A stretch of DNA of 63,729 nt, filler included, from Platydemus manokwari (lineage: Eukaryota), in NCBI GenBank assembly GCA_037951405.1. It is 6 parts of 6 records of this genome, joined end to end, with 100 filler letters (N's around TTAATTAATTAA, not from the genome) between each part and the next. Parts side by side here need not be neighbours in the genome. Positions count along the whole stretch, not along the records: positions 18,426 to 29,948 come from JBBMOY010628880.1; 5 more parts are not named here. One strand, written 5' to 3'. Positions 1-63,729 of this stretch are shown piece after piece (within the stretch, counting starts at the first letter, position 1; each line of letters starts with the position of its first letter). Both the position numbers and the translations under genes were made by a program. The notes under the pieces were generated by a model. The model saw nothing but the letters and a program-made list of their open reading frames with translations. It was not told the origin of the DNA and made no database searches.

Positions 1-639
1 CATATATACTTACCTAAAATAATAACTATGATAATATTATAGATGAAAATTGTAACAATATTAATAACAACATAACAAGATTAGAAATATAATTAAAATA
101 TTATTAATAATATAGAAATATTTTTGATTGAAAATTTGGAATATTTCTATTTTGCTCGACATCGATTGTTTGAAATGACTGTCGCCGGTTCAAGATTTTG
201 ATATTAAAAATTATATTTAACTTCCTAAATCGATTAAATCAAGATCGGATCGGGACGTCTAAACATCCGTAGTCCTTTGATAAATACAATCGATTCACCT
301 GGTGCGATCGTTGGAATTTATTTGAACTGCATTATCAAGAATTATGAGAAATAAAAATATTTGAAAAAAAAATAAAACGAAAAATTATTTTAAAATTCAT
401 GCATCGAAATACGTTGTATTATTTTGAGCAATTTAAAATGACCTACATAGCGAAATATTTTCAGTTGCGAAGTAAATTACTCAAAATAAAATCAAAGTTT
501 TCGAAACCAAATTACAATGAATTCAATGAGAAGTGAAATGTTCTAAATCGATATACAAGTATGCTGTCAGTGGTACTCGTGATAAATGATCGGTAAATGT
601 TTGTTGTGCAAATTGTCATTATCTAAAATTACAAATAAG

Positions 640-1583
640 TAATGAAAACTGATTTATTTAAAACCTGCCCGATACCCCAGTTTTTCCCCATAACATGAAA
701 CTCACTGATTTTGATTTGAAATTTGTGTTTTAAAAATTTTGATATAAGAAAGTTTCCTATTTATTATCGTTGTAGTACAAAATCTTGGATGACGTTGGCA
801 ATTTTTCAATATTGGTTAAAAGATTTAAACAATATAATGAAAGTAGAGGATCACAAAATTTTATTATTGGTTAGACGACGCACCTATACTCCCAAAATAC
901 TTTGAATTGAGTAATATCGAATTATTCTTTATCTCACAAAGTACGTCATCTCTTATTCAACCTCTTGATCAAGCTTTAAAGACAATTATAAGAAACTTTT
1001 GAGCCTGTCAATGAATTTTAATTTCGATAATAACGTTACACAAGAGATATGGTGTAAAAAACTGATTTATATTAAGCAGTAGTTTGGATATTGAAAGCAC
1101 AGAATCGTGTAAAACCTGCGACTATTTCTAATTGCTTTACCAAGTCTTTCGAAAATATATTAAAGAAGTGAATACCGAATGTGATGATTTTTCATGTTTT
1201 GAAATTAATTCAAAATATGACGAAGATCTCTTGTTTAATTTAGTTGTAAAGTATGAAAATGAAGAAACCAATGATAATTCTGTTGAAGAAGTGAAAGAAA
1301 GTATAACAATAACAGGATTTGAAGTCTATGAGTATGCAAGAAAACTTGAAAAATATTTATAAGCTAATATTCCTGATAAGATAAACAAAATATGGCATCT
1401 AGACAAATGAAAACCACAGACTTTATTATGCGTCAAAGAAATAAAAATGGTGATAAATGGGTGTAAAAAATAGTTTATGTGAAATCTAAGATATTGTTAT
1501 ATTAATACCTGTTTATATTATTTTTTAATATGAACATTTGTAAAAATTGGAACGCTAGTGTTCATATTGAACATGTCTGACTG
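640..1583 (+). pseudogene. Decayed pogo/Tigger (DDE_1, CENP-B-like) transposase with a right-hand TIR
   Basis: Frameshifted fragments YYRCSTKSWMTLAIFQYWLKDLNNIMKVEDHKILLLV (ORF 723-905) and LSNIELFFISQSTSSLIQPLDQ (~907-972) match the Tigger motifs KAWMT..IF..WL / KILLL.DN / QPLDQ. The sequence ends in ...gaacatgtctgactg|TA at 1583, a pogo-like CAGTCAG terminus with a TA target. Confidence 0.75.
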
Positions 1584-2198
1584 TATTTAACTACAATCAT
1601 TTAAATAAATTAATATCTTTCGATTCATAAAATCTTTAAATTCATAAAATATTTTAAGTTTAAATTTTAAAAAATATAAATAAAAAAGATCATTGTTTTA
1701 AATTCTTTACGAAAAATTAGAAATATTCGTCAGTCAAATACAATCAGAAATTAACACCTAAATGAAAAAACCACTGGATAATAACCTTTTTTCAATAAAT
1801 ATTTGTCATTAAGTTTTATTTAATTTTTCTTTGTGTTTTGAAAGGCATTGCTTCCTTTCGATCAAAAGGCTTCTAGAATAATTGAATACCAGCTCTAGAC
1901 GTCTAATTCCCGCTAAAATAGAATCTGAGAATATAAATGATTATCGACTTCAATCTTTATTTAGATTTTAGTACAAATATAGATGAATTTAAAAGTTTGA
2001 AGGTGAAAAGGATTTCGGGTATTTATTCGCTCATCGAATTTTTTTATTTTCAAATTATTTAATGATTAGTGCGAAATGGTTATCGACATATCCATATAAT
2101 GAGTTTTAAAAGGTCTTTTATAGCTAATAATTCGAGTAACAAAAGAAATAATATGACAAATCAAGGAAGGAAAAGAATCAGGTGAGCGTGAAATATAT

Positions 2199-2303
2199 CA
2201 GGTGTGGCCAACCGGTCGATCTTAAAGCCAATTTTAGTCGGTCGCGTGAGATGTTATTCAAATGAAAAGTCGATCTTACGTACACAAAAGTTGGCCACCT
2301 CTG
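2199..2303. mobile_element. 105-bp hAT (Buster/Charlie-type) MITE
   Basis: TIRs CAGGTGTGGCCAAC / GTTGGCCACCTCTG. Perfect 8-bp TSD AAATATAT (2191-2198, 2304-2311) with central TA. Confidence 0.85.
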
Positions 2304-2559
2304 AAATATATTATCAACCAAAAATTAGATTTATAAGCTGACATCTCAGATAAACATCACAAAAACCTAACCGATTTAGTCATATTAATTTTGCACTGAA
2401 TTCAGGTTTAATTTTAAAATATACCACAATGATGTACATCTTATTTCATAAGAAAGTTCAAACTATCCTTCACAATTTTCATACTTTTACATTATTTTAA
2501 ACCAATTATTTATTCCATAAAACTATTGAAACCCACTTAGTAAATAACCATAAACATGC

Positions 2560-2875
2560 TACCAATGAAATTTGAAATCTATGCTATTTAAATAAGTGAT
2601 TAATTTGTTTAAATAATTATAATTAAAATAGAAATTGGTATCTTGACTTTTTAGTTCGTTTTCAATGCGCGCTTTATAAAATAGTGGCGGCTTATATGGT
2701 GACCACGCATTTGGATTCGATTCTGATTGTGTCTGTGACAAGGAAGAGAAAGATCATATAGATAAGATGTATAGAATATATAATAAAGTTGTGTAGAATA
2801 TTTAAAGAAGAAAAAGTAACGATATAAAGTTAAAAAGAAGTTTTGGATAAGTTATAGAGATAATATTAAGAATGA
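2560..2875 (+). mobile_element. TRIM-like family, partial copy (5' LTR + PBS + internal region)
   Basis: LTR 3' end ...gttcgttttcaatgcgcgctttataaaatagtggcggcttata (to 2696), then TGGTGACCACG (PBS-like) and a purine-rich core homologous to 19791-20013 and 30943-31191. Boundaries approximate. Confidence 0.7.
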
Positions 2876-3783
2876 CATTTCTTGAAGAAGCCCATGTTTT
2901 AATGCTTCCAAGAGGAGTAAAGCCAATTACACAAGATGTTTGGGATTGAGCTGATAAATAGAAAATTTACGATTGTTATAAATGATGTATGATTTTACAC
3001 GTATTGTATTTTGTAACTGTCATGTTTTATTTCTATCGGGGTGATTTTTGACATTTAACACGGTAATTTATTAGTTACTAGGGTTTTATTTTAAATTATT
3101 TTTCTCTTTTGAAACATTAAATTAAATAATTATTACGCTAAAATGAAATAATTATTATTTCATTTCTTTTACTTTATTCCTTTATAAATAACAATAGAGA
3201 CTTTTCCAGAATGATAAAATATATAATTAGAATAAAAATTTCTACTACTATACACCGATACAGGGTGGGTTTGTACAATATACCAAAATTAAGAATAAAA
3301 ATTCCATGCAAATATATCCAAATGTAGCCAATATCTCCAGATTATTGTCAGATTGAATATCTTGATTTCCCAAAACCCCAAAAAATACATTACTGAAAGT
3401 TTTATTAATATTAAAGTCGATGCGATAAGTAATAAACTAAATAATTAAAATCTAGCAATAATTTGAAATTTTATTTTTTCACTAGAAACCTTTAAAATTT
3501 TACCTTGCCATTAATTGGAAGATTTACTTTAATATCTTGTGTAATTGTAGCATTTTGGTGTTTGTAATTTTGCTCCTATTGGAAACCAAATCCAATGAAA
3601 GTTTCTTAAATTGAAGACACGTGGTTAGCTACTGGAGTGTTATGTGTTATTTAACGTCCTGTATCGCCTTGTAAACCTCATTCCAAGAACATGATTTTAA
3701 TAATTTTTGACATACTTTCCAAAGCTTTGATAATTGGTTTAAACACACTGTTGTTTCAAGAGAACGAGAAGTCTTGTATAGGC

Positions 3784-3965
3784 TGTGAGGATTTTTAAAT
3801 GCATTAAAATTATAAAAGATTTATAATTGGAATTTATATTCGAAAATAAAAATTATCAATTTTATTTATTTAAATAATTACTTAAAATAAATATTTTTTT
3901 AAAATAAATATTCTCCACGAGTTTGGCTTTTCATTTTCTTGCTTTATAAAATAGAGCGGTAAACA
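3784..3965 (+). mobile_element. Solo LTR of the TRIM-like family
   Basis: Starts TGTGAGGATTTTTAAATG and ends ...ctttataaaatagagcggtaaaca. Flanks taggc/caggt are a degenerate 5-bp TSD. Confidence 0.6.
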
Positions 3966-6718
3966 CAGGTTAAGAAATAAGAATACCCTCACAAACACAT
4001 TTATGAAGAATGCGAGAGAGTCAGAAGGATATGGGTGCAATAATTTTCAAAAATATTTCTGTTCGTTTTAATCATTTAAAGAAGAATAACTTCGAAAGGG
4101 ATTGAATTTAAAAATGGTCCTTGAAGAAAATTCGTAGGCTGCGTGTGTTCTCGTGTTTAGTGAGCGATATCAATACGTCAATAATTTAACATGTCCACGA
4201 GCTTAAGGTAATAAGCTACAGATGATAAGGTTGGTTCAAATCTAATTTTTAGATTGATATAAGAATATATCTAAACAACATCCGTTGATGCTGAAATATT
4301 TCAACAGTTAATACGAAATACCAAACAAAGAGAATTTTGATGTTGTGGCCTAGTAAATGATTTAAATCAGGTACATTTTACAAATAATATGACACCCGTG
4401 GTAAATTAAATGATATTACTGAGGAGGATCAGAAGGATCTGAATATTTGAGTAAGGCCAGGAAAAAGATGCTTGTACCATTCCAAAAAGAGAGACATAGG
4501 TGAAATGAATAAAGATGCTACATTATCCTTAGAAATTATACGTTATTTTATTTTACATCCACCATAGTGAGAAATTACGTTCACATGATCTAAACTTTGT
4601 TTATTAATGATTGTCGTCCACATAAATCATTTCACAATTATTAACAATCATACATAGCTTTCTAAAGTTCATTTTACATCTTCATTATTTTTAATATTAA
4701 CGTTCGACAATTTTGAAAGTTAATCAAAGGATAAGAATTCGTGAGTTTGTTATATTCTCTTTATAGATTCCGAATCTCAGATATTTTGCATTGAAAATAT
4801 TAACAAATTTTTACTAATTTCATGAGTTGATTTATTTTATTGACTTTTTTTGGGCATCATAGACTATTGATTGTAGGACGACAGACTGATTTGTTGAATT
4901 GCTAATGAATTGTTAAAGCTGTCACATTCTGTTGTTCATAATTCAACAACCAAGTTCGATAAAATAAAATAATTTAATTTAATACTTGTAAGATTAACAA
5001 GAAAAGAACAAATCCAATATTTTAAATATTTATTCTCACTAATTTTAAAATTATTTATATTAATATTTTTATATTTATTATTATTAATTCCCACTTTATT
5101 GCTTCTCTAATTCAATTCAATTGATCATTGAAGATTAATATCCATCAATTTTACTTTTTTTTTATTTCCTATTGTTCCACTAATACTATTAAGAGTATCA
5201 TCCGTGCTACTTTCACTTTTCTTTTCTAATATTCTCTGAGTCAAGTATATATGACCCGCTAACTTGTTCACTGGATAATTATTCGTAGATATCATCTCGG
5301 CTCCTTATTTTAACTCATTTCCATTATTCTTTCGCTTATAGTTTTATTAATATTATTATTATTTTATTATTATTAATAAGTCATGAAAATTCCTAAATTT
5401 GGCAAGTATTTATAAACAATTTTTGTATATAGTCTACAATTATTATTTATATTCACTATTTATTCCTATCCTAATCATTGTTTCTATGTGACCATTTGTT
5501 TCCTTGCGTTTTTACATAACATATAATATTGAAGATTTTATTTATTTATAAACGATCCATTTCGAATAAAAGTGTTTTGACAAGTTGTTATAATAATACA
5601 TCAACTAAAGATTAGTTCATTTTGATACATAGATAGAGTCAAATAATAAAGGATTATTTTATTTCAAATCACATATCAGTTCATATTGTTACATTATCAA
5701 AGAGGAACAAGTTGAATTTTGGGTTGTAAACCATTTTTGGGTCAAGATGTGGTGTGAAAACTTTGGAATCAGGTTTTTAAAATCTGAAGAGATTGTTTAT
5801 TTTGTTTATTGATTTCTGTTGCACTTCTACTAAAATAAAATTAACATATAAAGGTTTTTCCTATTATGGTTGATCATCATCCAAATTAATAGACAAGACA
5901 TATTCAGGTCTCTCCTTCTGAACCAGTATAGTGAGATGGGAACGAGGTCATAATTTTATCTTTGCAATTTTTATCAATTCCTATTCACAGGTTCTGGTAA
6001 TGCCAAGACGTCGATTGTCAGATTGTTGGATTACGAATATGCTTATCTTCACTATTATTTCAATACAAATTTTTTTAAATTGTTTTTTATGATAGTATGA
6101 TTGACGGGCTGTTTTATGGCTCAACTGTTTGAGAATTGTTTTTTCAGTTATTCAAAAAATAGTTCAAAAAATAAAGTCTAATTCGAGATTAATCTCCTAC
6201 ACTGTAGATATAAAGATAATAAGTAATATAAACAAATTTTAAAGTGCATTACATTATGATTATCATTCAATGTTTGCGTGAGGGATTTTACTCTTTCCAT
6301 AGGAAAAAGTATCCGGAAATATCTCAAAGTATGTGAAATGATTTTAGTCTGTTGTTACGTTAAACGGATTATTGAGAGTGATAGTATTAACTATTTACAA
6401 CTATTCGTACTGGTGATGATAAAATCAGAACAGTGAATTTTACATAATACCTTTATTAATAACTAATGACATGCTTTGGTCAGGTTGGTCAAATGTTACA
6501 ACTTTGTCCCCTTTCCATCTAGATTTTTCGGTGTATAATGATGCTATTTTTTTCAATTGAAAAAAATTTGGTTGGGTTTTCAGCTGAATGATGGTCAGTA
6601 TTTACGTTAATGCATAACATAGGTGGTATGGGCGTGCTTCATATTTCTCTTCTGATTTTCGTGTAATTTAGTCAAAAGGTGTTTCATTATTTTTATATTA
6701 TTTATGTCTAATTATTGA

Positions 6719-6720
<2 letters not shown>

Positions 6721-6775
<55 letters not shown>
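6721..6775. repeat. (ATT)n microsatellite
   Basis: Perfect trinucleotide run. Confidence 0.95.
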
Positions 6776-6776
<1 letters not shown>

Positions 6777-8888
6777 TGACTATGAAGTTTTTGGAACTTG
6801 TTAACTTTTTAATTGGCTGAGTTTGATTGAATTGGCTCACTTTTGTCAATTATGTTTGATATTTTAGCAGATTAGATGCCAATTTGGATTTTATTGCTTA
6901 TTCGAAATACATATTCGAAATATATATCGTGGACTTGAATTTTTAAATAAAAAATAATGAAGATTGATTATGACATAAACTTTGTTTTATTAATAAAAAG
7001 ATAATTTCTTAAAAATTCAAGCAATTATTTTACTTGTTATAAATCTATAATAATGAATGATTTTTCAAGTTGACTGGCTCTATATATACACTGTACTATA
7101 TATACTGTGTGATTCATAAATTCCCGTCTCTAAAACTAAAATAAAACAACACAACACAATATAATTTATACTCATTTAAGACATATTTACACTCATTGAT
7201 ATTAATTATTATTCACTGATTAATGTACTTTATTTATTATTTCTTATTAATCAGTTGCATTATTACAATTTTTCACAAATAATCAAACAAGCTACATCTT
7301 TAATCTCATTGAAATTTTATTAGAAAAATAATCGCGTTATTATAATTTGTGAACATAACATTTCCTCTTTTCCTTAAAGTTCATCATTTCAGTAAACATT
7401 TTCCTTCGTTTGTTATAGCTCATTACATACTAGTGATAATGATTTGCAATTGTATCTTTTCTATTCTTAAGATGACGAAATTTATTAGAATATAGACAAA
7501 TTCAGAGATAGCCCACACAGCTTTGCATTGCAATTAGATTGTACTATCTCTAATCAGTATTATATTTCATCCCCATTTAAACTTGGATGATTGTGTTACA
7601 TTATGGTTTATTTCAATGTGAATACTTTAATCACATTCAATTAGGATATTAATGACGATCTATTTGACAATAATTTAATCGAATCGTTTGCCTCAACGAT
7701 TACTATTTCTCATAGTACTCATCGTTGAAGGACTTTAAAAACTTGGATAACAGAATTTCGATTTAAGTGTTCCTATAAAGTATAAAGAAACATAAAATTA
7801 TTTAGCTATGAAATTTATCTCGATAACTTCGATGATAATTTCATTAATTTTTTCAAGTATTTATATTAAACTCAAAATCGTTGATAAAGTTAATTTCAAA
7901 TGATCACGTACTAAAGTGGGAATAAATGATATTCTATAACGGATAAAAATATTATGTTTTAGATGCTGTTGGTTTTGATTGCAATAAATATTATAATTAA
8001 TTAATATAACATGATAAAAAGAATACATTAATGTTATTAAGTAATAGTACACTTTTAAACTTTGAGAAACTCGAATATAATTGTAATCCGTTAAAACAGG
8101 CCAAATTTGTAACATTATGTTATGCGGTATTTCGATATTAGTTTTGTATTCAACAGTCAACCCATCCCAAAAGTTATTGTGAACTACGTTGGGATTAAAA
8201 AGTCAATATTGTAAATATCTTAAATAAAAATATCTAATTGTTAATTCAGGAATAATTTTCTGAATTCATTCATTTATTTGCAAAAAATTAGTACTTTACC
8301 AAAGAAATAATAATTTCAGATCTTTCTAGTTGCGACAGACTTGATATATTTCAAGGTTATCTCATTTCACACAAAGAATGATTTTTATTTCAAAATGTAA
8401 TGAAACCCAGCATGTATTTAATAAGAATAATTAAATATTCGATCATTACTATCAAATTCACCTAATATTTTATGAGGACTATAAATTTTTTAAAACTTTT
8501 ATTAGTAGTCATTTGTTTATTCAAATCCCAATTAAAATCAACATTTATGTTTAATTTGTATTCACATTAGGATAATCTTTAGCTATCTTATTGCTGTCTA
8601 TTTAAATCGTTGCTTTTACACTCCATTATTGAAAACAGTTAACATACGATACTTAAATGAATAAGGATAAAGATTAGAACGACCTTTAAAAACAATGATT
8701 ATTAACACTGAAAAGATAAATAAAGCTCTTAAGCTTTTACTGTAATTTATATATTTTTACTGTAAAACATATATTGGTATTAGGTAATGATTATTAGATT
8801 GGAATATTTGTTCCAAAATTATGATTATTAAGAGTTACATATTGTATATATGTAATAAAAAATTAAATTATAGCGGCAATGTTATGGC

Positions 8889-8988
8889 NNNNNNNNNNNN
8901 NNNNNNNNNNNNNNNNNNNNNNNNNNNNNNNNTTAATTAATTAANNNNNNNNNNNNNNNNNNNNNNNNNNNNNNNNNNNNNNNNNNNN
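8889..8988. other. Artificial assembly spacer (44N + TTAATTAATTAA + 44N)
   Basis: Identical 100-bp construct at five places. The 12-mer gives stops in all six frames. Confidence 0.97.
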
Positions 8989-10399
8989 CCATTTTTATGG
9001 TATGTCTATTCAAAATATTCCATTTTTAAATTAAATTCTTAAATTTGATCGGACTTATTGTTGGAAAAATCTAGTAGGACTTTACTTGTTTAATAAGTCA
9101 AAAACTCATTTAAATGTAATTTTGAATTAGATGATTTTGATGTCCCTATCAATAATCTGATTCTTTTCAATTTTCAGGTTCCGTCTATCACTAGAATTAA
9201 ATAACTAGAATTTATCAATAATAAAATTCGTTCGATAGATAAACATGATACTAGTTAACGATGCAATGAAAAAATTCAATTCGTACGTGACATATTGATT
9301 TTAATGATTGAAGGTGTATTGCTCTAAAGAATAGGTGGATAAAAAGATACTGGAAATAAGGATTAATGGTATCTACTCAAATCAAAAAAGAAGTAGGGAA
9401 CAGAATTTAATTTGCAGATATTTGCACAATTTTTCGCAATTTTCTGTAAAAAGCTAATCAACATTTCTGCGGATGATGAATTTGTGTGCAAAAAATTAAA
9501 ATTAATATTGCAATTACCAATAAATCAAAATCATGATTTAAATAAAATGTAACAATAATAATTTTTCGCTTATTTGTTGACATTTTATTCACGTGACAAT
9601 TTTTTAATCCGTATTTTATAAGTCTCGTGGCCTATTTAATAATTCCTTATATGCTCAATTGTTTCTGGCTCGCCCAAGATCTTGTACATCTCTGGCGAAA
9701 GTTTGTCATATAGTCATTTAAATATCACTTTTCTTTAATTATTGATTAGGAAAATTGAGGGAATTTATTGGCATTTAGATTGTCACGTTAACCTATTTTC
9801 TTCCTTTCAGAGGAATTTACTAATTAATAATTCTTGCAGTAATTATTATCTTATTCAAAGGATATTTTTAAATATAATGACAATATTATTAAAATGTATT
9901 ATTTTGTTATAATCATAATAAATATTTATATTCTCTATAATTATCGTTTATTTTAGATTTATATTATTTCGTACTCAGGGTTCCTACCTGTTTTTTGTCC
10001 AAATTAATTGTTATTTTAATATTGTCGTTTATATCAGTATTGTAATGTAACCAGATTTAATTTGATACCTGCTATAGCTTACTTATTCTGATTCTTGTAT
10101 TACTTGTGATAACCATTAGATATAATTTAAATAAATCTATCAATTTTATTATTGATTTAAAATTCAATATTTTATTCTGTTCATAAATATGCAAACATCG
10201 TTTGTAGTCAGGTGTACCTAATAAAATTATTTATAAAACATTTTAAAGCTCGACACACTCATTAATAGGAAATACACAATTAAATTAATTTGTCACATAA
10301 TTTTCAATTTATTTTGATCCATATTATATCGCATCTAAAAACTATTGAACCTAACAAAACAAAAAATCACGTGATCCTTTCCACTTAAAACACAAACCA

Positions 10400-11930
10400 C
10401 CAATAGCCATTGGATCCCTGCCAGCTTGAAAGCTTTTGGATGTTGAATTTCCACTTGATACTGTTATTTGAAATTTTCAATTTCGAATGAGTCTTTGTAC
10501 TAATATTTGCTATCAGATCTTCTATTGGAGTCAGTCTAGATTAATAGTTTCTCTAAAATGCTGAATTATCAGTATTTCTTGTATTGGAATAGCTGATATA
10601 CATTTTATAACCGTACATCAACAATTTTTGCAAACATTTCCCCTCGATGTGCTTCGGTTAATTTTTATAGTCACTTTCAGAGCGGTGACTGAATTTCTGT
10701 TCAAAAGCTACTTAATGAAGTGAGAATTTTGTCAAATCTCGCTTTGTAGCCTTGATGAAAAGTTCAATTCTTGGTAATAGTTCAAACCAATTTCGCTGAT
10801 GACAAGCTCTCTATAACAAAGTGACCATCATGTCTATAATTGTATAAATGACTCGTTCCGTCAATTTGTTTGAGTGATGCTGATAAATGAAGCTAAATTT
10901 CTGACAAAAGCTGGATTTAGCACCTTCTTTTATCATGAATTGGTCTTCAAAATGTTTATCCCTATCTGTCAATATGCTTTTGGTTTCTCAAAATGATAAA
11001 TCAAAGAATTAAAGACTGCTTCAAAAATTTTCTTTCATTCTGTCCAGACAAAGTAATTTGTTTCACAAATTTACTAAACTTGTCGTAGCAAGAATATTTC
11101 TGGTTCTGAAAGTTGTTTATGTGGGAAATAGCATCTATAATTTGTTCTAGAAATTATTAACTATGTCGAATTAGTAGAACTTTTTTTTATTCTGCTTTAA
11201 TCAATTTCCCTTCCTTCAAATTCTTGTAAAAGTTTTTTATAGTTACTTACATGTTAAACTCAATGAATTTCTGAGCAAAATACTTAGGGATTATCACAAT
11301 AATTTCATTCTTTATTTCTATTAGTAGCATTTTAATCTTATACATTCCTGTAAGAATAAAATCTGTGTCATAGTCTGATTGCCGGAAAGATTTTTATAGA
11401 TTTTACTTGTTTTAGCATCTTTTATCTGCTCCTCAAGAATTTTCAATATAATATCTGGTTTATTTTTGACTTATGGTAGATACTTGTTGATGCTTTCTCA
11501 TATTAAGCAAAATCGTGTTTGCTTGGCATTGATTGCACCAAACTTCGCATATTCAGAATAATTCTTCAGCGTTACTATGCTCCTCACATTTCCAATATCA
11601 AAGTTCAAATTCTTACTTCTATGTATTGTCATCTACGTTTCAAACGGAGGACTAATTGGTTTTTTTATGAAAGCAAGGACACTAAGCCTTTATTGGTGTA
11701 AAACAAATTTACTTCCATGTAAATATTGTTTGAAATGAAAATCAATTCGTGAATTTCAAAAAGCTTTTTCCTTTAGTAGAGATTTTCGTGGCTAGTCAAA
11801 CCATCACGATCCATAAGCGATCGCTACTTTCAATCAGCATTCTATAATATGGAGTAGCATTGCAACAGATGTTCCTGAACCTGTGTTCAAATCCATAGTT
11901 AATGTTAAATATTCTGAAGGATAATCAAAA
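10400..11930 (-). pseudogene. Decayed Ty3/Gypsy pol (RNase H followed by integrase)
   Basis: Minus-strand fragments KVAIAYGS* and FHFKQYLHGSKFVL (RNase H), then CYDKFSKFVK, FEKP/SILTDRDKHFE (frameshifted) and YQHHSNKLTERVIYTI (integrase D,D,E region, cf. YHPQSNGLTERVNRTI). The RH-before-IN order is Gypsy-type. Confidence 0.8.
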
Positions 11931-13419
11931 AATCACACAAAGAGTCTCTAATTTTATAAAGCTTTCTTCGTATGATCCGGTTTATTGTAAATATTAAACA
12001 AATTTATGGTTTCTGTTGTTTTTTTTGTGGGTTGCGCGTGATTTTAAACGTTTGACTGGTCCTGAAAGGGCTTCAACAACCGGTATTGAAGACCAAGCTG
12101 TTGTAAAGAAGTTTAATATTAATTTAAGACTGTAGCACAGAGGATACTGAGTCACTCTGGGCCTGAAATGATGTGGATATGAAAACATCTTCCAGTAATT
12201 AGTAAATAAAATAACAAATAATTTATCGCAATATATATACACTGATAATTCTTCGTCAGACTCTAGTTGTGAATGATTGCTTGAATAACAAAAGCATGAT
12301 TATGGGTTCTAAAAATCGTTTTTTTAAGAAAAATAAATTTGAACAATTAATATTTTTAAAAAGAACACAAAAGTTTTGAATAATACCCCGAACCTCGCCT
12401 CAGCGATTAACAGGTAATCCGTACAACGGACGAAGATATTAAATAATGTGGAGAGAGTTATTATCGTTAATGGTTCGAATAAAATCAACTGTAAGATTAT
12501 AATTAATTACCAATGGTTATAAATGAATTAAAGATTAATATTGTTTATTGTTAATCAGTATTCAAAACAAAATTGGATCAGACACTAATATTATTGTTAT
12601 TCATTGTCAAATATTGTCACTTGGAGGCAAGCTTGAATTTGCACATCTGGGCGTCCTCTCATCGAATTTGAACATCAGCGCAGTCTATACTCAGGGTCCA
12701 CGTGCTTGATTATATGTACAATGGGATTATTGTTATGTGATCTGTCGGGCTGCATAATGGTATTATATTATACGATTTGTAGGGGTATTTATATTGTATC
12801 TTAAACAGTATTGTGTTTGGGGTTTCATGCTTTGGCTTTTGGACTATATTACTATTATTGTGTCATATTGTTATGTACATGTATATTTTTAGGATGATTT
12901 GTAGGGCTGTGTGCCCAACATAAAGCTCATTCATTTTCAAATATCGTAACACGGAATGCTATCTTTACATATCCCTTCATGAATCTCCTGTGGTAATTTC
13001 AAAAAACCTTTTATGCACAATGAGGTTCTTGCGTATTTATGGTTTGAATAATTTTATCAGTATTTGTTTACCCTTCATCTTTGATTACGATGAATCCAAA
13101 AAAATTAACTTAATCTATAAAGAAGAAAAATTTATCTAGATTTATCTATATTCTTAAAGCCTGAATGTTATTCACATGTTTCGATATATATCTATATATC
13201 TATAAACAATTTCTTTCAATAATAATAACCAATTAACGATGTATCGATTTTTAAAACTTTTATGATAACTTAACCAACTTGAACGGACGTCTGTTAAAAC
13301 AAAAAAGTTGTAACATTCTGTACATGTTCTGCAAACTTAACCGGATATTACGCTTTTTACCGAAATCAACTGAAGAGAAAATCTTTTTATCAGCTGAATA
13401 TATAAGAATCTTAATGTCA

Positions 13420-14100
13420 GGCATCAGAAATGTAAACTTTTTGGTGATTCTATTTAGTTTACTTAACTAATCACTCAAAATGATCCTTCTTTTCCCGACA
13501 GTAATTAGCAGCGAGTTCCAGAGGATCTTGACTGCCCTAATAACTTCTATCCGAAACAAGCTTTATAAATTAACCAAGCTCACTATAATTTTCCAACTGA
13601 TACACATGAATTACGAATCTAATGCATTTATCATATGTATGATGAATAAATTATAAGTCGATCTTTAAATTGAAATCTAAATGAGGTCATTATATAAATG
13701 TTTGAAGGGAAATTACGATTAGCAAAGGTAATGTTAATGCTTCTTTCTTTGTTCTTCCAAAAACTGTTGATTTGGTGAAACCTGTTGATTGTTCTTTGCT
13801 TGTAGAAAATATCTTTCGTAATTGTTTCACACGTCAACCCAGAATTAAGAACCAATTTTTGAACTCGAGTATCTTTTGTTCCAAATAATTTATCTTCATT
13901 TTGTTGAACTCTCGCTAATTCAACAATTAAGTCTGTAATCGCTGTTTTAATTGTAAATATGTTCATGAACCATTCTCTTCCATACAGTTTTTTAGCTGCG
14001 TCATGCTAGAAATTCTTACATGAAATCCCAGCGTACTCATATAATAATATGTCAACAAAGATAAGGATAATATCCAGTTTCCTGTAACCTTAATCCATAG
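13420..14100 (-). pseudogene. Decayed Ginger/KRBA2/SCAND3-like integrase
   Basis: Fragments FPFKHLYNDLI and IEVIRAVKILWNSLLITVGKRRIILSD*LSKLNR resemble PF..VQIDLID and VI.EL..LWP.LKIVHGKPRH.QSQG.VER.N, with many stops. Confidence 0.4.
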
Positions 14101-17100
14101 TCCAGTTTTATTTTGGTCTTGCTAGTAGTTTTTTCAAACATTAAAGTTCAGTGTCTCCTGTGTGTTGTTAGGAAACTACTTTATTAAAATTGTGTGGCTT
14201 TTGCTAACAGCATTAATTTTCACATCGCGGACACCAGTAACAATGTTAGTGAAAGTTTATTCAAAAAGAGTGACTTATAAAATAGGTATTTCATGTCATC
14301 CACATAACTTTTGTGCATTAGCCACAGTCATGTTTCAATTCTCTTAACTTCGCTTCTTAATGATTTATCTCAATTAGTAAGAATACCCTATACTTTATAA
14401 TCGAAAGAAATGTCTGAAAAAAAGTCAAATTAACAAATATTTATGACCAATTAAAATAAGTACAGAAATATAAATAAATATAAATACATAAAAAAATAAT
14501 CAATACAAATTATGATAAATAAAAATGTTTTTATCCCAAATAACTATCAAAACTGTAATTAATATACAAAGAAATTCAGATATTTACGGAATCTTCATCT
14601 ATCTCTTTTGTTCATCGTAGAACACCTAGGACTGACCAAATAAAGCAGAAATCCATTTAGTTAGACTGATAAACTAATTCCTTTTTTATTATTTTCCCAA
14701 TCTTCAATCAAAGGAAATCTGGTATGCTTAATGCTGATTTTCCAGATACATAAAAGAAACTATGATTAATCAATAGTAACTATCAATTAGCGTTCAGACA
14801 GAAGTGTTTGTAAATTACAGTAACAGTAGCTGAAATATAGGATGTTAAGAGAAAAATTAAGCTGACAAGTTTGTTAGCATGGTTACGATGAAGTATAAAG
14901 TTTACATCAATTTAGCAGATTTTTCCATTTTCGTTTTAGTATGGTCCAATAATTTTTAATTCATTAGTTTTTAAACTCAACCTACGAACAATGCGTACGT
15001 TTCGATTCAATATTGATCCGTGAGAAAAATAGATTTTGTCAGACAGGAATTACAAGAAGAAAGGCAGCAAGGAGTATCCCTAATTAGGGGAGATGAACCA
15101 TGGTAATCCCCTAATAATAGTAGCTTCCAAATTATTGAACTCTTTAATTTGTTGAATGAGTGCTTGTCTTATAAGAGGATGATTAGAATTTTTCGTTCTT
15201 AAGATTAATTTTGTAAATCCTAACATTATCTTTATTTTAATGCGAAGAGTTCAAATATTCATGCCAAATTTTAACCAAAAACAAACTATATCATTTGTCG
15301 AATAATAATTAGGTATTTCCATTACTAGAGAATAGTCATCTTACAAACTTAATTGAAAAAATTATTTTCCCACTCACAATTGAATTTTTTAAAATAGATA
15401 ATAAATAATTCACCAATAAATATGTCGTATTATTTTCAGATTTACAAATTAGTTAGCATCAGTTTCACTACCGACCCACAGGGTAAAATTACACCCAATC
15501 AACTTCTTCGAATTTAAATTATCTACGAATAATTAAGTCTTAAATTTAAATAACCAAATGCCAAATAAATGGATAGAAACAACGTAAATTAAAAAAATAC
15601 ATCTGAATTTCCTTTCAAAAAAGTAAATCAAATATAATTAGATTGTTTTTGTTTAAATTTTTTTATTAAAATTGGTATTTGAACTGTAAATTTCCAAGAA
15701 GAAAGAAACTGTGATTTAAACCATCATTAAAATTGGTTTTATTAATCTGAAATGATAAAAAATCTCTTGGATCATAAAAAATCGATTTTGAGCTGTTTTC
15801 CAATTGTCATTATAAAATTAAAAACTTGGTTAAGATAATGAGATTATTTTAACTAATTTCAAATTTAAGAACTAATATTATAATTTTAAATATTAAAAAC
15901 TATATTAAATTAGTATTCTTTATCAAGCTCCGTTGTTAGAATATGTAAATTTAAATGTTTCTTGGCGATATTTTGAATTTTAATGACTTTAATGGAAAAT
16001 GAATTTAAATGAAATTGGCATGGTTTACTAAATTTATCGTTTAGAAAGAAATTTAATGTTAAACTTATAAAGATCATTTATGGCGGATATTTAAATTAAA
16101 ATATATTTGTAATTACTTCGACGTGACAATCAAATTGATAACCTTGAAGTTATGTGAGGAAACAGAATTAAAATTACTCATAAAGCAGTTTATATCAATG
16201 TCATAACCAATTATTCTATTTTCTAATTTGAGTAACTCGATGTCACTTTTTTGTATGTTACCCATTATCATGTGCAATAAGAAGATGCTTTTAAATTAAA
16301 AGAACATTATTAATTGTTTTATTATAATTTTTATTATATTTGCGTTATATGAAAGTATAAGTTATATTGAACACAAATAAAACTTGAATTTCTTATCTTC
16401 CACCCAGAGATTTGTTTGTCTACAAATAAAACAGATTTGTTTTTATTAATTTTTCTTATTTATCGAAAAATTTTGATGTTTCTGCAATCAACCAAAGCTC
16501 AACTGTTATGTTTAATCTAACTGCTTAGTTCGAGAACCGCTTATATGTATAATTACTTTTAATTCAAAAAGATTCTGAACATTTTCTAGGCAATTAATTT
16601 TACTACTAAATGTTTAACGAAGCAGCAAGACGGTGACTAGGAATTGTTTAGAAATACAGATATTAAAATCTTTTTATTGTTACGGATTTAGGTTATTGGG
16701 ATATCTACACAACTTTTGAAGTCTATTTCAAGGTTGTGATACTTGCCCTTCCGATCAAATTTGATTAGCCCATTATATTTACAAATAATAAAAACCAGAA
16801 ATAAAAATCTTGCTCATGGGTGCTATCAAAGTTTGAATAATTAAATAGTTTAGTTGTTGCAGCCGACATATTATTCCGGTCTCTGGTCACTCGCTTAATT
16901 TCAAGTCCTCATTATTATTGTATGTATCAGCGTTTTTCTATCTTCAGAGATTGATTATTGTTCAATGTTTAATTACTCTTGTTTAATTAATCTTGTCTTT
17001 GTTCTCTGATGCATTTGGTTTTTCAGTCGTCCACTGTTTAATTATTAAGTTCTCGGACATCTTCATTATTATTCGTGAACTCATTGTTATCTCAAATGAG

Positions 17101-18325
17101 ATTGCAACTCAGACTGGCAGTTATCATATGCATGAAACGGACCAGCAGTTTATTGTATCCAAGCCATAATAATAAAACGTATTTATAGAACCAAGATTAT
17201 GGATCAGTCTACAACAATCATAATCTTTTAAATTTCCGACTAAATCATCATTTTAATATCAGTAGCTCATTTGGAGTGGTCAAGTTATTGATTACAATAA
17301 ACCAAAGAATTATATCACATATATTTTTTAGACTTATCAATAATGATCTTCTTTTCACGTTACCACTTAATTAAATTTACACAGTATTCTGTAATAGAAT
17401 AACACATTCTATCACATAATATAATAATATATAAAAGATAACACTAGTTTTTTAAATGTATTAATTGATGTTTAAAAACTTCTTAATGAGCACATAGCAT
17501 ATTTCTGTTAACAAACTGTGGTTTGATTGTGTTTCCTCTGATATTTTGTTTTGTTTATTCATGTGTGTGGTTTATGGAATAAACGTTTTAATAATATTTT
17601 TCACATTTTTTACTCTTCATTTTACTCAGGATCTTTTGGAGTGAACCAATAATATATTTTACCATTAGACATTCATTTTATTCAACCTTATGCAACAACA
17701 GTTCCAACACAATGTTTTTTGGATAACAGAATTTGATATTTGTATAAAATCGAGCTTCTTTTTAATTCGAATCTCTTTCTTTTAATACGAATCATTCTAC
17801 AAATTAAGTTTTGAAATCTCCTCGAAATCACTAATTCTTATGGATTTTTTCTCCAATTCTCCATTATTTATTAAAACCAACTTTTTACTATGGGTTTTGA
17901 ATTAAAAGTTTCTTCTTTTCTGTGATATAAATATGGATTTAATTCGTTATCGTTCTTATTTTAAATAAAAATATTTTATGATAAAATAATAATTCATCAA
18001 GTTCAATTCAGTATTTATATATTGGATCTGGTTTCTAAACATCGATTAAAAATAAAATTGCATCCTGCAAATTTAATTAAAAGTGTGACTGGACGTATTT
18101 TCCAACGACAATTTATCAATATAAAATATCATTATTATTAAATTCATTTATTTTGTTCTAGCTTTACTAAAATTCCACTATAATAACAACAACAATCCAT
18201 AATATTAATTGTGAGATATTTGATATTAAATGAATTTCAATTTTATTTGAAACAATTTTAATTTACATTTATTCAAATTTTAATCAGATTTAATTTAATT
18301 TTATAAAAAATTAAATTAAGGTAAA

Positions 18326-18425
18326 NNNNNNNNNNNNNNNNNNNNNNNNNNNNNNNNNNNNNNNNNNNNTTAATTAATTAANNNNNNNNNNNNNNNNNNN
18401 NNNNNNNNNNNNNNNNNNNNNNNNN
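18326..18425. other. Artificial assembly spacer
   Basis: 44N + TTAATTAATTAA + 44N. Confidence 0.97.
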
Positions 18426-19637
18426 ATTTTTTTCTATTTCTTCATAAATGAAACATTGTCGACGAACAAGAAAAATTAATTAATTAAGGTTAATTCATAA
18501 ATACTTAACACGCTAAACGCTTTCTCACTTAATTTTGGTTTTTCTTATCATTTTCATTTCCATTCACTCATTCATTGAATATAAGAAAACAAACTCAAAT
18601 CTTTCTATATATTTTATATTGTAAGACTACTACTACCATACTAATGTCCAGTAATATTATTTACCAAAACCATTTATTAATGACAGCATTATATAAACAA
18701 ATTTATCAAAAATTTATAAATAAACACGAGTGCACTCGAAACGAGAATGAACTGAATAATTTGTTGTCGATTTTTATTAAATGAATTTCTACCTTATCGT
18801 GGAAATTAATAAAAACAAACCCGAGCAGTTTAAAATTTATAATTATCGAAACATTTTATAAATCATTTTGATAGAAACAACTATATTGAAGATGAGAAAT
18901 CAAATAAGCTATTAAAGAAAATTTGATGTTTATCTACTTTATTTCCAAACATTCATTGATTTTTAAATTGATTATTTATATTTTAGATATTCATGAACAA
19001 CATTCGTTAGATTTATTCGTTTAATGTTAAACTATATCGAAAATTATAATCAGTATGATATTAGGCTATCAAAATTGATTTTCACAGTTGTAAATTTTTC
19101 AATTGTGAATTAATCTGTCTAGAATGTTTAATTATTCAACAAAATACAGCGTCAAAATGAATACGGGAGCAATTTAGACGAGTAGAGAAACCTCGGGTGA
19201 AAATAAATATTGGATTCAATGAAATAATAAAAAAAATATTTTAAAATCAGATGATGATGAACTTTTTAAACAATTATATCATAAAAATAATATTAATATA
19301 CAATATTTTATATAACGATAGTTTACAGACCAAGGGCCAAAGTGATAAAATTTAATCATCGATATTTCCTTTTAATTTCAATTTTCTTGAAACCTACAAC
19401 CAAATTTGATACCAATAAATTATAAACTCAATAAATACCAATTAACAATTTCTTAGTCGCCGACTACAATTAAAATGTCGTAATGAATGTATATTAGCTA
19501 AAATTTCACAGTGTAAATAATTTATTACTGCCAATTAGTTATAATATTAAACGTGAACATTTATATTACCGTGTCTAATATCTTCGATAGACAATACCTA
19601 TGATTTAAGGTAACTTTTAAAAAAGCATTATCCTTAC

Positions 19638-20151
19638 TGTGAGGATTTAAAAATCTAAATTTGAAGTATTATCAATTAATTTCAGAAGATATTAATTTGT
19701 TTAAATTATTGCTTTTAAATAAATAATTTGGTTTTGTGACTTCTCTGAGTTACTTTTCAATTCGTGTTTTTAAAATAGTAGCGCCTTACATGGCTATCAT
19801 GTATTTGTATTCGATTCTGAAAAGGTCTATGAAATGGAAGTATATGAAAGAAGGAAGACATGTAAAAGATGACTAAACAAAATTTAGAAAATAAAGAATA
19901 TTCTATGAGCATTTTAAAAAAAGAAAGAAGAAATAAAGTTTTCATTCAGGTAAATAAGTGGAGAATTGAATACGGAAATAATTAGGAATCCATAAAAGAT
20001 CAAGAAATGGAGATGTGAGGATTTAAAATTTTATGAATGAATGTCAAAAGATATTGTTTTGTTTAAATTATTGTTTTAAATAAATAATTTGATTTCGTTA
20101 CCTCCCAGTAACTTTTCAATGCATGTTTTTTAAAATAGTAGCATCATAACT
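19638..20151 (+). mobile_element. Full-length TRIM-like miniature LTR retrotransposon (copy A)
   Basis: Direct repeats 19638-19790 (TGTGAGGATTTAA...tagtagcgccttACA) and 20014-20151. TGG-initiated PBS-like site at 19791, PPT aagaaatggaga at 20002-20013, 223-bp non-coding core, flanks cttac/gttac. Confidence 0.8.
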
Positions 20152-21873
20152 GTTACTAAAAGGATTTTCTTTAATAATTTCCAATTTAGTAGCCTAATAT
20201 ATAAATATGATATAAGTAATTACTTATGATACGAGTTACTTATAATGATCTAATGCTTGTCCGTTTTTTTTATCAATTCTTCGTATTTAATGTTTTAAAT
20301 ACAAGGCAGATATGAATCATCTCAGAGAAAAAAAATTATTAGTTTAGAAGCTGCACTTTATCGATATTTATAATATCGTCAACAAATAAATCTAAAAATA
20401 GTAATTACGTCACAATAAATTCGAAAATGAGCAAATTGCGAATTATTAAATTTATTTTAGGACATAGCAAACCTCTTAAATCATATTTCTAGCACGACTC
20501 ACTTTACAAAGTTGCATCCAAGTAAACTTGATTTAAATAATGAATAAGTAAACAAAGGTGAAATCTTTGAACTCTTTTTGTGTAACTTTTTTACATGATC
20601 GATATTTCGGAAGAAATAGACTCACATAAAAAGACAAATTAATTCGACGATGGTCACAAATCATTCTTTACGTATTATATATAGATTTCAGGCATGTCTA
20701 TTATATAATCGTAATGGCATATTTCATCCATCGAATATAAAGGTCAAATTAATTCTTTACTGTCTATTATTTATCAGTAAATAATATGATTTGGAAATTC
20801 CTCTGAAATACGATTTGAATCACGTGACTGTGCTTCATTCAGTCAACCCTAAATTAATAATTATATAATATTTGTTACAATAATTATTTAAAACTATAAG
20901 CATTCAAACTTAACCATTTAATATTTATCATAACAATTTACCATTAAAATATGAAGTCCTGATCAATACATACACGATATGGATTTAAGAAATCAATAAT
21001 AACTATTATTAATACAATAATATATAAATTTTCTTGCTTTAACAAGTCTATTGAAAACATAAGCAAGTGTCACATGCGATCAATATTAGATAATCAATTT
21101 ATTGATATATCTCATTATTAGAATCGACACTTGATCAAAAATGCCAATTTCCATTGTTTTTACAAAAGATTATCAAAATAAAAAAATAAGACATTGACTT
21201 ATTAGAAAAGTAAAAAATAATGGTCTTAAAAATTTTATAATTATTTCAATAAAATTAGATGAAGTTTGGCCGGTAATGAAAATCAAAAAGACAAATCAAT
21301 AATGTTAATTATTATCGGTGATTGGAACAAATGTTATAAATTCGGTTAACTTCATTTATTTCATTAAATATTTCACTTGATATTCACATTCAAATATATA
21401 TGGAACGTGATCGATATTAACTCCAATCAATATATTTACCAGTGAGTCAATAATGTCAATAAAACTTATATTCTATTTGATTAAGAAAATTGATAAATTT
21501 CATTTTCTAAATATATATATATATATTTTTCAACTAGACTACAGCCACGTTCCGAAAACGAAATTTGAAGCATGATAAGCATATATAATCGAGCACAGAC
21601 TGACAGCCACTATGTGAAACACTAATAACTGAAATCAACCAATAGAATGCAACTATGAAGCACACATGCACAACAGGATCACATAATTGCTAGTCAATCG
21701 CTAAAATATTACCAGCACGATTCATTGGTCAAATTATAGCGTAAAGTAAAAAAAATAAGTGAAAAGCAAGCCAGAGTCCCAAATCCGCTAATAAATTGAG
21801 CACATGTATATATGATTATAAAATAGCACTTCAAAGAGTTTAAAACGAAAAACGGAACACATCAATCACAAAG

Positions 21874-23968
21874 TTAATATGAAAATCGTAATTTTGGACT
21901 ATAGCCAAGTTTATCCAAGTTAGGAATACAAGCAAAATTTATCATTGGAGGTGGGCCACACATGAATACCATGGTGTCATCGGAAGGAGCAAATAAATGC
22001 TCCTTAATCATGGTATCGGTGACGAAACCCTCACTATATTGCCAATCTGGAACGAAAATTACATTGGCAATGAAAATACCAAGCTAACTTTCAGTTGGTC
22101 GGTCAACTGTGTACCATAAATTGAGTTGACTTCGATTTTTATCACGATATTCCTCCAATTCATCGCGAAGTAGAATATCGTCCTCGGTCTAACACCATAG
22201 CAGTATTTTAAATAGCCTTTAAATTTTAGTTTTACCTGATTAGCAAATAAAAGGCTCAATTTTGTTTTATCATTGGGATCATTCAGTACAGCTCGAATCA
22301 GCTGGAGCATTGGTGTAATACCAGTACCACCAGCTATCATATTAACCTTCTTTACCTGATGTAAAACTGGTTGACTCTTTTTATCGGCCCTAATTGCAAA
22401 AACACCTACGATAAAATCATGGAAAAATGTCGAAATAATGTTAAGATAATGGCTACCTTTGCCATTGTAAACTAATAAACCTGAAGGACCTCTGACATCG
22501 ATGTAATCACCAATTTCCATATTTTCCAAATATTGACTCATTTTGCCACCATCTGGAAATTTAGGATGAACGTTTTTTCTGTAAACCTAATGAATGAACA
22601 TTATATCAAACAGCACATGAGTTATAAATCATTGGAAAAGTTATAAATCGCTGTCTGATAAATCTTGAAATGTAAGCCTATGCCTAGTTTTATGATTAAT
22701 TTTTCGAATTTTAAGACACCAAATATAATCGAGAAAACTATTAAATACGGTATAGCATTGAAACAAGAGTAAATCAATAAAATCTTCCAACAAATTAATT
22801 ATTGATCTTATCAAAATAATCCAAAGGTAATCCAAATATTAGACTAACAGTGATCAGTTCAATCAAAATTAATCCACTTAAACGTCTAATCATGTTCATA
22901 TCATTGACCATAGTGACATTTCAAGGCTTAAAATTAATTCTGTCAGCTGTTATAAATTTATAAAATTCAATTTATAATCAATAAATATATGTGCAAAAAT
23001 ATTTCAAAACTTGGTCATAAAATCGAACAAGATTTTCACCAAACCAAATAATCATTTTTATTCCATAATTTTTGTAAACAAATAATTCTAGAATAATAAT
23101 TTTTCTGAGAAATAAAATCTATAAATTCGACCACCACATTAATATTTGTTATCGATTAATCAATAATTCTAAAATTCTAAAGTATTCTTCACTTATCTCA
23201 TTAAAAATAAATATCAATATCTTTTGTGTTCGAAATATACACACGCACACTACTACATAGAAAAATTAACAATGTCAATATAGAACGGTCGGGGTAGAAA
23301 ATATAAGCACAAAATGAATCAATTAAAACAAAATGATTGAATTAAAAATCAAGCATTTTACATAGACAGCTTGAAAAATCAACAATTATAAAAAATCTAA
23401 CCTTGATAACTAAATCCATATAACCTTTGACATTATCGTTTGTTACAGGAGTGTATGGTCTAACTACTATTTGCCCATCAATTTTATAACTCAAGTAAAT
23501 ATGTTGTCCTGAATATTTGATCCCAATTAACTACGATTATATATATGAATAATTATATATAAACCAAAGATATATAATTCAATTTATTTTTAATTTTTTC
23601 ATATTTTAAATTAAATCAAAAATTGTTATAATAAAATCAGACATTACCGATTGGCAATCCTAGAAAATGATCTGGTGATGGTAACATAAATCGAAATTTG
23701 ATTGTGTCGTGACTTATTATCTTAAAAAAGATTAAATATTAATAGTTAAAATATCTATATACTTCTTTATCCACTAATTTAAGCGGGTATTTAACTGATG
23801 AATCAACTAATGTGACTTTTTTCTTTTTACTTGCAAAGATGTAGTAAAGAGCCGCAGTTGACACAGCAATGACTCCTAAACCTATACTTATAGGGATTGC
23901 CTATATAAAATATTTTAAAATAAGAATAATAATTTAAAATTCAATACCAATATTAATTTGCTAGACAT
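21874..23968 (-). CDS. CYB5R: NADH-cytochrome b5 reductase (CYB5R1/2/3 family), 8 exons, 303 aa
   Basis: Exons (minus): 23968-23948, 23900-23763, 23720-23648, 23508-23402, 22586-22457, 22405-22236, 22188-22089, 22046-21874. All introns are GT-AG and the join is open (912 nt). Motifs: N-terminal membrane anchor [37 protein letters not shown] (FAD), [27 protein letters not shown] (NADH), MCGPPPMI, ending LRFSY*. Confidence 0.96.
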
Positions 23969-24920
23969 TTTTATAAAACAGATTTTATTTTTTGGATTTA
24001 AATATGCAAATTTTAGAAATATACTTAAACAAGACAATTTTAAACTAAATTCAGTTGATTTTCGATTTTAATTTAAATTGTTTAAATAAAAATAATACTT
24101 TCAATAATGGAAAAAATTTAATTTGTAAATTAAAAATTCTACTAGTTTTATCACTATAATCGAGAAAATTGTTATTACAGATTTAAAATAGTATAAAAGT
24201 ATGAAACACGCGATCAATCAATAGATCTCTTAATATCTATTTATAACGAAATAAATAGCATCTTAACCATCTCTAATGCATAACAAATCGGGTCTCTTTA
24301 TGAAACAAATTAATAAAATGCTACAATACAAAACAATCACTAAAAAGCCTCTAGATATAACTAAGCTGAATCAATATAACTGTCCCATTATTTACAACTA
24401 TAAAACCATGCTTCAATTTCAATAAAATATGATTAAATGCTCAATAATAAACAACAGGGCTCATTCCGGATAAAAGATCAAACATTACAAAAATTGAAGA
24501 ATCGTTGAAAATTGATTAATTACTTTCAAATAATAATTTCCTAACAAAAGCTAAAATTTAACAAATGACAATTAGTAGTAAAAATTTACACCAAGATATC
24601 AGTAATACATCTCAATTTGCAATCACTTAAAATCGTGTTGAAACTTCGAATCAACAACATACCATGACGCATAAATCACAGAAAACAAGCAGGCAAAATT
24701 ATTATGGAATAATAATATGACTGTACATATAAATCTAAAATCTGAATTGTCATAGAAAATCGTACTGGCCGCCACCAAAACGCAGTAGAGTCGATTTATT
24801 CGCTTTTGAATTGGATATCTGTCTAAAATTATGAAGAGCAACAAACTAAATGGCATTATCAGTGGTATAGAAACATGGTATAAGAACATCAGCACCAAAC
24901 AAACTAAACTCGTACATTCA

Positions 24921-25330
24921 TCATCTTATTGAAAAATCTGTATAAAAATATAAAAAGAAGCTACAACTGATAGAAATAATAAGTCTTAGTTGATATCTAT
25001 TCAACTCAAATATTGAGACTGCGTAATTGTTACTAGTATTAGTATTATTGTTATAATTATGAAAATAATTAATATCGTTATTGCTGACAGAACTGTTGAT
25101 TGATCCAAAAAAAGAATGGATTAATTTCTTAATACATTTCTTTTGTTGACGAGCAGTACATGAATCCTCAGGTGATTTCGAAGACATATTTGAGGATATC
25201 TGGTCTATACTGTACATTTGAGTTTCATGTAGGAATAGCTCAGAATAACAACAATAAGTAAAAGGCATATCAGCTCCACATTTTGATTTCTCATTTAATC
25301 GATACCGAGCACTGTGATGATAATGACTTT
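24921..25330 (-). CDS. Probable terminal coding exon of an unidentified Cys-containing protein with a hydrophobic C-terminal tail
   Basis: Good acceptor ttattttattttcatcAG, then a 410-nt open phase-1 exon: (x)SHYHHSARYRLNEKSKCGADMPFTYCCYSELF...SCTARQQKKC...NNTNTSNN...RYQLRLIISISCSFFLYFYTDFSIR*. Upstream exons not located. Confidence 0.5.
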
Positions 25331-28300
25331 CTGATGAAAATAAAATAATAATATTATTATTAAATTTTAAAATATTTCATTACTTAATAATAGAAATAAT
25401 AATATTATATATAATTTGCTTTTCGTATGATTTATTTCAAAAATTATGTAGCTATTTATACTATTGATAATTAAAAGTAATGTAATTTTGAACAAACAAA
25501 ATAAAAAATAAACTTAATCAAAAATTAAGCTTGAATATAACAAGGTTTTTTCATCTAGAAATATCATTCAAAAACGAGAGTCGACTTTTATTCTAACCAT
25601 TCGATTGTTTTGAATTTACCTACATACAAATAAAATGTGTTTTTTAAATATTCTACCAGTAGAATGAGATGTCTTATATTCTCGCTAATGTGGTGACAAA
25701 TTTCTTTCACATAAGAATTTGATGATTTTTTATCTGATATTTTCTTGAATGCCACTCAGTAAGAGGATTTGAAAGTTGATGTTGTAAATTTATAACAAGC
25801 CATCCTTAACATTTTTAATTTATTACATGTTTAAACCAATTGACAAACGATTTTTTAATAAAAGAAAACCGAAAGTATTGACAGTCAATCCTCATAAAAT
25901 AAAAATAACAAATCTATATTCAGAAGTGCTTCGTTGTAAAAAGATTTCACAGAAATTTACAACGTAAACAATAACATGATAGTAATCTTTATTCATATTT
26001 AAAATAAACTCAGAGATTTTAGAAATCGAAATAAAATTTTTTTAAAAATAAATCGTTAATTATTAAATTAGAAAGTGAAAACCATCGTAAAAAAACAATA
26101 TATTTTACAAATACTTTTCAATCATATTAAAAATTAAGAATCAAATATTTAATTTTTAAAGTGACTATCAATTATTTTTAAAGTAACCTTTTAAATGACA
26201 ATTACTGAAATTACCGTTACTATAGATGTTTGTATAATTAGAACTCCACTTCAAATAAATAATGACGATAACACAGTTAAGAATTGAAAAATAGAAAGTT
26301 TCGATATCAATATGTAGAAATGTTAAAACATTTATTAAATGGGCGAACCCATATATATAATATAAGCTGTCAAGTTTGAAATAAATAAAATCATTACATT
26401 TCTTTCAAAATCCATCGTAAAATCAAAGTATTTACATTCCATAACCCCATCATACGGAAAATAATTGTTATCAGCAAAGAATATAAAAGATATTAAATGA
26501 TCTATTGACACAACGAAATTCCATTACATTTTAATTGCAAATTCAACAATCATAAATAAATGTAGACATATGGAAGGTTCAACCGAATTTTAATCATTTC
26601 TATTGATAATATCAATGGATTTTTTTGTCATTATTTAAAACAAAAAAATTCAATAAATATTTATTTTTAATAAGGAAAGGTAATGTAATGAGCTAAGTCA
26701 CGGAACATATTATCCAACAAAAACCTATTACCAATTCAAAAAAGTGTTAGTTATCAAATATGGGCACCATAGTAACAGATTCTATACAAAATAAAAATTC
26801 TAAATAAATCTCTATTTTCACAATATCATTTTAAACAAATATATATATATGTTCAAAAATCAAATCGAAATAATTTTTAAATATCAAAAATTGAATTTTG
26901 CAATCAATATAAAACAAAAATAATATCTAAAAAAATATCAATTGGAATTAACAAAACGATCTGACTTTATAAAATATCCAAAGAGAAAATGATTAATGAA
27001 ATTATTGCTCATTTGTATATTTGTCAAGTAATCAAATTATAGCTCCAAGAAAATCGTCATAAAATGACATACACAGCCAAGATAAATAAATAGGTGTTAA
27101 CAAACAACTAGTCAAATCGCCTAATTATTATTAATTATTATTAACAATCCGATCAGTAAATGAAATAAATTTTCTTTCAATGAATAATGGGGATAGCATT
27201 GAAACGATAGCATTATAAATAGTTTATTAATTATATATATTTATCCGCTTAAAAACCATTTTACAGAAATGCCTTGTCAAAAATACGGGTCATATTAAAT
27301 ATAAATGTATGAGAAGAAGATTTGAAGACTTGTTTGCCATAAATAGGTGATAAGTATAAAATACATTTCACGTGTTTCCGTTATTGAGCTTATTTCATGA
27401 AAGATTATATAACAAATGAAACCGAATACAAAGCAAATAATCGATGGCAGAACAGTTCCATTGAGATAATAGACGGAAAGCTAGCGATTTTTAACACTAT
27501 ACGAGTGAATCGTTCTTTTCTTTTGATTGACCTACCGATCTGAGTAAATAAAATTTAAAGTTTTATAATTACAAAAATAAATATAAAATATAAAGATGAA
27601 ATCAAGTGGGAAAATTGTCTAATTAATAAATAATTAATTTGAAAAAATACAAGGATGTACGTTGGAAACTTTTACAGTTTTACGCGCACAGAAACCGATT
27701 ACAAAACATAAAAATTTCAGATAATAAATCCGGACTTGTTTTAATCGATATTCTTATAAGAATCATGATTCTTGTATTTTAAAATCGAAGCTTTAACGAC
27801 TATTTGGTTTTTCATTTTTATCAAAGTCTAGCACTCTGTGAATTTCGATGTAGTTTCATGTTTTATGAAATTATATAAACACAAAATTCAATACAACTTA
27901 TAATAAAATATTCAATTTTTATCCCTATAAAAAATAACAAAAACAGCTCCATTTTTCACAATGAATTACTGATGCCGCGAATATTAGTGTTTAAAAACTA
28001 AAGAGTTAATTATTTGTCTTTTAATCACTAGAGTGGTGCCCGATGTGCACTGTAACTAATTACAAATATATCGACAATTTTAGACATTTACCGACTCTGA
28101 TAGAAACTGGACACACATAACACATAGATTTGATATTTCAAATGACCGATAATCGGGTTTGACACACATTTATTGATTTTTCTTCTTAATAATATTTACT
28201 TTATATATCTTGTCTATATTTGTTGATTGCAGATTTATATTTATTAACAAAATATTTTTTTCAGACTATAAAGGAAATTGTAATCAAACAAAAAAGATAA

Positions 28301-29195
28301 CCGAATTGAAATAAATTGTAATTAAAATTATTATTAAGCAATAAATTGTATTGGGGTCGAAATAAATAAATGTGAATAAGATTAATAATAATATTCAATA
28401 TTATGAAAATAATCATACAACATTATTATCTGTTAGAATAAATTTCATTAGAATATTTTGAAATTATTATTTCATAATATTTCCACATATTCATATATTC
28501 AATCTTTATCATGAAAATTCCTACATGAAAAATAAATAAATAAAATAAATGTGATTTCATTGAATATTATTTTTGATGCAAACCATATTGTTTTGATGAT
28601 AACGAATCTTATATTTCAGTCATATAAATCAATGTGAAGTCTCGTCATCATTCAAATCACAAGTTAATTTTTCTCACACCAAAGGCTTATATAATATTTA
28701 TGATACCGATTTGAATATATTTTTATCATGTCGAGTAATTTTCAAAGAAATATAATACTGACCAATTATTTAATGAGTATGAACCATCTATAAAAACATT
28801 GTGAAAATGTATTTTTACCCAACAAACTCCATTATATGGAATGAGAAACAATAAAATGCGTTATTCATTATTATTATCATTATTTTCTTTATCTGTAATT
28901 TTAAAAATAAATAACAGCTTCAAAAGTATTTATTTATAATTAATAATAATACAAAACTTGTAAATTATTATGATCTTTTCATAAAACAAGAAAAAGCGAA
29001 TTACCAGATATTAAACCTTTTTGGAAATTAAAATAGTTTCTGTTAAAGATATAATCAATCAATTAATAACATAACGAAATTAGCCAATATAATAAAGAAA
29101 ATCGAATAATATCCCTTGCTAATACACAACAAATTGTAATTTTCATTTATTCAAATCTATTTCAGGATCGGGTTCTGGGTGATTTTAGTTTAAAT

Positions 29196-29598
29196 AAGTG
29201 ATTCCCAATCTTTACGGGCGTACCGCCTCCTTTTCAGAATAAATATTACTTAGCATCCCCCAACTAACCCACACCACTTTTTTTAAACTTTTAGTAGAAA
29301 TTTATAAAAAAACTTAATTTTACTATCTTTTTCATTAAATATATTAAAAAGATATATAAATTAGGTAGAGACAATCCATTTTGAAAGTAAGAACATATTT
29401 ATTGCATTTAGAATAGATTTTAATACAAAAACTCGAAATTACGTTGTTTAAAGACAAATTAAGCATTTTGAGCAAACGAGATATATCAAAATTTTTAATA
29501 GTCATTTTCTTACATTCTTATATCATTATCCCCCTAAATGAGCTTGTATTCACCACCGATCCTGCGGATCCTTGCAGCGCCCACTTTAGAAATCCATG
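29196..29598. mobile_element. ~400-bp hAT (Buster-type) MITE, copy 1
   Basis: Homologous end to end with 48965-49388. Ends aagtgattcccaa / ccactttagaaatccatg. Perfect 8-bp TSD GTTTAAAT (29188-29195, 29599-29606). Confidence 0.88.
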
Positions 29599-29779
29599 GT
29601 TTAAATAATAATTAATTTCAAATCTAATTTCATAAAATTTACAAAATTCATTTCTATTAAAAAAAATTAAATTAACGATTTAATCTGTTTGAATATTCTG
29701 ATCCAATATATTTTCTTAAATAATTTTCGATTCGTATTTCACACCCACACTCACCCACCTACCCACCCACACACACATC

Positions 29780-29948
29780 TATATATAAAGGTAGAAAAAA
29801 TATATTTTTATATATAGATACATATCTGGAGAATCCAATATGATATAATCACGAATACACAGAAAATCAAAGATTTTAAAGGAGGAAGTCAGCGGATTTT
29901 AAAATGAATTAAAATTAAAAAGATTTATATTCAGAATTTAAATAGAAC
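29780..29948 (+). mobile_element. TRIM-like family, partial copy (3' core + PPT + start of 3' LTR), cut by the gap
   Basis: gaatacacagaaaatcaaagattttaaaggaggaag matches the core end of copy C. The next ~60 bp match the LTR start at 3784. Confidence 0.65.
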
Positions 29949-30048
29949 NNNNNNNNNNNNNNNNNNNNNNNNNNNNNNNNNNNNNNNNNNNNTTAATTAA
30001 TTAANNNNNNNNNNNNNNNNNNNNNNNNNNNNNNNNNNNNNNNNNNNN
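29949..30048. other. Artificial assembly spacer
   Basis: 44N + TTAATTAATTAA + 44N. Confidence 0.97.
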
Positions 30049-30788
30049 TTGATCAACTAACCATTTACTCTACTTATAGAAATTATCGAAGTTTTAAATT
30101 AATTATGTTGTTAATTTCGACTAAATTTTTAATTATGAATTTCAAATGAAACTAAACTATTATAAGATGACTAATTTTTGTTAGTAATTGCTCTTAACAT
30201 CTAATTTCTATTAATGTAACAATTTACTGAAATACCTTTGTTTTACTTAATTGAATAATGATAATACATAATCGCGCGCAAAAATTGTAATGAAGTCATT
30301 TTAAAATTGAAAATGATTTATAAGTGTAAATTTTTGAAAAAACATCGTTCTGAACATTTATAATATCAGTTTATATATAAAATATTGAAAACACTGAAAT
30401 AATCTCCAAATTTTTACGATAAATTTTATTAGGATTTGCCAGAAAAAAAATTTCTTTTTCAAAGGTTAGATTATAAAAACAGTGTAAAAATCGATAATGA
30501 TACTTAATTGATTTCGTGTGTCATTCCAATACTGTGGAAATAAAAACTCATTAAAAATACTTCTTATTATCAAAATCAACTAATAAAATGCATTAGATTA
30601 GGAAAAATACTTTTGCGCTTCCCTGACTTATTTAATATTTTGAAATTAATCTCCGGAATTTGATGTCTCCTTGGTGGATTTTTCATTAATTTTCAACGAT
30701 TTCTTTGCAAGTATCTTTAAATTTATAAAGAAAGTTTAGAAAATCATTTTATTAATAAGCTTTTAATAAGTATATTTACTTGGAAAAT

Positions 30789-31330
30789 TATATTTAATAA
30801 TCATAGAACAATAATATTATAATGTTAAGTATTATTAATTGTATATATAATGCATATATAATTATATTAAAATATATAATTTGGTGTCGTGACTTTTCAG
30901 TTCGTTTTCAATCCATGTCTTATAAAAATTTATCAGCTTACATAGGGACCAACTCATTCGGAATCAATTCTGAGAAGAGCAATGACTGAACATTTTGGGG
31001 GAAAAGGAGGAAGATATTCAGAAAACATTAAAGAAGATGTAGAGAATATATAATAAATATATAAAGAAGGTGTAGAGAAGATATAAAAAAGATAGAAGAA
31101 TTAGAGATTTTTATGTAGATAAAAATGTAGAGTATTCGATACAATGTCAATTAAGAATACAAAGAAAATCAAAGATTTTAAAGACAAGGAACATGAGAAT
31201 TTTTAAAGATTAGATACAGATTCCATATATTTATTTTATTCATTTGTTTCGATAATTCTATTTAAACACATAATTTAGTATGATGACTTTTTAATTCATA
31301 TTTAATACATATCTTATAAAATAGCTTACA
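30789..31330 (+). mobile_element. Full-length TRIM-like element (copy C)
   Basis: 5' LTR ends ...cagcttACA at 30942, followed by PBS-like tagggaccaa, purine-rich core to 31191, PPT aaagacaaggaa, and 3' LTR 31192-31330 ending atagcttACA. Possible TSD aaaat/aaaat; the 5' boundary is less certain. Confidence 0.72.
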
Positions 31331-34300
31331 AAAATTAGAAACTACCAGAGTTAATCAAAGCTTTAAATTTTCTTTGATTTTCCAAAGCAGTGCATATAAA
31401 GAATTAATTCAGATATTAAAATTTATTGTCATGTATTATTTCCAAGAGTAGCTATCAAAAAATCAATAACGGAGTTCATTGGAAAACTTTAAATTATTCG
31501 AAAAACATATATAATAAAATTATCAATTCTATCTCATTAAAATTTAAGTAGTTATCCATGACAACGCACTGCTAATCTTTTTACAATAAATAAATATATT
31601 TTTAGCTTGTTTTCTAACTAAATTCAATAACAAAATTTTATGATAAGTACGTTGAAGCATGTAACCACACAAATATTATGGAAAAGTGTCAATTATAGTA
31701 CTATTTATTGTCTGGTAAAAGTACAACATTTTCTACTGGTTGTTCTTTATAGATATTTGTTTGATTGTTTCATCTTGCCTTCTCCAAACATATCATTCAC
31801 CAAACGTTATTATTTGAAGTAAATTTAACACTATTCATAAACGAGAGTAGATTATTGTCAAGTTTTTAATTTCTGCCATACATTGAAAACCCAGAGAAAG
31901 AGACTTTACCAATTTCAAAAATACTACTCGTTTCAATTCTGAGTAATACATTTAATTTGATTTTTGTATGTGATTCTGTCTTATATTCAATGAAATAAAC
32001 AAAGACAACATGAATAATTTCGCCTTCATATCATTTTAATTGAAAATCCGTGTACTATTAAAAGTGCATTACAAATTATATATTTATCTTCAAATTGTCT
32101 CATTTAATATCAAAATTCGTTTCATATTGCGACGATTTATTCTTTCATAACTTTTATCTCACAAATTTCGTTGGCTGAATTGGCAGGAAAAAATATTACA
32201 TGATTTACAAAACCGAGATAAATTGAGATTCCGAGCTATTATTTTATTAATTATGACTGGCGACGAAAACTAATTCTATTTTTAGGTGAGTTTAAAATGT
32301 CTCGTTACTGATGCTTATACTTTGTTCATTTTATTAATTTGTAATAAATTTTAATTGGGCACCTTTAGTAAATCCGGTTAATGTCAATTTTTTCCGTGAA
32401 ACCCGGTTGAGGTGTTATGAACCGAGTTCTATATATAAAATTTTATAAGAGATTTAATTTTTAAATTATTTATTTGTATTTTTCCCCATTAATGAAGCCT
32501 ACATTAATCATTTATTTATCATTCGAAATTGTACCATAGTTGGAATTTGTGAGTCCTATTGATTTGTTATTGATGTGATTTATAGGTACTAAAAGTAAAT
32601 CTTTTTCAGTATAAGTAATACTTCGATATTCAGTTACAAGTATGCCTATAATGAACCAAAATCTAATACCAAGGTGTGCCAACCGTGATATGGCAAGTGG
32701 TAGTTAATGCAAGCCAAATAGCTGTGGGTTCGAAAATAAGGTCATATTTGATACTGAGGAGTAGAAGGATTTTAAAACCAGTCCGTGTATGTACTACTTG
32801 TTGGAATTCCAAGTGGGACAGCCACCAAAGTCCAAGAGTTACAAGGAGATTTAGAAACTCAATCAAAATCAGTAGAGAAAGCCACTTAGCATAATCAAAA
32901 AAACAAATTACACATTCTCAATCATCTCAATTAATAAAGACAAATCATTTCCAATTTCTGAAGATGGTAATCAACCACAAAACAATGTTTTGATATACTC
33001 AATTTAATATTATTGAATGAAAAATCATTTTGCATATCTTATCAGCGAACAGTGTTATCAAAAGTCTTCACATGTATGTTGAAGAATTATTAATAATAAA
33101 TAAAACTTGACTCCAATTCAAGGGTAAATATATTTCTCGATGTACTGATCAATACACGAATTACAAAATCTCAACCCAAATTTGGCTTTCAACTGGCACA
33201 TACAAGATATCAATTAAAAACTTCGCATTCAACTGGCAATTTGTATAATGACGTCACACACAATATTAAATGGAATCATTTAAACAAATTATTATTTTGG
33301 AACATTCTATTAATTTCTGTCTTTTGATTTACCTAAATTACTAACGATTTTTTTTTAATAATTTTTCATAGAATATTTATTCAAAAATTTTAATTATTTT
33401 TAAAAAACTTATTTTGTACACCAATCGAAAATCGCTACATTTTTCTATCGAGATTGTTAAATAATAGAAGTAGTGGAATGAGAACCTCGTAGTCTTTTGG
33501 ACTGAGAATCTTAATCACAGTTTTGAAATCAAGCTTGATAAAAATGATTCCCTTTTTGGCATCAAAATAAAAAATAAAATGACAAATCATTTTTCATTGT
33601 GCAGAAAAAATTGATTGTAAAAATAAAAAGCAAATCATATTAAGGAATATTAAGAGCAAAAATCCTCAAGAATATCCAATTAATTGAACAACCATCTGAG
33701 ATCCTTTACGTTAATTTTAACTGTCGATTGAAATCCACACACATATTCAAGAAAGAACTAATCAAAAACGAGTTGAATTGTAAAATTTATTTGAGTTATT
33801 GTTAACTCCAAAGAACAGACATAAATGAAACAAATCAATATCTAATTATTAATCATTAGGATTATTAAAAGCAACAAGGATTCAACATGAAAAGCTACAG
33901 CAGAGAAATACTGGATATTTATCGATCACCGAATTATAACGTTATAAATTAAGTATATCGATTTCTTTCGAAAAAAACGTCGAGGACACAAGAAACACAC
34001 AATCTTTACTCTTGAGTTGAAACATGCTATTAATTGATTTTTTTAAATCTCTTTTTCAAATGGGCGTTTGTAGATTGAAGAAACATGATTGGCTCAAATG
34101 AAGTGGTTCTGGATTTCAATCCAATATAAAGAAATACATTAAAATTTGAGATACAAGTGCTGGCTTATTAAAGCAAATAGGAGAAAAAAATTAAAATATG
34201 CCATAATTTAAAATCACTACACTATTAAAGAATAAATCGGTTGAAAAAACATTTATTATTAAAATTGTAATCTTGGGTTTTGTTAAAATGTGTCCAACAA

Positions 34301-35699
34301 TTATAATTAGAGACCGAACCATTCAAAAATCATTAAGGATTATATTTAATTTAGTGATTAATTAATTCTTTTCGTTTTTACTTATTAAAAATTTCATTTT
34401 ATATTACTTAATATTTGTCAGAATAATTTTACAAATTTTATTTCTTTTTCGAATAAAGAATATAATGGATATCTGCGAAAAATGATCCATTTCCAGGATT
34501 ATAATAAAATTTATCAATTATCGCAATTATTTCTACGAGAAACTAAGAACAATTTAATCGCATTTCACTTGTTATTTATTTACAGCAAACTTGATTAATG
34601 GCATGTAATCAAAACTTGTTTTAGTGAGTCATTTAAGGGGGAAAATGAATTTTAAAATGATATTGATGAATTTATAAAATGATTTTTAAAGATTTAATAA
34701 TTCGATTTGATATATTAATTCGGCAAAAGTTAAAAAAATATGGTCCTAAAATAAAATTTTAAAATTGTAGAATGTATTGCAAAAATCTATATGGATGATT
34801 TAATTAAATTCTTTAATAAAATTTTAAATTTTTTATTTAAGTACTTGAGTAAAATTTTAGTTGTTTAGAATCAAATAATACATGCACATGATTTTTGAAA
34901 TCTCCTAAAAATTAATTATTCGAAACACGGGTCAAAGTAGGTCAGAATGCAATTTATTGAAAATTAGCGAGGACCTCTTCTTTTAACATCAAAAGTAATC
35001 AGAATGATATCTAAGATTTTTAGAGTTATTTTATAAAAAAAGTGTCTTCGAAATTATTGAGAAGTTCCAGGAACAAGGTACTTGTGTTTTATCTCAAAAT
35101 AAGTATTTTAATATCTGTTTAATAGATTGGATACATAGATCTCAAAACTGTCGATGTTGTACTGAAATGAAGATTTGATCCAAATCAAATAAATCGTACA
35201 GGTGAAAATGCCACAAATATATAAGTTTCGGAATTCAAATAGGGAGTTGGTTCAACAATTCGGTCTTGTCCCTTTTCGACATTTTGAACAAAGTATTTTC
35301 ATTGCACAGGACTCACACAAAAAATTATATTTACAAAATGATATTCATTAGTAAACTAACAATCAATAAATATTGACAATTTTTATTAAAATAAAACTAA
35401 CAATTTAAAACTATTTGTTGAGATACAACGAAATTTGTAGATTCCTCGCCAATTAAGAAATATCTTGGTATAGAAATATCATTGAAGGTCTAAATATCCT
35501 CGTAGAAATTGTCCAGGGATGTTTTGAAAGTGCCGAATATAGTAGCATGCATCGAATATATGGTTTTTGATTGTTTGAGTTAATTTTTTTATTCTAAAAT
35601 TGAATTTTATGTAAAAATTTCAGTAAAATATCATATAACTCACGAAAAGTCATTACTTTAAAATGGAGTCAATGGACCCTTTTTCTTAACTTAAGCCAT

Positions 35700-35795
35700 A
35701 TTATGGTTTAAATTAATGTAATTAAATATAATTTTTATGACGTAACTTTTCAGTTCGTTTCAAATGCGTGGTTTATAAAATAGTAGAGGATTACA
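35700..35795 (+). mobile_element. 3' fragment of the TRIM-family LTR
   Basis: gacgtaacttttcagttcgtttcaaatgcgtggtttataaaatagtagaggattACA matches the family LTR end. Confidence 0.65.
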
Positions 35796-35949
35796 AACAA
35801 TATGTTTGTGCTTAATGAAATATATATCATACAATTCCAAAATTTAATATTCATAATATAAAAGTACATTTTAAAAACTTAAATTCGTGATTAAAAATTT
35901 TATTTTACTGATGTTTATTCCAAATACTTCAATCTAATAGCAGAGAAAA

Positions 35950-36850
35950 TTATTTATAATTTTAAATTATTTACAATTTGTTACAAACCATGAAAGTCAA
36001 TGGTTAAAAATTCCTTAGAGGAAGATGTTGATTAGAAGCCAATGTCCAATGTCAACAGATACCGAAGGTCAAGAAATAATCCCATTTATGTACAGAAAAG
36101 TGCCTAACATTTGGAATCCGGAAAAGAGTGAATTATGTAATATGTTTTATTGGATAATGATTCACCTCATAAATTCACTTGAATTATTTTGATGATGAAG
36201 AACCAATGATTAACAAATTCAGTTTATTGAGTCTTGTTTATTTTTTTATCTCGCGAATTTATTATTTGATAAGAAACTGAACTATGGGAGCGAATTGCAT
36301 CAATCTTTTATTGTAATTATCCTAAATCATAGAACAAATAGCAGCAGGTCTTATTTTAGCCAAAATAACCTCAGAAAAAATTGTTCAGTAAAAATATCTC
36401 TTGGGAATTGAAATGATCAAAATTATAATTAACTTCTTGATATTGATTGGGTCTTCAACATTAAAATTCAGTAACAATATACTAGAGACAATTGTTTAAC
36501 AAATTAAGGAAAGCTTTTATTTACCAACGTGATCATAATGTCGAACATTATTAGTAGCTTTACCAAATACAATTTCCAAGATCAAAAAATCTGGAAAAAT
36601 ATATGGAAAGTGAATATTAGAAGGATATTTAAAAAAACCATCTTCAAATTTAATTTGCAACGAATCTTATTATTTTGTTCCAATCAACTCCAACAAGAAA
36701 GAAATGAGATAATTGTAACACACGTGAAAAATACGATATTAATGTCAAAAATATATTTTGTCTTTTACCTTCTAATATTATGAAGTAATAATATTGTTGA
36801 GTTTTATGTTTCACTTTATTCTGACTCTAATCTCTAAGTCTTTCTTCTCA
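35950..36850 (+). pseudogene. Possible highly decayed piggyBac-like transposase
   Basis: Scattered fragments such as INFLILIG and LKKPSSNLICNES resemble piggyBac FI.LLILMG and Y.PS..L.IDES in the expected order. Very degraded. Confidence 0.25.
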
Positions 36851-39800
36851 TTAAGGAAAACCGAAGTATATTTTAACAAGTTAATTTCTGCTTGATAACA
36901 AATAGAATTTTATACACAAATAAATATAATTACTCAATGGTTTATCTTTATAATAAGTGAAAAGTAGGATAAGTTCGTAAAATGATCTCCTGACCTTATT
37001 TTTATTTTACTTAATATTTTACGGTTAATACTTCTAATATTACCAATGCTGTACACTACAATTATTACAATAAATACAATTTTTCATGATTTCTGCGATC
37101 ACGTGAATCCGCTGTAAATCATTACACCAAAAATCATAGTTGATAACTTGTTTTCTAGTTATCTTAAATGACAAAATTAAGTGCATTGTTTCTTTATTTA
37201 TACTTCGTTTCAATAAACAACGTGCTACTAATAATCTTCTAATAGTCTGTATTCAATATTAAATGCTGCTGAGAATTATTTAGTTAAAATATTTCTACTC
37301 GACTTGAAATATGTTTCATTTACTCCTGGATGGTTTTCTATGCGCTTTTCAACTTTAGAATTCATATTAAGTAGTTTTTATTTATTTAATTCATTTCATA
37401 TTCAACTAAAGAAGTTGTTGCTTACTTAAATAAATTTTAAGTTAAAATGACTTTTATAACTGATAGATATGTATCCGTAATTATTAAATACTTGATTATT
37501 TTTTATTACATTATATATTATGAATTACAACACTATCTATTTTCTATGATATCATTATATTAAATAGTAATATAAGTAATTGTTATTATATTGGGCTTGG
37601 GTTAAAATCGAGGTTCTTTGATCTACTTTTGTAATGATGAATTTTCGCGTATCAGATAATTTCAAAATTTAATTTTATATATAATTGCGATTTTTGGTTT
37701 ATTCGTATAATGTGGGTGATATCTCACTTTTTATTATGTCTAATAGCAGCAAAATATTGTTTTAAAACCAAGTTCCTAATCTAATCACAACACTTCTATA
37801 TGATTATTCGAGTTTTTAAAATTATTTACTTTATTTATGAATCGCGTCAGTTAATTACAGGCATGTTTAATAATACCATTGTTTATTTTTATAAAATAAT
37901 TGTAAAAATTGAGAGTATTTCTAAATTTGATTCTAATTTTCAAAAATGGGTCCTCCATAATTTTCAATAAATTGCTATTCGACATACTTTGATCCGTTTT
38001 TCAAATAATCAAATTTTAGGAAATTTTGAAGATTTAGCGGTATTTATTATTTGTTTTCAAACAACTAAAATTTTACTTAAGTACTTGAATAAAATATTCA
38101 AAATGTTTTTAAAGAATATAAATTAAACAAACTATATAGAATTTTCAATACACTCAACAAATTTAAAATTTTATTTTAGGCTCTCTATTCTGAACTTTAG
38201 CCTAAGATCAATAATTTTTACATCTTTATTTTAATTTTAATGTGTACTGTTCCAAGTCATCTTTTTATTTAATGATTAAATATGCACTGCAACTGAATTT
38301 TGTTTTTGAAATTATTAATATGGCCACTGAAAATGCATCCAGTCACAGATAAATAATAAAATATATTTTATTTAATAAACACAACATGTATTTTGAAACC
38401 GATATTATATCATTGTTATCAAAGGAGTCTAAAATCTTAAATAAGAATTGAATTTATGTCAAGGTAAATAATTACATATATATGAAAAATTTTATCAATA
38501 AATATTTTATAAAACTGAAATCAAAATTTAATGGGACCCACACAAGGCTGAAATGATTTTATTTTATTCCCACTCAACGGGTGGAAATTTGAAAAATTAT
38601 AAATTCTTGTCCCGTCCACAGCAGTTACATTAAATTGTTTGAAGGTTTTTAACAAAAACATAACTCTATACATTTTTAGATAAAGATGTATATCGGTATC
38701 TTTAATTTGTTGATTCATCTCACCTGTCATATTTAGATATTTACCAAACATCGAAACAAGGCTCATAAAATAATGACCCAAATCAAAGATATTAACATGA
38801 GAAATATCTCAACTTTGTATTGAAAAATATCTGAGGAGATTTGATTTGAAAGGTTCGAAGTAAAGCTTAATAGAAAAATAATCACCTTGTTCAAAACACA
38901 TACATACACACATATATTTATCACCACGAAGATGAGTTTTATTATTGTTACAATAACTATATTCTGTTTTTTATATTTTAGCCTGGTAATTGATGAAAAA
39001 CGAGGTGATCGCGGAACGAGAAGATTGGATTTAAAAAAAGCGCACAGTAAACATTTTCATGCCTGTGAAAATTGACTGCGACTAAGAAAAGTTGGACTAC
39101 AAAAACCAGAAATACTGACTTTGATTTTCAAAAAAATCTTTACATCTTTATAGATTTATAATTTATTAAATTTTCAGCCGAAATTTTGATATTAATTGTT
39201 TAAATAAATATTAATTTTTCAAATTTGATTTAATTTCGATGAAACAATTCTAACCGTTATTATTTTTAGAAAATATTTAAATAATTATTTATAAAATTAT
39301 TTTATAAACCCTGCACGTTCAAGACAATATCTATTGGCTATGGTCAACACTTATAATTTCCGAATTTTACTACTTCATTCAATATAATAAATACAATTTT
39401 TGATCAAACTGAATTGTAGAATTATTTGCATAAGTTTAATCGACAGTGATGTACACGCATCTCTTCCAGTTTCACTATTGAAATCAACATATCAAAGATT
39501 GAATCTTAGTGTATCTTTGGACAATAAATGCATTGATGATAAATTTCTCAAATTGAAACAACTGGTAAGCTGCATTTAAAACTTCCACAACTATGTTAAT
39601 CATCGTTCTGGTAATTACGAATTGTTAAATTGAAAAAATAATTGAAATAATACTAAAGGTTGGGTGTTAACTAAATTACAAGTTGATAACAAAAAATTTG
39701 TAAAAGATAAATAAATTTCATATTTAAATTTAATGATTGTTTTATAATTGTATTGATCGTATTGAATGATTTAAATATAATATGATGACACGAATTTCCT

Positions 39801-41499
39801 TGTTTATATGCCCTACCAAGTAAGTGATTTCTGATCAAACGTGTTATTTTTTCTATCTATAATCTGAATTAAAATTATTTCCAATTATTAAATATATATT
39901 TATAAATTTTCAAAATAATTAATTTTTTACTATAGCATAAGCAATTTCTATTCAATTTAAATTTTTGGAAAGAGTACATTTTTGAAATTATCAACTAACA
40001 ATTTCTATCAATAAGATACTCGAATCTATATTTACTGAAATGCCTCTGATTTCATTATTAACACAAAAATAGAAATTATTGAGAAAATCTATGACAATTA
40101 AGTTGATATTAAAACAAAATGAAAAATATTTTTACTTAGTTGTTAGTTTGGGAATTGAAATAGATATATTTAACCATAAACTGTACGTCTTGATGAAGCG
40201 AAAAATAATTAAAAAAAACTAAAGAAATTTTAAAATCAAATAACTTAACAGCTAAATTCAAATGAAATTAATGTCGAACTTGATTTGTGATTACTGGTTT
40301 CGTGTCAGAATTTCTAAAACGATTTTACAAACTGAGATTATATTTCACCAATTGTACGATAAATGGGTCTCTTTTGTTATACTTATAATAAGTACATTTT
40401 GATCTTTCTAACTATCGTCAACAATGTTTTCTTCAATTGTTAAAACCATGTACTTCAAAGATTCATACATATTTGCCAGTGATAAAAACTGAAATTAGTT
40501 TTTGGTGAAATTCAAGTTATAAAAATTTCATAAACTTGAGAACAACTTTAATTTTATAAATTACAGCTGAAATAGTAATGGGTATTTATTTGTGTTATTG
40601 GTCACAAGTTCGATTTGATGTAATATTGAATTAAATTATAGCGTTGTTCACACCAATAATCTGATTCCTTTGAAAATATAGGTTGCATGTATAAATCAAT
40701 AAAAATGAAAACAAACTGTCTTTCTTAATATGACAATGATTAACTACAGATATAGTGATAGATTAACCATAAAATACTAGGAATATATATAGTTGATAAG
40801 CTACAGATTGGGATTTGAAAGCTAACCTGTGGTGATAAATTATAGTAAAAAAATTAATACCACCAGAAAGTAGAACAGACTCTAGTCCAACAAAAGAAAC
40901 TGTCAGTGAATTTATTAATCAACGGCTGTAGATAACTTTTTTGTGCAAGTCTGTACAAATATTTGTAAGCAAATATTTAACTCAATTATGGTCATTATTT
41001 ATTGGTATAAATTTTCGATATTACGATTTGAATACGATTAACTTGGTTATTTTAACAATTTTGACCGAAGTTAATTTTATTCTATTTAATTCCTCTGACT
41101 GTAACAGTCGCATTTATTGTCCTGGTCTTAATGTTCCAATATCAGACGTACTACTAACTTGATTTATCAGTATGAGCATATAATTACCACAAATGGATGG
41201 CAATTAAATATCATCTCATGTATCTGATTCTGTCAGCATTTTTGATTTTAGATAGCATTCTAATGTCATTTCATTTACTGTATTGCGGTAGCATTTCAAA
41301 TGGTTTTTTAAAATTTTCATTTTTAAAAGCAATTTAGTAATAAATATTTTTTAATTTATTGCTATTATTATTATTATTTTTATTAATTTCTTATTATAGC
41401 ACTGAAATATTTGATTTAATCTATCACTGAAATCCTATTCTTATGATAGTCATCTAATTAACTGATGATCTACTCATTTCAGTCTTTAAATCTTAAGTT

Positions 41500-42300
41500 T
41501 ATTTAAATTATTTTTTAACTTCCATACATCTAGGATTATGAACCAAATTACAGATTCCTAACTGAACTAGTCATGTTATCTCGGTTTCTTGAGTACGTGT
41601 CCCTCATCTAAATATTGAAGCATATTTTTAATATATCGTTTTAAAAGTCTTTTATAAATATTTTTTGGTGATTCTTGATATAGAATTTCCTAATTTCAAT
41701 TTCGATGAATAATTTTGTAACCCGGTATTTTTTAACTGTAATTTTGTTTCAAGCTTCTTTCAAATCGATTCCTACTGACTATAAATGCCGACAACTTCAA
41801 GACATTACCGAAGAAAAATGATTTATCGATTTAATCTGAGACACATACATCAGATATATTGGAATATGTCTTCTAATTGCTCATTGTAGCCGACCTTTGT
41901 CTTAGTAAAGATCAATAATTATTTATCATATTTGGAGAAGTTACTTAAGATTCGAATCAAGACTAATCAATTTTTATAATCAGTGCAAAGGTATAGTGCA
42001 ACTCGAACGTGAGCTGCACACATCAATAAATTTGATTTAAATTTATCAATTAAAAATATTAAGTTTTCATTGGAATTGATTAAGATAAGACAGTGGAAAA
42101 TGTTATCAAGTTCATGATCTTGTTTATTTTGCAATCCAAACACTTTCGCCATTTCTCCAAACAATTTCCTTATCTTAGTGGTTACTGATTTCAATTATTC
42201 TCCACAGATACTTGTTGGCGATTACCTTTTTTCGAAGCTTTTGTTTCTTTTTCTTCCTAATATTTATCTAGTTTTTCACTAGACTTCAATTTTAATCAAT
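41500..42300 (-). pseudogene. Possible decayed LTR-retrotransposon gag/protease/RT start
   Basis: GNCLEKWRKCLDCK (zinc-knuckle-like), LILINSNENLIFLIDKFKSNLL (protease FLIDTG-like) and KKYRV...EI (RT N-terminal-like) occur in gag-PR-RT order. Confidence 0.3.
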
Positions 42301-43865
42301 TCCATAGCCTTTTGAACCTAATTACAAATATCTTTCAAATGTTTCCTAATGAATTTCTAAAATCGCTCTTAATATCTTCCAATGCAAAAGACTTCGATAT
42401 CTTATATATAGGATTTTAGTGAAATTCTCATTTGTCTTGATTCACTAATATGAATGCCCTTACTTCTCATTTTTAACTTCTTTAAATTCGATGATCTTTT
42501 TTAAACATTCTGCTTGAGTATATGATATAAAATTGTTTTGATCATCTTTAGAATTTGAAAACCACTCTTAAATTAAATTTCCAGACTCTGATCAACTCAA
42601 CAAATAATATCTATATATCTGTAAATAATAAAACTGATAATTAAGAGAATGAAGACAAGTATCTTGTATTTATATTATCTAATATTCAGAATTATTAAAA
42701 TTTTATATATTAAATGCTCCTTTCTCACAAAATATTCATGGCTTCTTTCATTTATCAGACAAGTTTATGAATTCCAAATAATGTCTTGTGTTTTGAACTT
42801 AAATTGATGACTACTTATTTATTTTCAAGATATTTAAAAACTTTAGACCTTTGGTTATTATGAGGGATAAGATGTTAAAAAATTGAGTACAACAGCATCA
42901 ACTAGCATGATCAAGAGTAGAAATTTAATTAAGTGCAATGCTTGTGTTGTCGAAATTAAGAAGTCGCAAATTGTGGAATTGTATATACGAGGTACTATTT
43001 CATGATTATAAGTATAAATAACTACAAGTCTGGTATAATTGTGAATTACATGATGGAATTACATTTTATAATTCGATCAGAAATTATATAAATCCCCCTC
43101 TACGTAAATTGAATAGAAGAGTAACAAAAATATGGGATAACGAGAATAAGCTTGAGAATACCTTAAGATGAGGTCTCAGAAATACTTTCAATAAACTATT
43201 TTTAAGGTAAATTAAGTAAAGCAGAATTTGAGTTAGATAGACTCTGATTCAATCTACCAGTGGAAGAATAAGAAAGTGATGGATTCGAGGTTTTATAACT
43301 ATAATGATGATGCTAAGTGGAAAAGACTTTAAAACCAATAAAACATTAAACTACCAATTGGAATTCTTGTTTATGTAATCAGTAAACTACAAAAATCAAT
43401 AAAATAACCCTAAACTGGTTCGGGTTTATGATTATTAAAGAGTATTCTTAATATTCTTTGATATATTGATAATCTAACGAAATAAATTTCGAGTAAATCG
43501 ATTTGTCTAATTTTATAGGATAACATAAAATTACAGATCTTTTTACTTAAAACGTAACTAGCATGATTTTGTTTATTAATATTTTCTACTATATTTTTAA
43601 TTCATGAAATAGCTTTAATCTTTTATTTTCATATTTTAATGTACCAAAAAGAATACTTTTATATTAAAGTATCTTTAAATTATTTATATCATTGAATTAT
43701 TATATGGAATTATTACATCAAGGCTGATAAAATATGCTTCAAGTCAATGGAAAACCAGAAAAACTTCATTCCCTTCAAATTATTAAACTGTTGGAGTACT
43801 ATGGAACAACTCGTACTCTACTCAGATAGTGAGAGTGAAGATGAGGACAAGAAAGTTCCATATGA

Positions 43866-43965
43866 NNNNNNNNNNNNNNNNNNNNNNNNNNNNNNNNNNN
43901 NNNNNNNNNTTAATTAATTAANNNNNNNNNNNNNNNNNNNNNNNNNNNNNNNNNNNNNNNNNNNN
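43866..43965. other. Artificial assembly spacer
   Basis: 44N + TTAATTAATTAA + 44N. Confidence 0.97.
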
Positions 43966-43980
43966 CATATATCATATTAT

Positions 43981-43990
43981 GATAATAATG

Positions 43991-44029
<39 letters not shown>

Positions 44030-44055
44030 GTAACAATAATAATATAACATAATAT
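43981..44055. repeat. (AAT)n microsatellite
   Basis: Trinucleotide run at the contig start. Confidence 0.9.
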
Positions 44056-45567
44056 TGTGTATAATGAAAATAGCAATAATAATAATTATTATTATAATAT
44101 GGCAATAATATTAGGATAAATGTATAGGATATCCACTCATTGATTGTGAAAGAATTCTCGTTACAAAGCTTTTCTTCAATTTTGAAATCAAGAGGTCAGA
44201 TTTCAAATATTTCCGATTATCTTTCCCTTTGTTACAAAACAACATTTTATATTGTTCTCTTTTGGGAAATGGTTTCTCACTTTCATCTTCCGAACATTAA
44301 TCCGGCTTCCAACTTTTATATATCTAATACGATGAAAACAAATCACTTCTTACGTCATTAAATGAATCAATAGATGAAGAACACAATCTCATTAATATTA
44401 AAAACCGTGAGACTCAATAATTGGTTTTTTAATCTTTATTTTGGACCACTAATATCATCCATTCTATTTGTCCAATCCAACAATTTAATCAAATCCCATC
44501 ATTAAATATAATTTTAATATTATCATGTAAGCACTCAAATCCATTTGGTATTGCGTGCGATCAAATACATTGCATTTAACTATCAATGAAAGCAATTATC
44601 AATTTTTCATGCATCACTTGTCATCGTAAAATTTCTCTATAGCAATCTCCAACATATATTCCTTATATAAAACAGAGAAGCTAATTGCTAGAATATCAGG
44701 GGTGCATAATTTCCTCAATCTATCTTTTGGACAAGAAGTTCAAAGAGTGAGTAGCTAATTTCTATGCATTGTAACAGATGTAAGGTTAATCTTTACAAAT
44801 CGATTGAGAATTTCTGCTTTATTCGATGAAAACGGACTGAGTTTTTGTGTTCCAAAGCCCGTGGTGAACCTAGATGTTTTCAAAACAAAAGACCCACCCT
44901 GAAAATTTTATTCGAACCAGTTATTTTTGAAAGGGATTTGATGTGATTTATTAAATTTGATATCTTGACATTTAAAGCTCATTATTTCACATAGATGAAG
45001 TTTGATTCCAAATAAATAAAGGCTGAAGAGGTAGTCCATACTTCTCTACACAGCATAGATTTAATAGTTGTTTCTATCAATCAGTATCTCTGGGGAACAT
45101 TCAATTCACGATATTACTGGGTAATTCGAACTGACGGATAGTTCACTCATATTGTCTGTCACTTACCATTCGACCTTTGTGCATCAGTCGTAACTGAACC
45201 ATGGTTCCATATCAGTAAGTAATTTTTTATGGTTTACTTTGAATACTTATGTGATCATGTGAGCGTGAAAAAAACAAAACATCAAAAAAAATTTTGAATG
45301 GGAAGAAAGAAATCAATTCATCCGATGAAGATGGATATGCGAGCATTCGCAACCAAGAAAAGAATTTCAACATAAAAAACCAGAAAACAGAATATAAACT
45401 TTAAAGTCGAGGTGAGGGATATCCCACCGTCTCGTGAAGGCAATTTTTATGTATAATAAAATTTAGATTTTTTTTGAATATTCTCAGTTGTATTGGATTG
45501 GTTGTTTTGTGGAACGAGGATGATACTATACAGAGAATGCAATCAATAACAGAACAAATATCGTTAT

Positions 45568-45700
45568 TGTAAATATTTTATAATGATGATGTTGATGATG
45601 AATTTTATTTGTCTAGACAATTGTTACTCAAGTCTAATTTTGTGTCGTGATTTTCCAAGTAGTTTCCAAAGAGTTCTTTATAAATCATTAGCGGCTTACA
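45568..45700 (+). mobile_element. Solo LTR of the TRIM-like family
   Basis: TGTaaatattttataatga ... tgtgtcgtgattttccaagt...ttagcggcttACA. Flanks gttat/attat (4/5 TSD). Confidence 0.65.
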
Positions 45701-48700
45701 ATTATCAAAGTATTGGATACACAATAACCATAAGAACGTCAATGTAAATTTATTATGGCTCACAAGCTCAGAAAATATATTTCATTTTCCTTATAACACA
45801 TATTTTCACACCAATTTCAAGAAAGATTTCGACTTAATCAAACTGCATTCAACCGCCAAATAACTGAAGTAAATCTGAATTCGATAATACGCAAAGAGAT
45901 TCGATGATGAAATGAAATAATTGGTAAAATTTCCGATTTGAGAATGTGAGAAATGGAATAAATAATCTGAGGTAATTTAAGAATTAGTAGAAACTGAATT
46001 TGATTTAAGTTTTCTTTTAATCTTTTTTTTGCAAACCAATCTGAAAGCCATGAAAAGGAGAGATGGCAATGATAATTATCAACGAGGTTTATTGCCGAAA
46101 ATTCTTGTGTGTCGATAAATATGTTTGCATTCGAGCGAAATATTCATTTATAATTCGTCCAGTAAATTATAAAACAAAACTATGGATATCAATCCTTAAT
46201 AGAGGGCTGTAGGAAATCTTTAACACCAACCGGTTCAAAGTTATGCCCACATTTGAACCCAATAAAGTATTTACGAAAGTTGTCAAAACCAAAACCAATA
46301 GGAAAATCAATTCATAATACGGTGTAAAATATTCTGTAACTGCAACAATTTTAGAGAGATTTTTCAATTTGTTTTTCATGCCATTTCCAATTGCTATCGA
46401 TTGGTTATCAATATCGACTTCCACGAAATAATTCCAAAAATAAACTCATTGAAAAATCATTGAGAACCCATTTCCAGGAATTTTATCTTCCTGAAGAATA
46501 TCCTGGATCGAAAATTCTAATGCTAATAGAGGTCCACGGCTATAAAGTAAGCAATGGTAGATAAATTTAACACAATCCATCATTTTTATCGCTACTTCCG
46601 TGTCGAGATTATCAGTGGTTAAATCAAAAAAATCTCATAACTTTTACATGGTGATAACTGTTTTATGAAACTGTTTTGAATTCACTCCAGAACTTGTAAT
46701 GACATTCAAAATTTGGTTTCAGATTTATTTCTTTGTATTATCAGATTGTGTTTTTAATGCTCGATTTATTATATTAGAACTGTTAAATTCGTTCCTATTA
46801 TTTTCTATAAACCTCTATAAAACTAATCGTTATTAGCATATGCCTCAGCGGCCAAACACATAATGTACAACCGTAAGAATATATTCTAAAACCTTAAATT
46901 TTGTTCTTAGAAACTTTCTATTTTTAAAAGTCGGTGATATTAAATTTTAATAAATAAACTCTCCACAATATATACATTTAGCCGGTGGTGCCCTTTTTTT
47001 ATAAATAAAATAGCTTTTTTTCAGAGAAATATCAGCGAAAAAAAATATGGTTTGTGGATATTAAAATTTATGAAAAAATTGTAACGATTAGATGCTGATG
47101 TTCTGACAGACTTCAGTCACTTCTCTCTTCCAGATATTGTCTTCGAATAAGCGCGTTACAGAAAGCTCGTGATAGTTGAAGCATATCTGGTTGAGGTATC
47201 GATTTAAACTGACGACTAAAAATTATTAAAAAAACTCAATATTTTCCTTCTTAGCCAAATCAACTGAGTTTCATCAATGTTTACAACATTTTAAAACGGA
47301 GTGCCACCACAAGAGCTATCAGTTTAATAAGACACTTTTCGTTTAAAGGATATCAAGATAATAATTATATCGTAACATTGAATGTACACCAATCTGAATC
47401 GTCCTCTTCAGAAACTATCAAAGCCATGCATATACATTCTACAAAGCACTAAAGATTGTTTAATGAATAGAACCTCGGTGATATAGTGTTTATCGGGACT
47501 TCTAAAATTTATCAATAACATTTCAAGCTCAAGATGATCGGCAATCATTCTATAATTACTGGTTCAACTTGTGTTTACTCCTCGGGTCTCTTAAATTCAA
47601 AAATGCTTTTCTTAATCAAACTTCATGGTACACAACCATAACTCTAGATCATGTTTGTTTTGTATATTTCGAGAAACAAAAACTATTTGATATGAGATTA
47701 TCAAGAGTAAAATAAATATATTTGCTTGTCATAACACATACTGCTGAAACAGCAAAAATATTCTCGATAAAATGATATTGTCGACTTTACAAAGCACAAC
47801 TGAAGGTTGGAATGTTTTTCAATAGTTTTCCCATCTTTACTCGTTTCAAGAAACATATTCTACTCACCACTCAATGGAACTCTACAATTTCCTCACAATC
47901 TCAACTGATTTCAACACAACTATATATTCCCACAGTTTCCAAGCGAATCTAGAAATTATGAATCTCTTTTAGTTTTTTTTCCTTTTATCTCCCCTCTTTT
48001 CTTTCTGTGATTTTTTATTCCTGACTACATTCAATATGAATGTGCTCAGCGTACTTTTCATCTCTACTCATTTAATAGGTTTACCATACAAAAATCTGTC
48101 ACATAAAATCAAAAGAGGCCTCAGATAATGTTATGATATTTTATATTTTATTAAAACCCTTTTAAATATGATCATCGTAATGGTTGAGAAAAAAAACTTT
48201 TCATTTAGAATTTTTAAAAAAAATATAAAATAAAAATATTAATGAAATCGCAACAAAACGAATACTAGAAATGCCTCTACACATTTATTTATTATTTTCA
48301 AATATAGAATCCATACAATCCTGTATAAAATCAAAAAAAATAATTAGTTAGACACTGTTTCATTGTTTTGTTGAAATTCTTTAACATTTTCAAAGCTTTA
48401 TTCAAGTCTAACTGAAGTATTTAAGACAATGAAATGCTTATTAAATCACTTTTTAAATCTTCTCTTAGCTATAAAATAAGATGGGGATAATTATAGGTTA
48501 AAGTCGAGTATAAAGGATTCGCTCACAAATAACGAACACGGACTCTTTGAATCCCTGTTTCGATATTTAATATACTGTTTGGTATTGATCGCAAAGCTCA
48601 CCCGATTATTCTAAAAAAATTGAATCATAACAACAAAAACCCTTGACTTTATAGCGCCGGTTAGAAAGCAAAAATCTATTGGAGTCATAGGTGGGCCGTG

Positions 48701-48964
48701 ACTGTGGTATCTGGATGGCATTGGATATGTAGGTTGACATATCTTATAATTAAGCGGATTCTATATAAACAAAATAAATTCGTTAAAAAAAGAGAGAAAA
48801 GGATTGACTTTTAAAGGCCAAAAAAGATTTGCTGAGAAATTGCCTTAGAAATTAAACATCACAGATTATTTGATCTCAATATCCTTTAAATCAATTAATT
48901 ACAATCTATATTGCTCGCAACATTTGGACGTTTATTATTCGAGAAAATAATCCTTCTAGTAGAA

Positions 48965-49388
48965 CAGTGATTCCCAAAACTTTCGAGCGTACCACCCGCT
49001 TTTCAGAATAAATATTACTCAGCGCCTCCAAACTAACCCATACCAAATTCTTTTAAACTTTTAGTCGCAATTTATGGAAAAATCTATATGTTACTATCTT
49101 TTTCATTAAATATATTAAAAAGATTAGGTAAAAACAATGCATTTTGAAAGTAAGAACATATTTTTTGCACTTGGAATAGATTTTTATACAAAACACATAC
49201 TTCAATAAAATTAGTGAGAACATACAGTACGTTGTTTAAAGACAAATAAAGCGTTTTGAGCAAACGAGATACATCAAAATTTTTAATAATCATTTTCTTA
49301 TATTCTTATAGCATTATCGCCCCCTTATGAGCTTGTATTCACCACCGACCCTCTGGAGCATTGCAGTGCCCACTTTGAAAAATCCATG
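48965..49388. mobile_element. ~420-bp hAT (Buster-type) MITE, copy 2
   Basis: Ends CAGTGATTCCCAAA / cccactttgaaaaatccatg. TSD tagtagaa/tagtagga (7/8). Homologous to 29196-29598. Confidence 0.88.
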
Positions 49389-49905
49389 TAGTAGGATATA
49401 GATTAGTAAAAGAAAAATTGATCTATGAATACAAAGTGATTTGAGCGAGCGAGAAGAAAAAATCCTGTCACTTATATAATTACCTTTAACTGTTGTTTAA
49501 AATGAATCTTACAATTTGTGAATTAATACATGTTAATTACGTCATCACCACCTTTAATGAATTGGACCCAGTCCAACCATGCAACTAATTAAACCGTAAA
49601 TATTCTCGTAAATTCTATATCAATCAAGACGGGTTTTACTCGCACCCATAGGCCAAACCCTCAGCAAGTCAATCAACAACTAGGGATCTATCTGCGTAAG
49701 CACAGGAAACACAAAATAGTTTCTATAGAAACAGTGGGACCCTATATTAATGAATTAGAGAATACCTGGCTATTGTTTCATCTAATTATTATCTAAATAT
49801 AATTTTATCATTGTTGTCTCTACTCAAATTGTAATTTTAAATTTTAATTTGTATTTGTTATAATAAAACAGCATTCGTTATTTTATTTGAAGCCAGATAC
49901 TGCTT

Positions 49906-49906
<1 letters not shown>

Positions 49907-49953
<47 letters not shown>
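49907..49953. repeat. (AAT)n microsatellite
   Basis: Perfect trinucleotide run. Confidence 0.95.
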
Positions 49954-50571
49954 TTTATATTTGTTTGCATATTTTAGCATGTTATATCAAATTTAAAATT
50001 CCTTGCTCATAACAAACCAGTAAGAGCCGAACATTACTAACACACCTCAATGGTCATAGAAAGACTATAACCAACCAATCAGAAACAACATAGAATATAG
50101 ATTTCAATTTTAGTAAGCACAAAGCTACGTAAAAGACATACACAGGAGTGTGACAATTCGAGTCGTTATAAATCGCTTCAAGTCATTATAGTCAGATTCA
50201 AAATATTTTTGAATATTATTTTATATAAAAGAATAGGAGATAAATAGAGACTTTGGAGAAGATTCTGAAAAAAGTGTTACCGCCTTTTCGATAATTAATT
50301 AAAAAACTCCATTTATTGATATCCTTATACTCAGCTTTAATCTAATCAATAGAAGCGCATAGTTGATTGAGAACCCATTTGCACGAGAATAAAATAAAAA
50401 TAAATTCCTTAAAAAGTTTATTACGATTTAAAAATAAACCAGTGTTGTTTTAATATTGTCAAACATTGCTACTTTCATCTAAACTTGACAAGAATGACAA
50501 TTAAGGAAGAAGAATTACATTGAAACGAAAGACATACTATTATCTTTCAACAATGTTCCAAAAACCAAATA

Positions 50572-51538
50572 TTATGTTGTCAAGAGTGAAATATATGTTT
50601 AATACATATCGACAAAATTAACGGCTTATTATTTGGTATTTGTTTTATATTTTAAAATTTGCTTTTTATTGCATGAAAGCTGTAATAAATATAAAAATAT
50701 TTTTTAAAATTTATTTTTTTGTTAAAGGAGCAGTTAAAAATTTGCATAATTATGAAGAATGACTTTTTATGTTCAACTACGGCATCGGAGATTACGTTAA
50801 ACATTGACAGTTTATTTGACTCCAATGTTACTGCACAGCAGGCAGTATCAAATAAGTTTGTGAAATTTCTTATATTCAACTTTTATCTCAAAAAGAGCCA
50901 CATGGCAGCCTAGAATAACGATGAATTAAATGCCACCGTTGAGTCTGACTCATCTCAAAGTGCATATGGATTATTGTTAAAGTAATAAATAACCACAACG
51001 CAGTATTCATAAAATGAAGCAGAAGATGAGTGTCTGTCGATCTAGCGCATATCCTTTATGATTTTAAGGAACATGGATCACAGCAAAATATAAGGCAACC
51101 AAATGAACGGAAAGATGCAAAAACTAAAGAAAAACAGAGTAGATTGATCAGCAAATCGACTCCTATTTTTATGCATGATAACACTAGATCACAATACACG
51201 AATGACCCTGGCCGAAGTATGAAAATCGGAAATGGAACTTCTTAATCATTCTCCATAATCACCAAACCAAGTGTCTTGGATTACAACTTCTTCCTCATTT
51301 CAACAACTTTTTAATGGGAAAACAATTAATTTAAACAAACTGTAAGACGGAACTCCATGAATTTATTGATTCTCATCTATAAGGGGTTTAGACCACCTGA
51401 TTGAACAAACCACTGCTTAAATGGTAAAAGGGAATAGAAAATATGGGTGCACACTTTGATGAATAAAATATTTCCCTGAATTTGTAAGTTCTCAATCAAC
51501 TTTGCATTTTTCTACAAATTTCATTCTTGACAACCTAA
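50572..51538 (+). mobile_element. Internally deleted, decayed mariner element (cecropia/Hsmar1-like)
   Basis: TIRs TTATGTTGTCAAGAGTGAAAT / ATTTCATTCTTGACAACCTAA flanked by TA. Transposase relics: KICIIMKNDFLCSTTASEITLNIDSLF..QAVSNKFVKF (HTH), PIFMHDNTRS (LHDNARPH) and ELLNHSP*SP (HPPYSPDL). Length 967 bp versus ~1.3 kb for an intact mariner. Confidence 0.85.
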
Positions 51539-52925
51539 TAAAATGGTTGCAGCTTAAATATTTAAAGCTTTAGAAATGTTATAATTGCCGCGAAATCCCA
51601 AATAAGAAAGTTGATGTAACTTCAGCTATTATTAATCCACACAAGTCCAGCTTGGGATCTTCAACTCACCAATGATTCAGCTGTTCCAAATTCAATGTCA
51701 TATAAAGTCAAGCCCAAATCCTATAGAGAAAAAGAAAGAAAAACTCAAAAGACATCCCACCGATTGCCAGGAGATCTGATTATATTAGTGAGATTGAAAA
51801 TTATTTCTCACAGCGATGAAAATCGTCAAATAAATTTCCAATTACTGGAAAATAATCGTCTGAGATCGTATCTCTCTACATTCCACTGATTAAACTAATC
51901 ACGAATGACTGTGTTCTGAATTTGTAAATGTTTATCGTTCGAGCAGATTCATGTGTTATGTTAAAATTATAGAACAATTCTTGTTGAAAATATAATGAAG
52001 AAAAGATTATTTCGTACAAAATATTCTGATGTTAAAAACTGCTTTCAAAACAAATCAATAATCAATCCAGTGAATGTGCAAAATATGAGAATATATAATT
52101 TATTATTGAAATCCCCATGTGGAGATAATTTAATTATTATTAGTCCGTTTTTATTAGATTTTAATTGGATACAGATATTATATTTGTCAATTTCGAGTCG
52201 AAAATTCTTTTAAAATCAGAAAATTTTCAACTTCTTAATTAGAGAGGATAAGCTATCAATAATCATTATGTTGTGCTCTACTTGTGTTCCTACTGAAATC
52301 CAAACAAAATAATAATTGCAGTAGAAAAGGCCTTTAATATTAAACAGTACCAAGGATTTTTATGATTTGCTGTAATTATTTGGAAGAGCTTTTTGAATAC
52401 TTAAATAATTAAATAAATATAAAATATCATTCGACATTAATTTGTAAACATTGAAACACTAGACACATTAACAGAATCGTTACAGAATACTCTAAACACT
52501 ATTACAAATGCTATTTGTGCCTTTTCAATAAATATCGTCAACAATATTATCAAAGGTCACCAATCATATCATTTCTTATCGTAGAAACTTTTCCATACTT
52601 AATAATAATATATAATCTATTATCTCATAAGTAGCTCATTGTTTCGAAAAATTGCGATAACGACTACAAGGACCTACTGACTTAGTGCAGCAATGTTTTT
52701 TAAGTAATTTTCTAGTTGATATTCGCAAATCATTAAGTAGTGATTTAACCCTCACATGACCAGTGTTGAATAAACAAATATATTTAATAACCTACTCAAG
52801 TGTTATCTGTGGAATTCTGAATTGGTTAGGAATCAGATAAGAAAAATTAACAAGAAAATACGAAAAAATGTATTACTAGTTATTAACAGTATTAACAGTA
52901 TTTTTATTATTTTTATAATGATAAT

Positions 52926-53090
52926 AGTGAGATATTTTCAATGAATCACATTTTTAATTCTAATTTAATTCTTATTTTATATGAAATCATATTTATATAA
53001 AATTAAATGTATTAGTTTAAGTATATATTTGGTGCCTTGATTTTTAAGTTCGTTTTCAATGGGTGGTTTTTAAAATCGTAGCGGCTAACA
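52926..53090 (+). mobile_element. Solo LTR of the TRIM-like family with perfect TSD
   Basis: (a)GTGAGatattttcaatgaat ... gttcgttttcaatgggtggtttttaaaatcgtagcggctaACA. Perfect 5-bp TSD ATAAT (52921-52925, 53091-53095). Confidence 0.78.
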
Positions 53091-54612
53091 ATAATTTTAT
53101 TACATAAATTTATTCGATGAAATATTCTCTTTGATTATACATATATATAAATATAATCATATAATAATATATAAAAATAAATGATAATAATGAATTATAT
53201 TTTTCAAGTAGTACGTGTCTGTGTACATCCATTTGATACGTGAGATGTCTTATTAGAAAGATAGCGTTACTCATTTTTCCATTGATATACGGCGAACTGA
53301 TGTTTTAGAAAGTTCGATATTTTTACGATATATTTCTAGCCAATTATCGATCTTTGACTCCCATATGCTACGAAAATAAACCTCCGGAAAATTACTATTT
53401 TTGGAATTTTTCACGAATTCTTTCTTCATTAATTTCCTATTTAGTAAGTAATAAATAATAGAGGTGACATCTTTAAAAAAATACAATGATTATCATATTC
53501 TTTGAAAAAAGTTCATTCTTTCCACTGTATTTGAGACAGGCTCCATGATTAAAAGAAGGAAATGCAGAATATGAAAATGACGGAAAGTATAATGTATAGC
53601 TTAAAATAACATCAATAGGTATGAGATATATCCTGACATGTAGGATGTATACTGCCAATCCTATTTTACTCCACTGTAATGGAAAGAATCACGATTTTAT
53701 CATTCAACAATTCGATAATTGATGAACTTTGAAGGACTCGAATCCATATAAGGACTCATCCATTAATTCAATTCATCATTATCATATATTTTTCTTTCAT
53801 CTAGTCAAATTTATTGACAGCAACATTTTATTCGAGAAATGTATCAAATTCTGAATTAAACAAACGAAAAGAGAAAACATGGATAAAATAATTTACATGA
53901 ATTTAAAGAGCAGTTAAATTGTTTCGATCCATAGTGGTTTTATTGATTTTATTAAACGATTTCACCGGTGTTTGTATATCTGTCATCTTACTGAGAGCAT
54001 ATGAATCGTGACGAGGCGAAACTTCACCGCAGGAATTTCCTATAGTGTTTGAATCATCTAATGTTTTCAAACGAAATCTTTTGAGTCGTACCGTCCAATT
54101 TCTTCTTCTCACCACAGATGAACTGCAAAGATACCATAAAAATAATAACAATAATTTCTATTATTATCATGTAATAATATTAATAATAATTACGATTAAA
54201 GTCTCTCGGTGAAGTAATGCTTAGATAAAAGTCAACAAGTCAGCTATTAGTAACTTGCTATTTTATCAAACAAATCACTATTTACTGATGCGCTAATAAT
54301 GAATAAGAAGTCTTGTTCGAATGGCTTTTTGTTTACCACAAACAGTGAAACATTTCATTCTTTAAAATTAACGGATGTCATAGCCAGCTGTTATATAAAA
54401 ACCCCAACCATATTTAGAATCAGATGTGTCTATAAGAGAATAGGAAATGAGGTTTTCGATAACAACAATAACAATTAAATCAACAAAAATAATAATAATA
54501 ATAATAATAATGATAATACTTATAAAAATGGTGGTGATAATATTGAAAACAATAAAAGATTATAATATTAACTATAATAATACCAATAATAATAATTATT
54601 ATTAATATTATA

Positions 54613-54712
54613 NNNNNNNNNNNNNNNNNNNNNNNNNNNNNNNNNNNNNNNNNNNNTTAATTAATTAANNNNNNNNNNNNNNNNNNNNNNNNNNNNNNNN
54701 NNNNNNNNNNNN
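54613..54712. other. Artificial assembly spacer
   Basis: 44N + TTAATTAATTAA + 44N, with AAT repeats on both sides. Confidence 0.97.

Positions 54713-54783
<71 letters not shown>
54713..54783. repeat. (AAT)n microsatellite
   Basis: Perfect run at the contig start. Confidence 0.95.
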
Positions 54784-54784
<1 letters not shown>

Positions 54785-55396
54785 GATCAATTCATTCCAT
54801 GCTATTTATACTACTTATTAACCACAATGTATTACATTTTAATGATTTGCTCATTATTTTATGAATTACTCTTTATTAAATAATTGATGTCGATTTGTTT
54901 TTTGGTCTCATTAAAATCATTTCGGTGACTGTGGTTTTATCAGTTAATATCTATTACCAATTATTAATAGATATAGTAATAGTATTATCATTATCATTGA
55001 ATTGAATTCATTGTTATCAGTAGTATTGGTAGCTCTGCAATTGTTGTTTTATCATGAGCCGCTTTTACAATTGCAAAAGTTGTTTCAAATTTTCCATTCC
55101 AATTAAAAATGCCTTCTTTCTTGAATTGCTTGTTCTGAAAATCACCATTTGACAACTGGAACCTAATCCGATTTCTTGTTCTTTTCCAATTGTTTTCAAT
55201 GCTGTTACTGTATTATTGTTCGAGTCAATTAATAGGTGCATCTCAAATACATAACAACTAATAATAAAAACCAAAATACAAATCGACCGAAAATTGTCTC
55301 AGATTTTTTCTCACGGATCGACTGAAAATATTCAATGGAAAATCGATGAACAAGACTAATCGAATCGCAGTTGAATTTCACGAAACTCTGATCACA

Positions 55397-55450
55397 AAAG
55401 ATAAGTCGTGTGTGTGCACGAGCCTAGCCAATGACGTAATCATGGCGCAA
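55397..55450. promoter_or_regulatory. Candidate cis-regulatory cluster upstream of GATA
   Basis: AGATAAG (GATA site), CCAAT overlapping TGACGTAA (CRE/ATF-like) and ATGGCG (YY1-like) within ~50 bp of locally GC-richer sequence. Confidence 0.3.
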
Positions 55451-57157
55451 TTGTTGCGATGCGAGTAACAATTGGAGAGGGATTATGAGTAATTGAACAT
55501 GTTTCGTACGTGTCGACCATATTATAGTGAGCTGACTGACATCATCGAACGGCAACAATAGACTTTTGTTGAACGAATTCACTGGATGAGTGCTATGAAA
55601 AACAACGATGAGAATAAATACAATCTAATTTCTATAATCAACTTAGTACTACTATTTTAAGACATTGGAATTTATGAGTAGTATATATTATAATAATTAA
55701 TTTTTTTAACTACTGCAATTAAAACCAACTTCCAGACAAGTGGCATTTGTTTTTATCAGAACGATTAATCTATTTCACCAACCATCTGTTACCCCCAATG
55801 TAAGAAGCAATCATAAAAATAATTTCGAATGATAAACTTCCGAATGTTATCAGATCTCACCCAAAAACCCTGGTAGCCACAATATCCATTCATCCAACAT
55901 CATCTTTACCATCGATCAATCGATCGTGGTCTTCTCTGTCACGGTGGAATTTTGTTGTCATAGCATTTTGGTTTCGTTTCGATCACCGTGGTTTGATGTT
56001 TTTTGGGAAGAAAAATCAAAACCCACCAACATCTTCCAAACCAGCTCACAATTTTTTAAAAGGGCAATATAATGTCCACATATTCCAAGCCGCCACAAAG
56101 GCCTCTTTACAAAGAATCACAAACCTGGTCTATGTGATGGTGAACTACCAGTAAAAAATACGGCGCCATTAGATGTCGCCAAAAGCTACCTGCAACCTAA
56201 CAGGAACTCATCCGGAAACGGTCCACTGAAGACTGTCATTATTATTTGAAACAAGTATATTGTTATAATAGAGTGCATACTTACAATTAGTGATGCTTTT
56301 TTTTCATTATGTAGTTTCAGTCTCTCGTTGAGTTTTTTTTTGGAGGTGAGCAAATCCTTGGTTTATTAGCTTTGATACAATGAGTTTTGTATCATAATTA
56401 ATTTATATTTACAGTATATATTACAATCAAATAGAATTTTCTTCATTTTGGATTTTGCAGACTTGTATGCCAGCAGCTTTAATCAGTCAGCCAAATCAAA
56501 TCGATATATTTGTGGTATAATATATAAATTTTACTGTGTTGTTGTATTTGTTTTATATTTTCAAATAGAATCATTCATTCATTTTTTTATCTATTAGAAT
56601 TTCAGGAGAAAAAACCAAAGCAAAAAAAAACTATTAAACAAACCAACTGTTCTGAGAGGATGATAGTAGAAATTAAATTTCCATTTTAGGATTATTTTTG
56701 TCATTACCAGATAACTATCGAATCTTTACTGGAATTTCATTGGTCGAGGAATTGAAAAGTGACAGAAAATTCAAAATACACACCGACAATAATGAATGGA
56801 TATTGCGCTACCCCATCAGTTGATTCGACTATTTGTGTGTGTGGCGATTAGATTTTGTGCGCATAATTTCATTCAATCAAATCGTTCGATTGCCAATATT
56901 GGTTCGCACACAACACATCGATATTAAATCAACCCAACCAGCAATTTAAAGCATTTAATAGAATTATCAAGATTGATAATCTTGTCAACGAGTTTGATAC
57001 CACAGATCAACTAATTTGCTATTGATATCTAATCAGTATCATCAATCTTCAAGTAGGTAGGTGCCCTTTCATTGATTTGTGGTATTCATTAATAAATCTA
57101 TTAACTGGTAATCGTTTTCTCACAGACTGCCGAAACTGGGAGTAACAAAAAAAAATT

Positions 57158-60100
57158 ATGGAAATGAAATTGGAAAACTACGAATCGAATATCCGTAACG
57201 GTTCCAATCAAGATTACAATCGATTTCTATGGAATCAAAATTCCGTACCGAGTTTATTGAGCGAAAATCTCGCTCCTCATTTTTATGAATTATCCTCCAA
57301 ATCCAGTGACTGTTCGATTCTAAATGGAAACAACTGTGATTTATCGGATTATTCTCGCATCCATGACTATTATCCAGGTAATTTATTATCATTAACATCG
57401 ACCATTTCCAAAGGGTTTTTTTCTTTCATGTATCTCAAACCAAAGTCGCTTGTCGAAGCGGTTCGAGTTACCGATTTTAAGACACAGTAATATCAATTTT
57501 TAAAATACGATCCCATGGGTTTTTGAATAAAATCTCCATATAAAAATCAATGGATTTATCCTGTCGTTATTCTGGGAGGTTATTGTTTGAGTGGAGGATT
57601 TTTTTGTATAATGAAAACGAAAAATGACAATGATGGAATCCAAAAACGAAAACAATCCCATTCTGGTAGGAAGAGTTTTTCGCCGCCACTTTCTTCCGGT
57701 AGAATTGTATTAGTAAAAGACAAAAGTTATAGCTGTAGTTGTTGTTTTTTTCGTGATGACGCCATTTCCCATTTTATGGTTGATAATGGGTTTTGTCGTT
57801 TTATATATTTGAGAGATGGCTTTCTGGCAAGCTCACTTATGTCGATAAGCAATCAGGGTTTTTTGATATTCGAATAAAAATGTATTGGAAAAGGTTTTAT
57901 CGGATTAATGATGTAAAATGGTTTTGTAACATCTATTATTACCATTAACAACTTGTTATGTAATACAATAATTGATTATAACATGGCTTTACTCTAGATT
58001 ATACGAAAAACCCAGAAGAAATCTATTCTCAATTAAAAACCTATTGCAATGGTGGCCATAACTCTCTTCATGGAATCAAATCGGGCTGGAATCCATTGTT
58101 TTCCAACAATCCAGCACCAAACAGCAATTATCCATCGGTATTCTGTGACCAATCGAAACTCACCGATCCCAACATCACCCATCCCGATTTGAGTCGAATC
58201 TATTCCGGTTTATCATCAACCAGTTCGACGATCAAATCACCGAATTGGATGCCATTCCCCAGTGCAAATATCATCAATTCCACCATATATCCACCGACAA
58301 TTCCACAAAATTCTCGTTCGACAACTCAACAGAGTCCCTCATCAAATATCAGTGAGCAGAAATTCGAATCCCGCCAAACACATTCCAAATACGATGAAAC
58401 GAAATCCAGCCCAAAATCATCTTATCCAACAAAACATTCCTCATCTAAAGAGAGCTTATTACCAAACGATTCCAGTGCTGTCTCAACCAATCCAACCGAC
58501 AAATCCAAATCAGACCAAAATACCAATGCCAATTCCAAATTGGGTAATTACTACGATCAATCTCTCGATCAATTCCATGACAACGGAAATAATTACATCC
58601 AATCATTGGTGAATTCGGGCATGTTGCGTTCATCGATTTCGAAAGAATCGAATACGAATTTATCCATGCGCTGTTTACAATCGAATTATCTCAATCACAA
58701 TTCGTATTTCCCGACAATTCCAAACAACAGCGATTACACGAGCGAATCCGGTTGTAATATGTTCCCAAATTCCGAATCTCAAAGCAATTCCTTCAGCTCA
58801 ACAACGAAATTCAAAACATCCAAAAAAAGCAGTTCAAGTAATTATCAATCAATTATTATTATTTTTAATTAAATTAATTAAAATGAACATTTTTTTCGAG
58901 TTGTTACTTCATTATTTTTCATGTCCTCTTCCATGTGTGCATGCCTGAAAATCTGTGTGTGTGTGCGCGCGTGCGTGCTAATAGTTAAGATCATCTCCAA
59001 AAAACAAACACCATAACAGAGTCCGATAATCAATAATTATGATGATCTGTGAATTTATTGAAGTGACATTGTAATAAAATTGGGAAAAATTCCGCTCTAT
59101 CGTTTATCAACAATTCAAATTTTTATGTTATTGATTTCACAAACACTGGCTCGATGTCGATCTTTCATTTTTTTTTCGTCACTGGTGGTGAACCTGATGC
59201 CATTCCACAAACGATGCTGGTAACAATATCATGGAGTATGTGGCATTTTCGAACACCAAACACCTGCAGCACCAATTTTTCGGGTATCGCCAGACAATTC
59301 CACTTCTGTGTCTAATGAGCCGAGAGAGAAAGATCGAGAGAGCGAAAGAGAAAGAGAGAGAGAGTGGATATAAAATTGAAATCTGCCCTTCTGTCAGCAT
59401 CATGCTAACGAATGCTTGATGCCAATGTTTATTTAACCACTCATCACCCATCTCGTTGGACTAAAATAATTTTCAAATACATGATTCTGACATCATTTTC
59501 CTTGTATGTCGCTGTGCAGCCGAGACTGCTACTAATACGGACAGGTTTTTTTTCCACCGAATGACTAAGTTGACCGGTGTTTTCGTATACGAGAGTGGTT
59601 TCGGATAATAATGATGAATGTAATTATTATTACCGTACATCATTAATACTATTACTATTACGATTCATAATTATTAATATCGTTCACGTTCATATTTTGT
59701 TTTTATTATCGGTCCTTTAATTCTGTTTGGGATAATTTTTTTTCTCCCAATTTGTATTTGTATTAAGTTTTTTTCTGATTATTATATAGATGAAGGCCGT
59801 GAATGTGTCAATTGTGGAGCGGTCAATACGCCTTTGTGGAGACGGGACGGTCAAGGCAATTATCTATGCAATGCCTGTGGACTGTATCAGAAAATGAATG
59901 GACAAAATCGACCTTTGATCAAGCCCAAACGACGATTGGTTAGTTGAGAGATAATATATAATTTATTGAATATATTAATCACATATATCTATAAATAACG
60001 ACGATATCTAATTTATTTTATCTTTCGCTCGGTCTCTTTGTAATAACGATTATTATTTTTTTTGTTGTCCTTTCCATCTATCGTTCAATGTGTCTCTCTC

Positions 60101-62356
60101 TCTATCTATTCTCTCCATTCTATTCCATTATATTATCAATGGACTATTATTCGTATATCTGGTTCTAACATTTACTGATGGAATTGATAATAATATTATT
60201 TCTGTTTGTAGTAAATTAGAGAATTCTCCAAGTCTTAAAACATGATCGAAAACAATGATACTGGTAGTCTTTTATTCCAAACAACAATAGAACTCTAAGT
60301 AAAAAACATGGTTTTGCGTGATAATCAACTACTGGAAATGTGCGCATGATTGCGATCAGATAAGAAACGTAACCAATTTGACGATTGGAAAAATGAGAGA
60401 GAGAGAAAAGTTTTTTTTATCAATATCAGTAAAAGTTTGAAGTTAGATATGGGATAACAATTCGGGTTTTTATTCACGGATCGCGTAACGGAAAACGTTT
60501 TATTCCATTAATAGGTTTGAAAAAGGCTGAATAAGTTTATTAGAAGGAAAAATATCGATTTACTTTTATTAAATAATTAAAATTTTAGAACGATGGAATG
60601 GATTTAATTAAATATCGAGTGCTGTCTGATGTTTCTGCTATTCCTTATTATATGTTGTAAACGAAAACCCATTGACCCCACTCGTATTGTCCTTGTGGGG
60701 TTTCCATAGTGATACCAAATACATGCTACTATTAGTCGATAATAGTATTGGTTCCGATAACATCGAAAGTGTAAATTATATTTGAATCATTTTATAATTT
60801 TTTCTTTCAATTCATTTTCTAAGCCATACTCAATTTCTTATTGGGAAAAGAAAACTATTAAGACAACATTTTTTTCCATCGAAGAGAAATTTCCTAATCT
60901 TGTCACAAATCATACACTTCATTATTCTCAACACAAAAAGAAAAACAAACAAAAAAAACACAATTGATTTTTCTCTTTTACAGTTTCTTAACTTGAGATT
61001 TATCAAATGATTTCATCTATCGATAACGATTCCACAGATGTATGGTAAATTTTTATGAGTCCTCTCTTCCCCCCTTGTCATTGTATTGCTAATTTTCCCA
61101 CTGCTTTCCCCCCCAGAAAAAAAACAACAACAACTTCGATAGAAGCAAGAATTTATGACTATTAACAGCAAAAAAAAATCATTTTTTATCCATCTCTCTT
61201 ATTTCCAGTCAGCTTCTCGACGAACCGGAACGATTTGTTCGAATTGTAATACGTCAACGACAACATTGTGGAGACGAAACAGTAATGGTGAGCCGGTTTG
61301 CAATGCCTGTGGCCTCTATTTCAAGCTACACAGTGTAAGATATTATTTTATTTTTTAAACGGTATTGGATTTGGTTTTATTACAAAAATACCTCTTCTCG
61401 TTCTTGTAAACATCCACCAAAAATGATGGTAGTGCTCTGTCCGAATGATGTAATATTTCTCAGTAGCGATGTTATCGATGATTATAAAACCATATCCAGC
61501 GCATAGGTTCTTCGTTTTTATAACAAAACACAACCAGTGCTGTGTGAGCGGCAAAAGTTGATGGAAATGGAGATAAATAGAGAGATGAAGAAGCAAAAAA
61601 CAAACCGCTGTTAGATCATAATCGATAACGGGTTATAGTAATAAGTATTGTCCAGAACTCGTGTGATGAATTGAACAATCAGAAAATGATTGAGGAGATG
61701 GAACAGTGATTTGTCACCGATAGGCATAACAATAGAAGTAATCGACTTACTTAAGTGAAAGATATATCGAATAAAAAAATTCAACAATAACTGATAGAGA
61801 ACACTGATCATTTGTGGAGATTAATTCTTGTATCATTCAAGAAAATTGTATTGATTTATTGATTTATTGATTTATTTTACAGGTCAGTCGACCACCGACC
61901 ATGAAAAAAGAAGGCATACAAACTCGAAATCGAAAAGTGTCTCACAAGAGCAAACGTCGACGATCAGAGGAATTGGATTATTTCAAATCATCGAACCAGT
62001 TGCATTGCTTTTCGGCTCCATTCAATCATTCGAGAACGGGAATGTCACCCGACAATTTTCCCCAATCGATCCAATCGCCGTACATGGTGGGATCGTATTT
62101 TCAAAACAACCAAATCCTATCGGACTCCAATCCACAGAATGCGTTGGCTATGTTCGGCAGTTTGAGTTCTCATAATATCCATTCATCCGTTGCCAGTGCT
62201 ATGGAAACCAGTTTGATGCATCAATCCAATCACATGATGCAATCATCTCATCATTCTACTCTGCCAGTTGCAGCGGGTGGAGCTCATTTCAATCATTTCA
62301 ACTCCAATTCTTCACCGAATCTCGCAGCAGCATATCTCGGTCAAGGAATGTGCTAA
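57158..62356 (+). CDS. gata123: GATA1/2/3-class (grain-like) dual zinc-finger transcription factor, 602 aa
   Basis: Exons 57158-57377, 57998-58837, 59790-59938, 61209-61334, 61883-62356, all GT-AG and phase-compatible (1809 nt). In-frame TAA just upstream of the ATG. N-finger [50 protein letters not shown]-finger [42 protein letters not shown], tail [30 protein letters not shown] and TRNRK are GATA123 signatures. Confidence 0.95.
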
Positions 62357-63654
62357 CATTTGAAGATAGGAATTGTATCTACTGATGTCGTCTTGTATAA
62401 AGATTTCTTGTTCGATTTTATCAATTTTACCATTGATCAGAAGTGTATAATAATATATAAAATGTGATATGAATATTTGATGTTTTCTCTCTTTATATGT
62501 ATATCTCTTTTAATTACATTAAATGAAAGCTTATTACATAAACACAAATATATTACAATTTATCATGATATTGTATCAATTTATTGAAGATTTTCAAAAT
62601 GGTCCGTGTCTACAGTCATTTCTCTTTATTAATAGTTTAAATGGTAATAAAATACTACTAGGGATTACGACGCCCCCTCCTTCTAATAAAAATACATTTT
62701 GCTTTCGGAATAATATCATTTGAAGACCGAAAATGAACTTCAAATATGCTGACAGCAACAATTTCCACTAATCCCTCATAAATGATTAATAATATAACGG
62801 TAACTAATTACAAATAAATTCTGGCTTTTGATTGGTTTCTTCAAAACGTAATTGGCAACGCATTAAAAATGAAAAAAACATATAATCGCTCCAATCAACA
62901 ATTGAATTAAAAATATTGAAATCGAAATAATCCGATGAAAAGAGGTCGTTAAGGAAAATTAAAAAACAAAACCCGATATATTTATAAATAAAACAAAACA
63001 AAACACAAACAAATCTATTCACCCAGACATAGCAATTTAAAAAAAGCTTTCCCCCAATTCCTACCGGTCATTGTCTGCAATTATTCGCCACCGGAAACTC
63101 TCTAATTCGTGATTGGGCTTGTGATTCCAATAGACAGTTTGAAAACCGATTCTGTACATTTGTATTTGCCTTATTTTCATTCAACATACACAATCCAATA
63201 CCAAAAGCAAAATACTATTTAGTTATTTATATATCTCTCTATCTGTATGAATGGGCATAAATAGATTTTCATATGATACACGGTTTGGGATCAAAAAATC
63301 GGAAAAATCCAAATTTGACAAATGCTAATTAAAATAATAAGCCAATAATGTTGGCAAAACTAATCCCTCACCAACGAATTTATTGAGTTTTCCCCATCGA
63401 GAACGAATTTGATAGTACACGTTTGAGTAAACAGTAAAATTTTGAGTTGTAGTTGCTATCTACCAATCAGCAATTGACTGGCAATTACATGTCAGATTCC
63501 CATGAAATGGGATGATTTATGACCGTCTTTCAATCTCCACGACAATATATCATTCGAATCTTTAATTCGTATCAAGATCAATATTTGACAATTTGCAATT
63601 GATTTTTCTTACTGAAATCGATTGATTATTTTGTTTTAAAAATTTTTATAATAA

Positions 63655-63664
63655 TTATGATTAC

Positions 63665-63706
<42 letters not shown>

Positions 63707-63729
63707 CATTACCATTATTATTATTATTA
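63655..63729. repeat. (ATT)n microsatellite
   Basis: Trinucleotide run at the window end. Confidence 0.93.

What the first reader, a model, noticed from the sequence alone, without database searches (positions are those of the whole stretch)
19638..20151. High-copy TRIM-like miniature LTR retrotransposon family (8 loci in 64 kb)
Seen: ~135-180 bp direct repeats that begin TGTGAGGATTT and end AAAATAGTAGCGGCTTACA (TG...CA). They enclose a 223-249 bp non-coding, strongly A/G-skewed core that starts with TGG (PBS) and ends in a polypurine tract. Full copies lie at 19638-20151 and 30789-31330, partial copies at ~2560-2875, 29780-29948 and 35700-35795, and solo LTRs at 3784-3965, 45568-45700 and 52926-53090. 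TSDs are 5 bp (ATAAT perfect; cttac/gttac and gttat/attat 4/5). Established: this LTR-PBS-short core-PPT-LTR layout defines TRIMs, which are common in plants but reported from few animals (e.g. ta-TRIM of taeniid tapeworms, expressed in stem cells). Inference: this is an abundant, old (LTR pairs visibly diverged), non-autonomous family that may be undescribed in this lineage.
Basis: partly seen in the sequence, partly recalled or inferred. Interest (0 to 1): 0.85.

Follow-up and report, generated by a model that had tools for sequence, protein, structure and literature searches.

The report
Decayed miniature LTR retrotransposon (TRIM-like) copy
A 514-base non-coding element with two about 150-base direct repeats and the landmarks of a miniature LTR retrotransposon really is there, but it is an old dead copy of a kind already known from several animal groups, and its claimed high copy number could not be checked.

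Summary
The full copy at 19638-20151 is real. Two direct repeats, 19638-19790 (153 nt) and 20014-20151 (138 nt), share 113 of 128 aligned bases (K2P 0.127, z 18.6 against shuffles). They enclose a 223-nt non-coding core that is 67% purine.

The landmarks of an LTR element sit where they should. Both repeats begin at the same TG. The 5' repeat ends in CA and is followed at once by TGG. The 20 nt before the 3' repeat are 17/20 purines.

The weak points are three. The 3' tip of the 3' repeat has decayed. The 5-bp target duplication (CTTAC/GTTAC) depends on the register chosen. The tRNA match of the putative primer site could not be tested.

The 'partial copy' at the piece's edge (29776-29943) aligns across the core/LTR junction at only 68% identity, which is marginal.

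The claims of eight loci, a fixed core length and family-wide TSDs lie outside my piece, and no accessible collection holds this genome, so 'high-copy family' remains untested.

TRIMs are already described in Hymenoptera, taeniid cestodes and bivalves, with related forms in fish and nemerteans. This is at most a new member of a known kind. The host is an AT-rich bilaterian of unresolved lineage. Interest is low to moderate.

The parts
19633..19637 (+). possible left target-site duplication (CTTAC)
   Evidence: Read directly from the sequence. It matches 20152-20156 at 4/5, but only in one register, with chance 0.04-0.24. Weak.
19638..19790 (+). 5' LTR (terminal direct repeat), 153 nt, TG...CA
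   Evidence: Aligns to 20014-20142 with 113/128 identical, z 18.6. nhmmer E 2e-42. Homology starts sharply at TG. AATAAA at 19718 lies in the best-conserved block. No Rfam family at E<=1.
19791..20013 (+). non-coding internal domain, 223 nt, 67% purine
   Evidence: Composition and stops in all six frames, longest open stretch 51 codons. Unrelated to either flank.
19791..19808 (+). putative primer-binding site region, begins TGG directly after the LTR's CA
   Evidence: Read directly. TGG occurs at 0.6% of positions in the piece. Complementarity to a tRNA was not testable, because the piece holds no tRNA gene.
19994..20013 (+). polypurine tract (17 of 20 purines, ends GGAGA) abutting the 3' LTR
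   Evidence: Only 0.28% of 20-nt windows in the piece are this purine-rich.
20014..20151 (+). 3' LTR, about 138 nt; homology solid to 20142, 3' tip decayed, no terminal CA
20152..20156 (+). possible right target-site duplication (GTTAC), or the decayed LTR tip
   Evidence: The two readings cannot be told apart from this copy.
29776..29943 (+). possible second, 5'-truncated and strongly diverged copy (last ~100 nt of the core plus first ~55 nt of an LTR), cut by the edge of the piece
   Evidence: Local alignment 119/175 = 68%, collinear across the core/LTR junction. It is the top score among all windows of the piece, 110 against at most 95. nhmmer gives only E 0.24. Nothing upstream of it matches the 5' part of the element.

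Best explanation
The 514-bp stretch at 19638-20151 is an old, inactive copy of a small non-autonomous LTR retrotransposon with TRIM architecture. [quoted passage not shown]

The mechanism is inferred from what is established for LTR elements, not shown here. An RNA is transcribed from the 5' LTR to the polyadenylation signal in the 3' LTR; a conserved AATAAA sits in the best-kept block of both LTRs. That RNA is packaged and reverse-transcribed in trans by the Gag/Pol of an autonomous LTR element of the same genome. Minus-strand synthesis is primed by a tRNA at the PBS and plus-strand synthesis at the PPT. The partner's integrase then inserts the DNA through the TG...CA ends, making a short target duplication.

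This copy can no longer move. Its LTRs differ by about 12% plus four indels, and the 3' terminus is lost. It lies in intergenic DNA, 1.7 kb beyond the 3' end of a NADH-cytochrome b5 reductase gene on the opposite strand.

For: - The repeat pair is highly significant.
- Both repeats start at the same TG after unrelated upstream bases.
- CA|TGG lies at the end of the 5' repeat, and a 17/20 purine tract abuts the 3' repeat. Single-site frequencies in this piece are TG 0.045, CA 0.063, TGG 0.006 and such a purine window 0.003.
- The core has stops in all frames.
- Total length and LTR lengths fall inside the published TRIM definition: under 1000 bp with TDRs of 100-250 bp (PMC6934838).
- The flanks show no similarity to the LTR or the core, so it is not part of a tandem array or a simple tandem duplication.
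- A second, diverged stretch at the piece's edge is collinear across the core/LTR junction, and the contig ends inside it, as assemblies often do in repeats.
Against: - Only one solid copy was seen.
- The second copy is marginal (nhmmer E 0.24).
- The TSD is register-dependent.
- The 3' LTR lacks a terminal CA.
- The PBS is AT-rich and could not be matched to any tRNA, since the piece has no tRNA genes.
- No autonomous partner, no transcripts and no other genomic copies could be examined.
Confidence: 0.7

Rival explanations
1. It is a one-off, internally deleted remnant of an ordinary long LTR retrotransposon (gypsy, copia or BEL type), not a member of a family that propagates as a miniature element. 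The 223-nt core is then what is left of the two ends of a longer internal region.
For: Every feature seen here (LTRs, TGG, purine tract) is shared with autonomous elements. The possible second copy shares only the last ~100 nt of the core next to the LTR, and that region would also be kept in a long element. Nothing matches the 5' half of the core elsewhere in the piece.
Against: The piece shows no reverse transcriptase, integrase or gag remnant among its open stretches.
Confidence: 0.15
2. The two 'LTRs' are two independent insertions, 223 nt apart and in the same orientation, of a short interspersed repeat (a solo LTR, SINE or MITE-like unit). The core is ordinary host DNA.
For: A 12% difference between the two units is what two family members would show.
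Against: TGG directly after the first unit and a purine tract directly before the second would both be coincidences. The core's purine skew is in the top 0.5% of the piece. Neither unit has its own flanking duplication. The stretch at 29776-29943 links core and LTR in the same order.
Confidence: 0.08
3. It is a non-transposon local duplication: a ~150-nt segment copied a short distance downstream by replication or repair error.
For: Only one solid instance is visible to me.
Against: A tandem duplication would give two copies of the spacer as well, and neither flank resembles the core. The LTR landmarks are unexplained. The contig edge holds a probable second copy.
Confidence: 0.05

Closest known systems
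PbTRIM of ants (Zhou & Cahan 2012, PMC3532108)
   Same: Very similar dimensions: elements of 480-781 bp with LTRs of 152-184 bp, a non-coding internal domain with a PBS right after the 5' LTR and a ~15-nt PPT before the 3' LTR. It also inserts in AT-rich DNA and leaves many solo LTRs.
   Different: PbTRIM makes 4-bp TSDs (often ATAT) and has a PBS matched to tRNA-Leu, and many of its copies are young. Here the TSD, if real, is 5 bp, the PBS is unmatched and the copy is old. Sequence similarity could not be tested because no PbTRIM sequence was on hand.
ta-TRIM of taeniid cestodes (Koziol et al. 2015, PMC4558846)
   Same: A non-autonomous LTR element with a PBS and a PPT, many decayed copies, solo LTRs, and 4- or 5-bp TSDs depending on the species.
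   Different: For ta-TRIM there is evidence of expression, a candidate autonomous partner (lennie) and thousands of loci. None of these could be examined here.
biv-TRIM of bivalves (Satovic et al. 2019, PMC6934838)
   Same: A miniature LTR element in a spiralian animal, whose PPT ends in GGGGAGA. Here the tract ends in GGAGA.
   Different: biv-TRIM has 202-218 bp repeats, a core of only 77-80 bp and no recognisable PBS. Here the repeats are ~150 bp and the core 223 bp, starting with TGG.
Cassandra, Helenus and Ajax (TRIMs with a pol III promoter, 'TRIMp3'; Kojima 2024, PMC10886601)
   Same: Same overall TRIM layout and size range (311-1263 bp). Ajax makes 5-bp TSDs in nemerteans.
   Different: Those carry a 5S rRNA- or tRNA-derived sequence in the LTR. 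No Rfam family matches these LTRs even at E<=1, and ARAGORN finds nothing.

Membership tests
TRIM (terminal-repeat retrotransposon in miniature) | Two terminal direct repeats of about 100-250 bp | tested here: met
   153 and 138 nt, 113/128 identical, z 18.6.
TRIM (terminal-repeat retrotransposon in miniature) | Whole element shorter than about 1000 bp | tested here: met
   514 bp, 19638-20151.
TRIM (terminal-repeat retrotransposon in miniature) | Internal domain without coding capacity | tested here: met
   At least 3 stops in each of six frames, longest open stretch 51 codons.
TRIM (terminal-repeat retrotransposon in miniature) | LTRs end in TG...CA | tested here: inconclusive
   The 5' LTR has TG...CA. 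The 3' LTR has TG, but its 3' tip is decayed and ends ...AACT.
TRIM (terminal-repeat retrotransposon in miniature) | Primer-binding site complementary to the 3' end of a tRNA, directly after the 5' LTR | not testable with these tools
   TGG follows the CA at once. No tRNA gene of this genome is available, and the following bases are AT-rich, so no match can be scored.
TRIM (terminal-repeat retrotransposon in miniature) | Polypurine tract directly before the 3' LTR | tested here: met
   17/20 purines at 19994-20013. Only 0.28% of windows in the piece reach this.
TRIM (terminal-repeat retrotransposon in miniature) | 4-6 bp target-site duplication | tested here: inconclusive
   CTTAC/GTTAC is 4/5 in one register. 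Chance is 0.04 for one register and 0.24 over eight. An alternative alignment leaves no TSD.
TRIM (terminal-repeat retrotransposon in miniature) | A family: several dispersed copies sharing the same short internal domain, plus solo LTRs | tested here: inconclusive
   The piece holds one marginal partial copy.
TRIM (terminal-repeat retrotransposon in miniature) | Mobilised in trans by an autonomous LTR element with matching LTR ends, PBS and TSD length | not tested
   The 11.5-kb piece holds no LTR-retrotransposon coding remnant. The rest of the genome is unavailable.
Cassandra / Helenus / Ajax (TRIMp3) | 5S rRNA- or tRNA-derived pol III promoter sequence inside the LTR | tested here: not met
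   No Rfam match in the LTRs at E<=1 or at gathering score. No ARAGORN hit.

The most novel reading that the evidence does not exclude
The element is one of very many copies of a lineage-specific TRIM family in a poorly sampled, very AT-rich (about 24% G+C) bilaterian lineage. The family would be dense enough (several loci per 10-60 kb) to break assemblies and to scatter LTR promoters and polyadenylation signals next to genes, as ta-TRIM does in tapeworms.
Probability: 0.3. Interest if true: 0.4.

Novelty: new member of a known kind. Interest (0 to 1): 0.22.

Why it matters
It would also be useful for repeat-masking and annotating this genome, for dating bursts of LTR activity, and for asking which autonomous element drives it. 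It does not open a new mechanism. The copy seen here is dead, intergenic and shows no sign of being co-opted.

Tried and rejected
1. Laying the reads or contigs of the only holder run (X1) to count copies. Later searches used 19638-19905, 19945 onwards, or LTR-only patterns. Those places were used only in local alignments inside the closed scripting machine.

2. An RNA holder search found no RNA run, and only X1 holds the stretch.

3. A metagenome scan with an LTR start...end pattern gave one hit, L001. It is a coding bacterial contig with no further similarity, so a chance match. Viral contigs gave nothing, and prokaryotic genome contigs gave nothing.

4. A third, degraded LTR upstream was suggested because CCTTAC precedes the element and CCTTACA ends the LTR. 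It is rejected, with alignment z 0.5.

5. A tandem array or tandem duplication is rejected, because the core is unrelated to both flanks.

6. A small-RNA-derived LTR of the Cassandra type is rejected.

7. An exact look-up of the neighbouring ORF to reach a longer contig found nothing on record.

8. A literature search for the terminal motifs found no paper.

10. Host identification. The neighbouring cytochrome b5 reductase is about 85% identical, by my reading of the listed sequences, to one JGI transcript-like contig (P0001). It is only 64-71% identical to named animals, with molluscs on top and arthropods and vertebrates close behind. The lineage stays unresolved.

Full report
**What is in the sequence**

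The piece (18426-29948) is very AT-rich, with 21-37% G+C per 500 nt. At 19638-20151 two direct repeats are evident.
- The first is 19638-19790 (153 nt). The second is 20014-20151 (138 nt, with homology solid to 20142).
- Both begin with the same 15-mer, TGTGAGGATTTAAAA, and the bases just upstream of the two copies are unrelated. The 5' boundary therefore falls sharply at TG.
- A global alignment gives 113 identical of 128 aligned positions, with 6 transitions, 9 transversions and four gap events, for a K2P distance of 0.127.
- The local score is 167, against 46.9 +/- 6.4 for shuffles, a z of 18.6. An LTR profile finds only these two places in the piece, at E 2e-42 and 1e-36.

**Landmarks of an LTR element**

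- The first repeat ends ...AGCGCCTTACA and is followed at once by TGG.
- The 223 nt between the repeats (19791-20013) are 67% purine on the + strand, the 99.5th percentile of windows of that size in the piece.
- That core has at least three stops in each of the six frames.
- The last 20 nt of the core (19994-20013) are 17/20 purines and end in GGAGA, abutting the TG of the second repeat.
- In this piece TG occurs at 4.5% of positions, CA at 6.3% and TGG at 0.6%. A 20-nt window this purine-rich occurs at 0.28%.
- Even with a few registers of slack at each site, finding all four at the edges of a chance repeat is very unlikely.
- The orientation is + : the reverse strand would offer neither TGG nor a purine tract in the right places.
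- The best-conserved block of both repeats contains AATAAA (19718 and 20079), followed by a GT-rich stretch. I read this as a possible polyadenylation signal marking the R/U5 region. That is inference, and such motifs are common in AT-rich DNA.

**What is weak**

- The 3' tip of the second repeat is decayed (...AGCATCATAACT) and has no terminal CA.
- A global alignment instead pairs GTTAC with the TTACA tip of the LTR and inserts 7 nt before it. In that reading there is no TSD.
- A 4/5 match has a chance of 0.04 in one register and 0.24 over eight. This copy therefore says nothing firm about TSDs.
- The putative primer-binding site (TGGCTATCATG...) is AT-rich. The piece holds no tRNA genes and I have no tRNA set for this organism, so complementarity could not be scored.

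**Alternatives inside the piece**

- CCTTAC precedes the element and CCTTACA ends the LTR, so I tested for a third, degraded LTR upstream. The alignment is at chance level, z 0.5.
- The core is unrelated to either flank (z -2.1 and -0.1), and the LTR is unrelated to the downstream flank (z 0.7). That excludes a tandem array and a plain tandem duplication.
- No Rfam family matches the LTRs at gathering score or at E<=1. This is therefore not a Cassandra, Helenus or Ajax type of element with a small-RNA-derived promoter.

**The 'partial copy' at the edge of the piece**

- Aligned as a whole with the LTRs it does not match.
- A local alignment does pair 29776-29943 with 19910-20068, that is, the last ~100 nt of the core plus the first ~55 nt of the 3' LTR. 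It is collinear across the junction, at 119/175 = 68%.
- Against mononucleotide shuffles this is z 7.5. Against real windows of the same piece it is the top score, 110, where the best of 248 other windows scores 95 and the 95th percentile is 82.
- nhmmer, which corrects for composition, gives only E 0.24.
- I take it as a probable, strongly decayed, 5'-truncated copy. It is preceded by a CACCC-like microsatellite (29740-29779) and cut by the contig end.
- It supports a link between the core's 3' part and the LTR. It cannot show that the family has a fixed short core.

**Family-level claims**

- The other six loci lie outside my piece.
- Only one public run (X1, kept as contigs) holds the stretch, and no RNA run does.
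The tool itself says this filter also trips by chance. I kept those places out of every later search.
- A start...end LTR pattern found one match in JGI metagenomes, but that contig is bacterial coding DNA with no other similarity.
- Viral and prokaryotic genome collections gave nothing. The neighbouring ORF is not on record in the gene-position index. No paper prints the terminal motifs.
- Copy number, modal core length and TSD statistics therefore remain untested.

**Context and host**

- On the minus strand, exons at about 23900-21877 encode a NADH-cytochrome b5 reductase. PDB relatives score up to E 3e-30, and the FAD_binding_6 and NAD_binding_1 domains are found.
- One 51-nt intron is read through in frame in the ORF 22059-22541.
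- The element lies 1.7 kb beyond the gene's stop, on the other strand, in intergenic DNA.
- The closest protein is a JGI contig product, P0001, which is intron-less and about 85% identical in the exons by my reading of the two sequences.
- Named animals reach only 64-71% identity to P0001, with molluscs on top and arthropods, hemichordates and vertebrates close behind.
- The host is therefore a bilaterian animal of a poorly sampled lineage. I cannot say more.

**Comparison with what is known**

- The published definition of a TRIM has these parts: under 1000 bp, terminal direct repeats of 100-250 bp, and an internal domain that starts with a PBS and ends with a PPT and has no coding capacity (PMC6934838).
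- That definition is met for length, repeats, PPT and lack of coding capacity. It is open for PBS, TSD and family structure.
- In dimensions the closest is PbTRIM of ants: 480-781 bp, LTRs of 152-184 bp, insertion in AT-rich DNA, 4-bp TSDs and a tRNA-Leu PBS (PMC3532108).
- Outside plants, TRIMs are reported from hymenopteran insects, taeniid cestodes and bivalves. Helenus is known in fish, oyster and wasp, and Ajax in nemerteans (PMC10886601; PMC4558846).
- A further animal family would be a new member of a known kind.

**Verdict**

- One real, old, dead TRIM-like LTR element, plus a probable second fragment.
- The retrotransposon reading is well supported, at about 0.8 for 'LTR-retrotransposon-derived non-coding element'.
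- The 'abundant TRIM family with a fixed core' reading is plausible but untested, at about 0.5.
- I give 0.7 to the combined statement as worded. Interest is low to moderate.

Noticed in passing
window 21877-23900 (- strand): A NADH-cytochrome b5 reductase gene in several exons. The ORF 22059-22541 reads in frame through a 51-nt intron. The closest relative is an unnamed JGI transcript-like contig (P0001), while named animals are only 64-71% identical to P0001, so the host lineage looks poorly sampled.
   Followed up: partly
window 29740-29779: A CACCC/CA-type microsatellite directly upstream of the probable partial element copy. Homology to the element starts right after it.
   Followed up: no
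window 19809-19818: About 20 nt after the TGG stands GTATTCGATTC, which resembles the complement of a tRNA T-loop region (GGATTCGAACC, from general knowledge of tRNAs) but is 2 nt out of register. It could be a trace of longer tRNA complementarity or chance. Rfam and ARAGORN see no tRNA-like fold here.
   Followed up: partly
window 19632-19637 and 19784-19790: The six bases before the element (CCTTAC) repeat the LTR's own 3' tip (CCTTACA). An upstream third LTR was tested and not found, so the match is unexplained. It may be chance or a target preference.
   Followed up: yes
window 24626-25376 (- strand): Two long open stretches (100 and 151 codons) upstream of the reductase gene have no Pfam match. 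They lie in a region of slightly raised G+C and strong AT skew, and may be untranslated or non-coding.
   Followed up: partly
L001 1715-1866: The only metagenome match to the LTR start...end pattern lies inside coding DNA of an AT-rich bacterial contig. This shows that 22 specified bases are too few for a collection of this size.
   Followed up: yes
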